64,000 bases of DNA, taken from Cyanobacteria bacterium PR.3.49. GTDB taxonomy: Bacteria; Cyanobacteriota; Vampirovibrionia; Obscuribacterales; Obscuribacteraceae. The stretch spans positions 2,560-66,559 of the forward strand of contig PNKB01000003.1 of NCBI GenBank assembly GCA_013997645.1. Direction: 5' to 3'. Shown here piece after piece: positions 1-64,000 of this stretch. The notes beneath the pieces were generated by a model. The model made no database searches and was not told the DNA's origin. It saw only the letters and a program-made list of their open reading frames with translations. A program made the translations under genes and the position numbers. Positions within the stretch are counted from its first letter, which is position 1. Every line of letters starts with the position of its first letter.

Positions 1-280
1 CCTGTCCGTAATTTCCTTGGAAAGGAGAAGTTTGCATTGGTGCGCCGGAAGGTTGCGCACCGGCTGATTGTGAACCGAGGGTCTGCGGCCCTGGCGCCCA
101 GGTAGGCGGCGGCGTATTGGCTGGCCCATTGATTGGAGGCGCGGTCAAGGACTTGCCCGCGTCGAAATCTTTGAGCAAATCATCTTTGCTTTGATTGAGA
201 ATGGACTGCGCGCCCGCTGCCGTGCTTGCGATTGAAAAGCATAGGGCAACAAAAAACGATGCCTTCGTCGCACTCTTCAT
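1..280 (-). CDS. 5' part of a secreted hypothetical protein (continues beyond left edge of window)
   Basis: Absent from the ORF track because there is no stop in the window. My minus-strand translation from ATG (280-278) stays open to position 1: MKSATKASFFVALCFSIASTAAGAQS..., a signal-peptide-like N-terminus followed by P/Q/G-rich sequence. GGAG lies 8 nt upstream of the ATG. Confidence 0.45.
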   Translation of the reverse strand, partial: MKSATKASFFVALCFSIASTAAGAQSILNQSKDDLLKDFDAGKSLTAPPINGPANTPPPTWAPGPQTLGSQSAGAQPSGAPMQTSPFQGNYGQ

Positions 281-357
281 CTTCGCTTCTCCGCTTCTAG
301 TTTTTGTCATGACCCGGTCTTTCGGAAATCATGATTTTACATCACTGGTGCAAATCG

Positions 358-861
358 CTATTTCACTTGTGCTTTATTCTCAGCTGCAGTTTTTACGCGC
401 GCCAGGCGTGCATCGATCTTCTTTTGAAGGAAAGTGTTGGTGACGCCTCTTGCATACGGCAAGCCAGTGTCCAACACCGACTGCAAGGACAAGCTGACGC
501 CTGAGGGGTTTTCCTCAATAACCCAGCTGCCGTACATTTCTTTGAACTTGTCGGAGCGGACCATCTTGTAGTCAATCCGCTTCATCGGTGTTTCTTCCTG
601 AACCATCAAACAGGTTGCTTCGCCAACTATAGGGATAGTATTGAATTTCTGCTCCAGAAGTACGCGATTGCCTTTCTGCTCAACAACTTTGCTGTAGCTT
701 ATATCAGGATCGTTGGAGCGCTCGGTGTGCACTGCGTCCCAAACCGCCTGGGCCGGCGCATTGATATCGACTTTTCCGGTTACCGCATCATTGGGTGCCT
801 GACAGAACCCTGCTGTCTGTGCGATGGACAGTGCTGCAAGAAGACAGAAAATTTTCTTCAT
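358..861 (-). CDS. secreted hypothetical protein, possibly SRPBCC/START-like fold
   Basis: ORF 358..885. The ATG at 861 gives the signal peptide MKKIFCLLAALSIAQTAGFCQA (the track start at 885 is TTG). The fold guess is by eye only. Confidence 0.55.
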   Translation of the reverse strand: MKKIFCLLAALSIAQTAGFCQAPNDAVTGKVDINAPAQAVWDAVHTERSNDPDISYSKVVEQKGNRVLLEQKFNTIPIVGEATCLMVQEETPMKRIDYKMVRSDKFKEMYGSWVIEENPSGVSLSLQSVLDTGLPYARGVTNTFLQKKIDARLARVKTAAENKAQVK

Positions 862-1008
862 GAATTTGCTTCCAGTTTGAGACAACCGCTACTTAGCTAA
901 GAGATGCTCCGCCGAGAAATTAGGTTCCCCGTGTCAATCGTGCAAATTGTACGTTTTCGCGGTGACGCCCGTTAGTTAATCTGCAAAAATTGAACTTTTG
1001 TTTGTGGA

Positions 1009-1998
1009 GTGAGTAATCAGGTGACCAAAGCTAGCCGGCCCTCGGATGGGTCCGATAAACCATTGGCGGGGCAAGAACCATTACAGGCTGGGAAAAGCAA
1101 GATTGCTTACCTCGGTCTGGGCTTGATGGGCGAGGCGATGGCAGTTAATCTCGCCCGAGCCGGGCTGAGCGTCACCGGCTGGAATCGCACTGCCGGAAAG
1201 CCTGCAGAGGCTGCACTATTGCAGGCAGGCGGCAAGTTTGAAAAGTCGCTCTCTGATGCAGTCGCTGATGCGGACATTATCTTCACCTGCCTGGGAGACA
1301 TCGGCGATGTGGAAGAGGTCGTGCTGGGCAGGGCAGGCGTTTCCCATGCTGCAAAAGAGGGGGCTATTGTCGCCGACTTTTCGACAATCGGACCGGAGGC
1401 GGCAAAAAATATATATGAAGGTTTGAAAGCGAAGCAAATGCATTTTCTCGATGCGCCTGTCACCGGCGGCGACGTCGGTGCGCGCAATGCGACCTTGACG
1501 ATCATGGTGGGCGGCGATGAGGAGCCTTTCCAGAGAACGCTTTTCGCCTTCGAGAAAATGGGCAAAACCGTGAAATATTGCGGACCATCAGGCTCAGGTC
1601 AAGCGTTGAAGCTTTGCAATCAGATCTTGTGTGCGGTAAACATGATCTCTGTTTGCGAGGCGTTTCAATTGGCAAAAAGCCTGGGCGTGGATGAAAACTT
1701 GATTGTTGACGTACTTTCGGCCGGCGCCGGTGGATCGTGGGCCCTTACGAATTTGGGTGCGCGCATAATCAAGTCCGATCTCAAACCAGGATTTGCGCTC
1801 AAACACATGCTCAAAGATTTGCGTTTGGTTTTCGAAAACATTGATGGACAGTCCGACTTGTTGCCAGGTACAAAGATGGCTCAGGATTTGTTTAAGCAAG
1901 TTGAGCAAAGTGCTCAGAGTCGTGGTGGCGCATCTGGTGGCGCAGGCGACGCGCTCGGAACGCAAGCGATGATACTTGCATATGACAGTCGTGAATGA
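1009..1998 (+). CDS. NAD(P)-dependent beta-hydroxyacid dehydrogenase family oxidoreductase (3-hydroxyisobutyrate dehydrogenase-like)
   Basis: Rossmann motif IAYLGLGLMGEAMAVNL and family blocks FLDAPVTGG and GSGQALKLCNQ. The GTG start gives a ~30-aa N-terminal extension, so the exact start is uncertain. Confidence 0.85.
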   Translation: MSNQVTKASRPSDGSDKPLAGQEPLQAGKSKIAYLGLGLMGEAMAVNLARAGLSVTGWNRTAGKPAEAALLQAGGKFEKSLSDAVADADIIFTCLGDIGDVEEVVLGRAGVSHAAKEGAIVADFSTIGPEAAKNIYEGLKAKQMHFLDAPVTGGDVGARNATLTIMVGGDEEPFQRTLFAFEKMGKTVKYCGPSGSGQALKLCNQILCAVNMISVCEAFQLAKSLGVDENLIVDVLSAGAGGSWALTNLGARIIKSDLKPGFALKHMLKDLRLVFENIDGQSDLLPGTKMAQDLFKQVEQSAQSRGGASGGAGDALGTQAMILAYDSRE

Positions 1999-2056
1999 CC
2001 GCATCCGACTGCTAAAATAACGACTATCGAGAATTGTGGGCAAAGGATACAACTAG

Positions 2057-2650
2057 ATGAGTACTCAGACGAAAATCTTTTTCGTCGATGACGATCGAGT
2101 CGTCCGCACATGTTTGCGCCATTTTCTAAAGAAGTTCGAGGACTTCGAATTAATCGGGGAAGCCGAAGACGGCACTTCTGCTGTGGATTCGATACTCAAT
2201 CTTTCGCCGTCGGTTGCTCTTGTCGACATCGGATTGCCCCGCATTAACGGCATCGAAGTCACCCGCAAAGTCAAAGCGGCGCTGCCTGACTGCAAAGTGC
2301 TCATGCTGACGTCCAGCGATGATGCTAACGACATCTTTGCTTCTCTTGATGCCGGAGCCGATGGATACGTGCTTAAAGGCGATCTGGCGGCAAATCTGGA
2401 GATTGCTATCCGCTCGGTGAGAGTAGGCTCAGTTTGGCTCGATCCCGGCATTGCGCGGATTGTGCTTGACTCCTCCAACCACAACCGCAGTCTCGGTAAT
2501 GTTTCGCAATCCGGGATGCTGTCTACCGATGAGGCGGAATTGCTTGGCAAAGTGGCGGGTGCCGATTGTCAGGACGGTGTTTGCCTGGTCGATTCGGCAT
2601 TCTTGAAGAGACTTAAGCGCCTTTCTCGCGTGGACATTAATCAGCCCTGA
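2057..2650 (+). CDS. response regulator (CheY-like receiver) with degenerate C-terminal output region
   Basis: Receiver pattern FFVDDD ... ALVDIGLP ... VLMLTSS ... GADGYVLKG. The C-terminal ~70 aa only faintly resemble a LuxR-type HTH (LSTDEAELLGKVAG...). Confidence 0.85.
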   Translation: MSTQTKIFFVDDDRVVRTCLRHFLKKFEDFELIGEAEDGTSAVDSILNLSPSVALVDIGLPRINGIEVTRKVKAALPDCKVLMLTSSDDANDIFASLDAGADGYVLKGDLAANLEIAIRSVRVGSVWLDPGIARIVLDSSNHNRSLGNVSQSGMLSTDEAELLGKVAGADCQDGVCLVDSAFLKRLKRLSRVDINQP

Positions 2651-2769
2651 GGCGCCATGCGGCGTTGAGCCGGATCTTGTACTATTGCAAGCTGTGCAGA
2701 ATTAAATGCTTGGCCTATAAATTCTCAGCCAGGCTAGTTAGGATCTGCCCACTTGTCACAGCCACATTG

Positions 2770-2979
2770 ATGACGGAGATATTTGGCATGCTGCAAACCG
2801 CTGAAACTTCCGTGGACACATCCATTTTGGATGAAATGGTTCACTGGATTAAAACCTTGAAAGACGTTGGCGTAAGCCCTGACACCGCCGCAAAATGCAC
2901 AAGCGATTTCTTTATCGCTGCCGGCGTTGCAACCACAGAGGAAGTCTGGGACGACGAAGAAGGCGACGAAGAAGAATAA
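2770..2979 (+). CDS. small acidic hypothetical protein (69 aa from internal ATG)
   Basis: ORF 2665..2979. The ATG at 2770 gives MTEIFGMLQ... with the acidic tail WDDEEGDEEE. No clear SD and no recognisable domain. Confidence 0.3.
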   Translation: MTEIFGMLQTAETSVDTSILDEMVHWIKTLKDVGVSPDTAAKCTSDFFIAAGVATTEEVWDDEEGDEEE

Positions 2980-3199
2980 ATCTAAACTTTCCTCTTTCAA
3001 ACCATATTTAAGAGACGGCTTTCCTGATTTTGCAGGGGAGCCGTTATCTTTATCGGCAATCTTGAATTGAGCGTCATATGAATATTTGTTCGACTCTCGG
3101 ATGATAATTGCGCCATGAAAGGTTTTTGGGCTTACAGTCTTCTTGGCTATTGCCTTATTGTGGTATCCCGGATTGGTTGCCAGATTTAGGTTTTGGGTC

Positions 3200-4129
3200 A
3201 TGAGATTGGCACTGACAGCCCGACAAATGCGCAAGAGCAATAAGATAACCGCTAGAGTGCTTTCCTTGAGCGCCAGCGTTTGTCTGGTGCTAGGCTTGGC
3301 GCCGTTCATAACTGGCTGTCAGTCGCAAAAGGCGACCGATCCTCGCACGCTCACACCGATGGTTTGCGTGGAAGGCTCGGATACCATGGGCGATTTGCTA
3401 AAAATCTGGGCGGATGAGTTTATGAAGACCAACCCGTCAGTGCCTGTTTCAATCAACAAAGGCGACACTTCGCAGGGGATTGCCGCTTTGATCTCTCGCA
3501 CTACGGATCTGGCGTCTGCCTCGCGTGACCTCACTGATGAGGAAGTCGTGCTTTCGCACAAGAATAAAGTCCGCTTGAAGAAAGTCGCTGTCGCCAGAGA
3601 CTCTGTAGCCGTCTTCGTCAACGCTGAAAATCCTGTCGAAGATCTGACGATGGAAGAGCTTAAAGGCATCTTTAGCGGAAACATAACCAATTGGTCGAAA
3701 GTGGGCGGCAAGGACGAGCCGATTGAAGTGTTTGCGCGTGAAGACGGCTCGGGCACCAGCAAATTTTTTGTCGGGCACGTGCTTAGAAAAGACAAAATTA
3801 CCCAGAACGCCAAAACTGTTGAATCGATTGAAATAATGATGGATTCAATTGCTACCCATAAAAATGCCATTGGATATGCGGGCATGGGTGCAGACAGTGA
3901 AGTGCATGGAAAGGTGAAGTCACTGAAATTGCAGCTCATCAACGGTGGTACCGCAGTTGGTGCCACAGTGGCAACGGCCATCACCGGTTATCCGCTCAGT
4001 CGTCCCTTGTTTATGTTCATGGATCACAATCCCAAACCCTCGGCGCAAAAGTTTATCGATTTCTGCCTTAGCGATGAGGGGCAAAAGCTCGTTGAGAAGG
4101 CAGGTTACGCCAGCATTGACCGCAAATAA
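3200..4129 (+). CDS. pstS: phosphate ABC transporter substrate-binding protein, PstS family (lipoprotein)
   Basis: PBP-like blocks EGSDTMGDLL, SASRDLTDEE and EDGSGTSKFF. The ATG at 3200 gives a signal peptide with the lipobox-like FITGC. No pstCAB genes are adjacent. Confidence 0.8.
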   Translation: MRLALTARQMRKSNKITARVLSLSASVCLVLGLAPFITGCQSQKATDPRTLTPMVCVEGSDTMGDLLKIWADEFMKTNPSVPVSINKGDTSQGIAALISRTTDLASASRDLTDEEVVLSHKNKVRLKKVAVARDSVAVFVNAENPVEDLTMEELKGIFSGNITNWSKVGGKDEPIEVFAREDGSGTSKFFVGHVLRKDKITQNAKTVESIEIMMDSIATHKNAIGYAGMGADSEVHGKVKSLKLQLINGGTAVGATVATAITGYPLSRPLFMFMDHNPKPSAQKFIDFCLSDEGQKLVEKAGYASIDRK

Positions 4130-4166
4130 GTGGACAAACTAATCCCAGACAAGGTTTGCTTGAGTC

Positions 4167-4457
4167 TCAATCGAAATGATGAGAAAGCTTTGCTTGAGAC
4201 CGGTGTCGAGTATGGCCAGGCTTTGATTTATGGTGCGTCCGTGCCGCTTTAGTTTCGCTGGCCGGCTGTTTGGCGCCGTTGGCAGCGATATTGGTCTGGT
4301 GCACACTTTTATGCGAGCTTGGCGGTTTTGGACGGGTGCTGTCCATCAACAAGAAAGTGCTGCCCGCAGCGACGATACCGACGAAACCAATGACGAGCAT
4401 CGGTTTGGCAATGCGAGCTGACGATTGCGATTGTCTGAGGGCATAGGTGCTGTTCAT
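4167..4457 (-). CDS. hypothetical membrane-anchored basic protein
   Basis: A single predicted TM helix (PMLVIGFVGIVAAGSTFLLM) is followed by a K/H/R-rich tail. No homology recognised. Confidence 0.45.
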   Translation of the reverse strand: MNSTYALRQSQSSARIAKPMLVIGFVGIVAAGSTFLLMDSTRPKPPSSHKSVHQTNIAANGAKQPASETKAARTHHKSKPGHTRHRSQAKLSHHFD

Positions 4458-4480
4458 GGCAAAAATCCTTTATGAAAAGT

Positions 4481-4514
4481 CCAGCCGCACGGTTACGGCT
4501 GGTCTCGTTTTTTT
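4481..4514. terminator. GC-rich hairpin plus T-run (terminator-like, strand assignment ambiguous)
   Basis: CCAGCCG-cacggtta-CGGCTGG, then tctcg and TTTTTTT on the + strand. The minus-strand reading has only ACTTTTC after the stem. It lies between two minus-strand ORFs. Confidence 0.4.
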
Positions 4515-4605
4515 GATTATGTAGGTTTGGGCGAACCGTGTTTTTCGAATATTGCTAGGCTACCACCGCCCGCTTGGCAACCCTGGTTTTTTTATAAACC
4601 CTTAG

Positions 4606-4893
4606 CTAATCGAACGAAATCACGCTGCCGGTGGCAATTGCCTGTCTAAGCTGTGCTGCTGCCACTGGTGTCATTTTGTCCAAAATTCTCTTTGCCATCT
4701 CGTAGTCTTGTCCGTAGCTGGAAGCTCGATCAACATAGTGCTGCAATTCGACAGCCGCTTTTACATCACCGGCTTTTGCCTTCACCCAATTGCGGCTGAA
4801 GAAGTCGGCAAGCATAGACGTGACTTTATCGTCATCGATCTGTCCGAGTGGTTTAAAAGCAACTGGCGCGCATGCATTTACTGTTAGTGTCAT
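4606..4893 (-). CDS. hypothetical protein (95 aa)
   Basis: ATG start with GAGG 7 nt upstream. No domain recognised. Confidence 0.5.
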   Translation of the reverse strand: MTLTVNACAPVAFKPLGQIDDDKVTSMLADFFSRNWVKAKAGDVKAAVELQHYVDRASSYGQDYEMAKRILDKMTPVAAAQLRQAIATGSVISFD

Positions 4894-5013
4894 CGATCGG
4901 CCTCTACAGGGGGGACTGGCAACAGACTCGCCTTACTCATGTGAGTTCTGCGTGAAACCTGCGCCGTATAATTCCCACTCGGTGCGTATTTTGTTGGCTC
5001 GCCAACAAAGCTT

Positions 5014-5460
5014 TTAAATTTGAGGTGAAGTTTTTCGCTGCCGCTCCAAATGCTCTTGCACTGCTCTCCAGCGATGATCTTTTTGGAAATATTCGATGGC
5101 ACTTGCCACTACTTCGTCACGTGTATCAAATTGCATTTCGAATGCGCATGGAGCATCGCTTGCATTTGCAAGGCAAGATTTCGCCACCCACTTATCCTTA
5201 GCGCCGAATAGCCAGAGCTTGTGATCACCGTCGATGACGGTTATCCGAATACCGCCGTTACCCTCACCATCGACATCTGCAACTTTTTCACTGTAAACCG
5301 CGAGCCCGGCATTACGCATGCGCTGCAAATGAGGAGTTTCGAAATTCGTCATTGGAGAAGTGTCCCAAGTAGCCCCGAACTTTGTGAAACAATTATTCCA
5401 CGTATACCTCATCTGGTGGAGAGCCAGTCGAGTTCGACTCTGGTAACGGCCTGAGCGCAT
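5014..5460 (-). CDS. hypothetical protein (start uncertain)
   Basis: 148-aa ORF with several in-frame Met candidates. No domain recognised. Confidence 0.45.
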   Translation of the reverse strand: MRSGRYQSRTRLALHQMRYTWNNCFTKFGATWDTSPMTNFETPHLQRMRNAGLAVYSEKVADVDGEGNGGIRITVIDGDHKLWLFGAKDKWVAKSCLANASDAPCAFEMQFDTRDEVVASAIEYFQKDHRWRAVQEHLERQRKTSPQI

Positions 5461-5500
5461 TACCTAACTTTTAGACTGACTGAAGGGACGTCGCTAACGA

Positions 5501-5701
5501 CTAACCAAAGGTGCCGGTCTGTTTCTCATCGCTGTCCGCGACATCTCTTTTGTCGGCGGGCTTTTCGTGGTTTTTCTTCACGTAGTAATTGACCAGAGAA
5601 TCCCTGATTTCACGAGCTTTCTCTTTCTGACCCATAATGTCATAGTAATTTGCCAGCCACTGCAATTCTCGAAATATAGCGGAGTAACTTTTGTCCAACA
5701 T
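5501..5701 (-). CDS. small hypothetical protein (66 aa from ATG 5701)
   Basis: ORF 5501..5758. The internal ATG gives MLDKSYSAIFRELQWLANYYDIMGQKEKAREI..., a single TPR-like helix pair. Confidence 0.4.
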   Translation of the reverse strand: MLDKSYSAIFRELQWLANYYDIMGQKEKAREIRDSLVNYYVKKNHEKPADKRDVADSDEKQTGTFG

Positions 5702-6003
5702 AATAACTGCTCGATCGGTAATCCTTTTTGGGCCGCCGCAACGGCTTATATAAACCAATTCTAGTCACTCGTTGAATTTAAAGCCAAGGTATAGTTGTGG
5801 TGCCGAATAAATGTACCTCGTGATTTATCAATGTTTATGCGCCTCTCGGCCGCATTCTGGCGACAGGCGTGTGCATATTTGCATACAAGGAATACTGTCC
5901 TAAATAAGGGGCCGATTGTTCGAATCCCTGAAATAATCGATAAATAGGAGACTTCGAAGCTTCTGCTGCCAGGCACCATTTGCGAGCCTGTGCGTAATTC
6001 AGC

Positions 6004-6501
6004 TTAACCAAACTGAACTCTTTTCCCTTTAAGAGGCTTTGTAATAATGCTAAATCTGCCCTCGAGGATTTTGTTTTCGGCAAGCCTTAGCAATGTTTTT
6101 CTTGCCCGGAAAGCAACGTAGGGGTTTTCGTCTTCAGTCAACGCCTCCAGCACCAGGGCAGGCATACTGTGGTTTTCTGCAATGGCGTAGCGGACGTCTG
6201 CGCTTTCGTCATTAACCAATCTGACGATAATATCGTGAACAGTACTGGCATTATCAGCGACTGCTGTGCGTACCGTTGAGCAGCAATGTTGCGCCAGCTT
6301 CGAAAGAAACTCCTGCGGAGTGGACGGATTTTCCGCCACCCTTTCCTGAATCCAGGTCGGAGAGCCCTCTGCCAGATCTGCCAGTATGCGCGCAGGTGTA
6401 CTCGGATTTACTGCTGCTGCAAATTTCTTCTGCATCTCTTCACTCCTCAGAGCAGATAAGGCGGCAGACTCACCCATTGATGGTGTATTGCCCTGTTCCA
6501 T
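6004..6501 (-). CDS. leucine-rich-repeat-variant (LRV)/HEAT-like repeat protein
   Basis: Repeated NPSTP...L..LA / VR.A.AEN units (AVNPSTPARILADLA, AENPSTPQEFLSKLA, DVRYAIAENHSMP). Confidence 0.6.
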   Translation of the reverse strand: MEQGNTPSMGESAALSALRSEEMQKKFAAAVNPSTPARILADLAEGSPTWIQERVAENPSTPQEFLSKLAQHCCSTVRTAVADNASTVHDIIVRLVNDESADVRYAIAENHSMPALVLEALTEDENPYVAFRARKTLLRLAENKILEGRFSIITKPLKGKRVQFG

Positions 6502-6662
6502 TGAAACAACCTCATGTACTCAGTCAAACCACAACCCAATACGCCCACATTACGAGTGTAGAACGAGGTGGCAAGTGACGCGTATAGGAAAGCTAATATT
6601 TTTGTATGGAGAAGACCCTGTGTTGATGCCGCTCGGCATAACGCGGTATGCCTCAGAGGGGA

Positions 6663-7883
6663 CTAAAACTGGTCCTTTTTGCCGTCGGGATAGAAAAATG
6701 ACAGCAAGCAAATGAGGACGATGAAGCCTGCAAGCCCTTTTTCTGTTTCGGAAAGATATTCGTAAGTGCGTCCGCCGAGGCCGCTGGAAATTACCAGCCA
6801 CACTCCCAGAAGGGCGGTGGCGGCGGTGATTGCGGCAAGTATGTTGCGGCGTGTTCCGGCTTGAACATCGAACACTTTCATGAGCGGGATCAATATAAGG
6901 ATAAGTAGTGATATTGCTAGCGGTGCCACAACAGCGGCCGGCTTGAAGATGATGAAGTTAATGATGCACGATACAAGGCAGGCCAGCCAGATGCCGAAGC
7001 AGGTAGTGGACATTCGCTCATCATCAGTGAGGATGCGTTTTCCGAATGGATCTAATAAGAGGAGCAAATTGAAAAATTTTCTCGCCGCTAATGAGGTGAT
7101 GAGGAAAAGAAACATCAAAGAGCGCAGCGGCGGTATGAAAAGAAGCACCAGAGCAAAGATGAGCGAAGCCCTTCTGTCCATATCTGACAATTTGAGTGTG
7201 ATGAAGGCGAACGGGTAATAGAGAGGGTTTCTCGCCTTCAGTGCTTCCAAAATTCCATCGCGCGCCCACTTTGAATTGGGATTTAGTCTGAGCGCTTCAC
7301 GATAATGTTCGGCCGATTCCTTCGGTTTTCCCTGACGAAATAATATTGACGCCTTGTTCGCATGCGAAACATCATTCTCTGGATCCTTGGCCAGTGCCAG
7401 GTCTACGCACTGTTCCGCTTCGCGATTTTTACCTAATTTTGAAAATGCAATTGCCCGGCAATTCAAGCAGTCTACATTTGTCGGCGAGACTTCCAGACCA
7501 AGTTCAGCCAACTCCAGAGCTTTTTTCCAATCGTCGCGCATCAGGTAAATCTCGGCCGCCATGCCGAAATAGGTGGCGCTGTGCGGATTGAGGCGAATCG
7601 CTTCTTCGATTCCGGCCAGTGCTTCTTTGTAGCGCCCCCAGTGGTAATAGACAAAAGAAATTGCGTAATGATTCCAGGCGTTGTCCGGCTCGAGCGTTAT
7701 GCATTCTTTGGTTTCTTTTATCGCCTCATCGAAGCGACCTTGCGCAGCCAGGGTCAAACCCAGCATGCCGTGAGCGTAAGCGTCGGTGGGCTGCTGCACC
7801 AATGCGAGTCTGAACTCTTCTTCCGCCAACTTGAATCGGCGCGTGTCGTATAAAAGCGAGCCTCGTTCGATGTGGTCAGTCAC
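6663..7883 (-). CDS. TPR-repeat protein with C-terminal multi-pass membrane domain
   Basis: The N-terminal ~220 aa are TPR units and the C-terminal half has about 6 hydrophobic helices. The GTG start at 7883 directly abuts the TAA stop of the upstream AAA gene. Confidence 0.75.
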   Translation of the reverse strand: MTDHIERGSLLYDTRRFKLAEEEFRLALVQQPTDAYAHGMLGLTLAAQGRFDEAIKETKECITLEPDNAWNHYAISFVYYHWGRYKEALAGIEEAIRLNPHSATYFGMAAEIYLMRDDWKKALELAELGLEVSPTNVDCLNCRAIAFSKLGKNREAEQCVDLALAKDPENDVSHANKASILFRQGKPKESAEHYREALRLNPNSKWARDGILEALKARNPLYYPFAFITLKLSDMDRRASLIFALVLLFIPPLRSLMFLFLITSLAARKFFNLLLLLDPFGKRILTDDERMSTTCFGIWLACLVSCIINFIIFKPAAVVAPLAISLLILILIPLMKVFDVQAGTRRNILAAITAATALLGVWLVISSGLGGRTYEYLSETEKGLAGFIVLICLLSFFYPDGKKDQF

Positions 7884-9257
7884 TTAGAGTTTCAGATACT
7901 TAACGATGTCGTCGTAGGCGCCGCCCTGGTTCGAGTAAAGCGCGTAATTTCGTGCGGTGGCGAACCATTCGGCCGTTGAAGGTTTGACATTGCGCGCGGA
8001 AGTTTCCAGATCTTTAGTTGTTATCGGTTTGGGAATGCCTTCCTTCATTGCCTGAGCAAGTTTCGCTTCCACAGCCTGATCGACAACGGCGAACAAATCC
8101 GCACCGGAGAATTTCTCCGTTTTCTTCGCCATCAATTCATAGTCGATGTCATCCACCGGTTTGCCTTTCAATGTCAAACGCAGGATATCCGCGCGCGCTT
8201 TATTGTCCGGTGGCGGAACAAAAATAATTCGGTCGAATCTGCCCGGTCTGCGAAACGCGCTGTCCAGGTGCCAGGGCGCGTTAGTGGCAGCAAGGATGAG
8301 AACACCTTCGTTGGAAGATTCAGCCCCGTCCATCTCGGTCAAAAACTGATTGATTGAATTGCGTCCGCCGCTCTTGCGCATGTCGCTGCGGCTGGCTGCC
8401 AGAGCGTCGACTTCGTCGAAGAACAGCACGCAGGGACGATTGCGGCGCGCAGTTTCGAAAATCTCGTGCATATGTTTTTCACTTTCACCGCACCACATAT
8501 CGAGAACATCGGTAATGCCGACACTAATGAAATTTGCCTTGATCTCACCGGCAGTGGCACGCGCTAAAAATGTTTTTCCACAACCAGGCGGGCCATACAT
8601 CAGGATGCCGCCGCCAATCTTCTTGCCGTACTGTTTGAACATCTCCTGGTTTTCGAGCGGATAGATGATCTTCATACGGATATGTTCTTTTACTTCCTCC
8701 ATGCCGCCGACGTTGTCGAAGGAAATATCGGATTTCTCGATGTCCAGGTTAAGAGTGTCGTCCCCGTCGTCATCATCATCCGCCAGCTCTCTGACTTTTC
8801 CGTCCGTGGTGACGCGACTTTCGGAGGCACCCTTTTGCTTGTACGGCAAATCGGCCAGGCCTAGGCGCTCGTACAAACCAAGATCGGTCATGGCCGGGTC
8901 TATCTGCACCGCGCGCTCGTATTCCTGACGGGCGCGTTCAACCTGGCCATCATTGAGAAGCAGGCGCGCATGGATGATCAAGGCCTTTGCCGCAGGCTTG
9001 GATTTCTTGAGCAAATCTTCGACTATGACCAGCGCCTGTGAATATTTGCCGAGCTGGTAACAGCTGTACGCCAGACCCAGCTTCGCTGTTTCGTTGCCCG
9101 GAGATAAGGTGAGAGCGGTGGCAAATTCCTTTTCCGCTTCGTCGTATCGAGCGCTGGAATTAAGCATGTCGCCCAGATGAATGCGCAGCGGCGCGTTGTC
9201 CGGCGACACTTTCAGGGCATCTTTGAGGGCATTGATCGATTCTTCGTTGGCAGTCAT
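7884..9257 (-). CDS. TPR-domain-fused classical AAA+ ATPase (CDC48/Vps4/FtsH-type module)
   Basis: N-terminal TPRs. Walker A GPPGCGKT, Walker B VLFFDEVD, and SRH/arginine-finger region ATNAPWHLDSAFRRPGRFD. Confidence 0.9.
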   Translation of the reverse strand: MTANEESINALKDALKVSPDNAPLRIHLGDMLNSSARYDEAEKEFATALTLSPGNETAKLGLAYSCYQLGKYSQALVIVEDLLKKSKPAAKALIIHARLLLNDGQVERARQEYERAVQIDPAMTDLGLYERLGLADLPYKQKGASESRVTTDGKVRELADDDDDGDDTLNLDIEKSDISFDNVGGMEEVKEHIRMKIIYPLENQEMFKQYGKKIGGGILMYGPPGCGKTFLARATAGEIKANFISVGITDVLDMWCGESEKHMHEIFETARRNRPCVLFFDEVDALAASRSDMRKSGGRNSINQFLTEMDGAESSNEGVLILAATNAPWHLDSAFRRPGRFDRIIFVPPPDNKARADILRLTLKGKPVDDIDYELMAKKTEKFSGADLFAVVDQAVEAKLAQAMKEGIPKPITTKDLETSARNVKPSTAEWFATARNYALYSNQGGAYDDIVKYLKL

Positions 9258-9734
9258 TTCAATAGATTCAGGTCGGTATTTAAGTGGTCTACGGTTCGAT
9301 AACGGTTCATTGTATAAGAAACCGATAATTAATCTTGAAAGTGGCTAATTTTTCCCGCTTGACACGTTGTAAAGCCCGTTTGCCCGAGGAACAAAGCATC
9401 TGCAAGGAAGTGTCGAGCTTGTGAGAGCTGCCTTGCAGGATTCCGGGAGATCTACAAATGAGAAAGCGAACCAGGCACTCGACCGACCATTCGATTGATT
9501 TGGCCACGACTAACAGTTGCAACCGTGGTTTGCAAACTCCCCAGGACTCCAATTTCGATGTTCCGCCCGCCGAGTCGCAAGAGAGCCAGCCTGTTTGCAA
9601 AAAGGGCACTTGCGAGGTCGATTGGAAGCCGGGACGCCGCACTCACGCTTAATTTCCCCATTCACAATCTTTGCCCCACGGGCGCATAATCGGCAATAAT
9701 TGACCTTGCCGAATCGGCTCCCAGGTGGCCCGCG

Positions 9735-12700
9735 ATGAAATTTCTTGATGCGCTCAAAGAAAAGGTCCTCATCTTCGATGGGGCAATGGGCACGTCTATC
9801 CATACTTATGACCTGACTCTGGACGACTACGAGGGCGCCGAAAATTGCCCGGAAATTCTTGTCGTCAGCCGCCCGGAAGTGATCAAAGAAATTCACGAGT
9901 CCTTTTTCAAGGTCGGCTGTGATGTCGTAGAAACCGACACCTTCGGCGGTTCGCCGATTGTGCTGGCTGAATTCGGGCTGGCGGACAGAGCGTATGAGCT
10001 GAATAAAAGAGCTGCCGAGATTGCCCGGCAAGTCGCCGACGACTGGTCGAAGAATGGGCAGCAGCGCTATGTTTCCGGCTCCATCGGACCGACTACCAAG
10101 CTGCCGTCATTAGGACACATCAGTTTTGACGAGATGTGCCATGCCTATTACGTCCAAGTTTCCGGGCTGGTGGACGGCGGAGTTGACTGTCTTCAGTTCG
10201 AAACCGGACAAGATTTGCTCCAGGCGAAAGCGGCAGTCGTGGCGATGGTCGACTATTTCGAGAAAGTCGGGCGCCGCATTCCTATCATCACGCAGGTGAC
10301 CATAGAGGCACCACCGCTTGGCACGATGCTGGTCGGCACGGATATTTCCGCAGCGCTTGCTACCCTGGCTGCATTTCCAATAGACGTCATCGGCATTAAT
10401 TGCGCCACCGGGCCGGCGGAGATGATCGATCCGGTTCAGTACCTGACGCTCAACACCACCAAGTATGTCTCCTGTTTGCCCAATGCCGGCTTGCCCGAAA
10501 ACGTTAACGGGCAGACGGTTTACAAACTTACTCCGGATGATCTGGCCGACTCGCTCAAGTATTTTGTCAATGAGCTGGGCGTCAATATCATCGGTGGCTG
10601 TTGCGGCACTACTCCGGCGCATTTGCAGCGCGTGGTGGAGAAAGTCGGGCATGTCGCGCCGAAAAAACGCCACCCCGAGTACACTCCGGCAGCGGCAAGC
10701 ATTTACACGGCAGCTGCTTTGCGCGTCGATCCGGCGCCTTTGATTATCGGTGAGCGCACCAATACCAACGGCAGCCGCAAGTTCAAACAATTGCTCAACA
10801 AAGAAGATTGGGACGGCATGGTGGCCATGGCGCGCGACCAGGAGAAGGAAGGCGCGCACGTTCTGGATGTTTGCACTGCCTACGTCGGGCGTGATGAAGT
10901 GAAGGACATGTCCACTTTCATCAAGCGGCTCAACACTGAATTGCAAATCCCCCAGGTGATCGACTCTACCGAATATCCTGTCCTGGAAGCTTCATTGAAG
11001 CTGATTGCCGGCAGACCAATCATCAATTCGATCAACCTGGAAGACGGCGTCGAAAAGATGATCAAAAAAGTTCGTTTGATCAAACGTTTTGGTGCCGCGA
11101 CCGTTGCTTTGACCATTGACGAAAACGGCATGGCCAAAGAAGCAGAGAAGAAGCTCGAAATTGCCAAACGCATTTACGACATTTCTCTTGCAGAGGGCTT
11201 GCGTCCGGAAGATCTGATTTTCGACGCCCTGACTTTTACTCTTTCAACCGGCAACGAAGACGACCGCAAGCTTGGATTGGCTACGCTTGACGGCATTCGC
11301 ATGATTAAGGACGCTCTGCCCGGCGTCAAGACGGTGCTGGGTGTCAGCAATATTTCATTCGGTTTTGATCCACATATACGTCAAATTCTCAATTCGGTCT
11401 TCTTGCATTATGCAGTGGAAGCCGGTCTCGACATGGCGATTGTCAATGCGCAAAAGATCTTGCCGCTTTACAAGATAGACGAGGCCGAACGTGAGTTGCA
11501 CAGAAAGCTCGTCTTTGATGAGCGCACGCCGGACTACGACCCGCTCTTTGTATTGTTGGCTTTCTACCAAAACAACGACGGCAAAAAGAAGACTGCAGTT
11601 AAGGCCAAAGGTCCGCAAGAGATCGAAGAAGTGCTCAAAGAGCGCATCATCGACGGCAACCGTGTGTCACTCGAGAAAGACCTGGACATCGCGCTCAAGA
11701 AATACGCGCCTCTGGAAATCATCAACTCAATTTTGCTCGAAGGTATGAAAGTAGTTGGTGACCTGTTCGGTGCCGGCAAGATGCAATTGCCGTTCGTTCT
11801 GCAATCTGCCGAAACCATGAAAGCATCAGTCGCCTATCTCGAACAGTTTATGGAGAAAGTCGAAGGTTCGCAGCGCGGCACCATGGTGCTCGCTACAGTG
11901 AAAGGCGATGTACACGATATCGGCAAAAATCTTGTCGACATTATCCTCAGCAATAACGGCTATAAAGTCGTAAATCTCGGCATCAAGCAGCCAATCGAAA
12001 ACATCATTGCCGCTGCCGTTGAGAACAAAGCCGACTGCATAGGCATGAGCGGATTGCTCGTCAAATCAACCGTGATTATGAAAGAGAATCTGGAGATTCT
12101 CAATCAGCGAAGTATTGACACGCCCGTGATTCTGGGCGGAGCGGCGTTGACTCGCCGCTATGTCGAGGATGATTGCCGACGCGTCTATAAAGGAACTCTG
12201 TTTTACGGGCAAGACGCCTTCGACGACTTGAAAATCATGGAAGGCCTGGCGAACAAAGATCAGGAATTGCTCAACAAAATGATGGGCGCCAGACCTGATT
12301 GTGATGAGAGCGATGAGGAAGAAGAAGTCGCTGTCGCCGAGGCGCCACCAAAGAATGGCTCGCAGCCTCACACGGTAACGGTCTCCGACGTTAAGCGCGG
12401 CGAAGATACATTTGCACCACCCTTCTGGGGCAGCAAGATTGTTGAAGACGTGCCGCTTTCCGAAGTGTTCAAGTACATAAATGAAAACGCGCTCGTGCGA
12501 GGGCAGTGGCGTGTTCGGCAGGGCGAAACATCGGATGCAGAGTATGAGGCGCTCCTGGACGAGCGAATCAGACCGGTTTTGCGCCAGCTGGAGAAAGAGT
12601 GCATCGAGAAAAAGTTGCTTGTGCCCAAAGCTGTTTATGGATACTTCCCGTGCCAGGCTGTCGGCAATGATTTGATTGTCTATCAGGTCAATGACGCGTT

Positions 12701-13337
12701 TCTCAAAGCTGTTGAAAAACAGAACGTGCAGCCCGGCGCTGTGCTCAAGCTGAAGGCAAGCGATATTTCCGACCTGCAAGAATGGACGCGTTTCTCATTC
12801 CCGCGTCAAGATCATGCTCGCCATTTGTGCATCTCCGACTTTTTCCATTCGCGCGATGAGGGGCTGATCGATGTTCTTCCCGCCCAAGTAGTGACGGTGG
12901 GCAGTGGTGCTTCGGTGCATTCGGAGCAACTGTTCAAGAGCGACAAGTACACTGATTATCTGTACTTTCACGGCTTGTCGGTCGAGTCGGCCGAAGGTCT
13001 GGCCGAAGTCATTCACAAGCGCATTCGCGATGAGCTGGGGCTGGTGAAATTCGACGCGCAAGACCGCAGTAAGTTTTTCCAGCAAGGATACAGAGGCACC
13101 CGATACAGCTTCGGCTATCCGGCCTGCCCCAATCTGGAAGACCAGGTGCAGTTGTTCGAGCTGTTGAAACCTGAGCGCATCGACATGGCTTTGAGCGAAG
13201 AATATCAATTGGTTCCTGAGCAATCCACCTCGGCAATTGTGGTCGTGCACCCGGAAGCTAAGTATTTCAACGTTAGAAGGCAGGAGCCTGCCGTAAAGAA
13301 GAGCGGTAAACAGCCCAGTGAGCCAAAACCAGCCTGA
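9735..13337 (+). CDS. metH: cobalamin-dependent methionine synthase
   Basis: 1200 aa. It contains the Hcy-binding domain (IFDGAMGT, GGCCGTTP), the pterin-binding domain, the B12-binding DxHxxG motif (GDVHDIGKN) and the AdoMet-activation domain (RYSFGYPACP). Confidence 0.97.
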   Translation: MKFLDALKEKVLIFDGAMGTSIHTYDLTLDDYEGAENCPEILVVSRPEVIKEIHESFFKVGCDVVETDTFGGSPIVLAEFGLADRAYELNKRAAEIARQVADDWSKNGQQRYVSGSIGPTTKLPSLGHISFDEMCHAYYVQVSGLVDGGVDCLQFETGQDLLQAKAAVVAMVDYFEKVGRRIPIITQVTIEAPPLGTMLVGTDISAALATLAAFPIDVIGINCATGPAEMIDPVQYLTLNTTKYVSCLPNAGLPENVNGQTVYKLTPDDLADSLKYFVNELGVNIIGGCCGTTPAHLQRVVEKVGHVAPKKRHPEYTPAAASIYTAAALRVDPAPLIIGERTNTNGSRKFKQLLNKEDWDGMVAMARDQEKEGAHVLDVCTAYVGRDEVKDMSTFIKRLNTELQIPQVIDSTEYPVLEASLKLIAGRPIINSINLEDGVEKMIKKVRLIKRFGAATVALTIDENGMAKEAEKKLEIAKRIYDISLAEGLRPEDLIFDALTFTLSTGNEDDRKLGLATLDGIRMIKDALPGVKTVLGVSNISFGFDPHIRQILNSVFLHYAVEAGLDMAIVNAQKILPLYKIDEAERELHRKLVFDERTPDYDPLFVLLAFYQNNDGKKKTAVKAKGPQEIEEVLKERIIDGNRVSLEKDLDIALKKYAPLEIINSILLEGMKVVGDLFGAGKMQLPFVLQSAETMKASVAYLEQFMEKVEGSQRGTMVLATVKGDVHDIGKNLVDIILSNNGYKVVNLGIKQPIENIIAAAVENKADCIGMSGLLVKSTVIMKENLEILNQRSIDTPVILGGAALTRRYVEDDCRRVYKGTLFYGQDAFDDLKIMEGLANKDQELLNKMMGARPDCDESDEEEEVAVAEAPPKNGSQPHTVTVSDVKRGEDTFAPPFWGSKIVEDVPLSEVFKYINENALVRGQWRVRQGETSDAEYEALLDERIRPVLRQLEKECIEKKLLVPKAVYGYFPCQAVGNDLIVYQVNDAFLKAVEKQNVQPGAVLKLKASDISDLQEWTRFSFPRQDHARHLCISDFFHSRDEGLIDVLPAQVVTVGSGASVHSEQLFKSDKYTDYLYFHGLSVESAEGLAEVIHKRIRDELGLVKFDAQDRSKFFQQGYRGTRYSFGYPACPNLEDQVQLFELLKPERIDMALSEEYQLVPEQSTSAIVVVHPEAKYFNVRRQEPAVKKSGKQPSEPKPA

Positions 13338-13605
13338 AATTGGGCTTTAAGGCTAACAGGCTGGCGTTCTTGCAAGTTTTGCCCCGCTCTGCTGTATCCC
13401 CTACCCCGTACATGTTTATAGGTATGGGGGAATGAAACCTCTCGATATTGGGGGGAGAATGATATCGGGTCCTCCTGCGGAGAGGATTTCTCTTTTAAGG
13501 ATCCCGAAAGCCGAATAAAGTCGATTAACTTGCAACTCAGTTGCGAGAGCACCGCGTGTGGTGCTCCTGGCGCCGCCTCTTTTTTTCTTGCAGCGCCCTG
13601 GATAG

Positions 13606-14613
13606 ATGGAGTGTGGATTCAAAGCCGGTGACAATATGAAAGTGAATAGCATCGAAGATGTCGAAAGATTCCTCACCATTCAAGAGCAAGCACTAGGTTC
13701 AAACAACCCTGAAGTGGCAATTACCCTTCAGCGGCTAGCCGCCCTGTATTTGGAGAATGGAGATTTACTCAAAGCTGAATCTATATACGAGCGCGCGCTG
13801 AGTATCTTGGAAGTTGCCGCCTCCCCGCACCGCGCCAGCGCAGCAGCTGTTGGTCAGAAGCTTTACGAAATCAGCTTGAAGAAGAAGGAGAAAGAAGCCG
13901 CAGCCGCACGGCGTGGTGGAACAATCCCTCCGCAAGCAAGACGCACATTGCAAGACACGCCACTTACTCTTTCTATGGGCGGCATTCCCTCTGTCGATGC
14001 TTACTTCGCCAAAATGAAGTCGAGCAAAGAGAATATCAAGCCTTCATCCGCCACCAGCGACCACGAAGAAGTCGGTCTCTCGCACACGGATTTGAGCAGC
14101 AAGAGTGACAAGATAAAGGTTACGGACTCGATGATAGCCGAATCGCAGTCCGAAATTACGTTGCTCAGGCAGATGGTCGGCAACAAGAATGTCTCTGTTG
14201 CTGATGCGTTGACCAAGTTGGCGGACCTGTACTGCCGCCGGAAAATGTACAAAGAGATGGAGCCGCTGCTCATTGAAGCGCTGCAAATTCGTGAGGACGC
14301 CTTTGGTGATGAACACCATACAGTGTCGACGGAATTGAAAAATCTGGCGCGAGTGTATATGGCGCAGGAGCGCTATTCGGTGGCGGAACCATTGCTCAAG
14401 CGCGCGATCAATATCCGCACGAAGGCGTATGGACGGCAGCACAGACGAACCATTGATGCTCTGGAACTCTACGTCAGCTTGCTCAAGAAAACCAATCGCT
14501 TCGAGAAAGCTGCGCAGATTCAAATGCGCATAAACGACCCGACCGATACTCAAAGTATCTCCACCGACACCTCGACCGAGCACGATGCTTTCAAATTCGA
14601 CAAGGTGATCTAG
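13606..14613 (+). CDS. TPR protein (kinesin-light-chain-type TPR_10/12 repeats)
   Basis: Repeats such as LQRLAALYLENGDLLKAESIYERAL and LKNLARVYMAQERYSVAEPLLKRAI. An alternative ATG lies at 13636. Confidence 0.8.
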   Translation: MECGFKAGDNMKVNSIEDVERFLTIQEQALGSNNPEVAITLQRLAALYLENGDLLKAESIYERALSILEVAASPHRASAAAVGQKLYEISLKKKEKEAAAARRGGTIPPQARRTLQDTPLTLSMGGIPSVDAYFAKMKSSKENIKPSSATSDHEEVGLSHTDLSSKSDKIKVTDSMIAESQSEITLLRQMVGNKNVSVADALTKLADLYCRRKMYKEMEPLLIEALQIREDAFGDEHHTVSTELKNLARVYMAQERYSVAEPLLKRAINIRTKAYGRQHRRTIDALELYVSLLKKTNRFEKAAQIQMRINDPTDTQSISTDTSTEHDAFKFDKVI

Positions 14614-14854
14614 ATTCCTAATATAGGTTCGTGTTCAAAAGTTTGGTGCAGAAGCCTAGCCTGGTCTGACGACTGGGCTAGCAGCTTTCCTGGATAAATT
14701 TTGGCGGTTAGCTGTCCAAAAATTTCCGTTTGCCGGTATAACCGGGCATCCCCTGCAAAACTAATCCCTAAGCACAGTCATGCGCTAACTAACCTGCAGC
14801 CATAGTTGCTGCAGCCTATGGCGCAACAAGTTTTGTGTGAACCAACAGCGAAGG

Positions 14855-14878
14855 CCCGGTTTATCGACCGGGTTTTTT
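14855..14878 (+). terminator. rho-independent terminator
   Basis: CCCGGT-ttatcg-ACCGGG followed by TTTTTT. It lies ~240 nt downstream of the TPR gene stop and is not inside a convincing ORF. Confidence 0.75.
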
Positions 14879-15032
14879 GCTGCTTAAGAGTGTTCTCCGC
14901 CCCATGAGCTGCGGAAACGAGGCTCCCTGCCTGCTTCCAGGTGCTTCCGAAACATTTCCAAATCCATCCATATGATTCAGCTATCAAGGCAAGCACGGTG
15001 CTGCCCAAACGTTTTTACTGGAGTTTTGAACA

Positions 15033-15266
15033 ATGATGCCGACCCAAGTCCTATGCCATACCATCGCTCCAGCGCCTTCACTGGCTTCGCCTCAAATTGC
15101 TCCTGATGGAAGCCAATTCTATTCAAACAGTGCCGGCGATTTGGTTTTTGCAGAATACTCGTCTGGTGCAGTGGTAAGCATTCTTAAAGATTTGACCGCA
15201 GTACGCACCGCAGGTGGTGACTACTGGATCGTCAATTCTTCCGGTTTTTCTTTCCGTATGGATTAA
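15033..15266 (+). CDS. small hypothetical protein (77 aa)
   Basis: ATGATG start with GGAG ~11 nt upstream. Its stop overlaps the convergent yitJ-like stop by 4 nt. No domain recognised. Confidence 0.4.
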   Translation: MMPTQVLCHTIAPAPSLASPQIAPDGSQFYSNSAGDLVFAEYSSGAVVSILKDLTAVRTAGGDYWIVNSSGFSFRMD

Positions 15267-17242
15267 CTCTTGGCGCCGGCTTTGGCTTGTGATTTTGATT
15301 TGACGCGCTTGACGAACTGGCACATATCATCGTATCTGCCGAAAGACGGCACTACATAGGTGCCCTGGCAGAGCGGGCGCAGTTCTTCCAAAAGTTCTTC
15401 AGCAAGTTCCAACCCCACTGCCGCTCCCTGGTCTCCCGCTTTCTCCATCGCTTTGCGCACTTTTTCCGGAATCGTGATTCCAGGTACTTCGTTGTGCAAA
15501 TATTCTGCGTGTTTGAAGCTATGCAGCGGCATGATTCCGACAAGAATAGGAATTTTGCACTCACCGAATTCGTCGAGGAAGTCCGTGAGGTCGCTCAATT
15601 GATAGAGCGGTTGAGTCATGGCGAAGTGCGCGCCGGCCTCAATTTTTTTGCCGAAGCGATCGAGCTCTTGGGCACGGTTTTCGTGAGTCGGGTTCAATGC
15701 GCAAGCTATTGAAAGGCTTGTTGGTGTTCCAATCGAATTGCCGGCAATATCCAACCCTTGATTGAGCTGACTGATGATTTTGATCAAGCCGACCGAGTCT
15801 ACGTCGTAAACCGCGGTCGCATGTACGTAGTTGCCCAATGCCGGCGGATCGCCGGTGAGTGCTATTACATTGTGAATGCCTAAAGCCTGGCAGCCGAGCA
15901 AGTCCGCTTGTATGCCCATCAAATTGCGATCACGTGTCGTGAAGTGAATGATGGTTTCGATTTTCACGTTTTGAGAAATTAGTTGGCACGTCGCCAGCGA
16001 CGACATCCGCACGCGAGCCATCGGGCTGTCGCCTACATTAATAGCGTCTGCGCCTGCTTCTTTGAGCGTTTCGGCTGCCTGCAAAATCTTTCTGGCTATA
16101 GCCCCTTTGGGCGGATCCAGTTCTACACTCACATAGAAATCACCATTTTTCGGATTTTGCTTTGCCGCCGTCAGGCGAGCTGCCAGCGCGGGAAGCTCAC
16201 TCTTTATCTTGGGTGTTTCTTTCTTCGTGTCGGACGGTCGGACCTTATCTTGGGTCGAGATAAGCGCTTCCGGCTTGAGCGCTGGCAATTCTGCAGCAGT
16301 CGCCATCGATGCGGCTTTCTGCGAGGCAATGTATTTGTCCAGTTCGGCACGCATCGCTTTGATGTGGTGCGGAGTCGTACCGCAGCATCCGCCAATCAAG
16401 CGCGCACCTGCACGCACATATGGTTCTACATATGAAGCGCAGTAGTCGGGACCCGACATAAATTGGTATCTGCCGCCGCTCAAGCTGGGCTGACCGGCGT
16501 TAGGAAGGCATGAATAGTTAATCTTCGATGTGTCCACTCCTCTTTCTTTCAAGGAGTGAGTCAGGCGCAGCAGCGAATCGAATACAGGTCCGGGTCCGGC
16601 ACCGCAATTGATACCAATAACGTCTGGCGCCTCTTCACCAAGTTCGACAAAAAGCTTGACCACATCTTCTGGAGTAACGCCCAGAAGTGTGTGTCCATCA
16701 GGGGAAAAACTTAATTGTGCGACGACAGGGAGTTTTGAAACTGCACGGGCTGCACGCACCGCAATGGCTGTTTCATCCAGCGAGGACATTGTTTCTATCA
16801 GAAATAGATCTACTCCACCGGCCAAAAGCGCTTCCATTTGTTCGGTGAATGCTGACTTCAGATCGTCTTTGGTGACGTCACCGATGGGAGCCAACAATTT
16901 GCCGGTAGGACCTACAGAACCGGCGACGAACACTGGTTGTCCGCCCACTTCACGAGCGTTGCGGGCGATCTTTGCTGCCCATAAATTGATCTTGTGCGTT
17001 TCGTTTTCCAGACCAAAGCTAGCCAGACGAAACCTGTTGGCTGAGAAAGAATTGGTTTCGATAACATCTGCGCCCGCATTGATGTAGTCGATATGAACCT
17101 TCTGAATGTCGTCCTGCTTCGTCAGATTGAGGTGCTCGAAGCTCGCTTCCGGCGACGCGCCGCGCGCGTAGAGCAATGTCCCGATACCTCCGTCCGCCAG
17201 CAGCGGTCGTTTGGCAAGCTCTTTGAGAAATGGATGCGTCAT
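15263..17242 (-). CDS. yitJ: bifunctional homocysteine S-methyltransferase / 5,10-methylenetetrahydrofolate reductase (YitJ-like)
   Basis: An N-terminal Hcy methyltransferase (LLADGGIGTLLY, GGCCGTTPHHI) is fused to a C-terminal MTHFR (VSVELDPPKG, HFTTRDRN). I set the start at ATG 17242 (GGAG 4 nt upstream) instead of the track's TTG at 17377. Confidence 0.9.
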   Translation of the reverse strand: MTHPFLKELAKRPLLADGGIGTLLYARGASPEASFEHLNLTKQDDIQKVHIDYINAGADVIETNSFSANRFRLASFGLENETHKINLWAAKIARNAREVGGQPVFVAGSVGPTGKLLAPIGDVTKDDLKSAFTEQMEALLAGGVDLFLIETMSSLDETAIAVRAARAVSKLPVVAQLSFSPDGHTLLGVTPEDVVKLFVELGEEAPDVIGINCGAGPGPVFDSLLRLTHSLKERGVDTSKINYSCLPNAGQPSLSGGRYQFMSGPDYCASYVEPYVRAGARLIGGCCGTTPHHIKAMRAELDKYIASQKAASMATAAELPALKPEALISTQDKVRPSDTKKETPKIKSELPALAARLTAAKQNPKNGDFYVSVELDPPKGAIARKILQAAETLKEAGADAINVGDSPMARVRMSSLATCQLISQNVKIETIIHFTTRDRNLMGIQADLLGCQALGIHNVIALTGDPPALGNYVHATAVYDVDSVGLIKIISQLNQGLDIAGNSIGTPTSLSIACALNPTHENRAQELDRFGKKIEAGAHFAMTQPLYQLSDLTDFLDEFGECKIPILVGIMPLHSFKHAEYLHNEVPGITIPEKVRKAMEKAGDQGAAVGLELAEELLEELRPLCQGTYVVPSFGRYDDMCQFVKRVKSKSQAKAGAKS

Positions 17243-17678
17243 GTGACTCCGTGTTTGCTTCTTTGGCATAGAAATGAACTGGCGGGACAGTTGGGACGGG
17301 AATAGTAGCCAGGGTCGCCAACGGTTACCAGAGCGGTAATCGCGCCTCAGGACGCCTGCAAAGACGTCAAAGCCCAATTACACCCTAAAATCGAATTTTA
17401 ACATGCCCCGCCTGCGGCTAAATGTGCGGCAGATGGAGGGTTTACACTGTTTATTGCCGTTGTTGGCAAGCGCCCGTACCTAACCAGTTTTTAAGCAAAT
17501 AGGGGCGTAAAGCTCTTGCCCGCCCCCTTCGTGCAAAGGTTTAGTTACTCTTTCCTTGTCAAAACCTTCAGGTGGTGAACTGGCGGGCTTTTGCCTGTTA
17601 ATATACGGTTCGTACGGACCTCACGCGCGCGCTCCCGGTCTTTGTGAAGCCGCGCTCATTAATTCGAATTGGAAGCCA

Positions 17679-19484
17679 GTGACAGCAGACCCGAATCTCA
17701 TCCGCAATTTTTCCATCATCGCCCACATCGACCACGGCAAGTCGACACTGGCCGATCGCTTATTGGAATACACCAAGACAATCGCCAAGCGTGACATGCA
17801 GGCGCAGATTTTGGACACTATGGACATCGAGCGCGAGCGCGGCATTACCATCAAAGCTCAGCCGGCACGTATGGAATACACAGCCAAAGACGGCAAGCAG
17901 TACATTCTCAACCTGATCGACACACCCGGGCACGTCGATTTCGGTTACGAAGTTTCGCGCAGTCTGGCCGCTTGCGAAGGCGCCCTTCTGGTTGTAGATG
18001 CCAGTCAGGGTGTGGAAGCGCAAACGCTCGCCAATGTTCACCTGGCTGTGGAAAACAATCTCGAGATTGTTCCAATCATCAACAAGATCGATCTGCCCAG
18101 CGCCGAACCTGAGCGAATTCAAGCAGAGATCGAAGAGGTAATCGGACTGGATGCCAGCCACGCTGTATTGGCATCGGCAAAGAATTACATTGGTATTGAG
18201 GAAACGCTCGAGGCGATCGTCAACTACATTCCACCGCCGCCTAACACCGTCAAAGAGCCGCTGCGTGCACTGGTGTTCGACAGCTATTTCGAAAGCTATC
18301 GTGGCATCATCGTTTATTTCCGTGTTAAAGACGGTGAAATTCGCATGGGCGACAAAATTACGTTCATGGAGAATGACACTGATTTTGAGGTCACCGAATT
18401 GGGCGTATTGCGCCCGCAGCAGTTTAAAGTAGACAGGCTCGGACCCGGCGAAGTGGGCTATCTTGCTGCTTCCATCAAGGACGTCGCTACCTTAGTCGGC
18501 GACACCATTACCCATACGGACAAGCCCGCGCCGCAAGCTCTTCCCGGCTACCGCCCAGCCAAGCCAATGGTCTATGCCGGGCTGTATCCTGTCGATAACG
18601 AGCAATATCCTGACCTGCGCGAAGCGCTCGAAAAGCTCATCCTCAACGATTCATCTTTGCAGTACGAACCTGAAACATCAGAAGCGCTCGGCTTCGGTTT
18701 TCGCTGCGGATTTCTCGGACTTTTGCACATGGAGATTATTCAAGAGCGCCTTGAGCGCGAATACGATCTTCGCCTCATCACTACTGCGCCTTCAGTTGTT
18801 TATCGCGTGACGAAAACAGACGGCAGCGTTCTTATGATTGAGAATCCTGCATTCCTGCCTGATCCGAACTATCGGACCATGATTGAAGAGCCGTATGTGA
18901 CGGCATCGATTATGGTGCCCAATGATTTTGTCGGTCAGATCATGGAGCTTTGCCAGGGGCGCCGTGGGATTTTCCATGATATGAAATACCTGGACCCGCG
19001 CCGCGCGATGCTGCATTACGAGTTGCCGCTGGCGGAGATTATTACCGACTTTTTCGACCAATTAAAGTCGCGCTCTCGCGGATATGCAAGTCTCGACTAT
19101 CACTTCAACGAATATAGAGAATCGAATCTTGTAAAGCTGGATATTCTCATCAGCGGCGAGCCGTGCGATGCACTCTCGGCGATTGTTCACCGCGAGCGTG
19201 CTGCCAGTTACGGCAGGCTGCTGGCGGAGAAGTTGAAGAAGCTCATCCCGCGCCAGATGTTCGAAGTTCCAATTCAAGCTGCCATCGGCGGCAAGATCAT
19301 TGCCCGTGAAACGGTTTCCGCCCAGCGCAAAGATGTTTTGTCCAAGTGCTACGGTGGTGACATTTCCCGTAAGCGCAAACTTCTGGAGAAACAGAAAGAA
19401 GGTAAAAAGCGGATGAAGTCTGTCGGTCGCGTCGAGATCCCGCAGGAAGCATTTATGGCTGTACTTAAGCTCGAGGAAGACTAA
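17679..19484 (+). CDS. lepA: translation elongation factor 4
   Basis: GTPase motifs [25 protein letters not shown] and NKIDL, plus the LepA C-terminal region. The track ORF starts at TTG 17556. Typical LepA N-termini (..[16 protein letters not shown]) favour the in-frame GTG at 17679 (601 aa). Confidence 0.93.
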
Positions 19485-20525
19485 GTGCCCAAGCGTAAAT
19501 CCGACGGTGATGAAAAACCGAAGAAGCCCAAAACAAAGAAAGAAGTCACGGATAAATCTGATATCTCAAAAACTTCAAAGGCTCATTCGGAAAAAGGCTG
19601 TGACCGCGATCAACTTGATGCGCAAAAACTTACTGCCACAAACATTCCGGAAGAAGATGAAGAAGAGCCGGATTCACGCATATTCAAAATGCTTCAAGGG
19701 CAGCGCTTGTCACCGGAAGAAGTCCGTGAGTCTGCCGTTCGCGCACGGAAGCTCTTGATCGAATCCTGGAACAGCCGCGATGAATTGTATCGTGAGTTGT
19801 TTGGTGAGCCGGCATACGTCACACCCGGTCCATATGCACCACCAACGGTGCTCAAAGAGGAAGATGTAATTCTTCCTGAGGATCAAAAAGAACGGGGTGA
19901 GACAGGTGATCCCGGAGACCCTGAGCTAGACGAGCAGCATCTCAATGTTCTTGTTTATGCGCCCGATCCCACCAGACCTTATTGGACATATGTCACCGCC
20001 GGGTTGAGCAGTCCCTGGTTGCAAGATGCTCCGGCCGAAGTCACCGGCTTCGGTTGCGAAATCATGATCAAGTCTAAGGAAGACATGCCCTGGGCTGCGC
20101 AAATTCTGCGCACCATGGCGTTTTACATCCTCAATCATGCCGGCACTCTGTCACCCGGCGTGAGGATTGATTTAAACGGACCGATTATTCCGAATTCCGA
20201 TTCCAAACTCACGAATATCTTCATCTGGTATCCGGATGATGCTCCTGATTGCTGGTATTACTTGCCGTCGGGCGGCTTTGGATTGTTCATCGCGATTGGT
20301 ATCACGCCCGATGAGAGGCAATTCGCCGAGTCTATCGAAGAATACGGCACATGGTGCATTCAACAAGTGCTTCGTCAGATGGGGCACGATCAAATTACCG
20401 ATCCTTATCGCTCGAGCGTGATGGATCAGGAAGGCATTGGTCTGGCGCTTTTGAGAACGAAGTCATTCGCGGATAACTTCAGAGAAAACGTCGCATACGG
20501 AAGCGGCGAGTCTTTCGAGAGCTGA
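19485..20525 (+). CDS. SUFU-like (suppressor-of-fused family) domain protein with Lys/Glu-rich N-terminal tail
   Basis: C-terminal ~200 aa: YWTYVTAGLS..., GFGCEIMIKSKEDMPWAAQILRTMAFYILNH...PGVRIDLNGPI, GLFIAIGITPDERQFA. This resembles bacterial SUFU/Imm-SUFU domains by eye. The GTG start comes immediately after the lepA TAA. Confidence 0.6.
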   Translation: MPKRKSDGDEKPKKPKTKKEVTDKSDISKTSKAHSEKGCDRDQLDAQKLTATNIPEEDEEEPDSRIFKMLQGQRLSPEEVRESAVRARKLLIESWNSRDELYRELFGEPAYVTPGPYAPPTVLKEEDVILPEDQKERGETGDPGDPELDEQHLNVLVYAPDPTRPYWTYVTAGLSSPWLQDAPAEVTGFGCEIMIKSKEDMPWAAQILRTMAFYILNHAGTLSPGVRIDLNGPIIPNSDSKLTNIFIWYPDDAPDCWYYLPSGGFGLFIAIGITPDERQFAESIEEYGTWCIQQVLRQMGHDQITDPYRSSVMDQEGIGLALLRTKSFADNFRENVAYGSGESFES

Positions 20526-20591
20526 AAGCCCTGACGCATACCCGCCGCTCTTTCGATTGTGATGCTTCGCGTACTTTCGGTGACTGCGCAG

Positions 20592-21689
20592 CTATTTCAT
20601 AATATTGCTCAGTGCTTCTGAAGCGCCTTTGAGCATAATGGAATCCAGGTTATTGTCGGCGCGCACAGTGCCGGCTGTATTGACACCACTTACGTAAGTT
20701 GCGTCTGCCCCCTGTGGACCGAGGGAACCATTGGTGGCGCCTTGGAGCGTCGGCGCCATGCTGTCCGCGGCAACTATAGTTGCCGCTCCGACCGATGCCA
20801 GTTCTTCAGCTCCTTTTTTCCATGCATCCTTATCTGTTGATTTGACGGAGTAGGTGGCTCCTCCTGCAGTGATAAGAGTTGTACGAGTTCCATCGGCTCT
20901 GACAATCTCGGAGTGATACGAGAGTGGTTCGAAGTTACCGTTTGTGAGTTGCGCGATTTTTTTGAAAACTTTGATGCCGCCCTCTTCCTCGGTTGTTTCC
21001 AATCCCTCGCATCCAATCGTATTTATATGAATGCCTTTGGCAATCGCTTTTTTAGATTCAGCTCTCCAATCATAAGTTCTGCCCGCCAGGTGAGGAGGGG
21101 CGTCTCCTATGAGGAAAAGGAGTTTTGCAGTCTTCTCCTTTTCGTTCCATTGCAGGTCGTTGACCGCCGAATGCAATCCGCAATCCACAGCCTCAGGTCC
21201 ATCACCCCCTCCTTCGGCGCTGAGCTGCGAAATGTCCTTAACGACCTGGTCTATATTTTCGGAAAATGGAAACACCTTCGTGACGTAGTCATCGCCTTTG
21301 TCTCGGTAGGCGACCAAACCGACGCGAACAATCGGTTTTTCTTTGCTGGAGCTAAGTTTGCTCACCATCGATTTCACTTTGGCTTTGACGGTGTCGATTT
21401 CACCTTGCATTGAAGATGTTGTATCAATGCAGAATGCAACGTCCAGCCGTGCTCTCTTTCCGTCTTTTGCTTTTGTTGCCGGACCGAGCAATTTGGAATA
21501 GGTGTCTTTAGGGTCTGCGGTAACGACGTTCACGTCCGTGTCAGTCACCATCGCTACTGCGGACGTCGTAGAGGGCGCAGAAGTTGATGCCGTAGTTGAT
21601 GCAGTCATGCCCTGCGAATACAGATGCGAGATGAGCCCGTGAACGACGAACGCTGTGCCTACGGTCAGCAGTAAGGTTTTGGCGCGCAT
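20592..21689 (-). CDS. secreted von Willebrand factor A (vWA) domain protein
   Basis: MIDAS motif DVAFCIDTTSSM, then VGLVAYRD and LLFLIGDAPPH. The ATG at 21689 has GGAGG 8 nt upstream and gives the signal peptide MRAKTLLLTVGTAFVVHG. Confidence 0.8.
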   Translation of the reverse strand: MRAKTLLLTVGTAFVVHGLISHLYSQGMTASTTASTSAPSTTSAVAMVTDTDVNVVTADPKDTYSKLLGPATKAKDGKRARLDVAFCIDTTSSMQGEIDTVKAKVKSMVSKLSSSKEKPIVRVGLVAYRDKGDDYVTKVFPFSENIDQVVKDISQLSAEGGGDGPEAVDCGLHSAVNDLQWNEKEKTAKLLFLIGDAPPHLAGRTYDWRAESKKAIAKGIHINTIGCEGLETTEEEGGIKVFKKIAQLTNGNFEPLSYHSEIVRADGTRTTLITAGGATYSVKSTDKDAWKKGAEELASVGAATIVAADSMAPTLQGATNGSLGPQGADATYVSGVNTAGTVRADNNLDSIMLKGASEALSNIMK

Positions 21690-21878
21690 AGTAAATTCCT
21701 CCAATGGATTGGATTTGGGGCGCAGCATGAAACTTCAGCGCGTGGCACGCTGAGCAGCGCAATGCCCCACCAGGTCAGTTTGTTTGTTAGTAAGTTGATT
21801 CCAAAGTCGGAAGAAAGCTCCGACATTGCCAGTCTAGCTAGCGCCGCAATCTAAGTACACAGGGTTTTCCCTGACGAA

Positions 21879-22121
21879 TCATTCGAGCTCTGTTCCGCCA
21901 TCGGTCGGATGGTTCGTATCTTCAACTCTTTGCGCCCACTTACCCATTAGCTCGCGAGCAACTTCGACCATGTCAGGATCGAATTCATTTATGTAATCTC
22001 GATAGTGGTCGAATTTGGGATCAGTCTTCAAAGTTTCTGCTATTTCAGCATAAGACTTGCCACTCGCGAGCAGCTCGTTTAGCGCATCTTGGAACTCTTG
22101 AAGTTTGAGCGTGTCAGGCAT
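21879..22121 (-). CDS. small acidic protein, candidate MNIO partner subunit
   Basis: 80 aa. Its start overlaps the MNIO stop by 8 nt, indicating translational coupling. No domain recognised. Confidence 0.5.
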   Translation of the reverse strand: MPDTLKLQEFQDALNELLASGKSYAEIAETLKTDPKFDHYRDYINEFDPDMVEVARELMGKWAQRVEDTNHPTDGGTELE

Positions 22122-22995
22122 AACATAACTCCAGAATCTGCTCCATTGATTCGAAATCGTCGCGAAATTCGCTTTGAGCTTCGAGGGAAAACATTGTATT
22201 GCCGAGGCGTTCTAAAATAACAAATTCGATGTTGGGACAAAGTTTGAGCGCCAATGCCGCCAGGTTGAAAACTTCTTGCGGCACTCCATCATCGTGCGTG
22301 TCGCGACGCACCGCCGCTCTTTTGCCGGACACAGACGGGCTCCACGAGCCACCAGAGATATGGATTTCTCGAACTTTCTCGAGAGGGTAAGAGTTCAACA
22401 ACTCAAGTTCAGAAACTCCAAAGTTGGCGATCTGGCAGTAGGTGTTGTGCAAATCCAGAAGTAGGAAACCATCAACAGAAGAAATCAATTCGTCAATAAA
22501 TTGACCTTGTCGTTTTACGTCATTCACGCTGAAGGCGAAAGCTAGATTCTCTAGTCCCACAGGACATCCTGTGGCATCGGCATAACGCTTCAACATCTCT
22601 TTGCCGGTGGTTAGTGAAGCATCATCCATTGGTACTGAAAGTGGTGCACCATGCTTGATAGGCCCTGCTTCCGAAAAACCAAAATGCTCAGATGCATGAA
22701 CGTAATTTCGAGTTTTGAACTCTTCCTTTGCTAGTTTCAGCCATTCCTGCTGACGTTTGGAAAACCTTGCTGAAAGCGGCGATAGATTGACTCCGTGACC
22801 AGTAAGCGCCTTCGCCGAACTGTATTTGTCCAGTAATTCTTGAGCCCACTGATCTACAACTACACCGTTCCAGGTGAAATCAAAACTCCACTCAAGTGAC
22901 TTGACTCTTTCCTCTGCGAACAAGCGCTCAGTCGCCATCTGAAAATCTTCAGTCGGCATGAGTGAAAGTCCAAGCTTAGGTTTTTTTATTCGCAC
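22114..22995 (-). CDS. DUF692-family multinuclear non-heme iron oxidase (MNIO; MbnB/TglH/ChrH-like)
   Basis: The order of conserved blocks matches DUF692: GHGVNLS, ASEHF, VGLENL, LLLDLHNTYCQIANFG, EIHISGG, RRDTHDDGVP, FVILER. The GTG start lies 3 nt after the upstream stop. Confidence 0.8.
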   Translation of the reverse strand: MRIKKPKLGLSLMPTEDFQMATERLFAEERVKSLEWSFDFTWNGVVVDQWAQELLDKYSSAKALTGHGVNLSPLSARFSKRQQEWLKLAKEEFKTRNYVHASEHFGFSEAGPIKHGAPLSVPMDDASLTTGKEMLKRYADATGCPVGLENLAFAFSVNDVKRQGQFIDELISSVDGFLLLDLHNTYCQIANFGVSELELLNSYPLEKVREIHISGGSWSPSVSGKRAAVRRDTHDDGVPQEVFNLAALALKLCPNIEFVILERLGNTMFSLEAQSEFRDDFESMEQILELCYA

Positions 22996-22998
22996 AAA

Positions 22999-23919
22999 CT
23001 AACCCATGCCGCAAGCTGGGCAGGGAGCCGGCTGCGGAAACAGTTTGTCGCGGTCGGTGGTGTTCATGAGTTTGCTCAGCTGCTGAGTTTGAAACTCTTC
23101 TTGTTTCGTTTGACCAAGACTGCGGTACCAGAGAATCAATTTTCTGTGTGCTTCAATGCGCCAGGGCACTGTTTCCGGCAGGCGATCGTATTGCCTGATC
23201 GCACGCAACTGGTAGCCTTCGGCAGATTTGAACTCTCTTTCTTTGACTGTGTTCGGTTTGTCCGGGGAATTGTCCGGTACTACGTGAAACACCGGACTTT
23301 GGAAGCGAAAGCGCATGACCGGCATAGGAAACGTTTGTATCTCGGCGAGTTTCACCAGGTTTGCGGCAACATTTGTGATGTCTTCGTTGGTCAGTTTTTC
23401 GTTTTTCTCGAGCGAGGCAAGATGTTCATCAGCCGCTTTGATGCGGGCTTGTTTCTTGTCTGACTTTCCAATCACGTTATAGAAGTTGATGGTGCCAATC
23501 AAATAATTGATGCGCTCTTTCGACGCGGCCGGCAGCTCATTTGCAAGTTGCAAGCCGTCCAGCATCACTTTTTCTGCTTTTTCTTTCTGCGAGTTCTTGT
23601 TTGACGCCAGCATCATTGCCCAGTCCAGCATCAATCTGGGGACTTCAGCCTTTCTGTCCGGTTTCGATTTGAGATTTAAGAGCGCTTTGTTATAGATGAT
23701 CTCTGCGTCCTTCTCTCGGTCGTTCGACAAATAAACATTCGCCAGGTACATCAGTTGGTTCACGTACGAGGGATTGTTGGTACCGGCTCGTTGCTCAAAC
23801 ATCTTTACGCTGGCTTCGGCAGTTTCCACCGCTGCCTTATCTGCATATGCAGGCGCTGCGCCGGCGGCTATACCGAAAGCGAATAGCGAACTTAGGACTT
23901 TTGCAGGTTTGTTTTTCAT
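22999..23919 (-). CDS. exported TPR-like protein with C-terminal CPACGMG motif (candidate MNIO substrate)
   Basis: The ATG at 23919 (GGGGGAG 6 nt upstream) gives the signal peptide MKNKPAKVLSSLFAFGIAAGAAPAYA. The body consists of helical repeats. The last residues are ...LFPQPAPCPACGMG followed by TAG (motif encoded at 23002-23022). Confidence 0.7.
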   Translation of the reverse strand: MKNKPAKVLSSLFAFGIAAGAAPAYADKAAVETAEASVKMFEQRAGTNNPSYVNQLMYLANVYLSNDREKDAEIIYNKALLNLKSKPDRKAEVPRLMLDWAMMLASNKNSQKEKAEKVMLDGLQLANELPAASKERINYLIGTINFYNVIGKSDKKQARIKAADEHLASLEKNEKLTNEDITNVAANLVKLAEIQTFPMPVMRFRFQSPVFHVVPDNSPDKPNTVKEREFKSAEGYQLRAIRQYDRLPETVPWRIEAHRKLILWYRSLGQTKQEEFQTQQLSKLMNTTDRDKLFPQPAPCPACGMG

Positions 23920-23997
23920 GAGTGTCTCCCCCACTTCAATTTTCACTCGTGCGCGAAAATAAACACTGGGGTTAACCCGTAAGATAGGCGTTTTTGC

Positions 23998-25065
23998 TTA
24001 TCGTTTTGTTGCGGTGGTGAGCTTTTCTGCGTTTGAGTTTTTTGTTTCTGCAGGTTTCGCTGTCGCAGTTTTATCGGGTTTTGTCCAATAATGATCGCGG
24101 CAGGTCGAATAGTATTCGATGGTTTTTCTGATGCCGTCTTCCAATTCGGTGGTCGGGCGCCAGCCGGTGTAGCGCTCGATTTTGGAGATATCCGAGTAGA
24201 AATCGCCGGGCTCTTGAGCTTTTCTTTCTGCGGAAAATTCGGCGAATTCCCAGCGTCCGGATTTTGCCACCTTAACAATGGTGTCGCAAAGTTCGCGGAA
24301 AGTTATCGGTTTGTCTGAGCCGACATTGAAGATTTCGCCGTAGCATTCGGGTGTGGTAGCAACGCGTAAGATGGCGTCGATGCAATCGTCGACATAGACG
24401 AAGTCGCGTAAAATGCTGCCGTCGCCGAACAGTTGGATGGTTTCATCATCCATTGCCAGACGGATAAACCAGTTGAACACGCCAAAGCGCGAGTGCATCA
24501 TTTGCGAGCGCGGACCGTAGAGGTTGCTCAAGCGCAGATTGACTGAGCGGATGCCGTGCACATCGTTATAGACCTTGATGATTTTTTCAGCGGTCAAGTT
24601 GGAAATTTCGTAGATGCCCTTCGGATTGGTCGGCGCTTCTTCATTTACAGGGAATGAAACTGCCGGTCCGTACTGCCCACGGGTGCCTGCGTTTACCAAA
24701 ATCGCCTTCGGATTATGTTTGCGCAACGCCTCCATAACGATGGCGGTGCCGGTGATATTCATCTCAATATCGGGAAATGGATTTGAGAGGCTCATCAGGT
24801 GGCAAACTTGACCGGCAAGGTGGAAAACATAGTCCTGGTCGCGCACAAGCCAATTGACGGCTTGCTGGTCGCGGATATCGCAGAAATTGATGCGGATCTT
24901 GTCGGACTCCGTTACGTTATATACGTTGCCGCCGTAATCCGGAATCATCGCGTCGAGGATGGTCACTTTGGCACCCAGCTCAGCCAGCTTGATAGCCAGA
25001 TTGGAACCGATGAAGCCCATGCCACCGGTTATGAGAGCTGTCTTACCTTTAAATTGTTCGAGCAT
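23998..25065 (-). CDS. NAD-dependent epimerase/dehydratase (extended SDR, nucleotide-sugar enzyme)
   Basis: TGGMGFIGSNL Rossmann motif, RLSNLYGPR and RDFVYVDD blocks. The expected YxxxK site reads YEISN by my alignment. It has a Lys-rich C-terminal tail. ATG at 25065. Confidence 0.88.
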   Translation of the reverse strand: MLEQFKGKTALITGGMGFIGSNLAIKLAELGAKVTILDAMIPDYGGNVYNVTESDKIRINFCDIRDQQAVNWLVRDQDYVFHLAGQVCHLMSLSNPFPDIEMNITGTAIVMEALRKHNPKAILVNAGTRGQYGPAVSFPVNEEAPTNPKGIYEISNLTAEKIIKVYNDVHGIRSVNLRLSNLYGPRSQMMHSRFGVFNWFIRLAMDDETIQLFGDGSILRDFVYVDDCIDAILRVATTPECYGEIFNVGSDKPITFRELCDTIVKVAKSGRWEFAEFSAERKAQEPGDFYSDISKIERYTGWRPTTELEDGIRKTIEYYSTCRDHYWTKPDKTATAKPAETKNSNAEKLTTATKR

Positions 25066-25350
25066 GATGACCTTTGATTGATTCAACTTGTATGTTTTCG
25101 AACCCTAAATTTGCGCTAAGTATTCGCGAATCACAGGCTCTGCTTGAAACGTTGATTGCGTGCGCGTTTGGTCAAACGCCGGCACGTAAATCAGAGGCAC
25201 TGATTTTACCATGCAAGACGGTCACAATTGCCGGAAATGCCAGCGCCCTGTTGCTTCTGGAAAGATGTCAATTAAGTTGCCCTTAATCTGCTTCTTGACC
25301 ATTTCTTCTAGTATTGATGGACCCGTTTCTACAGTAAAAGGAGCTAATCG

Positions 25351-26499
25351 GTGAAAGTCCCATTCGGCGACATGAAGCTGCACTACCAGACCTATAAGAC
25401 GCAGATTGACACGGCTGTTCATCGCGTTCTTGAAAGCGGTCATTACATATTGGGCAGCGAACTGGAAAAATTTGAAGCCGATTTCGAGAAGTGGCTGGGC
25501 GCCGGATATGCGGCTGGTTGCGCTTCCGGAACCGAAGCCATCTACCTGGCACTGGCGGCTGCCGGTGTGACGACGGGCGACGAGGTTATTGTGGTGGCAC
25601 ATACCGCCGTGCCGACCATCTCGGCGATTTCCATGACTGGCGCTAAGCCGGTATTCGTGGATATCGACCCGAATACGTGCCTTATGGACGTTGACCTGGT
25701 TGAAGTGAAGATCACACCCAAGACCAAAGCTATCGTTCCTGTTCACCTGTACGGACAGATGGTGGACATGGATCCTTTGCTCAAGATTGCTGCGAAACAC
25801 AACCTCATGTTGCTGGAAGACTGCGCGCAATCCACCGGCGCGACCTACAAGGGCGCTGTTGCCGGAACCATGGGCGACTACGGTGCATTTAGTTTCTATC
25901 CGAGCAAGAACCTGGGCGCCTTCGGCGACGGCGGTGGTATCTCCACCAATAAGCGCGAAAATTTCGACCAGCTCGTAAAGCTGCGCAATTACGGTCAGTC
26001 CAAGCGCTACTACCACGACATCGTCGGCATCAACAGCCGTCTGGATGAGATGCAGGCTGCCATTCTTGGCGCTCAACTGCCTTTTGTTCATCAATGGAAT
26101 GAGCGCAGACGTGAAATCGCCAAACGCTACAACGAAGGCTTGAAGGGTATTGTTCAAACCCCTGTCGAAGAGGAAGGACGCAAACACGTCTATCACCTTT
26201 ATGTAATTCAGTCCGACCACCGCGACGAGCTTCAGGAATACCTGATCGAAAAGGGCGTCGGCACCTTGATTCATTATCCGAATCCTGCGCATCTGCAAAA
26301 GGCATACGGATTTCTGGGCTACAAGCCCGGCGCGCTTCCGCAAACCGAGAAGGTCGTAAAACGCATTCTCTCCCTGCCGATGCACCCAGGTGTGACCGAT
26401 GAGCAAGTCGATATTGTTATCGACGCAATCGGAAACTTTTATAGTGAACTTAAGTCCTCGAAGTCATCCTCAAAGATGACTGCCAGTTCGATTTCATAA
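25351..26499 (+). CDS. DegT/DnrJ/EryC1/StrS-family PLP-dependent sugar aminotransferase
   Basis: Blocks HYILGSELEKFE and GTEAIYLAL, with the PLP-lysine block FSFYPSKNLGAFGDGG. GTG start with AAAGGAG upstream. Confidence 0.92.
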   Translation: MKVPFGDMKLHYQTYKTQIDTAVHRVLESGHYILGSELEKFEADFEKWLGAGYAAGCASGTEAIYLALAAAGVTTGDEVIVVAHTAVPTISAISMTGAKPVFVDIDPNTCLMDVDLVEVKITPKTKAIVPVHLYGQMVDMDPLLKIAAKHNLMLLEDCAQSTGATYKGAVAGTMGDYGAFSFYPSKNLGAFGDGGGISTNKRENFDQLVKLRNYGQSKRYYHDIVGINSRLDEMQAAILGAQLPFVHQWNERRREIAKRYNEGLKGIVQTPVEEEGRKHVYHLYVIQSDHRDELQEYLIEKGVGTLIHYPNPAHLQKAYGFLGYKPGALPQTEKVVKRILSLPMHPGVTDEQVDIVIDAIGNFYSELKSSKSSSKMTASSIS

Positions 26500-26522
26500 G
26501 CTGAAAACGGAGCCAACATCAA

Positions 26523-27272
26523 ATGAGTGACATCAGCGTAATGCAGAACTCAAACACCGCCACACTGCCGAAACGGATGCAAACCATTCCGGGTTCGGTA
26601 TCACTTGTGATACCAGCCTACAACGATGAGACAACCATCGGCAAATTGATCACGGACGCTGATGCGCTTCTGAAAGAAGCCTGCAGTGACTATGAAATCA
26701 TCGTCGTCAACGACGGCAGCAAGGACAACACTTTGGCAGTCATTCAACAATGCGCCAAGTGGTTTCCCAGCGTGGTCGTGATCAATCACCCGGAAAACAA
26801 AGGCTTCGGATTCACGATTCGTGAACTGTACCTTGCCGGTTCGAAGGAGCTTGTCTTCTCACTGCCAGGCGACTACCAGTATGCGCCCAAGGAAATCTTC
26901 AAGATGGCCAAAGGGTTGAAGACCCACGACTTCGTCATCGGTCACCGCGTCAACCGCAACGACCCACCTCGCCGCAAATTCCAATCGCAGATCTACAACT
27001 TGATGCTGCGCGTCATTTATGGGCACAAGCACAAAGACGTCAACTCCATCAAATTATTCCGCAAGGAAATTGTCGATCGCGTCACCCTCTTGTCGCATAC
27101 GGCTTTCGTCGATGCCGAGCTTTGCATTCGTGCTGAAAGAGCCGGTTACAGAGTTATTGAAATTCCAATCGAACACCTGCCCAGACTTTCCGTTGGAGCT
27201 TCCGGCGGCAAACTGTCAGTGATTTGGGAAACATTCTCCGATCTGTTCGGCATGCGCAGAACATTCAAATAA
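26523..27272 (+). CDS. family 2 glycosyltransferase (polyprenyl-phosphate sugar transferase, DPM1/ArnC-like)
   Basis: VSLVIPAYNDE ... YEIIVVNDGSKDNT ... NKGFG, a typical GT2_2 N-terminus. Confidence 0.88.
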   Translation: MSDISVMQNSNTATLPKRMQTIPGSVSLVIPAYNDETTIGKLITDADALLKEACSDYEIIVVNDGSKDNTLAVIQQCAKWFPSVVVINHPENKGFGFTIRELYLAGSKELVFSLPGDYQYAPKEIFKMAKGLKTHDFVIGHRVNRNDPPRRKFQSQIYNLMLRVIYGHKHKDVNSIKLFRKEIVDRVTLLSHTAFVDAELCIRAERAGYRVIEIPIEHLPRLSVGASGGKLSVIWETFSDLFGMRRTFK

Positions 27273-27297
27273 TCGGAATCACAAGCTCGAAATTACA

Positions 27298-27327
27298 GGG
27301 GCGGCGCAAAGCGTCGCCCTTCTTTTC
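27298..27327 (+). terminator. rho-independent terminator between convergent genes
   Basis: GGGGCGGCGC-aaa-GCGTCGCCC (one G-U pair) followed by TTCTTTTC. Confidence 0.7.
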
Positions 27328-27358
27328 AGGCAAAGTAAGAAAACCAATGTTATCGGAT

Positions 27359-27814
27359 TTAGCGCACCGAGATATCGTACATGGGATTCACTACCGCCGT
27401 ACCACCGGCGCTGACGATATCTTCTGCGCGCGGAGGTGTGCCGCCTGCGGATCTCACCTCTGTTCCATTTCCGCCCGAAGCGCTGATTTTTGAAAACGGA
27501 TCATCGAAGACGATAGGCCATTCATAGTCTCTGTCTCTGTCTCTGTTCTTTCTTGTTTCTGAACGCGGTGTGGGTCTTTCTTCTTCCTCTTCTTCCGGCT
27601 CCTCAGGAGGTGGTTCTTCTCCATTTGGCACTTCGCCGTTAGGTTCTTCGCTGGAAGTCTCATTCCTGACGGTTCGGGAGCCACCACCAATTGGGTTGGA
27701 ATCTCGGCTGTTTGCTTCGTTGCTCAGATTTGAGCTTGCGTCATTAGCCCCAGCATTACCGCCGGAATCGCCCCGATCAGTCGCGCCGCCCTTGTCGCCT
27801 TCACCAGTAGCCAT
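27359..27814 (-). CDS. intrinsically disordered Gly/Asp/Glu/Asn-rich hypothetical protein
   Basis: 151 aa. ATG with AAGGAG 8 nt upstream. Low-complexity runs PEEPEEEEEE and RDRDRD. No domain recognised. Confidence 0.55.
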   Translation of the reverse strand: MATGEGDKGGATDRGDSGGNAGANDASSNLSNEANSRDSNPIGGGSRTVRNETSSEEPNGEVPNGEEPPPEEPEEEEEERPTPRSETRKNRDRDRDYEWPIVFDDPFSKISASGGNGTEVRSAGGTPPRAEDIVSAGGTAVVNPMYDISVR

Positions 27815-27989
27815 GCATTATTCTCCTTTTGAAACCTACAAAGTGTTTTCCGGTCTTGCCTTTGAGGGGCGGAAACACACGTGGTCAGAGGTTATTTCAA
27901 AGGAGCCGACAAAAACTGGAATGACTTGTGAATAATTTGGGTAAGGTCGGGCTGCTCGCTAGTGCAGACGGACTGTCTGAATTTGGTGT

Positions 27990-29291
27990 TTAAAAAACTT
28001 GCTTGAATGCCCGCGTCATTTTTTCAATCGTCATATCTATATCTTGCTCTGTATGGGCGGCGGAAACACAGGCAGCATCAACAGCGGATGGTGGCAGGTA
28101 AATACCCTGATTTAAGACATGATGGAAGAATTTGGCGAAACGTTCGGCGTCAATGCTTTTTGAATCATCGAAATTGCGTACTGGTTTATCGTTGAAAATA
28201 ATGGCGAACATCGATCCGGCACGTTGCAGTTGTATGGGCAGCGAGCGTTCCTTGACGAGCTGCCCAATTCCTTCGAAAAGCTGAGCTGATCGTGCGTCTA
28301 AAGTTTCATAAACCGTATCTTCGTCCAGCAAACGCAAGACTTCAATGCCACCGGCCATAGTGACGGGGTTTCCTGAGAAAGTTCCAGCCTGATAGACCGC
28401 GCCTATGGGCATCAGGGCATCCATAATGTCACGCCTTCCGCCGTAAGCTCCGATCGGCATGCCGCCGCCCAGCGCTTTTCCGAAAGTCGTGATGTCCGGC
28501 CGAACGCCGTACAATGCTTGCGCACCACCTTTTGCGACACGCAATCCTGTCAGCACTTCATCAAAAATCAAAACGGTCGAGAATTCGTCGCAAAGTTTCC
28601 TGACTCCTTGCAGGAAACCAGGCTCAGGGAGCACAACCCCCATCGAGCCGCACACAGGCTCGATAATCACCGCCGCTGTCGCATCGGCGTGTTTGCGCAA
28701 AGTCGCCTCCAGCCGATTCAAATCATTGAACGGTGTGAGCACTGTTTGTTCTTTTGCAGCCTCGAGCAAACCGGTGCTCGACTGATGTGTTGTGGAACCG
28801 AGCACGCTGTCGCTGTGTCCGTGATATGCACCCTCGAACATGACCACGATGTTTTTGCCGGTGAACCCTCTAGCCAGGCGGATTGCGCTCATCACAGCTT
28901 CGGTGCCGCTGTTGACGAAACGAATTTGTTCTATGCTTGGAAAATGCCGAATCACACTCTTCGCCATTTGCAATTCCAGCAAAGTCGGTGCACCAAATAC
29001 GGCGCCAGCCTCGACTGCATCCTGGCACGCCTTTACGACTGAGGCATGGGAATGCCCTAAAATAGCCGGTCCCCAGGCACCAAGATAATCTATATAAGTG
29101 TTTCCATCGAGATCCGTTAGGATTGAGCCTTGTGCTTTATTGAAGAAAATAGTGTGACCGCCCACTTCGTGAAATGAGCGAAACGGGCTGTTGACGCCGC
29201 CCGGGATTAACTTTGCGATTTCCTCAGAGGCCGACTTCGAGCTTGCGGTATCGAGGGCTTTCTCTGTCCGAGTATCAGCCTTATTCATCAT
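27990..29291 (-). CDS. hemL: glutamate-1-semialdehyde 2,1-aminomutase
   Basis: GGVNSPFRSF, class-III aminotransferase blocks, and the PLP-lysine in TFGKALGGGMP. Confidence 0.95.
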   Translation of the reverse strand: MMNKADTRTEKALDTASSKSASEEIAKLIPGGVNSPFRSFHEVGGHTIFFNKAQGSILTDLDGNTYIDYLGAWGPAILGHSHASVVKACQDAVEAGAVFGAPTLLELQMAKSVIRHFPSIEQIRFVNSGTEAVMSAIRLARGFTGKNIVVMFEGAYHGHSDSVLGSTTHQSSTGLLEAAKEQTVLTPFNDLNRLEATLRKHADATAAVIIEPVCGSMGVVLPEPGFLQGVRKLCDEFSTVLIFDEVLTGLRVAKGGAQALYGVRPDITTFGKALGGGMPIGAYGGRRDIMDALMPIGAVYQAGTFSGNPVTMAGGIEVLRLLDEDTVYETLDARSAQLFEGIGQLVKERSLPIQLQRAGSMFAIIFNDKPVRNFDDSKSIDAERFAKFFHHVLNQGIYLPPSAVDAACVSAAHTEQDIDMTIEKMTRAFKQVF

Positions 29292-29349
29292 TGTGTGTTT
29301 GCGTTCCTGATCTATGCGCTGAGCGCCTCTTTATTGGCGCTCGAGCGTT

Positions 29350-29859
29350 CTAGTCTTTGCGCCAGAACTGCCAAAAGCGTTTTTTGCCGACTTTCACAGG
29401 CTCAGCCTCGGCTTCGGCGCGTTCCAAATCGCTGGGCATTTCCACCTGCACTTTAGTTTTCGCATGGAACGCGACATTTGTGTCTGCGTGTTGCGGGCTG
29501 TAACTGTCAGCATTGATGACCAGGTGATAATTGCCGGGCATCAACTGAAACTTGGGCGTGTGGAAGGTCGCTTCGCTGCCTTTCGAGTCGAAGACTTTTA
29601 TTGTAATTGTGTTGTACGGTCGACTGGTCTGTACTTCCACGTCGCCGACATAGAAATTGGTTGCCGTCCAGACGAAGAAAGTCCCCATCGCGCCGGCGAT
29701 AGGCAGCGCCGTAACCAGAACGGTCAAAATATCCTTCGCACGCGTTGTTTTGCCGGGCTGCGTGGAGAAGATTTTCTCTTCTTCCTCGTATACCCGAGTG
29801 CGTCCCGCGGTGGGCTTTGTTTCCGGGGTGGGCTTGGCTTCTGTTGTCTGTGGACTCAT
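29350..29859 (-). CDS. membrane-anchored hypothetical protein
   Basis: One TM helix (ILTVLVTALPIAGAMGTFFVW) followed by a beta-rich ~90-aa domain. No family recognised. Confidence 0.55.
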   Translation of the reverse strand: MSPQTTEAKPTPETKPTAGRTRVYEEEEKIFSTQPGKTTRAKDILTVLVTALPIAGAMGTFFVWTATNFYVGDVEVQTSRPYNTITIKVFDSKGSEATFHTPKFQLMPGNYHLVINADSYSPQHADTNVAFHAKTKVQVEMPSDLERAEAEAEPVKVGKKRFWQFWRKD

Positions 29860-30003
29860 AAGTAGTATGGACTTCTCTTTTTAAGAGTGATGTCAATATC
29901 GCCATCGGCTGCCAAGCATAATAACAATATCGAGCCCCTCAATCCGAAAGCTTCGTATTTTCTAAGACCCGTCTTTACAAGATAGGCTGCACTTGAGCAG
30001 AAT

Positions 30004-31542
30004 TTAAAAATCGAACTTTCGTTCCAGAACTTTGCTGATTTGCTCGATGGTCTTTCTGTCGGCTGCTGCCAGCGCTTTTTGATTAGTTTTGTCGTAAATC
30101 TCGGCTCTTAATTTGTAGCTTTCGCGAAGTCGCGGTCCAAGCTGGACTGCTTTGTTGGCATCGGCGAGCGCTTCTTTGTATTTTTTTTGCGCCATGAAGG
30201 CTCTGGCGCGTGCGTGCAAAGGTTTCGCCGAGCGCGGCTCGAGAGATATCTGGGTCGTCAAATCGGCGATTTGTTCTTTTCGCCGGCCCAGTGCTCCGTA
30301 ACATTTTGCTCTGGCTGCATAAAATCGAAGCTGAGGAGCTATTTTCATAAGCTTATTGAGGTCTTTCAGTGCTGCTTCATATTGGCCCATCTCGACAAGA
30401 GAGAGCGCGCGAGACCATGTGTTGGTCGCTGATTCTCCCATCATTTTTTCGGCTCGATTGGCATCAGCCACAGCAAGCGCGTATTTTCCTGTGCTTTCGT
30501 AAACCCCTGCACGCAAGGTATAAACAAAACCATCGCCTTCGCCTATAGCCAGTGCCCGGTTGAGTTCGGTGAGAGCTTCGTCCCATTGATCGCCGAATTG
30601 ATGAATTTGAGCTCGCAGTAAGAGTACCGCTCTGCTGAGAAATTCCGGATGTTTGGCTGTATCGAGGCGCTTCTTCATAGGGCTGACTAGGGTGTCGGCG
30701 CCAATTCTCACATCGCTCGAGTGGATGCCGTTGCGCGCTCGATGAAATGCCATCCCTTGCACGCCGATGTTGTGCATGATGACCGCTAATCGCAGCTCGG
30801 CCTGCGCATAGTCTGGATAACGACTCAGACCTAATTGATAAATTTCAATCGCTTGCTTCGGATTTATGCTTTCATAAATGCGCGCCATGTAGAAATAGTA
30901 TTCGGGTATCTTCGAGCCGCGACTTTGCAGCGATTTATAGATGCTCAGCGCCTGAGTCGCATTGCTTCGCACCATGTTTTCGGCAGTGTGCACGTCATTT
31001 GCTTCTTGCTGATTAATCAGTCCGGCAGCTAGATAAACGGACATTACGTGATCGGCAGATTCAATAATGCTTTCGATCGTGTCGGACAGGGTATGCTTTT
31101 GCAGATACGCCAGCCAGGAATCATTCACTGTGTTAGTGCGCAGGAGCGTCTTGCCCAGCAGTTGAATCTGAGCCGCCGGAGCTAGACCGTTAAAACGCTT
31201 TCTGTACTCAGGCAAGCGCGCCAACCCGTCATATAGATCGATAACGGCTGACGTAGAAAGGTCTGTGCCGCCCAGCCGTCCATTCCAATACTGACGCTCT
31301 GCCGGAGTAGCGGCTCGGTTGAGCATCAATGAAAATGCATCGTTGATCAGCTCGGCTGGTGCTTTTCTCTTTGTCTGCGTTTGGGCAAAAACGGCTGATC
31401 TGTTCGACCAGTTGTGAGTATTTGGGTTGTTCGAAAAGGTGTTATCAAGCGCTGCCGGCGCCAGGTCGAGCTGTATCAAAGCGAGCGCGCAAAAACTTGT
31501 TTTTGCCGCCCAGTGAAGCTTATTGCTCGATAATTGCTTCAA
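30004..31542 (-). CDS. secreted TPR-repeat protein
   Basis: Many TPR units in the C-terminal 350 aa. The track start is TTG, overlapping the upstream gene by 23 nt, so the start is uncertain. Confidence 0.78.
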   Translation of the reverse strand: MKQLSSNKLHWAAKTSFCALALIQLDLAPAALDNTFSNNPNTHNWSNRSAVFAQTQTKRKAPAELINDAFSLMLNRAATPAERQYWNGRLGGTDLSTSAVIDLYDGLARLPEYRKRFNGLAPAAQIQLLGKTLLRTNTVNDSWLAYLQKHTLSDTIESIIESADHVMSVYLAAGLINQQEANDVHTAENMVRSNATQALSIYKSLQSRGSKIPEYYFYMARIYESINPKQAIEIYQLGLSRYPDYAQAELRLAVIMHNIGVQGMAFHRARNGIHSSDVRIGADTLVSPMKKRLDTAKHPEFLSRAVLLLRAQIHQFGDQWDEALTELNRALAIGEGDGFVYTLRAGVYESTGKYALAVADANRAEKMMGESATNTWSRALSLVEMGQYEAALKDLNKLMKIAPQLRFYAARAKCYGALGRRKEQIADLTTQISLEPRSAKPLHARARAFMAQKKYKEALADANKAVQLGPRLRESYKLRAEIYDKTNQKALAAADRKTIEQISKVLERKFDF

Positions 31543-33904
31543 CGTTATACGTGCCTTTTTTCAACCTTTGAACGCCTACGACGGCAGAGTTGTTGACGCC
31601 ACCGGATGTGGTGACCACCGTTTCGTTGCCGCGAGAGATACGCAAAACATCAGGCGTGTTGTTGTTCAGTCTGACATTGACACGGCTGTTTGTGCCGAGC
31701 ACTTTCACAACCAGTTTTGACAGATTTTCGCGCCCTGCTTCTTTTGGGTCTTGTTGAACTTCCGCGCCAATCACATCGCATGTCGCGGAATTGCTGCGCA
31801 TGCCGGCATTGCCGACGCACAACGAATGACTGCCGGGTTTGATGTTGGCCGGCAGCAGCGCTTTCAACTGAACGGGGGAGGCGGCGATTATTTTGGCTTC
31901 GTGAAAGCCGTCGATTAAAATACGGTTGTGGTCTGCGTGGCCATCGAAGTTATGTCCTTCGATAATCAACATGGACTTCGGTGTGACAAGCGGCGTGATT
32001 CTGTCAATCTTGGGCATCTGCGGTTCGACGGCTGTCATCAGAGGCTGAAGAATTTCAATGGTATTTGTTGCCAGTTCGGGCCTCGAGGAAAGACTTACAT
32101 TCAGCGAGCGTCCAGGAGTTGCATCTTCCGGCACCATATACAGTGCTTGTCCGCGATGGTCGGTGGCCAGAGAGGCGCCGTTAAAACTGAGTTCTACTGC
32201 GGATTCACCGTTCCTGTCCTTGTCGATGATGGAAGTGGTCATAAACTGACCGGCAACAGCTTTTTCGGGCGCGACAATCGTGGCGCTTAAACTGGCTTGT
32301 CTGGATGAAGGTTGGCTGGCTGGACTTTCCCAAACTGATTGATTGGTCGGTGCCGTCGGAGGCGTGTAAGCCGGACGGCTGATTGTCGCTGTGGTGGTGG
32401 TCACCGAGCTTGTCGTCACCGGGGTGGTCGTTGGTGCGGAAAGGGCAACTTTATTGACCGTGTCGGCCGGCGAACTCCAGACGTTGCGATCGATTTCCGG
32501 CGTCTCTGTCTTTGGTCGCGATGCGGAAACAGGTTTGATCGCTCCTTTATCCACGTCTTCTTTAAAGCTGACTTCGACTCTTGGCGGGCGAGCAACTTTG
32601 GCGCTGTTGGTTTCAGGCTTGCTGCCTTCGCCATCCTTCGCTTTCACTGCCGCGATGGGTGTTTCATCATCCGGCTCAGCACCGCCTTTGAGCGTTTCGT
32701 CCTTCGTCAGCGAACGGTTGGTCGATTCCCTCAAAACCTTGGCCGTCGCTTCGGCAATTGCTTGCGCGGTCATCTGGGCGCGCTCGTCTTGCGCCTTTTG
32801 ATCTTCCTCGGCCTTTTGCGCAAGCATCACTTTGCGGCGCGCTTCGTAGGCGGTCATGTCTCGTTTGTATGCGACGAAGCGATCAGTTGCCAGAATCGGC
32901 AGCGCCGCTAGAGACTTTTTTTTTACGTTTTCCTCACCGGCGGCCGGTGCCGCCTCCGCGCTTGACGGCTCGCTCAAACAGTCGGAGTCGATAGTCGCAG
33001 ATGCCAATTGCCCCAGCCAGAAATTGACATTGGACTGAGTTTGAATATCAAAGCCGGCTTCAATCGGAGAACGTCCCGTGATCACAACTACGAAGTTGCC
33101 GATTTTCTTTCCGTTGGGCGCTGTTTTGTCTTTGCACTTGCCGGCGATAGTCATATTGAGCAAGCCGTTGACACGCTTTGCCCAGACAGCCGTCATCGAG
33201 CCGGTGCCGTCGCCGAAGTTTACTTCTCCGGAGCCCCATGATTCGGGCGTCAGCGATTTGTTGACCTGGCGCTCTTCATCGGCAGAAATAATGCGGTTGA
33301 AAGTAAGGTCAGGGTTTTCCAAGGCGCGCGCCAGAATGATCTGCGCCTGTGCAATCACTGCTTGCTGATTGGGTTCTTCAGTCAATTTTTGAACTTGCTC
33401 TGAATCTCTGAGCGCTTTGGAGAGATCTTTGAGAACACTTATCAGTGACGCGTCCGGAATGAACAGTGGTGCTTTCTCTTCTGCTGCAGCCGCATCTGCT
33501 TTATTTTTCTCGTCAGCGGCTTCTGCGGCTGCTTCTACCTTGGCCGGCTTGGTTGCCGGCTTTGCATCGGCAGTTTCGGTTTTCTTTACGGGAGCCGCAT
33601 CTTCTTTCTTGGCTGTCTCCTTGCTCCTTTTCTTGTCATTTTCCCTAGCGGTCTTCATATCTTTGGCATCTTTAGCTGCTTGAGCTTTCTTCGCATCAGC
33701 CTGTGCTTTGTCGTCCGTTTTTTTTGTGTCGGCCGGCTTTGGATCCTTTTTGAAAAACGGCAGGGCCGCGATTTGCACATTGCCCGATGGCCTGCGGTAA
33801 ACCTTTTGTTTGGCGTCGACCGGCTGTTGCGGCGCGATCAATGAAATCGAAATTGCCAAACACATTGAAAGCGCTGCTGTGCTTTTACTTGTTGTCACGC
33901 TCAT
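31520..33904 (-). CDS. large secreted protein with K/A/E-rich low-complexity region and C-terminal IPT/TIG-like domain
   Basis: Signal peptide MSVTTSKSTAALSMCLAISISLIAP. Low-complexity run AKKAQAAKDAKD. The C-terminal segment LIIEGHNFDG...ILIDGFHEAKIIAASPVQLKALLP is IPT/TIG-like. Confidence 0.7.
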   Translation of the reverse strand: MSVTTSKSTAALSMCLAISISLIAPQQPVDAKQKVYRRPSGNVQIAALPFFKKDPKPADTKKTDDKAQADAKKAQAAKDAKDMKTARENDKKRSKETAKKEDAAPVKKTETADAKPATKPAKVEAAAEAADEKNKADAAAAEEKAPLFIPDASLISVLKDLSKALRDSEQVQKLTEEPNQQAVIAQAQIILARALENPDLTFNRIISADEERQVNKSLTPESWGSGEVNFGDGTGSMTAVWAKRVNGLLNMTIAGKCKDKTAPNGKKIGNFVVVITGRSPIEAGFDIQTQSNVNFWLGQLASATIDSDCLSEPSSAEAAPAAGEENVKKKSLAALPILATDRFVAYKRDMTAYEARRKVMLAQKAEEDQKAQDERAQMTAQAIAEATAKVLRESTNRSLTKDETLKGGAEPDDETPIAAVKAKDGEGSKPETNSAKVARPPRVEVSFKEDVDKGAIKPVSASRPKTETPEIDRNVWSSPADTVNKVALSAPTTTPVTTSSVTTTTATISRPAYTPPTAPTNQSVWESPASQPSSRQASLSATIVAPEKAVAGQFMTTSIIDKDRNGESAVELSFNGASLATDHRGQALYMVPEDATPGRSLNVSLSSRPELATNTIEILQPLMTAVEPQMPKIDRITPLVTPKSMLIIEGHNFDGHADHNRILIDGFHEAKIIAASPVQLKALLPANIKPGSHSLCVGNAGMRSNSATCDVIGAEVQQDPKEAGRENLSKLVVKVLGTNSRVNVRLNNNTPDVLRISRGNETVVTTSGGVNNSAVVGVQRLKKGTYNVEAIIEQ

Positions 33905-33913
33905 CTTGCCCCT

Positions 33914-35926
33914 TTATCTTCCTGTTCCGAAAATGTCTTCGTAGACTCCCAGAGTTTCGCCCGGCGTCAGTCCATAACCGACATAGTGGCCGTCCAGCCA
34001 GATCTCAAAATGCAGGTGGGGATATTTCGCACGACCAGGCAGGTTTTGTCCTGTTCCGGAAACGCCGATGTATCCAATTTTTTCCCCGCGGGTCACGAAT
34101 GCATTATCCTTCAGACCGTTGTTGATTTTATCCAAATGCGCGTACCGCGTCACCATGCGGTTGCCATGATCAATCCATACCTGGCAACCCCTGAAGAGAT
34201 CCTCATTGTGCTCGGAAGTGTTGTGCTCCCTGGCGCACTGGCTCATCACGCGATTGAAAGTGGGGGCGTCCATGTCCTTAAAATTGCGGTCCAACCGGGT
34301 GATTTTTCCGCTTTCAGCTGCAAGTGCCGGCGTGCCCATTACAACTCGGTTGCCCGCGCCATTAAAGAAGTCGACTCCGGCATGGATGCCATAGCGGTAG
34401 AGCCGCCTGGCTCCGGGAAACACTCCCAGGTGGCTGGGCAGGCATCCGCCGGGCACAGGAATGCCAATGCCTTCCAGTCGGTGGTCGATGCGGCGCGGGT
34501 GAATCTCGGCTCCAGCCGCGTCAGCAGTGTCGAGTTTGCGCGTTATCAATGTGTCTCCATTTACAACCACGAAACCATCTTTGATGGGCGCCAGACCCCT
34601 TAAATCGCTTGATTTTGGAAAGACGAAGTGGCTGCTCTGACCGGTCTTTTTGTCGATGCAGATGACGCGGTTGTTTTCCCTCTCGACTATATAAACCGGT
34701 GCACCGGCGGCTGTAATCAAGCGCGAAGGTCTGAGGCGGGCTCGGCCGGACGCACGATAGGGAAACTTCATTTGACGAACAGTGGCGCGCGTATTGCCAC
34801 TGTATTTGGTGAGCGAACCGCCTTTGCGCAAGATGTATGTGAAGCCGTCATAGGCAATACCGATGCCGTCGCCGACGTACTGGTCACCCCGGCGCACCTG
34901 CCATGGCATAACTTCTTTAAAATAAGGACTCAAATATTTGCTGTTGGGTGGACAAACCCAAATTTCATTGCGCTCGGGATCTAAAAGGATAATGTCTTTA
35001 CCGTTAAAAGCCAGGTCGACATAGTCAGGGTCCGGAGAGCCGGTCAGCCAGAGGTTGGCGCGATACTGATGCCAGGCTCCAGTCTCAATGAAATACTCGA
35101 AAAGATCGCCTGCTTTCGAGAGAATTACCAGCGATTTTCTCGGTGCAACGGAAATCATATTATTGAATTCTTGCACTGGAATTTTTTCGATTGCCGCAGG
35201 TGGGTGGCACTTTTTCAAATAAGCATGCCGAGGCTCTTCTGCTGTCGCTTCAACCCATTCCATAACCCAAAGCTGTTTGGGCCCGAGGAAGTAGAACTTG
35301 CCGTTCTGTGATACCACCGCCGATGGCGTCACCGGCTTGCCTGATTCGTCAACCAGAGCGATGGAGGTGCCCTTTTGAGGTTCTGGTTTTGCCGCCGGCT
35401 GCACTGCTGAAGTCGGCTGCTCGTGCGGTTGGGGAACCATTATCGTGTGCGACTGTTGTATATTCGGCTGCTGGTGCGCAGGCTTTTTTGCCGGTTGCGG
35501 TCGCGCCGGCGGTTGATGATGCGGCGCAAAAAAATCTTGCAACGGCTGCAGGAAATTGTGCTGAGGCTGCTGTTGTATAGAATGCTGTTGAACCGGAGCC
35601 GCCTGATGCGCAGATGGCGTCAGTTTGATTTGCGCGTGCGGCTGCAAAATTACGCTGGGTGGAATTTCTGGGCGCCCTGTGCCTGAGATAGGAGTGACAT
35701 CGCCTGGCTGACCTTCGGTTGCATGACCAGCATCCTGTCTTGCCGAAGTTCTTACCGGTTTACCGGCAGCCTGTGCGACAAGCGATGCATCGGTCGTTTC
35801 GCTGCCGTTGACTGAAAGTGTTCTGCAAAAGACAAACCCGACTACAAGGAAAGCTATTCCAGCTACAAACGGGACGCGGCTCTTTCCTGATTCGAGAAGA
35901 CCGGCATCGTTTTTTCTGCGCGTCAT
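33914..35926 (-). CDS. membrane-anchored M23-family metallopeptidase with P/Q-rich linker
   Basis: M23 motifs HAGVDF and PHLHFEIW in the C-terminal domain, an N-terminal TM helix, and a PQ-rich region. Confidence 0.85.
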   Translation of the reverse strand: MTRRKNDAGLLESGKSRVPFVAGIAFLVVGFVFCRTLSVNGSETTDASLVAQAAGKPVRTSARQDAGHATEGQPGDVTPISGTGRPEIPPSVILQPHAQIKLTPSAHQAAPVQQHSIQQQPQHNFLQPLQDFFAPHHQPPARPQPAKKPAHQQPNIQQSHTIMVPQPHEQPTSAVQPAAKPEPQKGTSIALVDESGKPVTPSAVVSQNGKFYFLGPKQLWVMEWVEATAEEPRHAYLKKCHPPAAIEKIPVQEFNNMISVAPRKSLVILSKAGDLFEYFIETGAWHQYRANLWLTGSPDPDYVDLAFNGKDIILLDPERNEIWVCPPNSKYLSPYFKEVMPWQVRRGDQYVGDGIGIAYDGFTYILRKGGSLTKYSGNTRATVRQMKFPYRASGRARLRPSRLITAAGAPVYIVERENNRVICIDKKTGQSSHFVFPKSSDLRGLAPIKDGFVVVNGDTLITRKLDTADAAGAEIHPRRIDHRLEGIGIPVPGGCLPSHLGVFPGARRLYRYGIHAGVDFFNGAGNRVVMGTPALAAESGKITRLDRNFKDMDAPTFNRVMSQCAREHNTSEHNEDLFRGCQVWIDHGNRMVTRYAHLDKINNGLKDNAFVTRGEKIGYIGVSGTGQNLPGRAKYPHLHFEIWLDGHYVGYGLTPGETLGVYEDIFGTGR

Positions 35927-35980
35927 GTGTAGCTGGAAAGACCTGAATCTATGTGCTTAGGTACTTATGTATTTGGCGAA

Positions 35981-37363
35981 TTACCGGGTTTTCGGCGGAG
36001 CGCCGGGCAACACAGCCGAGTCGCTGATAAAGAACTTGTCGCCCACTTTTTCAATTGTGTAATTGACGTTGTAGGTGTCGTCGCCTTCTTTGAGGACTTT
36101 ACCGGTGGTGTCATCGATAAAGCGACGATACTCCTTAACCAGAGCATAGCAAGCATACTTCTTGCCGGGTGTCAGTTCTTGAATTTTGTTGACGATTACG
36201 CCTTTGGAAGTCATTTCATAGTACTTGTGCTGGCTCATCAAGTAATTAATTGCACCGGTTTGCTTTTTCAGCGCTTCACCGGAAAGAACCTCAGCCAGTT
36301 CGCCGGTGGATCTGCTTCTCACTGCAGACTTCTTCACTGTCTGCCAGTTTTTCAATAATTCGGCGAATTGAGCTTTTAAGGGATCCGAGGATGCCGCTGC
36401 AGGCGGTGTTGCCGCGGGAGGTGTCTTCACCGGGGGCGGAGTTTTGACCGGAGGTTTTAAGGGGCTGGTAGTTCGCACTGGTGTGCTTGTTGCTACGCGC
36501 ACCGGAGGCTGCTCCACCGGCTGCGTGTCCGCAACATCGGGGACATCAGTCGAGTGCTCTTTGATTGTTTCCATGGCGGCGTCGCGGCTGGAAACTTTAA
36601 TGACGAGCGCAATTTTGTCTTTCTTGTCTTGCGGCAGTGAGGATAGATCCTCATCCGTCGGCGCTGCGATCAAAACCTGGTACTTGCCGGCGGGCAAGTT
36701 GAGAGGCTTGACGTCTTCTTTTACTACCTCTGCTTTGTTTTTCTCGAGTTCTCGGTTGAAGTCGGAGATTTTGCTGGGCTTGACGCCGAGGGCTTCTAGA
36801 AAATAATCGGTAGTCATCTGCAAATTGATGAAATTGCTTCCGGCATTCGGTTGCTTAACCAGGCAAAGTTCTGCCTCCGTCACCTTTTGATTATCGACTT
36901 TCATTCTCAGGTGATTGTCTTGCGCATCTTTCAGTTCATTCGGACCGCGAGTCGTCGAATTGAAAGGGCCAACACCGGGCCATCCACCGGACTTAACGAA
37001 ATCACTGCCTTTAAAAGCATCGACGGAACAAAGCGGCGTCGAACTGCCGGCGGCAGGCGTGCTCGCCTCAGTATCTTCTGCCGTCTTTGAAAAATCGACA
37101 GAGGGTTTGGCTCCGCTGCTGCCGGAATCGCTGGCACCACCAGTAGTGACTTTAAAATTTGGTGAAGTATCTATGCTGGTTGGATTTTTGCGAGCGGGAG
37201 AACTTTGTTTTGTGCCCTGTCCTTTGGATGCATCTGAATTGTCATTCCAGAGCGCATCAAGCGAACTGTCGTCTTGTTGGGCAAGGGCCGGAACAGCTAG
37301 TGACACGAGCAATTGCGCGGTCAAGATCGAGCGTACGGAAATTCGGCGGGCTCTTTCGTTCAT
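35981..37363 (-). CDS. secreted protein with C-terminal ARC6/Ftn2-type IMS (DUF4101-like) domain
   Basis: Signal peptide and a Pro-rich linker (PPVKTPPPVKTPPAATPPAA). The C-terminus LLKNWQTVKKSAV...LAEVLSGEALK...YYEM...VNYTIEKVGDKFFISDSAVL resembles DUF4101 by eye. Confidence 0.55.
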   Translation of the reverse strand: MNERARRISVRSILTAQLLVSLAVPALAQQDDSSLDALWNDNSDASKGQGTKQSSPARKNPTSIDTSPNFKVTTGGASDSGSSGAKPSVDFSKTAEDTEASTPAAGSSTPLCSVDAFKGSDFVKSGGWPGVGPFNSTTRGPNELKDAQDNHLRMKVDNQKVTEAELCLVKQPNAGSNFINLQMTTDYFLEALGVKPSKISDFNRELEKNKAEVVKEDVKPLNLPAGKYQVLIAAPTDEDLSSLPQDKKDKIALVIKVSSRDAAMETIKEHSTDVPDVADTQPVEQPPVRVATSTPVRTTSPLKPPVKTPPPVKTPPAATPPAAASSDPLKAQFAELLKNWQTVKKSAVRSRSTGELAEVLSGEALKKQTGAINYLMSQHKYYEMTSKGVIVNKIQELTPGKKYACYALVKEYRRFIDDTTGKVLKEGDDTYNVNYTIEKVGDKFFISDSAVLPGAPPKTR

Positions 37364-37507
37364 TAAGGTCTCTCTCGATTAAACTTCAGCATGGATATAC
37401 CGATATTCGGCTATGAAGTTAGCATATACTGCCACGCTTAATAAAGCTCTTTCGTCCAATGTAGCGCTTTTCCAAGCCCTTTGCCGTCCCTGTGACAGAC
37501 CGCAGGA

Positions 37508-38668
37508 CTAGGCTCTGAGCGCTTCCAGGGCTAACAAGCTGGAATTTTGTTCAACTTCGTAAGGGATGGGGTGCTCGCCAGGGCTCAGACTCGCGCCGCA
37601 TTTGGCCAGATATGAAAGGCATAGCGCTTCGGTTGCCAAGTGGATGAGCGTTGGTTCTACAGAGCCGGTTAACAAGACAATGTTGGCAGGGTTTCCATCA
37701 GCAACGACATAAAGGCGTTTTTCCCCTTGTTCGCCATCTTTCAGGTGAAATCTCCGGGTTTTCAATTCCAAGTCGACAATTGATGTAGAAAGCTTCTTCA
37801 GCGATGGCAAATCAAGTTCTTCGGGCCAGTGTCCAACGTTGAGGAAAATAGCGCCGTCTCTGGCCGCCTGCCACTGCGGCTCGGCAATGACATGACGTTT
37901 TCCGGTCGCTGTCACCATGATGTCTGCTTTTTTCAAGGAAGTATTCAGGTCATCCACCGAATATCCATCAAAGTGCGCGATCAGCCTGCGCACCGGGTCG
38001 TTGTCTACGACATTGACGATGCCACCTTCTTTTCGCAAATGAAAAGCAACGCCAGATCCAACTGCACCATATCCAATGACAATTGCATTGAGACCTGAAA
38101 TCGAGCGGCCTGTCAAACGCCGCAACAGGTCGACAACGCCATCGCCCACACCATGGTAATTTTCGATGCGCGCCTTCAATAATCCGCCGTTGATATTGAC
38201 CACCGGCAAGGGCAGACTTTCGATCCTGCGCAGTTTTTCAATACCGCTGGTGGTGATCTCGCTGGCGGCAACTATTGATTTTGGACGCTTGCCTTCAGGG
38301 CTGGAAAGATAACGCTCGATGATAACAAAACCCGTATCTGTCAGGAATTGCGGGGATTCGGCTAAAACTTGATCGGGTGATTCTTCGCCAAGAAAAACCT
38401 TTGCGCCCAGTGCACGGATTGCTTCGACAGCGTCATCGTCTGTGGTGGCAGGATTGACTTCGCTCAAGAAAAGTTTTGCTCCGCCCCTGGCCAGGGCCTC
38501 AGCAGTCATTAACGTGAGCTGTGTCAGATGGCAATGCCAGCCAATCTTGATGCCGTTCAAACTGCCGTCATTTTGCAAATATTTCCCGAGCTTTTCCATC
38601 AGTGGAAACAGCTCCATTAACTCAGGCAGCTTTTCGCTTTTCTGTTTTTGATTTTGTTTTTGCATCAA
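37508..38668 (-). CDS. adenosylhomocysteinase-family protein (short, divergent)
   Basis: The order of AhcY blocks is preserved: HLTQLT..AEAL..GGA, NPATTDDDAV, ASEITTSGIEKL, PVVNIN, VIGYGAVGSGVA (NAD site), DIMVTATGKRHVI, LNVGHW. At 386 aa it is shorter than typical bacterial AhcY. Confidence 0.7.
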   Translation of the reverse strand: MMQKQNQKQKSEKLPELMELFPLMEKLGKYLQNDGSLNGIKIGWHCHLTQLTLMTAEALARGGAKLFLSEVNPATTDDDAVEAIRALGAKVFLGEESPDQVLAESPQFLTDTGFVIIERYLSSPEGKRPKSIVAASEITTSGIEKLRRIESLPLPVVNINGGLLKARIENYHGVGDGVVDLLRRLTGRSISGLNAIVIGYGAVGSGVAFHLRKEGGIVNVVDNDPVRRLIAHFDGYSVDDLNTSLKKADIMVTATGKRHVIAEPQWQAARDGAIFLNVGHWPEELDLPSLKKLSTSIVDLELKTRRFHLKDGEQGEKRLYVVADGNPANIVLLTGSVEPTLIHLATEALCLSYLAKCGASLSPGEHPIPYEVEQNSSLLALEALRA

Positions 38669-38691
38669 TTTTCACATCAAAAGAAGTAAGT

Positions 38692-39345
38692 TTAAACACC
38701 CAAAATGTGCATGCCTGAGCGCCTGAGAAGGTCTACAGCGCGAGCTACCGGCAGCCCGATTACGTTGGAATCGCTGCCCTCGATTTTGCTCACCAGTGCT
38801 GCACCAATTCCCTGCAAGGCATAAGCTCCCGCTTTATCCATCGGCTCTTTCGTATCTACGTACGCTTCGATTTCCGAGCGCAGGAGCGGTCTGAATGTGA
38901 CGTATGAAGTTTCTACAGTGTTTATGAAACTCTTCTTGATGCCGCCATTGTCGCTGCCCTGCGATTTTTCCGCGCGAAAGACGACTACACCTGTGTGCAC
39001 GATGTGAGTTTTCCCTGACAGTTTTTCCAACATCTCGATTGCTTCATTGCGATCCGACGGTTTGCCCAGAAGTTGTCCATCAAAAACGACAAGCGTGTCG
39101 GCCGCCAATATAAGGAATGGAATTGCTTCGCTTTCAATTCGCTTGCGAAGCCGCAAAACAACATCCTCAGCCTTTTGTTCGGCAATGGCGAGCACAACTT
39201 CTTCCGGTGACAGTCCAGGTGGTATGACTTCGTCTTTGTCGCTCGGGATGACTTCGAATTGCAGTCCCAATTTGGTGAGAAGGTCTATCCTTCTGGGCGA
39301 TTGCGACGCCAGGATCAATTGATTCACGTTCTGTTTCCTTGTCAA
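38692..39345 (-). CDS. maf: Maf-family nucleoside triphosphate pyrophosphatase
   Basis: LILASQSPRRIDLL, DTLVVFDG and KAGAYALQG motifs. The start overlaps the kinase stop by 4 nt. Confidence 0.9.
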   Translation of the reverse strand: MTRKQNVNQLILASQSPRRIDLLTKLGLQFEVIPSDKDEVIPPGLSPEEVVLAIAEQKAEDVVLRLRKRIESEAIPFLILAADTLVVFDGQLLGKPSDRNEAIEMLEKLSGKTHIVHTGVVVFRAEKSQGSDNGGIKKSFINTVETSYVTFRPLLRSEIEAYVDTKEPMDKAGAYALQGIGAALVSKIEGSDSNVIGLPVARAVDLLRRSGMHILGV

Positions 39346-41402
39346 TTCTCAATCTGAAAACACTGCACTCTTCTGTTGCCTTTGTCGGCGACATATAAAG
39401 TATTGCTTTCGATGTCAATGCTCACATCGGACGGCGCCAGCAATTGGCCAGGCTGCGAGCCTTTCTCGCCGATAATGTACAGAAAGTCGCCGGCTGGGCT
39501 GAAAACTTGCACTCGATGATTGAGCGAATCAAGCACGTAAATTTTATCGTTTTGATCTACTGCGACTGCTCTGGGGACGTTGAATTGTCCCGGTGCTGTG
39601 CCCTTTTCACCAAAAGTGCGAATGAGAATTCCGGCTTTGCTGAAAACGCTGACACGCGACAGTCCATAGTCTACGCAATAAATTTGATTCAATCGATCTA
39701 CTGCCAGACCGCATGGCAATTGCATTTGGCCGGGGGCGTCTCCTTTTGATCCGAGCTTTCGAATCCATGTTCCCATGTCCGATTGAAACACTTGAATACA
39801 GCCGCTGACCGGATCGGCAACATATGCAACGCCGGTAGAATCAAGCGCGATGCCGGTCAGCCCTGACTCGTTGCCGTGTACATTCTTGAAATCGCGCGTG
39901 AAAACGCCAGACGCATCGAAGACACGAATGAAGTGATCGTTGGCGTCGGTTACGTAAATGCGGCCTCTGCCGTCGAAGGCTAATCCGGACGGTTTTGTGA
40001 CACTGCCGCCGCGAGTACGCGAATCCTTTGCATCCGGTAATTGGGCGAGGTCGCCGGACCAGCGGCCGTCTTTAGAAAAGACTGAGAGTTTGCGCGTGGC
40101 CGTGTCTGCTACAACCAGTCGTCCCGACCAGAAGGCGACGTGCGCAGGCTCGCCGAAAGGAGACATCTCCTTGCCGCGCGCCTCGATGGATTTGAGAAAC
40201 CTGCCCTTGCTTTGCTGATTGAGCGATGTGCTGGCGAATCTGGGAGCGTTGAATGATTCGGTTTGTTTTTTTGGATCGTAATTTTGGTTATATCCCGAAC
40301 CTGGCGCATTGACTGAACGCCATGTGCCCGATGTGCTTTCGGGTATCTCGCCGGCGGGAAAGTTGACACCCTGAGGCAGCGGTTGAAATGGTGTCGAATC
40401 GCTCGCCCCTGTTTCCAATTTGGGCAGTGCACCGGTGCTGGCGGCCGAACTTTTTTGCGGTGCAATTTTGCCGTCTTTTTGATCGGATGGCGGTCTGTAG
40501 TCGGCCGGCAATGCCTGGAGATTTTCAGCCGTTTTTTGTCCGACATTTTGATTGGACGAACTTTCATGCGGGAAACATAAGCTTGCAGCGTAATCCCTGG
40601 CGAAATCTTTGACGCTGCGATAGCGCTCTCGAGCTCGTTTGCGCATCGCTTTCGCCACGCACGCTGACGTTTCCACACCAATGGCGGCATTGAGAATATG
40701 CAGAGGCTTTTCTTCTTTGGAGACGATTTTAACGATGGTAGCGGCAATGCCTTCGCCGGAAAATGGAATTTGTTTGGAGAGTGCCTCATAGCTGACGACG
40801 CCCAGCGAAAAAATATCGGCCCTGTGGTCGACATTTTTCGCGTCCTGCAACTGTTCGGGAGAAACATATGCCAGGGTGCCCAGCATGACCCCAGTTTTTG
40901 TCAGCTTGGTTTCTTCGAAGTCGATGGCGCGAGCAATTCCGAAATCGGTAATTTTCACGCGCCCGTCTTTGAGAATGAAGATATTGTCCGGTTTTACATC
41001 GCGATGCACGACATTCATCGTATGCGCGAAATCCAGCGCTTCTGCCACCTGATTTAAATAGGGCCAGAATTCTTGCGGCGTCATTCCCTCTCGCCGCGCT
41101 TCCAGTTCGCTCTTGAGGCTGTGACCCTCGAGAAATTCCATCACATAGAAGTAATTGTCGCCTTCGATTTCTACATCGAAGACCTCGACGATATTCTGGT
41201 GGCTCAGTCGCTTGACGGTAACGGCTTCGCGTTTGAAGCGGTCACGAAATTCACGCATCTTCTCCGGCGAGATGTTTTCCATGACCAGTCGCTTGATCGC
41301 AACAAGACGATTTTCTTCGGGGTCATAAGCCTGGTAGACGATGCCCATCCCCCCGCGTCCTATTTCCGAGAGGATTTTGTATCTGCCGAATTCCGGCGTC
41401 AT
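39342..41402 (-). CDS. Hanks-type Ser/Thr protein kinase with C-terminal six-bladed NHL-repeat propeller
   Basis: Kinase motifs GRGGMGIVY, VAIKRL, HRDVKPDN, DFGIA and SPEQ. Six Y[VC]xD....R[VI]xVF repeats (e.g. YVLDSLNHRVQVF, YVADKGNRRVQCF). Confidence 0.92.
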   Translation of the reverse strand: MTPEFGRYKILSEIGRGGMGIVYQAYDPEENRLVAIKRLVMENISPEKMREFRDRFKREAVTVKRLSHQNIVEVFDVEIEGDNYFYVMEFLEGHSLKSELEARREGMTPQEFWPYLNQVAEALDFAHTMNVVHRDVKPDNIFILKDGRVKITDFGIARAIDFEETKLTKTGVMLGTLAYVSPEQLQDAKNVDHRADIFSLGVVSYEALSKQIPFSGEGIAATIVKIVSKEEKPLHILNAAIGVETSACVAKAMRKRARERYRSVKDFARDYAASLCFPHESSSNQNVGQKTAENLQALPADYRPPSDQKDGKIAPQKSSAASTGALPKLETGASDSTPFQPLPQGVNFPAGEIPESTSGTWRSVNAPGSGYNQNYDPKKQTESFNAPRFASTSLNQQSKGRFLKSIEARGKEMSPFGEPAHVAFWSGRLVVADTATRKLSVFSKDGRWSGDLAQLPDAKDSRTRGGSVTKPSGLAFDGRGRIYVTDANDHFIRVFDASGVFTRDFKNVHGNESGLTGIALDSTGVAYVADPVSGCIQVFQSDMGTWIRKLGSKGDAPGQMQLPCGLAVDRLNQIYCVDYGLSRVSVFSKAGILIRTFGEKGTAPGQFNVPRAVAVDQNDKIYVLDSLNHRVQVFSPAGDFLYIIGEKGSQPGQLLAPSDVSIDIESNTLYVADKGNRRVQCFQIEN

Positions 41403-41412
41403 TTACGCGTCC

Positions 41413-41871
41413 CTATTCAACCGAGAAAACCATTTCAGTTTTGCCGAAGGTCAACTTGTCACCGGGGAAGATTTGTTTGCGCTCCTGCAGCACTTCGCCG
41501 TTGAGAAGCGTGCCGTTGGTGGAACCCAGGTCTTCCACCCAATAACCGCCTTGCATTTGCAAGACCCAGGCGTGGTGCCGGGAAACATAGTGATCGGTGG
41601 TAATGGAGATGTTGTTTGTCTGGTCACGTCCAATCTTGCTGACCGATTGTGTGAGCGGATACTTTTCCGACGTCAGCTTGGCGATAAGAAAAGCCGGGCG
41701 CGATGTGCGACCGTCTTTGCGCGCCGGAACAGCATAAAGGTCTTGTTGAGAGCGAGACGCATTTGCGAAGCCACCCTGAACCTCAGAGCTAACACCGCAG
41801 ACGGTACAAGTCCCGTCTGGGCTAACTACACCGCCGCATCTCGTGCACTCAGCTGTACCGCTTTTGGACAT
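41413..41871 (-). CDS. FHA-domain protein with N-terminal zinc-ribbon
   Basis: CTRCGG...CTVCG zinc ribbon. FHA core GRDQTNNISI...VSRHHA...DLGSTNGTLLNG. Confidence 0.88.
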   Translation of the reverse strand: MSKSGTAECTRCGGVVSPDGTCTVCGVSSEVQGGFANASRSQQDLYAVPARKDGRTSRPAFLIAKLTSEKYPLTQSVSKIGRDQTNNISITTDHYVSRHHAWVLQMQGGYWVEDLGSTNGTLLNGEVLQERKQIFPGDKLTFGKTEMVFSVE

Positions 41872-41879
41872 ACACCGTT

Positions 41880-42647
41880 TTATTTGCTTCCGTTGTCGGA
41901 GCCGTCGTCAAGATATTGAATTACTACCACGGTTACATTGTCCGGGGCACCGCCGTCAAGAGTCAGCTTAACAAGGTCCTCGCAGACCTGCTCGGGTTCC
42001 TCATGTTCGGCGCATACTTCGCCGATTTGCTCATCTCTCAAGACTGTCGGCAATCCGTCCGAGCAGAGTACTACCCAGTCTTTAGCTTTGAGTTCAACCG
42101 GAGTGTGGTCGATTTCGACGCGCTCCTCATGCCCGAGACAGCGTGTGATTAAATTCTTGTAAGGATTGATTCTTGCCTGCTCTTCAGTCAATCTTCCAGC
42201 TCTTACCATCTCTTGCACGACCGAGTGGTCGTTGGTGAGCAGAACAGGCTTGCCTTCGCGCAGCAGGTAAGCGCGGGAGTCGCCGACGTGGGCTATTTCG
42301 AGCGCTTCTTCCCATTGGACACCGACCACGATTGTCGTGCCCATGCCTCTTACCGAGGCGTCTTCTTCTGCTTGCTGCCAAACTGACTGGTTAGCCAGGT
42401 TGACGGTTTCAAGCAGCCACTTCTGAATATCGGAACGTCCGAGCAAAGGCGGCGGATTATCAGTCCACTGCTTCTCTACGGCTTCCACTGCCAATTTGCT
42501 GGCTTTCGCTCCGCCAACCGCGCCGCCCATGCCATCGGCAACCGCGAACACACGAAGGTCCGGGCTCACGTAGTAATTATCTTCGTTCCTCTGCCGTTGG
42601 CAACCGGCATCAGTCCGCGCAGCCGCACGCCATTTGAGCTTCGTCAA
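41880..42647 (-). CDS. PP2C-family Ser/Thr protein phosphatase
   Basis: FAVADGMGG, GTTIVV, VGDSRAYL, LCSDGL and DNVTVVV motifs. Confidence 0.9.
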   Translation of the reverse strand: MTKLKWRAAARTDAGCQRQRNEDNYYVSPDLRVFAVADGMGGAVGGAKASKLAVEAVEKQWTDNPPPLLGRSDIQKWLLETVNLANQSVWQQAEEDASVRGMGTTIVVGVQWEEALEIAHVGDSRAYLLREGKPVLLTNDHSVVQEMVRAGRLTEEQARINPYKNLITRCLGHEERVEIDHTPVELKAKDWVVLCSDGLPTVLRDEQIGEVCAEHEEPEQVCEDLVKLTLDGGAPDNVTVVVIQYLDDGSDNGSK

Positions 42648-44689
42648 TCTCCGCTGCCCCCTTGAGAATCCGGCTTGTCTAACCGTGTTATCAAGCTAAC
42701 CGGTGTCACTAAATGCCACATTATAATTGCCACCATTACACCATTTCCAATCAAGAAATAGGGGGCCAACGGCCTAATTTCAGTAATCTGTGTTGACCCG
42801 ATATATAACAAGTCAAAAACGCACAGAGCTGCTGACAAAAGGCTTAAGCCAAGCCGTTTGCGCTTATTAGCCGATAAACGGGTTTCCAGCAGCTGCACCC
42901 TTTTATTGAGATTGGCAACCTGTCCTTTTAAGAGAAGATCGGCTGCCTGTGCTTCTTTCAGACTCGACTCCAGAGCTTTTTGCGTGCCACTATTGGTAAT
43001 GCGAGTCCCCTTCTTAAGCGCGTTTTGACCCGATTGAGGCAGATCTTGCGCACCGGAAAGTTTGGAAAGTGACTCTTCAAGTAAAGTTACGTTTCCGCCG
43101 TAGAAGAGGCGCAAAAGAGGGACCGCTTGTTGAGGTCGGTTCATAATCCACTTCTTGAGAGCCGGCTTAGCTGCTTCGACAAAACTAAAATTAGGCTGCA
43201 AAGTCCTGGCAATTCCTTCAATAGTCGATCCCGCTCGCAAAAGGTAGGCAAGCGACGGCGGCAAGCACAGAGATCGATCGAGGGCTATCTGATCGATATC
43301 GTTTTCGAGATCGGTGAAGTCTAGATCTTTCACTTCGCGGCCGGCATAGTAATCGATAAAAGGTTGCACCGCTCGCTCGATAGGCATTGAATTGGCGCCT
43401 TCTTTGAGTATTCCGAGTTTGCGCAAATTGGCGATCAGATCTTCAGTGTTTTTCTGAATAACAGCAGAGATGCAGCCCGTGATCGCTTGCCTTTGTTCGT
43501 CGGAAATTTCTCCCACCATGCCGAAATCATAGATGACAAGCCGTCCGTCTTCATCGACTGCCAGATTACCGGCATGCGGATCGGCGTGGAAAAAGCCATG
43601 CATCAACACTTGTTCTAGGTAGCAATTGACCAGTTGCTTGCCCAGGCGCGGCAAGTTGACATTGCGCTCCAGGAGCTCCTTGACTCGATCGATTTTGGTT
43701 CCGGGCAAAAATTCGAGTGTCAAAACACGCCTTCCCGTGTACTTCCAGAACACTTTCGGCACGCGAATGTCCGGATAATCTCTGAGCACTCGTCGCAGCC
43801 TGTCAGCGTTTCGACCTTCCTGAATGTAATTGACTTCGCAAAACAGATTGCGTCCGAATTCGTCGGATAATTCCAGCCAGCCATCCCAATCGGCGCTCGT
43901 CTTGAAAAGTAAACTGCCCAGCCGCGCCATAAAGCGCATGTATCCGAGGTCTTGATAAAATCGCTGACGCAGCGCCGGGCGTTGCACTTTGACAGCCACT
44001 TCCGTGCCGTCTTTGAGACGCGCTCTGTGCACCTGGCCGACCGAAGCCGATGCAATCGGGTGTTCTTCAAAATGAGCGAACAGTTCATCCGGCGAGGCGC
44101 CCAGGTCGCGTTTGATGGTCGCCTGAACGGTTTGAAAATCGAAGGGCGGGACTTGATCTTGCAGTAAAGCCAGTTCGTCCGCGATATCCACCGGCAACGC
44201 ATCGCGCCTGACGCTGAGAAATTGCCCGAGCTTGATATATGTCTCGCCAAGACTGATGCAGGTTTCCTTCAACCTGATCGCGCGCGACTTCTGGCGAGAC
44301 TCCGATTCCTCCGGCGTTTTGGGCGGATTCATCTTGTCTGCGATGCTGGCGCAGGTGAAGCTGAGCATTGTCTTCAGCATGCTCCAAAAACGAGCATCGC
44401 CGATAAGATTGCCGATTTTGACCGAACGGTCCGCTTCTGCAGGATCGTACGGGTTAAAGGATTCCAGGGAGGAAGACTTTCTGCCGATTAGAGGAAACGG
44501 GCTGCCTGAATAGGCGCGAATTTCCGACTCCAGAGGGCTGCGTTGCGCCGGAGTCTGATTGCGAATCTTTGCCGGTTTGGCACGAGCGCTCTTGGCGACG
44601 TTTTTATCCGACTCAGGCTTTTTTCCGGATGAACTATCCCGATAACTTGCTGGTTTTGAAGAGTCGGATAGATCGTCGGGCGGACTCAC
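42644..44689 (-). CDS. ABC1/UbiB-family atypical kinase with C-terminal coiled coil and TM helices
   Basis: ASASVGQVHRARLKDGTEVAVKVQRP, FHADPHAGNL and IYDFGMVG. Two TM helices at the C-terminus. Its stop overlaps the PP2C start by 4 nt. Confidence 0.9.
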   Translation of the reverse strand: MSPPDDLSDSSKPASYRDSSSGKKPESDKNVAKSARAKPAKIRNQTPAQRSPLESEIRAYSGSPFPLIGRKSSSLESFNPYDPAEADRSVKIGNLIGDARFWSMLKTMLSFTCASIADKMNPPKTPEESESRQKSRAIRLKETCISLGETYIKLGQFLSVRRDALPVDIADELALLQDQVPPFDFQTVQATIKRDLGASPDELFAHFEEHPIASASVGQVHRARLKDGTEVAVKVQRPALRQRFYQDLGYMRFMARLGSLLFKTSADWDGWLELSDEFGRNLFCEVNYIQEGRNADRLRRVLRDYPDIRVPKVFWKYTGRRVLTLEFLPGTKIDRVKELLERNVNLPRLGKQLVNCYLEQVLMHGFFHADPHAGNLAVDEDGRLVIYDFGMVGEISDEQRQAITGCISAVIQKNTEDLIANLRKLGILKEGANSMPIERAVQPFIDYYAGREVKDLDFTDLENDIDQIALDRSLCLPPSLAYLLRAGSTIEGIARTLQPNFSFVEAAKPALKKWIMNRPQQAVPLLRLFYGGNVTLLEESLSKLSGAQDLPQSGQNALKKGTRITNSGTQKALESSLKEAQAADLLLKGQVANLNKRVQLLETRLSANKRKRLGLSLLSAALCVFDLLYIGSTQITEIRPLAPYFLIGNGVMVAIIMWHLVTPVSLITRLDKPDSQGGSGD

Positions 44690-44741
44690 AGAGCATGTCC
44701 CCGCAGCCTGGCAAAAAAGTGTATGTCGCTAGAAAAGCGTC

Positions 44742-45104
44742 TTAGACACTGACTTTCATCGACTTGAGTTCGGAAATCTCTGCACGTAAAGTGGCGATTT
44801 CTGCTCTCAATTCGTTGATCTCGGTGGTGTCGCCCAGAGCGCCCAGCGAAAAATCGGCAACTTGCCTGCGGATACGCTCGCGTACCTGACTTTCCAAAAC
44901 TTCGGAACGTTGCCATATGTTTTGCGAAATTTCGCTCGCTACTTCTTTGGCACGATCTTTGTATTCATGCACGCGGTCGGAACCGGTGGATTTGTATTCG
45001 CCTGCTTTGGCCGTCAAGGAGTCGAGCGCGTCCTCGACGCGTTCGCGGGCGACTTCGAAGGCAGCTCTGCCCAGGAAAAACAATTTGATCATTGGCCGCA
45101 ACAC
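44742..45104 (-). CDS. coiled-coil protein (phasin-like?)
   Basis: 120 aa, helical and charged. GTG start with GGAGG 8 nt upstream. The family assignment is tentative. Confidence 0.5.
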   Translation of the reverse strand: MLRPMIKLFFLGRAAFEVARERVEDALDSLTAKAGEYKSTGSDRVHEYKDRAKEVASEISQNIWQRSEVLESQVRERIRRQVADFSLGALGDTTEINELRAEIATLRAEISELKSMKVSV

Positions 45105-45362
45105 GTAACTAACCTCCAGCGCCGAATGGCTTCAGTTGGCAAAGACAAAACAGACTTGAGATTATACACTAGGGACATCGCAGAGATACTTGATTTGCAC
45201 ATTGTGTATGGCACTGTTGCAATATGTCAGCGATTGAGAAGCTTCGGCTCAAGCTGGGAACTTTCCTGCAAATGGCATATCACTGACAAGCCGCGCTAGC
45301 GGCCCTCGATGAAACGCTGAGGCCGAAACGCTGAGCCTTGAAAAGGCCGAGTTCTAATTAGA

Positions 45363-46376
45363 ATGTCCGCAACTAAAAAGGTGGCTAAATTGGCACAAGA
45401 TACAAAAGTAAAAGTGAAGGCGACGGAGAAGCAGCCTAGCGCCTCACGACCGCAGCCAGGTCGTAATGCGCGCCCGGTCTCGCTTATTTATGTTCCGCTC
45501 TTTCTGGGCGGCAGCCACAGAGGGGCAAGCATGGGACCTGCCGCCATGCGGGTTGCCGAACTGCCCGAGCGGATTAAGGCGCTGGGATTCAAAGTTGCAG
45601 AAGAAATCGATATCGACGTGCCGCACTCTGTTTGCTGGTGGGACAAAGACTCCCAAAGCAAGTGCGTTCCGGAAATATACGAGGTCAGTGCTGCTGTTGC
45701 CGATGCCGTCGAGTCCGCCATGGACGCCGGCAATCTGCCGATTACGATAGGCGGCGATCACAGTCTGGCTATCGGAAGCATCGCCGGGGCGTCCAGTTAT
45801 TTCAGAAAGCGCGAAGAGACTCTCGGTTTGATCTGGTTTGATGCCCATGGTGACATCAATACCCCTGACACTACTGCCAGTGGCAACGTGCACGGCATGC
45901 CGTTCGCTGTTTCGCTGGGGTTGGGCGATGAGAAGCTGGTTAACCTCAAGGGTTTCAGTCCAAAAGTGCCGGCTAAGCGATCTGTATTGATCGGTATTCG
46001 CGATGTCGATCCACCTGAGCGCGACATGATCAATCAAACTGGTATCACTCCATTTACGATGAAGGAAATAGATCATCTTGGACTGGGGCGTGTGACAGAC
46101 ATGGCGCTGGAAGCGGCCGGTTCGGATGTGAACGGCATTCATGTATCCTTTGATATAGATGTAATCGATCCGGATGTTGCGCCGGGCGTCAGCACTGCCT
46201 CGCGAGGCGGACTGAGTTACAGGGAAAGCCACCTGGCGCTCGAGCTTCTGGCCGAGTCGGAGTTGGTTCGCTCTATAGATATTGTGGAGCTGAATCCCGC
46301 CTTCGATGTGCGCAATAAAACTGCCGAATTGGCTGTGGAGCTGATTCTTTCAGCTCTAGGCAAACGCATTCTGTAA
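45363..46376 (+). CDS. rocF: arginase (ureohydrolase family)
   Basis: Collinear with Bacillus-type arginases: GASMGPAAMR, GGDHSLAIGS, WFDAHGDINT, SFDIDVIDP, GGLSYRESH. It has a ~35-aa N-terminal extension. Confidence 0.85.
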   Translation: MSATKKVAKLAQDTKVKVKATEKQPSASRPQPGRNARPVSLIYVPLFLGGSHRGASMGPAAMRVAELPERIKALGFKVAEEIDIDVPHSVCWWDKDSQSKCVPEIYEVSAAVADAVESAMDAGNLPITIGGDHSLAIGSIAGASSYFRKREETLGLIWFDAHGDINTPDTTASGNVHGMPFAVSLGLGDEKLVNLKGFSPKVPAKRSVLIGIRDVDPPERDMINQTGITPFTMKEIDHLGLGRVTDMALEAAGSDVNGIHVSFDIDVIDPDVAPGVSTASRGGLSYRESHLALELLAESELVRSIDIVELNPAFDVRNKTAELAVELILSALGKRIL

Positions 46377-46412
46377 TAACTGAAAGAGTAAACACAGAAT
46401 TCAGTAATGAAA

Positions 46413-46447
46413 AACGCACTTGTCGTTTGTTGCGGCAAGTGCGTTTT
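46413..46447. terminator. bidirectional rho-independent terminator between convergent genes
   Basis: AACGCACTTG-13 nt-CAAGTGCGTT (10-bp stem), flanked by an A-run upstream and a T-run downstream. Confidence 0.7.
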
Positions 46448-46472
46448 GAACTTTTTAGATGACGGATTGAAC

Positions 46473-46784
46473 TTAGTCGTCCATGTCCTTATTTGTTACC
46501 TTCATAATCGAGCCGTCAGTGGCGTTGATGTGAAAGTTCTTTTTCTCTTTCTCGCCTTTGACGCTGACAGAATAATAGAGTGTGTGCGGCTTTTTGTGCA
46601 TTCTTTCGAGGTCGCTGTCAGTAACGGTTCCCGACAATTGCTTGAGAGCAATCGCTTCTGCTTCTTGCTTTGTTAGCTTGGCAGTCTGACCTCTTTTGCC
46701 TGTATCGTCATCAGCAAATGCGCATGTGCCGAACGATGAGCCGAGCGTTGCGAGCGCGACTGCCAGCACCAGTAATTTTTTCAT
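46473..46784 (-). CDS. secreted PepSY-domain protein
   Basis: The ATG at 46784 gives the signal peptide MKKLLVLAVALATLGSSFG. The PepSY-like segment is LTKQEAEAIALKQLSGTV...YYSVSVKG...HINATDGSIMKV. Confidence 0.7.
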   Translation of the reverse strand: MKKLLVLAVALATLGSSFGTCAFADDDTGKRGQTAKLTKQEAEAIALKQLSGTVTDSDLERMHKKPHTLYYSVSVKGEKEKKNFHINATDGSIMKVTNKDMDD

Positions 46785-47182
46785 TTTCAAAACCTCGTTC
46801 AGCTGAAATTGCAAGGCAAGATTTTACGACAGTGCAGGTAATCTCGGACACCAACCTTGCGATTTTTCTTTCTCCAAGTGGTCAGATTTTTTCCAATTTT
46901 TCTGAATAGTTGGAAAAGATGTAATCGCCACAGAGTGGCGCTTTTGCGACTTTCGCTTGACAGCGTGGCTTTTACTTCTATACGAATTTCTGACTGGCGC
47001 TTGTTTTCCAGCCTCTCATCTGGTCAGAAAAATTCGAAAATCTCTGAACGATATTGTGACCTGAATTTTGCGCTCCCAACTCACATTGCGATAAATTTTG
47101 GGGCAGGCGGGGGAATCAAATTGATTTACCTGGCAAGCTTCCTCGGGTCTTGGAAATTTTTACTACCGGATTGAGTTGGGGC

Positions 47183-47211
47183 TTGTCACTCTCAATTTTT
47201 AGTACTATACT
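47183..47211 (+). promoter_or_regulatory. candidate sigma-70 promoter of lexA
   Basis: -35 TTGTCA (47183-47188), 17-nt spacer, -10 TATACT (47206-47211). It lies ~120 nt upstream of the lexA ATG. Confidence 0.5.
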
Positions 47212-47222
47212 TACGTATGTAT
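47207..47222. promoter_or_regulatory. imperfect 16-bp palindrome overlapping the -10 (candidate LexA operator)
   Basis: ATACTTACGTATGTAT, with 7 of 8 positions self-complementary around the central ACGT. Confidence 0.4.
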
Positions 47223-47253
47223 CCGGGAGGAATGGTTACCCAGGCACTCCGGA

Positions 47254-47288
47254 GATACTGAAATCGATACTGAAATCGATACTTAAAT
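47254..47288 (+). repeat. 12-nt tandem direct repeat in lexA leader
   Basis: GATACTGAAATC GATACTGAAATC GATACTTAAAT, about 2.9 copies. Confidence 0.85.
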
Positions 47289-47329
47289 TGGTCTGAGACG
47301 ATTCTGGGGCGGCACTTCGAGGAGAATTT

Positions 47330-47992
47330 ATGGATCTGGACTGTTTGCCGCCACGGCAACGCGACGTAATAAAGTCTATTGTCGAGCTGACTGAAGAAAA
47401 TGGGTATCCGCCGACCTTAGCCGAATTGGCAAAGGCTCTGGGTTTACGCAACCGGATGACGGTTCACCAGCATGTCGCCGCTCTCAAGAAAAAAGGATAT
47501 GTCCATTGGGAGCCAGGGCTTAATCGTTCATTGAGAGTCGTTTCTCAAATGACCACTCAGACCGGTGGCAGGACGACAGAGACAACTATTGAATACGAAG
47601 AGACATATACCGAGCCTGTCGGTATTCCTCTGGCAGGCACTATCGCTGCCGGTCGTCCGATCGATGCAATCGAATCGGGTGAGTTTCTTGCCATGGATAG
47701 TCCGTATGCCGGTACCGATTGTTTCGCTCTCAAAGTAAAGGGCGATTCCATGATCGAAGACGGCATCTGTGACGGCGACTTCGTTATCATCAAGCCCAAT
47801 CCATCTCCTCGCAATGGAGAAATTGTGGTGGCACTTTTGGATGATGGAACCGCAACCTTGAAGCGTTTGTTCAAAGAAAAAGGCGGCTACAGATTGCAGC
47901 CTGCAAATAGCCAACTCCAGCCAATCTTCGTCGATGCAAAAGATGGCCTCTCAGTTCAAGGTGTTGTAGTCGCCTTGTTCAGAAAAATGTAG
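47330..47992 (+). CDS. lexA: LexA repressor (S24 peptidase)
   Basis: N-terminal winged-helix (LAELAKALGL..MTVHQHVAALKKKGYV), Ala-Gly cleavage site in GTIAAGRPI, Ser in VKGDSM and Lys in TLKRL. GAGGAG SD. Confidence 0.93.
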   Translation: MDLDCLPPRQRDVIKSIVELTEENGYPPTLAELAKALGLRNRMTVHQHVAALKKKGYVHWEPGLNRSLRVVSQMTTQTGGRTTETTIEYEETYTEPVGIPLAGTIAAGRPIDAIESGEFLAMDSPYAGTDCFALKVKGDSMIEDGICDGDFVIIKPNPSPRNGEIVVALLDDGTATLKRLFKEKGGYRLQPANSQLQPIFVDAKDGLSVQGVVVALFRKM

Positions 47993-48005
47993 ATTCAATC
48001 ATCGA

Positions 48006-48797
48006 TCAAGAACGAATCAATCGATTCATTGCATCGTAGCGAAGTGGCGTATCCTCGCCTCTGAAGCCCGGTTTGTGTAGCCAAACATCAGTTTGTCCAT
48101 TGCGATATCGAGTCATGTGCGACACGTCTGTATGAATCGGATTGCTAGCGTTGCCGAATCTGCCTAATCTGTAGGTATCGTATACAGTGCCGATCGCATC
48201 TGGGGTGGAGGCGTATTTATTGGGAAATTGCGCCCATCGCCTTAACACTGGATCTTCCATACCGTAGAGCCCTCGCCAAATTCCGGATTTGTTGCCGGCT
48301 TCATCATATGAGCCGATGTGCTGAGAGCCCTTCATTTTGTACATTTCAACCCATCTGGCTGCGTCACTATTGGGCATGAAGCCGGGCTTTGCCATAACGC
48401 CTAGCGGATTCTGCATAGTTATCAGCCCATCTCCGAAAGTGTTGATCTGCGTGGCCCGGCCTTGCCCTAACCAACCTGCGGAAAAGGGTATTGTGTCTCC
48501 ATCTCTCATCGGATAAATAGCAAATTTGCCGTCACCTTTGGTCGTAACACGCAAAGATAACTCGCTTGCGAGATTGGTGATTCCAGTCTTCTCATCCTTC
48601 TTGAATAAGTTGATGCCAAAACTAGCCAGTTGATCTCTTGCAGCCGCAAAATTCATGGTGTTCTCCGCCCACTCGGAGCTGCGCCCGGCACCTGATAGTA
48701 TGCGATTTGCCGGACCGGCAAGTTCGACTAAGTTGAGACCGGTAGTTCGCTCGACAGTATTGGCGGCAACTCTAGCGACATCCAAGGGGTTGGGCAT
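48006..48797 (-). CDS. hypothetical protein (263 aa), no recognisable domain
   Basis: Clean ORF with an ATG start, convergent with lexA (13-nt gap). No signal peptide and no motif I recognise. Confidence 0.55.
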   Translation of the reverse strand: MPNPLDVARVAANTVERTTGLNLVELAGPANRILSGAGRSSEWAENTMNFAAARDQLASFGINLFKKDEKTGITNLASELSLRVTTKGDGKFAIYPMRDGDTIPFSAGWLGQGRATQINTFGDGLITMQNPLGVMAKPGFMPNSDAARWVEMYKMKGSQHIGSYDEAGNKSGIWRGLYGMEDPVLRRWAQFPNKYASTPDAIGTVYDTYRLGRFGNASNPIHTDVSHMTRYRNGQTDVWLHKPGFRGEDTPLRYDAMNRLIRS

Positions 48798-48966
48798 GTT
48801 TCTCGTTCCTATTTTTTAGTAGCGTGAGGCGCTGCCCGAAAGGCGATGCCGCTTTCGGGTACATTCATCAATTGGGCAAACTTTACGACGCGAACCGTGT
48901 GTTAATCGTGAGCATTTTTGAGGCCGTGTCCGGGTAGCATTCGCTTCAAAACCATTAGTGAAAAAC

Positions 48967-50916
48967 TTAGTGGCTGAAGAGCTGCTTCATGCACTTCGGC
49001 ATGGGCGCGGCCGTGTCGACTTCGAGCGTCTTTTCGTTCTCGTAGCGTACTTGCCCAGGCTTATCCTTGCCGAGCTTTTTCACATACTTTACTTGCGTGT
49101 AGACAACGCGGACTTTAGTGCCGGACGTGCCACCTTTAGAAAGGCGCGCCGCAATTTGAGCCGCCTCCTTCAAAGTCGTAAGCGGTGGTTCCTGCTTCGA
49201 AGCCGGAACTCGAATAAGAACATGCGCTCCTCCGGAGCCTAAAATATGCAGCCAAATATCATTCGGCTGAGCGAGTTTGCTCAAGAGTTGATCGTTTTCG
49301 TGGCGATTGCGTCCTACGTAAATGGTCCAACCATCAGACGAAGTTACGCTCAGCATGCGGGGTTTTCCCGCCTTCTTCTTGTCGGCCGCTTGCCCCTTAT
49401 TTTGCTGTGGCTGTTGCATCGCTGAAGCCGGTTTTCGCCCGATGATCAATTCACGCAGTGCTCTCAACTCGTCGTTTGTCTGCGCTGTTTCTAATTGTTT
49501 GAGTTGCGTTTCCACTAGAGTTTGTTTTTTCGACGCTTCATCAAACGACAGCTTGGCTGCCTTTTGGCGGCTGCGTAGCTTTGAGAATTGCCGATAAAAC
49601 CATTGAGCATTTTGCGATGCAGTCAAATTCGGATTGAGTTTGATCTTTATCTTTTCGGAACCACCCGTGTAAAGATCTTCGACTTCAAGATCGGTTTGCC
49701 CCGGCTCGATTGTGCCGAGATTGGCTAAAACAAGATCTCCTGAGCGTTTCATCTCGTCTAGAGATTGTTCGTTTCTAATATGCTGCGAGGCAACCGAAAT
49801 TCTGGATGCCAGTTTTTCATCTTCCGACTTGAGTTCGTTTCGCAGCCTTTCGCGTAATTGCTGGAACTGCTCACGTGCTTCAACCGCGCCGTAATAGTCA
49901 TCTATCAGGTCATTAACCGCCGGAAAATGTTTCCAGGCTGTCTGTATTTTTGCACCAATTTCGGTGGCTTCTGAGTTCGCACCGATTAAAGTGGCTGCAG
50001 AATCCGCACCTGATGCGATGCTGCTTGCTTCTTTCAGTTCCGGTATCAAAGAGAGTACTGTAAATCTCGAGAGATCTTTTTTCATTGCCGGCTTGAAGTT
50101 AATGCGATCCTCTCCAAGCAGCCTAATTACCGACCAAACTTTTTCCTCACTATCAGATTCCTTCAAAGCCTCGCAAACTGGACTTTTCGAGCCTGATGCG
50201 AGAATTACTTCTTCGGATAAATTGCGTCCCAAACCGGTGAAAGTATGGATCAGCCACTGTTCTAGAGTCGCAAAAGAAGAAACCGGCGATCCGGTCGCAT
50301 CCGCATTTTGACTTTTCTCGAAATTCTCTTTCAACAATTTCCACTGCTCTGAAAAATCTTCACGCGTGACCTTGAAAATATTTGGGCGCTCCTGACCGGG
50401 CGGTCGTTTATATGTCAGTCCCGGAGCCACTTCACGATGGCGGCTCATCTCTTTTGTGACAATATGAGACGCTGTGAGAATTTTTTCTTTGGCTTTATCC
50501 CAAAAAATCAAATTGCTGTGCCGACCCATAATTTCGGCAGTCAATACTTTGTGGCTCGCGGTTCCGACCTCATCGGTTGAGGAAAATACAAAGTCCACAA
50601 TGCGCTCGCCCGGTAGCTGTTCGATATGAACCAGCGTGGCCGAAGCCAGTGTTTTCCTCAAAAGCAGAGCGAAATTAGAATTGTTTTGCGGCGCCCGATC
50701 GTTTTTAGCCCCCTGTGGTGCCTGTTTTACAAGACAGATTCGGCCATAGGTGGCGTGAGCGGATAAGAAAAGGTGTACCATGCCCGATTTCGAGCGCAGC
50801 GAAATGAGCAATTCATCGCGCGCCAGCTGAAAAACCCTGTCAACACGCCGGTTGAGCAAGAGCGGCTTGGCCTCGTCTAGCACTGCTCGAATTGTCAGGG
50901 CATCGAACGGTTGCAT
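48967..50916 (-). CDS. rqcH: NFACT-family ribosome quality control protein (FbpA/RqcH)
   Basis: NFACT-N terminus MQPFDALTIRAVLDE..., a central coiled coil, and the DUF814/NFACT-R block SSDGWTIYVGRNRHENDQL...DIWLH..GSGGAHVLIR. Confidence 0.88.
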   Translation of the reverse strand: MQPFDALTIRAVLDEAKPLLLNRRVDRVFQLARDELLISLRSKSGMVHLFLSAHATYGRICLVKQAPQGAKNDRAPQNNSNFALLLRKTLASATLVHIEQLPGERIVDFVFSSTDEVGTASHKVLTAEIMGRHSNLIFWDKAKEKILTASHIVTKEMSRHREVAPGLTYKRPPGQERPNIFKVTREDFSEQWKLLKENFEKSQNADATGSPVSSFATLEQWLIHTFTGLGRNLSEEVILASGSKSPVCEALKESDSEEKVWSVIRLLGEDRINFKPAMKKDLSRFTVLSLIPELKEASSIASGADSAATLIGANSEATEIGAKIQTAWKHFPAVNDLIDDYYGAVEAREQFQQLRERLRNELKSEDEKLASRISVASQHIRNEQSLDEMKRSGDLVLANLGTIEPGQTDLEVEDLYTGGSEKIKIKLNPNLTASQNAQWFYRQFSKLRSRQKAAKLSFDEASKKQTLVETQLKQLETAQTNDELRALRELIIGRKPASAMQQPQQNKGQAADKKKAGKPRMLSVTSSDGWTIYVGRNRHENDQLLSKLAQPNDIWLHILGSGGAHVLIRVPASKQEPPLTTLKEAAQIAARLSKGGTSGTKVRVVYTQVKYVKKLGKDKPGQVRYENEKTLEVDTAAPMPKCMKQLFSH

Positions 50917-51053
50917 GGCTGTTCTCGTTTAGGTTTAATAGGGGTCTCTTAGTAAAGGACAATCTATCAAAAAAGTGAAGCGGTATTATGAATCACATGG
51001 TCTTCACTGGTAGCGGAATTTTCGGGCGATTCGACTGACAAAGAGGGCTTTCT

Positions 51054-51767
51054 ATGCCGGCTAGCAAAAGCAAACAGTCTTTGCCGAAAAAAGCAGAAGG
51101 ATCTGACCGGTCCGGTACGTCCGGTCGCGCTGCTGGTTCGGAGCACTGCGATGCTGATGCAGAGCCCGCCAAAAGTGATAATCAGACGGAAAGGGTAGTG
51201 CCAGGTAATCTTTTCGTGCTCACAGGACCATCAGGTGTGGGCAAAAACACCATTATTTGCCGCGTTTTGGACGAAGCGGGCGGAATCGTCGAGTCGGTCT
51301 CTGTGACGACAAGGAAGCAGCGCGAAGGCGAGCGCGACGGTGTTGATTACTTCTTCACCGACCGAGAAAGCTTCGAAAAGATGCGCACCAAGAATCATTT
51401 CATTGAATGCGCGGAGTTTGCCGGCAACTATTACGGCACCCCGAGAAACTGGGTTGAAAACCGCCTTACCGAAGGCCTTGATGTCGTGCTTGTCATTGAG
51501 GTGCAAGGCGCAAAGCAAGTGATGAAGCAGTTTCCCCAGGCGATTTTGGTGTTTCTGGCACCACCATCGATGGACGTGCTTGAAAAGCGACTTCGCACCA
51601 GAGCTACTGAGCCGGAGGACGTAATTGCAATGCGTCTGGACAAGGCAGGTCAAGAATTGAAGGAGCGCGACTTCTTCCACTATGAAGTTGTTAACGACGA
51701 TATGGACCAAGCTGTCAACAATGTGCTCTCGATCGTGTATGCTGAACGTTGTCGCATAAGACCTTAG
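51054..51767 (+). CDS. gmk: guanylate kinase (with ~50-aa disordered N-terminal extension)
   Basis: P-loop LTGPSGVGKNT, TTRKQREGE..GVDYFF and EVQGA blocks. AGAGGG SD. Confidence 0.92.
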   Translation: MPASKSKQSLPKKAEGSDRSGTSGRAAGSEHCDADAEPAKSDNQTERVVPGNLFVLTGPSGVGKNTIICRVLDEAGGIVESVSVTTRKQREGERDGVDYFFTDRESFEKMRTKNHFIECAEFAGNYYGTPRNWVENRLTEGLDVVLVIEVQGAKQVMKQFPQAILVFLAPPSMDVLEKRLRTRATEPEDVIAMRLDKAGQELKERDFFHYEVVNDDMDQAVNNVLSIVYAERCRIRP

Positions 51768-51834
51768 CTGGCGCCTGTATATTGGCGTCCGGGTGAGGGG
51801 ACGAAACGCCCAGAACCACGACCATTGGGGACAA

Positions 51835-52047
51835 ATGAGCACAACCAGAATCCTTGACCAGTTGATGGATAAGCATGGCAACCGTTACGAGCTGGTGCTG
51901 AAAGTGGCTCAGCGCGCTAAAGTCATCAAGACCGAGACGCGTGATCAGCACAAAGCAACCAACGCCGTAATCCAGGCTTTGCAGACTGTTGCTGCCGAAG
52001 ACGACGGCACCATCCTTATCTCACCAGGCGGTTACCAGATCTATTGA
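51835..52047 (+). CDS. rpoZ: DNA-directed RNA polymerase subunit omega
   Basis: The internal ATG at 51835 gives the 70-aa MSTTRILDQLMDKHGNRYELVLKVAQRAKVIK..., and the gene follows gmk as in many bacteria. Confidence 0.8.
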   Translation: MSTTRILDQLMDKHGNRYELVLKVAQRAKVIKTETRDQHKATNAVIQALQTVAAEDDGTILISPGGYQIY

Positions 52048-52110
52048 TCCGCCGCTGCGAGCGCTGCTCGGTGGCTGGCAATATGATTTGCCTGTAAGAA
52101 TCGCAAGAAC

Positions 52111-52143
52111 GCACCGGTTCAAATCGGTGCTTTTGTGCTTTTT
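52111..52143 (+). terminator. rho-independent terminator after gmk-rpoZ
   Basis: GCACCG-gttcaaat-CGGTGC followed by TTTTGTGCTTTTT. Confidence 0.7.
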
Positions 52144-52294
52144 CGTAGCAAAAGCCCGATTAATATTGACTCAGATTGTCCTCAGGGGGGATTTTCCCGT
52201 TGCCAAGGAAACCGGTCGGTCTTATTGTTTTCTCAAAAGGAGTACCAGATCCTTCTTTTGCGTTGGCGACAAGCTTTAAGAGACCGCATCCCTA

Positions 52295-52504
52295 ATGGAC
52301 ATCTGGGCAATAATCTTACTTTTTGCATTCATGGTCGGCATCATGGGCTGGGGCATGAATCTGTTCGTCAACGGGATCCTATGGTACTGCGACTGGCGCG
52401 AGGGTACCGAGATCAACTGGGGCATGGAGACCTTCTTCACGCTGGCGATGCCATTTACCTGGCTGTACACCATTTTTCTGATTGTCGTTCTCTACATTCG
52501 TTAA
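52295..52504 (+). CDS. possible small W-rich membrane protein (69 aa)
   Basis: Two or three clean hydrophobic helices (IWAIILLFAFMVGIMGWGM, FFTLAMPFTWLYTIFLIVVLYI). However, there is no good SD, and it overlaps the 3' tail of the convergent dus ORF by 126 nt. Confidence 0.35.
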   Translation: MDIWAIILLFAFMVGIMGWGMNLFVNGILWYCDWREGTEINWGMETFFTLAMPFTWLYTIFLIVVLYIR

Positions 52505-53494
52505 GAAGCGCTCTTTGCCTTCTTTTCCGCCGACAAGCTCGGACAGTTCCGCAAGAATATCCGCTGCGTCCTGAGCGCAAGTAATTTGTGTCAGCCGGGC
52601 GCGAAACGGCGCCGCGCCTGTCATACCCTTAGTGTAGTGCGTCATGTGCCTTCGGGATTCGTTGGAGCCGATGCGCGGACCTTTGTACCTGGTCAGCCAG
52701 ACGCAGTGCAGGTAGGCGAGGATCAGTTTGTCGACGTCATCAGGCGCGGCAGCGAGCACGCCCTCATCGATATAACGAGTTATGCGAGGGATTAGCCACG
52801 GATTGCCGAGCGTGCCGCGAGCCACCGCCACTCCGTCGCAACCTGTGATTTCCAGCAGCCTGATCGCGTCTTCCGGCTCGAAAACATCACCGTTGCCGAA
52901 TACCGGAATGCCCAAAGCCGCTTTCACTTTGGAAATGAAATTCCAGTCTGCTTTTCCTGAATAGAGCTGCTGCCTGGTTCTTCCGTGCACAGTCACCGCG
53001 GAAGCACCGGCGCCTTCAACCATCTCGCCGAACTCGACAGCATTGCGCGAATTGTCGTCCCAGCCCAGGCGGAATTTCACCGTCACAGGAATTTTGATCG
53101 CGGTTTTCACCGTGGATATGATTTCGCGCGCCAGGTCCGGCTCCTTCATCAAGGCGCAACCGTCTTTACCTTTTGTAATCTTGGGGACCGGGCATCCCAT
53201 ATTGATGTCGACGAAGTCGGCGCCCTTTTTCTCTGCCATTTGAGCGGCAGTCGCCATCACATCAGGCTCATGCCCGAAGAGTTGGATGCCAATCGGATGC
53301 TCTGTGTCGGAGAGATCCATAATTCGGCATTCGGGGCGATTCATCAGCGCGCGGCTTGATACCATCTCCGTAGAAAGCAGGCAGTTTGGATCGACCTGGC
53401 GCACGATGTCGCGAAAAACCAGGTCCGTGACCCCCGCCATCGGTGGTACGTACACGCGGCTTTTCAAAGTGATAGAGCCGATTTGAATAGGCAT
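52379..53494 (-). CDS. dus: tRNA-dihydrouridine synthase
   Basis: PPMAGVTDLVFR, INMGCP and VHGRTR blocks. The last ~45 aa form a non-conserved-looking tail. Confidence 0.92.
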   Translation of the reverse strand: MPIQIGSITLKSRVYVPPMAGVTDLVFRDIVRQVDPNCLLSTEMVSSRALMNRPECRIMDLSDTEHPIGIQLFGHEPDVMATAAQMAEKKGADFVDINMGCPVPKITKGKDGCALMKEPDLAREIISTVKTAIKIPVTVKFRLGWDDNSRNAVEFGEMVEGAGASAVTVHGRTRQQLYSGKADWNFISKVKAALGIPVFGNGDVFEPEDAIRLLEITGCDGVAVARGTLGNPWLIPRITRYIDEGVLAAAPDDVDKLILAYLHCVWLTRYKGPRIGSNESRRHMTHYTKGMTGAAPFRARLTQITCAQDAADILAELSELVGGKEGKERFLTNVENDNQKNGVQPGKWHRQREEGLHAPVDLGTLAPVAVP

Positions 53495-53525
53495 ACTGAA
53501 GAGTTTACAGGACAGGACGGGTGTG

Positions 53526-54743
53526 ATGTCAAATAGTACGGCTATCAGCCTGTTGAAAGATGCGCTGCAAAACGCTTATGAGCTGGGCAAGATCGAAGCA
53601 ATCGAATCGATTGCGACAGATGAAGAAGAGTATCTGAAAGCGAAGGGAGCGCCCCTTCCAGCCGACGTTGAAGAACTGCGCAGTGCTTTTCGCGTCACTT
53701 CCTCAAGCGGTTCTTACTTTCTCAAACGTGTCAGTTCATGGGTCTCCGACGAGCAATTGAAACGCGTCGAGCGGTTTCTCAAATGGTCTGAGGAAAAACT
53801 ACTTTCGATTTCTCCGAAACTGATCGAGCCTGTTGCCGGTGGCGGTCACTGCAGTTTTGAAAACCAAAGGTATCAACTTTTTGAGTTTGTCGAACAGGAA
53901 AAGCGCCAAAATTGGATGAACAACCAAGTTTCCTCGACTGATTGTCGATTGGCAGGAGCTCTGCTCCTCCGTATGCATGAAGCATTCAATAGTTATGTTA
54001 GCTTCGAGCAAAAATCGGAGGACCAACAAACCTGGTCATCAGATGTTTTAGAAGAAACCCTGGAGAAGTGGAAAAACCTTGTATCACTGCTTACTAAAAA
54101 AGAGGACGCACTTCCGCAGGTATTTTCGCAACTGGTACAGGCAGAAAGCACGCTGACCACTAGGCTTTCAAAGGCCTTGGACTCTGCGTCAAAAGGCAAG
54201 ATTGTTAACGAAGGACAGACGGTTAAGTATTTAGTGCACGGTGATTTTCATCCCGGCAATTTCCTGATAGCGGACTGCAAAGGTAAGAGTAAAGTCGCAT
54301 GGGCTATCGATTTCGATCATATGCACTTTTCCTTTCCACACTTCGACCTTGGCTATGCGCTTGTGATGTTTGGACATAGAAAAAATGACCAACAAAAAAC
54401 ATTTATAGATTGGGAACTGGTGAGGGCCTTTCTTTTCGGGTTCGCAAAAAGTTGGTACGCGTGGGGAGTTCGTGATGTCTCAGAGGAAACCCAGTCTGAG
54501 ATATTGGAGATCTTGCAGAAGTGTGTGAAAGAACGCATCAACGATGACATTCTTCCAGCTCACATGACTATCGCCTGCTTCTTGATCATCGATTGGGCTG
54601 CCGATCGCTTTCTCAATGGACCCCAGGCATTTGCTGGTCTATACGAGGGCATCGTCAGCGACATGCTTCAATTATTGATGTTCGAAGACTTCAATAAATC
54701 GGCGGATATTTATTTTGAAACGCTTAAGGAAATACTAGGCTGA
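53526..54743 (+). CDS. aminoglycoside/choline-kinase-like phosphotransferase (APH family)
   Basis: Catalytic loop LVHGDFHPGNFLI and metal-binding WAIDFD. Confidence 0.78.
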   Translation: MSNSTAISLLKDALQNAYELGKIEAIESIATDEEEYLKAKGAPLPADVEELRSAFRVTSSSGSYFLKRVSSWVSDEQLKRVERFLKWSEEKLLSISPKLIEPVAGGGHCSFENQRYQLFEFVEQEKRQNWMNNQVSSTDCRLAGALLLRMHEAFNSYVSFEQKSEDQQTWSSDVLEETLEKWKNLVSLLTKKEDALPQVFSQLVQAESTLTTRLSKALDSASKGKIVNEGQTVKYLVHGDFHPGNFLIADCKGKSKVAWAIDFDHMHFSFPHFDLGYALVMFGHRKNDQQKTFIDWELVRAFLFGFAKSWYAWGVRDVSEETQSEILEILQKCVKERINDDILPAHMTIACFLIIDWAADRFLNGPQAFAGLYEGIVSDMLQLLMFEDFNKSADIYFETLKEILG

Positions 54744-54793
54744 GGTATATTTAGCGTTTTGTGAGAAGCTCTAAGGCGTTTGGTGAGAAACAA

Positions 54794-55438
54794 ATGACGC
54801 ACAAATCAGACGAAAATCGCTTTGCAAAGCTGCCGGTATTGCTCGTTGCTGGCTTAGCCTCCCTGGCAACACCCGCATGGGCAGACGCTGTCATTAGCGG
54901 AAGAATTACCGATCCTGGAAGTTTTCCAGTCACGGGAGCAAAAGTCGTTGTTTTTGATGATGAAGCGACGTGGTCCGTATCGGACACGACGGATTCTAAT
55001 GGCAAATTTTCAATAAAGCATGCTCCCTGTAAAAGTTGTTTCGTGGAGATAACTCCGCGCAAAAAAGGTGCTCTGGCTGCGGCTCTTATCGATGACGTCT
55101 CCGGTAAAGTCGATCGGCGTTTTCTCATTCAACTGCATCACGGCTTTTCAGTACGTGGCTGTGTCACAGGCGCCGATGGCAAACCGCTGAAAGATATCGT
55201 TGTCAAAATTTCGTCTGCGGACACAGGCGAGGATTCGTCGGCCAGAATTCACGGCGGCGGTGCGGCTGTCACTGCAAAAGACGGCAACTACGAGCTTTGC
55301 CTTACTCCTGGTCATAAGCGTCTGACTATTATCAATGAGAAGTATCCCTCGCTTGTAAAACATTTGGTGCAGAAATTCCAGGTCACCTCCGATGGTGCAT
55401 TGGAAAACATTGTTCTTCCGGATAAACACAGCAGGTAA
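54794..55438 (+). CDS. secreted carboxypeptidase-regulatory-like (CarboxypepD_reg) domain protein
   Basis: Signal peptide ...LASLATPAWA. Two units of the type ISGRITDPGSFPVTGAKVVVFD and VRGCVTGADGKPLKDIVVKI. Confidence 0.65.
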   Translation: MTHKSDENRFAKLPVLLVAGLASLATPAWADAVISGRITDPGSFPVTGAKVVVFDDEATWSVSDTTDSNGKFSIKHAPCKSCFVEITPRKKGALAAALIDDVSGKVDRRFLIQLHHGFSVRGCVTGADGKPLKDIVVKISSADTGEDSSARIHGGGAAVTAKDGNYELCLTPGHKRLTIINEKYPSLVKHLVQKFQVTSDGALENIVLPDKHSR

Positions 55439-55441
55439 AGC

Positions 55442-56842
55442 ATGAATACAGCCTTTTTTGATTGTCCCTTTGGCGCCGCCGGAGACATGCTCCTGGGAGC
55501 GTTGATAGATGCTGGTTTAAATGTCGAACAGTGGAAGGCGGAGTTGGAGAAGATCGATCTTCCGGAAGGAAGTTTCTCGGTTCGAGCCGAAAAGTTATTG
55601 CGTTGCGGCGTTCATTCCACTAAATTGCACGTTTTTCTCAGCGCTAACGCGGCTCACGAGCACGACCATAAACACGGACTTCCACACGAGCATCATTCGC
55701 ACAGTCACGAACATTCGCATGGGCACAGTCATGAACATTCTCATGGGCACGCTCACGACGATCACGATCATCAACACGACGAACATGAGCATTCCCATGA
55801 ACATCATCACGAACACCCTCATCGTGGCTTGTCCGACATTCTGAAAATCATCGAAGCATCATCGATAAAACCTGCGGCAAAAAAGCTGGCGGCGGAAATC
55901 TTTACCCGCCTTGGCATTGCCGAAGCCAAAGTGCATGGCGTGACGCCTGACGACGTTCACTTTCACGAAGTCGGTGCCATCGATGCGATTGTCGACATTG
56001 TCGGATTCGCGATTGCGTATGATTTGATGGGCATTGAGAAATCAATTGTTTCTGCTCTGCCAGTCGGCGGCGGAACTATACACAGTATGCACGGTGAGTT
56101 CCCTGTACCTGGTCCTGCAACTCTGGAATTGATCCGGGAAGCTCGAGCGCCCATTGCGCAAACATCTCTAGATTTTGAGTGTTTGACCCCAACCGGCGCT
56201 GCTATTCTCACTACCGTTGCCGAACGTTTCGGATCTCAACCTGAGATGTCCGTGGTTGACGCCATCGGATATGGTGCCGGTTCTCTCAATCCGGCCGGGC
56301 ATCCGAATGTCTGCAGAATCGTGATTGGTCAATCTGCACCTAAGCGAGGCAGTGAAAAAAATGCACCGTCGGCGCGCTTTCGCAGTGAAATGGTCGCTGT
56401 TGTTGAATGTAATTTCGACGATCTCTCGCCTCAGGTCATCAGTTATGCATCGGAAAAACTTTTGGAAGAGGGTGCACTGGATGTTTATGTCACGCCGTGC
56501 ACCATGAAGAAAGGGCGCTCGGGGCACCTGCTGACTGTCATTTGCCGCTTGGAAGACGAGCGCAAAGTAAAAGAGATTTTGCTGGCGGAAACATCTACTT
56601 TGGGTGTGCGCAGCAGCGTGATGGAGCGTTTGATTGCCGAGCGCGAATTGAAGAAAATCGACTTGCAGGAAGACTCTTCGGCTCCTCAAGTGCGAGTCAA
56701 AATAGGCAAAGATTTAGAAGGCAAGGTCATAAACGTGCAGCCAGAATTTGAAGACTGCGCCGACTATGCTCGAGCCACCGGCAAGCCCTTGAAAGAAGTT
56801 ATAAGCTCGGCTGCCTCGAAAGCTCGCAATGTCGGGCACTGA
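55442..56842 (+). CDS. larC: nickel-pincer cofactor biosynthesis nickel insertase LarC, with long His-rich tract
   Basis: LarC N-terminus MNTAFFDCPFGAAGDMLLGALIDAGL, the HFHEVGAIDAIVDIVG block, and a ~56-aa His/Asp/Glu tract (55655-55822). Confidence 0.88.
   Translation: MNTAFFDCPFGAAGDMLLGALIDAGLNVEQWKAELEKIDLPEGSFSVRAEKLLRCGVHSTKLHVFLSANAAHEHDHKHGLPHEHHSHSHEHSHGHSHEHSHGHAHDDHDHQHDEHEHSHEHHHEHPHRGLSDILKIIEASSIKPAAKKLAAEIFTRLGIAEAKVHGVTPDDVHFHEVGAIDAIVDIVGFAIAYDLMGIEKSIVSALPVGGGTIHSMHGEFPVPGPATLELIREARAPIAQTSLDFECLTPTGAAILTTVAERFGSQPEMSVVDAIGYGAGSLNPAGHPNVCRIVIGQSAPKRGSEKNAPSARFRSEMVAVVECNFDDLSPQVISYASEKLLEEGALDVYVTPCTMKKGRSGHLLTVICRLEDERKVKEILLAETSTLGVRSSVMERLIAERELKKIDLQEDSSAPQVRVKIGKDLEGKVINVQPEFEDCADYARATGKPLKEVISSAASKARNVGH
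55700..55747 (+). repeat. 24-nt tandem duplication inside larC His-rich tract
   Basis: CACAGTCACGAACATTCGCATGGG followed by CACAGTCATGAACATTCTCATGGG, encoding HSHEHSHG twice. Confidence 0.85.
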
Positions 56843-56865
56843 GCGGATATTCGGCTTCGATCGAA

Positions 56866-57126
56866 CTAGTCTAGGACGTGCAGCACTTCGTTGCGGTCGC
56901 GCAGCCAGAGCATGTGGCAAGCGGAGCGCACCAGTTGGAAATCCGTTCCGAGAATCACCTCGGCGCCTGTCTCGTAAGACAATTTGTAGACATTGTGCTC
57001 TTTATTGACTCCAACATCACATTTCAATTCTTTCGTGCTCAAGCAGCAAGCGCCAGGATCATGGCTCATGCAACTGCTTATGGTCATGCCGGCAAAAGGG
57101 CTGTAAGGCTGCGCGAAGGACGACAT
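56866..57126 (-). CDS. small Cys-containing hypothetical protein (86 aa)
   Basis: The internal ATG at 57126 has a consensus AGGAGG 5 nt upstream. MSSFAQPYSPFAGMTISSCMSHDPGACCLSTKELKCDVG... No family recognised. Confidence 0.5.
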   Translation of the reverse strand: MSSFAQPYSPFAGMTISSCMSHDPGACCLSTKELKCDVGVNKEHNVYKLSYETGAEVILGTDFQLVRSACHMLWLRDRNEVLHVLD

Positions 57127-57293
57127 AAAGACCTCCTGGTCCAGACATCGGGGGGATTCAATTGCTGGGAAGTGAACTGAATGAATACTAGCTGAACCGT
57201 ATGACGTTGCCATGACTAATTGATGACTAAGTTAGACGAACTCAGTTGCGGAAAAGTAAATGACGAATTTCGGACTGGCGCAGCGTCTTGGGA

Positions 57294-59174
57294 TTATTCG
57301 GCAAGCTTGCCTTGCTTGTCGAACTGAATCGACTTCATTTGCGAGCCGCGAAATTGTTCGATTGGTTTGCCCAGGTCTTTTCTGGGTTTGACCATTGGCT
57401 TGGCGGCGGCATTCAGTGCACTTTCGCTGCTCATTCCAGGCGGAAGCCCCAGACTCCCGTCGGCGCCTATATTAACTGGAGGCGGCGCTTCCTTGAGATT
57501 GCTGTGCAAGGCTGCCGGGGGCGGCGGCACTTTATCCATGAAGACAGTGTCTTTGTCACTGGTCTGCGGTTTTTGAGCCGCACCGAATGCACCTTTGGTG
57601 GGTATTTCGGCGTCGGTTTGAAAGGAAATAATTTCGATTTTCAATTTGCCGAAAGAGCTGGCAATTTTCATCGAATTTTCATAGGTAATTTTTAAATGCC
57701 CCGCATCAACTAGAGTTTCATTCCAGGTTGGATCGACCGAAATCCAGCGCTCCCCATCGTGAACCTCATTCCATGCATGCCAGTAATACTGAGGCTTTGG
57801 AGATTGGGTGTACATGAGACCGCTGACTTCGCGCGAGGGCATCCCTGCGGCTCGTGCCAGAGCATTAAAAAGCAGCGTGTGCTCGGTGCAATCGCCTGCT
57901 TTTCTTTCGAGCACTTCCAAAGCCGTAGTCGAATTGCGATTGACGTCTTTCGAAATTAGTTTATATACGGCCGATTGCAGCAGCTCCGCTTTTTTCAATC
58001 CACTTATAGATCTTGCTGATTCCAATGATTGCCCTAGCGCCTTAGCTGCGAAGTCTTTAATTTCTTTGCTGTCCGATTGAATTGTCGGAGTTGCTTTCAG
58101 GTATTTTTGTACATCGTCTTTGCTGAGCAGTTCTTTGTCTTTGCTCTTGAAGTCACGAATGACCATGATGGTGGTCCAGCCGCCCTTCTTACCATCAGCG
58201 ATTTGCATTTGCCTGTGGGAATCAGGCAACGTGTAATTGATGCCGGTTATTTTGAGGAGAACTTGCTTCAACTTCTTTGGATCGCCCATCGCGACATTGG
58301 TCGGAACCGACGAATCGGTCACCAGATCGACGCCCTGAGTATCGAGCTTTCGTGCGGTACTTTCATCTTCCAGGCGAAATGAAATCGGCCCGATAGTGCC
58401 GCCAAGCATGCGACCGAAATTGTCGCATTCGTATTGAGTAACGTCGTCATCACCTTCTTCGCGCACATCTAGTTTGTGCACTGTCGTCTCGACGCCGTTA
58501 ATGACGACCTTCTTTAGCCCGACATATTTGTAGTGTGAAACTTGCTCATCGAATTCACCCTGACGGAAGTCAGAAGTCTTATGGTCGAAAGTATCTCCCG
58601 GCTTTGGTGAAGACTTCAGCCAATCGCCAAGCTGTTTATCGTCGCCGAGCGATGTTTTTGGGTTTTCAACGGAAAGTGAGCTGGTACTTTTGCCGCCGGA
58701 ATTCGTCGCCTGATATTTGTTGCCTTGCTTCATCACATTACTTGTATATGTGGCGCCGTCGCGTTCGCTCACCAGGTCGATGCTGAATAGCTCGCCTTGG
58801 TTGTCGAGGTTGAACAGTCTAGTGAGCATGCTCTTGTCTAGGAAAGGCTTGCCTTCTTTTTTAGCGCTGATTAGCGTTTCGATTTTTTGCTCGAAAAAAT
58901 CAGTGTCGCCGCGCTTGATGATTTTGCTCGAGTTGACCATATAGCCGACTTTCTTGCCGTCCAAGTACAGCCCGCAGGCGAAAGTCCCCTGCGCGTTTTG
59001 AGCGAATTTCCGCATAGGATTGTCGACTGCCTCGGGTGCCTTGACCGACAGTGTTTCACCGCTCAGGTCAGGTTTTTGGCTAAGGCTTGAACAACCCGGC
59101 AGGCTGATCAGGGCGAGAGCCAGAGTCGTGGCTGACGCCACAGAAGTGCCCTTTCGCCGCTTTTTTGCCTTCAA
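57294..59174 (-). CDS. transglutaminase-like superfamily lipoprotein
   Basis: Lipobox LISLPGCSS. Cys-His-Asp core in KAGDCTEHTLLFNALARAAG ... YWHAWNEV ... VDPTW. Confidence 0.85.
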   Translation of the reverse strand: MKAKKRRKGTSVASATTLALALISLPGCSSLSQKPDLSGETLSVKAPEAVDNPMRKFAQNAQGTFACGLYLDGKKVGYMVNSSKIIKRGDTDFFEQKIETLISAKKEGKPFLDKSMLTRLFNLDNQGELFSIDLVSERDGATYTSNVMKQGNKYQATNSGGKSTSSLSVENPKTSLGDDKQLGDWLKSSPKPGDTFDHKTSDFRQGEFDEQVSHYKYVGLKKVVINGVETTVHKLDVREEGDDDVTQYECDNFGRMLGGTIGPISFRLEDESTARKLDTQGVDLVTDSSVPTNVAMGDPKKLKQVLLKITGINYTLPDSHRQMQIADGKKGGWTTIMVIRDFKSKDKELLSKDDVQKYLKATPTIQSDSKEIKDFAAKALGQSLESARSISGLKKAELLQSAVYKLISKDVNRNSTTALEVLERKAGDCTEHTLLFNALARAAGMPSREVSGLMYTQSPKPQYYWHAWNEVHDGERWISVDPTWNETLVDAGHLKITYENSMKIASSFGKLKIEIISFQTDAEIPTKGAFGAAQKPQTSDKDTVFMDKVPPPPAALHSNLKEAPPPVNIGADGSLGLPPGMSSESALNAAAKPMVKPRKDLGKPIEQFRGSQMKSIQFDKQGKLAE

Positions 59175-59315
59175 TGTGAACCCTTAATGACATGCAAGTG
59201 CCGACGGACCAACCGTCGACGCTCATATTAACCGGTCAAAGTCATCTATATATGTCTGAAAAAAGGCGATATGTGGAATTAATCAAGAAGTACATGGCGC
59301 AGGTTTTTACTTCGA

Positions 59316-60629
59316 ATGGCATCTAGCGAAAAGCCGGATTTCATTGAAATTGATGAGAAGACCCCATCCGTAAAGCTGACGGAAGGACCGGATGCGTCTG
59401 ATTCCTCAAGAAAAACCGCTGGCGCCGATAGTGAAAAGTCTTCAGGTGCGCAATCGGCGGCGGCAGAAACGACTGGGCCGCGTCCTGCTTTCAGTTTGGC
59501 GCAGAGCGCTCAAAATCATTACGCCAACGGCGATGATGCCGTTGCTAAAAAAATGCTGCCGGCCAATCGACCGATGCGCAAATTGCCTTTCGGGCCTGTA
59601 ACTTTTATCGGACTGCTTGTTGTTCTTTCTACATTCGGAAATCAGATCGATGAGATGCGCAAGCAAACTCTTGCAGCGCTGGCGGGCAAGCTTTATCTCA
59701 ACAGCCAGGGTTATGTAGAAACTGTGTCCGATCTGTCTTGGTTTTACCGTCAAAATCGCAATTTGCCGGCAGCCAAGGCTGCCTTAAATAAAGGTCTTGC
59801 AACTCTTGCCGCAAATGATCAGGACAAGGGCGCAAAGGGGGCATTGCTTCGTCTCCGGCTGGCCTCTATAGCTTTTCAGGAAAAGGACGAAGAAGCAGGG
59901 CGCGCCTTGGCAAATACAGCTCTATCAATGATTAACAAGGGCGGAACCTACGTTCCGTATGAGACACCGTTATTGCTCTATCTTGCAGCTTGGAACTTGG
60001 ACAATTATTGGGATTATAAAACCGCTTTGCCTCTCAATTTGAAGGCAATCGAGTTGTGGCCGAATAATCGGCCTAATTATCGTTCTTCAGTTCAATACGA
60101 TATTGGTTTTGAATACAATCGACTGAAGCAATACGAAAAGGCAGAGGGTTATCTGAAGCAGGCGCTTTCACAGTCGCTTTCCTGGGGCGACGATGACGAC
60201 AATGTGCGCCGCTTTCTACAGCTAGGTATATCTCAGTTAGGGCAAAAGAAATACCCGGAAGCCGAAACGAATCTCAATTCTGCATTACGCATGCAGCAAA
60301 CTTTGTCACAGCGAAAGAAAGACACTCAGCTGGCGCAGATTTACTCGGAACTGGGCAAGGTGAGAGCTGCACAGGGCGATTTGCTCATGGCTAGAAAATA
60401 CCTGGAGCGGGCAGCCGAAACGCTGAAATCGAAAAGAAATTCAGCGTATCACTATTTGTTAAATCAGCATGCGCTGGCCAATCTATATCGTGATATTGGC
60501 GAAACGAACCTGGCGACACCGATTTACGAAAGCCTGCTGTCGCGTTTAAGAGACGGCGAGCGGGGACCGGATATTAAAGATGTCCAGCGAGATGTTGATT
60601 TGATGCGTGCTAAGACAGGAGGCGGGTAG
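59316..60629 (+). CDS. membrane-anchored TPR protein
   Basis: Disordered N-terminus, one TM helix (VTFIGLLVVLSTFG), then TPR units. Confidence 0.78.
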   Translation: MASSEKPDFIEIDEKTPSVKLTEGPDASDSSRKTAGADSEKSSGAQSAAAETTGPRPAFSLAQSAQNHYANGDDAVAKKMLPANRPMRKLPFGPVTFIGLLVVLSTFGNQIDEMRKQTLAALAGKLYLNSQGYVETVSDLSWFYRQNRNLPAAKAALNKGLATLAANDQDKGAKGALLRLRLASIAFQEKDEEAGRALANTALSMINKGGTYVPYETPLLLYLAAWNLDNYWDYKTALPLNLKAIELWPNNRPNYRSSVQYDIGFEYNRLKQYEKAEGYLKQALSQSLSWGDDDDNVRRFLQLGISQLGQKKYPEAETNLNSALRMQQTLSQRKKDTQLAQIYSELGKVRAAQGDLLMARKYLERAAETLKSKRNSAYHYLLNQHALANLYRDIGETNLATPIYESLLSRLRDGERGPDIKDVQRDVDLMRAKTGGG

Positions 60630-60631
60630 GT

Positions 60632-62077
60632 GTGGCTGAGTTAAACGTTGTCATCCCTTATCGCTCTATGCCACTAAAAGTGGTGTTTACTTCTATGTGC
60701 GCGCTGTTTCCTCTCTGGGCTGTGATTGCCCCTGCTATTCTCGGTTTTCTTATCGGCAGAGCGCTTGCTTTTCCAGGAGTGCTGCCCACGCACCTGGTCG
60801 TTACTGGTTGCGTCGGGCTGGTCACCGTGATGCTTTCTTGCATGGCACTGTCTGCGGTATCAGAGGACAATCGAATTTACATCTCGAAAGACGGCATGTG
60901 TTTTCCTCCATCATTCTTGCCGAACTTGAAATTCAAACGCAATCGCAATTGGAGTGAGCTTAAGGCGGCATCTTTGATCAAGGATGAGCAAGCTTACGGC
61001 GGCACACTTTTGCTCAGTTTTGATTCCGGCGAGCATCTCAATTTGTCCTTGAAAAACATCAAGGATGCTGATGTTGAACAGTTGCTCCTTGGTGTGGAGT
61101 TATGGGGCTCAAAATGCGATCGATCGCCGGATTTGATCGAGTATCAGAAGTCGATGCAAAATCATGCGCGCGGCATTGGGCAGAAGAGCTATACGCAAAT
61201 GTGGGAAGACGAGCTGTCTCGACGTTTTGCACCTACGACTTTTGTCCCTTTGGAGCCGGGGCATAAACTGCAAGGCAGCCGAATTGAGATTGTGAGGCAA
61301 CTGGCGTTTGGCGGCTTGTCGGCTATTTACCTTGCGCACCAGAACAAAACCGATCTCGTGGTTTTGAAAGAGGCCGTCGTGCACGCTAAGGCAGATCCGG
61401 AGGCCAAGAAACAGGCAGAACAGCACCTGGAGCGTGAGTCTCAAATTCTCTCTAAACTCTCACATCCGAACATCGCTCGCGTAATCGACCATTTTGTCGA
61501 AGACGAGCGGCATTATCTGATTTTGGAATATGTGAGCGGTCAAGATTTACGCCAGTTCGTAAAACAGAACAGCGACCAGGATGTCTTGACCGTTGTCGAT
61601 TGGGCCCTTGAGGCCGCGACAATTCTTAAGTTCTTGCATGGTAACGAACCGCCGATTATTCACAGGGATCTGACGCCGGACAATCTTGTGGTCAGAAATG
61701 ATGGTGCACTGATCCTTATCGATTTCGGAGCGGCAAACCAGTTTGTCGGTAGCGCTACCGGTACGGTCGTGGGAAAACAAGCTTATATTGCCCCGGAACA
61801 GTTGCGCGGAAAAACAGTTCCTGAGAGCGATCTGTATAGTCTGGGTGGGACGATTTATTATTTGCTGACTGGACGCGATCCGATGCCGCTTTCTATTAGT
61901 CATCCGAAAACAATCAGACATGACACGCCTGAAGTTCTTGATGAGCTGGTAGCAAAGCTTAGCGCCTTCGAGCCGGAAGATCGTATACGCACTGCTGATG
62001 ATGTCATCACTGAGCTGACGGCGATAAAGTCCATGCTTTCCACCGGTGATGTTGTCGCTGCCGGAGAACCTGGGTAA
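60632..62077 (+). CDS. membrane Ser/Thr protein kinase (N-terminal 2-TM + small PH-like domain, C-terminal Hanks kinase)
   Basis: GTG start with AGGAGG upstream. Kinase motifs VVLKEA (Lys), HRDLTPDN, DFGAAN and YIAPEQ. Confidence 0.9.
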   Translation: MAELNVVIPYRSMPLKVVFTSMCALFPLWAVIAPAILGFLIGRALAFPGVLPTHLVVTGCVGLVTVMLSCMALSAVSEDNRIYISKDGMCFPPSFLPNLKFKRNRNWSELKAASLIKDEQAYGGTLLLSFDSGEHLNLSLKNIKDADVEQLLLGVELWGSKCDRSPDLIEYQKSMQNHARGIGQKSYTQMWEDELSRRFAPTTFVPLEPGHKLQGSRIEIVRQLAFGGLSAIYLAHQNKTDLVVLKEAVVHAKADPEAKKQAEQHLERESQILSKLSHPNIARVIDHFVEDERHYLILEYVSGQDLRQFVKQNSDQDVLTVVDWALEAATILKFLHGNEPPIIHRDLTPDNLVVRNDGALILIDFGAANQFVGSATGTVVGKQAYIAPEQLRGKTVPESDLYSLGGTIYYLLTGRDPMPLSISHPKTIRHDTPEVLDELVAKLSAFEPEDRIRTADDVITELTAIKSMLSTGDVVAAGEPG

Positions 62078-64000
62078 TGGACGAACGGCAAGACAACCCG
62101 ACAGGCGGAACGTTTGCAGAGCAAATTCCGAACAATCCGAACAATCCGAACAATCCGAACAATCCGAACAAAAGGTTCAGCACTGAAACCAGGAACTCCG
62201 AACCAGGACCCGAATTGAAAGTCGGTCCTGAAATTGCGTCTGCTGCGCTTCTTCCTGTAGAGGACGAAGGGTTAGCGAGCACGAGGTCCGAAAATAAATC
62301 TAACAAGCAGAAGAAAAATGCGACGGTTGAGTCCATCAAAGTAACCGAGCCTCTGACGCAAATGCCACGCATTTATATTGGGCTAATCTATGCCGCCTTT
62401 GGTTTCTTAATGGTAGCGGCGCTGTCACCCCGCGCAATGTCGTCATTGGATCGCTCGTTTTGGGCCGCCATTCCCATGCAGATTTATCTCGCTTACTGCA
62501 TGTTGCGCTATAGCGATTTGATTGGTTTAAAGAATAAAACGCGCGCGCCATTGTCGCAGTTTGCGGTCATGTTAATCTGTCTGATTGCCTTCGTCTGCCG
62601 TCCTCAATTCGGCGATGGAATGATATCGCAAGATTATGGGTACCCGAACCGCCTCACCGATCCCTTCTGGATTCTCTGGTCGTTTGCGCAAGTAGTCTGG
62701 CCGTTCTTGCTCTCGCTAGCATTGGAGAAGAAGCTCGCCTTACGCACATGGATTGTCACCGCTGCTAGTGCCGCGCCGGTGTTTGCACTTTCCATTTTGC
62801 AAACAATGTTCAATATGTCGTTCTTTTTTGTGCCCCTCTGGTTTATCTCTCAATTCGGATGCCTGGTGTATTTTGCCTATCGATTGCGGCAAGTTTATGC
62901 TGAGGATCTCAACGTTCTCAATGCCAAACTTGCCAAAGTAAAAGAGCAAGTTTTTGGTGTCAGCAAAGAAGATATTGTTATTCGCTACAGACCATACGCT
63001 GCAGTTGAAAGGTGGCTCAGGCAACGCTTTACCGGAGGAGACCTGCTGAAAGGCGCCAAGCTGATTATGCTCTGGCTTTCCGTCCCTGCCGTAATCGGCA
63101 TTCTGATCGTTGCTCTTATGGCACTTGATTTCGCGCTAAACAATTCCGGATTTGCTCAACAGCATCTGCCGAAGGCCGCGGCTCAGGCGATGGCTAACAA
63201 CACCGGCATGTTCATCCGCGCGTTTTTAGCGTTTGTGGCGCTGCTTGTCAGTGTTCCTACTTTCCTTTATTTGAAAGCTCCTACGCACATTGCGTTCAAT
63301 CGCAAAGGGCAGCGTTTTCTCTGGAGGCATGGTCGCTTTGCCAGAGACGGCAACAATATCGACTGGCAAAATCTGGATTTGATTGAAATCGAGCGTCCAC
63401 CAGGCTCTACACAGGCTCTGGATCAAAGTATCTGTTTTCGTTCGCGAACAGGCGAAGTGAACAAGATCAAATTGAGCGCCATCGATTCGATTGAAGACAG
63501 AGAAAAATTGTTGGCTATGATTCGCCATTGGGCACCCAATGTTCCTCGCCCACCGGAAGTCGAGCAAGCTTTGGAGCCCCCGGCAAATCACAGTTATACA
63601 GAAATGTGGTTGCAGGCACTGGCTGCACCACCGAAACGCGAGCGATTGAAACCGCTTTTAGACGGCGGTTCTCTGCAGGCAGGCAAGTATCGGGTCATCA
63701 ATCAGCTTGGCGTGGGCGGGCAGGGCTCGGCTTACCTGGCGAACGATAACATCAACGACCACACTGTTGTTTTGAAGGAGTTCATTCTGCCGGTGCACGT
63801 TGATGTGACCGTGAGAAAGAGTGCGCTGGAATCATTCGAAAACGAAGCGCGCATTTTAAAACAAATGGATTCTCAAAATGTAGTGAAGCTGATCGACTTC
63901 TTTGTCGAGGATCACCGTGCTTATCTAGTGCTCGAGCATATCGATGGAGCGTCGCTCCGGGAGCTGGTTGAGAAGAATGGTGCCATGGCGGAATCGCAAG
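62077..64000 (+). CDS. second membrane Ser/Thr protein kinase, paralogous architecture (3' end beyond window)
   Basis: Not in the ORF track because there is no stop in the window. The ATG overlaps the upstream TAA (TAATG). My codon-by-codon reading is open to 63999. It has multiple TM helices, a juxtamembrane domain, a YTEMW motif, then kinase subdomains I-V (GVGGQGSAY, VVLKEF, ENEARIL...). Confidence 0.85.
   Translation, partial: MDERQDNPTGGTFAEQIPNNPNNPNNPNNPNKRFSTETRNSEPGPELKVGPEIASAALLPVEDEGLASTRSENKSNKQKKNATVESIKVTEPLTQMPRIYIGLIYAAFGFLMVAALSPRAMSSLDRSFWAAIPMQIYLAYCMLRYSDLIGLKNKTRAPLSQFAVMLICLIAFVCRPQFGDGMISQDYGYPNRLTDPFWILWSFAQVVWPFLLSLALEKKLALRTWIVTAASAAPVFALSILQTMFNMSFFFVPLWFISQFGCLVYFAYRLRQVYAEDLNVLNAKLAKVKEQVFGVSKEDIVIRYRPYAAVERWLRQRFTGGDLLKGAKLIMLWLSVPAVIGILIVALMALDFALNNSGFAQQHLPKAAAQAMANNTGMFIRAFLAFVALLVSVPTFLYLKAPTHIAFNRKGQRFLWRHGRFARDGNNIDWQNLDLIEIERPPGSTQALDQSICFRSRTGEVNKIKLSAIDSIEDREKLLAMIRHWAPNVPRPPEVEQALEPPANHSYTEMWLQALAAPPKRERLKPLLDGGSLQAGKYRVINQLGVGGQGSAYLANDNINDHTVVLKEFILPVHVDVTVRKSALESFENEARILKQMDSQNVVKLIDFFVEDHRAYLVLEHIDGASLRELVEKNGAMAESQ
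62128..62172 (+). repeat. 9-nt coding tandem repeat (CCGAACAAT x4 + CCGAACAAA)
   Basis: Perfect head-to-tail copies encoding PNNPNNPNNPNNPNK in the N-terminal cytoplasmic tail of the second kinase. Confidence 0.9.

Follow-up and report, generated by a model that had tools for sequence, protein, structure and literature searches.

The melA-melH-melHc locus of Cyanobacteria bacterium PR.3.49 is very probably an orthologue of the Melainabacteria mel cluster

We analyzed a 64-kb stretch of DNA (64,000 nucleotides, hereafter the window) from the MAG 'Cyanobacteria bacterium PR.3.49'. ORF calling resolved three coupled minus-strand genes that are orthologues of MelA, MelH, and MelHc, the components of the MelA1/MelH/MelHc cluster described for Ca. 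Melainabacteria isolate SJ512 (PNAS 2026;123(14):e2532672123, Mar 2026; bioRxiv 10.1101/2025.10.31.685832, Nov 2025). The melA orthologue (22999..23919, minus strand; MBA3855478.1, C0507_01095), assigned by an exact NCBI match and identity to MelA1, starts with ATG and encodes 306 aa; starting instead at a GTG at 23946 would lengthen the product to 315 aa. Its 3' end reads ...DRDKLFPQPAPCPACGMG-TAG, with the CPACGMG codons at 23002-23022 and the stop codon (TAG, 22999-23001, minus strand) directly after them. The melH orthologue (22114..22995, minus strand; MBA3855477.1, C0507_01090) begins with GTG 3 nt past the melA TAG, has 293 codons for amino acids, and was assigned by PF05114 and its best NCBIfam model, MNIO_ChrH. 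The melHc orthologue (21879..22121, minus strand; MBA3855476.1, C0507_01085) encodes 80 aa and was assigned by identity to MelHc and its position after MelH; its ATG overlaps the melH stop by 8 nt in ATGCCTGA. The computed masses of the three proteins were 34.6 (MelA), 33.0 (MelH), and 9.2 kDa (MelHc), with computed pI values of 9.3, 5.2, and 4.4, respectively. A sequence-only reading of this DNA had described three coupled genes with a 3-nt gap, an 8-nt overlap by an acidic 80-aa ORF, and CPACGMG at the extreme C-terminus of the 306-aa product, and the ORF calls and computed pI bore out all of these features and their coordinates.

No further ORF ending in CPxCGxG was found in the 64-kb window. 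A 'CPACG-stop' at 17404-17418 (plus strand) was considered as a second precursor and rejected as a chance occurrence, because only 10 codons separate the stops around it and its reading in SJ512 is different. Promoter and terminator scans of 20400-25300 were uninformative since they gave no more hits than expected from shuffled sequence.

The MelA N-terminus (MKNKPAKVLSSLFAFGIAAGAAPAYA/DK, with the slash at the cleavage site) has the basic n-region, hydrophobic core, and AxA site of a Sec/signal peptidase I signal peptide (residues 1-26; 23842..23919, minus strand), as read directly from the sequence and as the earlier reading had proposed. Residues 1-25 had low pLDDT in the AF2 model. The signal peptide ends AAPAYA/DK with no lipobox Cys, and MelA thus lacks the invariant lipobox Cys and signal peptidase II site of DAG-RiPPs; C300 and C303 are the only Cys residues in the whole protein. 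The AF2 model (pLDDT 87.4) was an all-alpha solenoid of 13 helices with TPR-type helical hairpins, in agreement with the TPR-like helical body suggested earlier. A Foldseek search of the PDB with this model returned the TPR domains of KLC1, KLC2, and LGN (probability 1.0, TM 0.35-0.45), the best matches being kinesin light chain TPR domains, and Pfam TPR_12 matched below threshold (22 bits vs a cutoff of 30.1). Judged from the model, the likeness of MelA to TPR proteins is a generic resemblance only, and the PDB fold search, run for a hint of function, brought back generic TPR solenoids alone.

MelA homologues were conserved over their entire length, with a mean column identity of 56% (22 homologues). 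Whether the C-terminal Cys motif persists in orthologues of the 306-aa protein had been proposed as a check, and C300, C303, G304, M305, and G306, together with L293-F294-P295, were invariant in all 22 homologues at identities down to ~40%; because of this invariance the tail is not a chance occurrence. The core follows a short stretch of conserved sequence, TTDRDKLFPQP, and residues ~294-306 formed a low-confidence linker in the AF2 model. The C-terminal recognition and core segment LFPQPAPCPACGMG (23002..23043, minus strand) is identical to the C-terminal LysC peptide of SJ512 MelA1, and its computed masses before and after modification (1388.616 and 1384.585 Da) compare with 1388.62 and 1384.58 Da published for the MelA1 LysC fragment. 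The earlier recognition of CPACGMG as a ChrA-type core agrees with the published ChrA-type motif. MelA is not a full-length ChrA equivalog, as its last 33 residues alone (274-306) matched the NCBIfam ChrA model (NF050124 chryseobasin_RiPP, model positions 39-71), with 23.9 bits vs a cutoff of 50.

MelH matched Pfam PF05114 (MbnB_TglH_ChrH) over residues 48-264 with 99.4 bits (cutoff 25, E 2.6e-28), and the seven ordered DUF692/MNIO motif blocks named in the sequence-only reading were all present, at residues 67, 102, 148, 178, 210, 232, and 260. The profile search and ligand alignment suggested with that reading therefore both came out in its favor, with H67, H104, E149, D181, N184, H212, D232, H234, and E262 present in MelH and invariant in 21 homologues. 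These nine positions are the putative iron ligands by analogy with the MbnB and TglH structures. The closest PDB relatives of MelH by sequence were TglH (8hci), with which the blocks LEN, LDLHN, (I/V)H(I/L)xGG, HD, and ILE align, and 3bww, with which HG..LS, S.H, EN, LD..N, and IHI.G align. The best NCBIfam model was MNIO_ChrH (320.6 bits, positions 1-283 of 363), well ahead of BufB (81 bits), HvfB (64 bits), and MbnB (15 bits), consistent with the ChrH-type operon proposed earlier. As in other members of the ChrH subfamily, the adjacent precursor ends in CPxCGxG, here with CPACGMG-stop 3 nt upstream of the MelH start. PR.3.49 MelH is thus a predicted ChrH-subfamily MNIO with a TIM-barrel and a multinuclear iron site.

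Neither MelH (320 vs 600 bits) nor MelA (23.9 vs 50 bits) is an equivalog of its Chryseobacterium counterpart because both scores fall below the model cutoffs; the MelH score, far under the ChrH equivalog cutoff (NCBIfam NF050165, 363 positions), was counted against the mel reading. An in-silico fusion of MelH and the 80-aa protein reached 325 bits and extended the match no further than 291/363 positions, which was also counted against that reading, although the fusion bears neither way on domain homology because the ChrH model is a narrow Chryseobacterium equivalog.

The 80-aa protein was 83% identical to SJ512 MelHc over 64 residues, and an ORF of 67-83 aa followed MelH in 11/11 Melainabacteria loci (L001-L011). 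In the published work, MelHc is a separately encoded ChrH-type C-terminal helical domain, an equivalence claimed from AF3 models (PNAS 2026;123(14):e2532672123). Aligning the 80-aa protein family with the last 85 aa of fused enzymes gave a weak hhalign match, collinear over 53 columns (E 1.1e-3, probability 21%), and a tblastn search of fused Bacteroidota loci with the 80-aa protein gave no match at 1e-5. That sequence comparison links MelHc to the fused C-domain of ChrH only weakly was counted against the mel reading. The sequence-only reading had taken this ORF for the usual small MNIO partner, a view that did not hold: the 80-aa acidic ORF is MelHc, by sequence a predicted helical counterpart of the ChrH C-terminal domain with a gene of its own, and not a ChrI-, TglI-, or MbnC-type partner, because of the 82-90% identity and synteny with the tested SJ512 cluster.

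Identity between the PR.3.49 and SJ512 proteins was 82% (BLASTP, with MelA1 machine-read from the SI) or 84% (tblastn, SJ512 contig) for MelA and 88-90% for MelH, and the flanking genes were 84-99% identical. The two loci share gene order, coupling, and flanks (GT2, DegT aminotransferase, and epimerase on one side, then vWA, SUFU-like, and LepA), a 306-aa substrate with a signal peptidase I signal and a TPR fold ending in LFPQPAPCPACGMG, and an MNIO without a C-domain followed by a separate helical protein of ~70-80 aa. They come from different MAGs and differ in two further respects. SJ512 has a second divergent MelA-like gene (L001 5395-6366, tail ...GCGHLVWWERWNMAEDPPYVACGMG) between MelHc and vWA that is absent from PR.3.49, where no remnant of it was found in the window and the flanks join cleanly. 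SJ512 MelHc is 68 aa vs 80 aa in PR.3.49, the latter with an extra acidic C-terminal tail. Co-occurrence of the trio across genomes had been suggested as a check on the locus, and the MelA-MelH-MelHc order recurred in Melainabacteria loci L001-L011. The identities to the tested SJ512 proteins (82-90%) are not 100%, which was counted against the mel reading.

The report on SJ512 describes MelA1 as a 34 kDa TPR protein with a signal peptidase I signal by SignalP that is a stable dimer by SEC, and describes a complex in which MelH pulls down MelHc (PNAS 2026;123(14):e2532672123). When MelA1, MelH, and MelHc were co-expressed in E. coli, the sole change was -4 Da at CPACGMG, while MelA1 with MelH stayed unmodified without MelHc, which was therefore required; the PR.3.49 MNIO, MBA3855477.1, is itself listed in an SI table of the ChrH subfamily (PNAS 2026;123(14):e2532672123). 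The architecture is therefore already known as the published mel cluster, not a new type of system, contrary to the earlier statement that no described system had it. PR.3.49 adds no new system type because a close orthologue has been tested and MBA3855477.1 is in the published dataset. An MNIO landscape paper (Microb Genom 2025) mentions neither TPR precursors nor Melainabacteria.

We consider it very probable that this locus is orthologous to the Melainabacteria mel cluster, with MelH-MelHc oxidizing the MelA tail before export. MelA would be made in the cytoplasm with its Sec signal peptide, and a MelH-MelHc heterodimer, with MelH supplying a TIM-barrel and tri-iron site, would bind the tail LFPQPxPCPACGMG prior to export. 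A four-electron oxidation with O2 (-4 Da) would close a macrocycle by bonding the thiol of the first Cys to the second Cys at its beta-carbon. The backbone would rearrange to a hydantoin (imidazolidinedione) that carries a thiohemiaminal with its thiol free, and no S-methyl group would be added. Modified MelA would then be exported by Sec, lose its signal peptide to signal peptidase I after AYA26, and act in the periplasm or extracellularly, probably as a dimer. We infer that modification precedes export because MelH and MelHc have no signal peptides, the sole basis for this order. The same chemistry in PR.3.49, with no further processing of the product, is likewise what we would infer. The published -4 Da product was obtained in E. 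coli, not in the native host, and this was counted against the mel reading.

The sequence-only reading had left a choice between modification of a protein C-terminus and an exceptionally long leader. The first option was shown experimentally for the SJ512 orthologues (82-90% identical), and the second is disfavored by the folded, conserved body. If MelA were a carrier with a very long leader, a protease would free a short macrocyclic peptide after modification and export. In favor of this, the relatives of ChrA type are short peptides, MelA has the conserved TTDRDKLFPQP before the core and the low-confidence linker at ~294-306, and a secreted prolyl oligopeptidase in one Bacteroidota cluster could cleave its product, according to the SJ512 report (PNAS 2026;123(14):e2532672123). 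Against it, the TPR solenoid of the body is modelled with confidence and conserved over its full length, MelA1 is reported in the SJ512 work as a stable dimer, and neither a protease nor a peptide exporter was found at the PR.3.49 locus or among the core genes that L001-L011 conserve. The MelA body looks like a functional domain and not a disposable leader, and we regard release of a short peptide as improbable.

A four-gene system is quite unlikely as well. In that scheme the secreted vWA-domain protein encoded downstream (20592..21689, minus strand) would act together with the trio, for instance as a MIDAS-metal receptor of the modified tail. The product matched PF25106 and PF00092 and has a signal peptide, and 190 nt separate its gene from the upstream MelHc gene on the same strand, so that the earlier description of a vWA gene following the operon was correct as to gene and domain. 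The adjacency to MelHc is kept in PR.3.49, L001, L002, and L006, but only these close syntenic relatives keep the gene with the trio: L003 lacks vWA yet keeps MelHc, SUFU-like, and LepA, the more distant loci in the set L004-L011 gave no vWA match apart from L006, and another gene intervenes between MelHc and vWA in SJ512. Shared ancestry of close relatives explains the adjacency, and the vWA neighbor is probably not part of the mel system. For the PR.3.49 locus itself, a functional link to this neighbor would be the sole undescribed element.

That the native product is the S-methylated ChrA-type compound (+10 Da net) instead of the -4 Da free-thiol congener is very unlikely. ChrH and ArlH do yield methylated products on the same motif, and Arl falls with the Mel enzymes in a clade labelled Cyanobacteriota/Myxococcota in the tree of the SJ512 report. 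However, the -4 Da change was the only one seen on MelA1 co-expressed with MelH and MelHc in E. coli, and a methyltransferase is absent from the trio and its conserved neighbors. A homocysteine S-methyltransferase/MTHFR gene (15263-17377) was considered as an S-methylation partner and rejected as a housekeeping gene, syntenic beyond LepA. Of the ChrA chemistry named in the sequence-only reading, the macrocycle and imidazolidinedione are thus expected to apply and the S-methylation is not, and the expected PR.3.49 product would be the unmethylated -4 Da macrocycle and hydantoin congener.

With the mel-type locus, chryseobasin biosynthesis in Chryseobacterium (ChrA/ChrH(/ChrI); ACS Cent Sci 2023;9:1008) shares the C-terminal CPACGMG core, a substrate with a signal peptidase I signal, and the MNIO subfamily, with MNIO_ChrH the top NCBIfam model for MelH. 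ChrA, however, is a ~70-aa peptide, ChrH is a ~363-aa enzyme with a fused C-domain, and the product is S-methylated. The DybA/DybH DAG-RiPP lipoproteins of Bacteroidota, as presented in PNAS 2026;123(14):e2532672123, resemble mel in the CPxCGxG tail, in -4 Da chemistry without methylation, and in a general secretion signal, whereas DybA-type precursors have ~50-67 aa and are lipidated, with a lipobox Cys (signal peptidase II), MelA is folded and without a lipobox, and DybH-type enzymes are fused proteins of 374-395 aa. MbnBC, TglHI, BufBC, and HvfBC resemble mel in the TIM-barrel fold of DUF692, the ligand set for multinuclear iron, and oxidative chemistry at Cys, and differ in their DUF2063-type or other partners, their products, and their far lower NCBIfam scores.

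In related Obscuribacterales, another family of TPR-like secreted proteins is encoded beside the same MelH/MelHc pair (MelH 70-78% identical to that of PR.3.49). These proteins have tails of the form ...ILYPQxxxCGx(L/F/I)VWW-x(9-15)-CG(M/R)G, with the Cys residues 14-22 residues apart vs 2 in the classical core, and in the stretches examined from L004, L005, and L007-L010 these proteins were the only candidate precursors. They may be true MelH/MelHc substrates, which would carry a ~16-24-residue macrocycle on a folded protein, a suggestion that we make tentatively and consider unlikely. The available portions of the text and SI of PNAS 2026;123(14):e2532672123 make no mention of macrocyclization between widely spaced Cys residues. 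This class concerns the family and not the PR.3.49 locus because the window carries only the classical CPACGMG precursor.

The mel system shows that RiPP-type MNIO chemistry, a macrocycle and hydantoin on CPACGMG, can act at the C-terminal end of a secreted, folded protein of 34 kDa, and that the ChrH-specific C-domain can function as a separate subunit; both have already been shown experimentally on the close orthologue from SJ512. The value of PR.3.49 lies in independent confirmation of the conservation of the trio and the tail, and as a minimal, one-precursor version of the locus it could suit functional work on the role of the modified protein.

The locus comprises three minus-strand ORFs, present exactly as the sequence-only reading had described them, and each product matches exactly a deposited protein of the MAG "Cyanobacteria bacterium PR.3.49". 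melA (22999-23919) encodes 306 aa (34.6 kDa; MBA3855478.1) from an ATG and ends in ...TTDRDKLFPQPAPCPACGMG-TAG. Starting instead from a GTG at 23946 would lengthen the protein to 315 aa, but homologues begin at the MK(N)K position. melH (22114-22995; 293 aa, 33.0 kDa; MBA3855477.1) starts with a GTG at 22995, 3 nt past the melA stop, and this upstream start is supported by conservation of the N-terminal block KPKLGLSLMP in orthologues. melHc (21879-22121; 80 aa, 9.2 kDa, pI 4.4; MBA3855476.1) starts inside ATGCCTGA and thus overlaps the melH stop by 8 nt.

MelH had been read as an MNIO from its motif blocks, every one of which was found, and the DUF692 match named beforehand as a test was obtained (Pfam PF05114 MbnB_TglH_ChrH, 99.4 bits, cutoff 25). 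By far the closest NCBIfam model was MNIO_ChrH at 320.6 bits (BufB 81), a score below the equivalog cutoff of 600 that covers only model positions 1-283 of 363. No expected metal-ligand position was missing: H67, H104, E149, D181, N184, H212, D232, H234, and E262 did not vary among 21 homologues drawn from Melainabacteria and Bacteroidota, and this set aligned with the matching blocks of TglH (8hci) and 3bww.

A full-text search for CPACGMG led to a published system, mel (PNAS 2026;123(14):e2532672123, PMC13056109; bioRxiv 10.1101/2025.10.31.685832, first posted Nov 2025), from which we take the chemistry of MelA modification. MNIOs of the ChrH family possess at their C-terminus an additional ~7.8 kDa helical bundle, which in Cyanobacteriota is encoded as a separate protein, and several cyanobacterial clusters contain TPR precursor proteins >30 kDa with a CPACGMG end (PMC13056109). 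Ca. Melainabacteria isolate SJ512 has a mel cluster in which MelA1 is a 34 kDa dimer with an SPI signal peptide and MelH pulls down MelHc (PMC13056109). MelA1 with MelH remained unmodified when MelHc was left out, while all three together gave a -4 Da product at CPACGMG, which the authors equate with the unmethylated macrocycle and hydantoin characterized by NMR for DybA (PMC13056109). The window proteins shared 82% (MelA1), 88% (MelH), and 83% (MelHc) identity with the SI sequences, which were machine-read with some letters dropped, and 84%, 90%, and 83%, respectively, with the SJ512 contig (L001, JADYYD010000159.1). The flanks are also syntenic with those of SJ512, with GT2, DegT aminotransferase, and NAD-epimerase genes on one side and vWA, SUFU-like, and LepA genes on the other. 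Furthermore, MBA3855477.1 is named by accession and organism among the ChrH-subfamily proteins tabulated in the paper's SI. Given this orthology and the table entry, the window locus is not new, whether taken as a type of system or as this particular entry. The initial interpretation was largely right, but its claim that no described system had this architecture was wrong, and the role it gave the 80-aa ORF needs refining.

The MelA body is predicted to be a TPR-like solenoid. Its AF2 model had 13 helices and a pLDDT of 87.4, with low confidence at residues 1-25 and the extreme tail; Foldseek found a generic resemblance to kinesin light chain and LGN TPR domains (TM 0.35-0.45), and a Pfam TPR_12 match was sub-threshold. 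The last 33 residues also matched the ChrA precursor model below threshold (23.9 bits, cutoff 50). Conservation of the C-terminal Cys tail was borne out, as L293, F294, P295, C300, C303, G304, M305, and G306 were invariant among 22 homologues with identities down to ~40%. LysC would release the same C-terminal peptide as from SJ512 MelA1, for which we computed masses of 1388.616 and 1384.585 Da; the SI gives the MelA1 fragment as LFPQPAPCPACGMG, shifting from 1388.62 to 1384.58 Da (PNAS 2026;123(14):e2532672123). Elsewhere in the window, a frame reading ...NRILTCPACG-stop lies just upstream of lepA (17404-17418, plus strand). We rejected it as a core motif and consider it a chance match, since its stops are only 10 codons apart and SJ512 differs at the equivalent position.

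By orthology, the 80-aa ORF is assigned as MelHc. In all 11 Melainabacteria/Obscuribacterales loci compared, MelH was preceded by 1-6 MelA-type genes and followed by a MelHc ORF of 67-83 aa. Searching the 80-aa protein by tblastn against the loci of fused enzymes returned no match, and an artificial fusion of MelH to it did not extend the ChrH model match. Aligning 12 MelHc with the last 85 aa from nine fused enzymes (hhalign) gave a weak, collinear match over 53 columns (probability 21%, E 1.1e-3), and both share a terminal block, [FW]xPxM[VL]ExAxxxxxKW. Position, size, and the mel paper's AF3 comparison support equivalence of MelHc with the fused C-domain of ChrH/DybH-type enzymes, for which direct sequence evidence is weak. 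Within the MelHc 90%-identity cluster (P0078), one public source (JGI/IMG and others) calls one protein "thiaminase"; nothing supports the name, which looks like an annotation error.

The secreted vWA protein gene (20592-21689, minus strand) followed MelHc in the window, L001, L002, and L006. It was absent from the otherwise syntenic L003 and had no match in L004-L011, and we leave it out of the MNIO system. The epimerase, aminotransferase, and GT2 are envelope-sugar genes, syntenic in close relatives only. Translationally abutting lepA (ORF end 19484), the gene at 19485-20525 (plus strand) encodes 346 aa, with a Lys/Glu-rich N-terminal region and a SUFU (Suppressor of fused) domain (PF05076, 69.6 bits); the protein is conserved, in a syntenic position, in L001, L002, L003, and L006. 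At 15263-17377 (minus strand), homocysteine S-methyltransferase (PF02574) is fused to methylenetetrahydrofolate reductase (PF02219) in a 704-aa protein that probably has a housekeeping role and no relation to the MNIO locus.

Since MelA has a signal peptide and MelH and MelHc do not, MelA would most likely be modified in the cytoplasm, then exported by Sec and cleaved by SPI after AYA26. This proposed order parallels the one the mel paper proposes for DybA.

In SJ512, but not in the window, MelHc and vWA are separated by a second MelA-like gene, 23% identical (L001:5395-6366, plus strand). No remnant of it was detectable in window 21690-21878 compared with L001:5360-6582, where the flank at the vWA start aligns at 89%. 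The gene falls within a family, represented by at least 40 protein clusters from Obscuribacterales-type MAGs, whose members are secreted and TPR-like; the family is absent from the window. All of its tails read ...ILYPQxxxCGx(L/F/I)VWW-x(9-15)-CG(M/R)G, with 14-22 residues (mode 16) between Cys vs two in CPACGMG. Two MelA paralogues (L002:4012-4929 and L002:4948-5961) have intermediate tails with three residues between Cys (...PCPGMCGLG and ...GCNGRCGMG), and the class (a) tail variants CYGCGRG, CHGCGRG, and CPGCGRG occur in L002, L003, and L006. A reading of the mel paper's text and SI brought up no mention of the wide-spaced class; the name MelA1 implies that its authors saw further MelA genes. 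Second-family genes adjoin MelH/MelHc at L003:2735-5961, L004:2290-5294, L005:3687-5945, L006:2802-5961, L008:3120-5989, and L010:4830-5948. Wide-spaced tails were the only ones encoded beside MelH/MelHc in the examined stretches of L004, L005, and L007-L010, which suggests that these proteins are also MelH/MelHc substrates.
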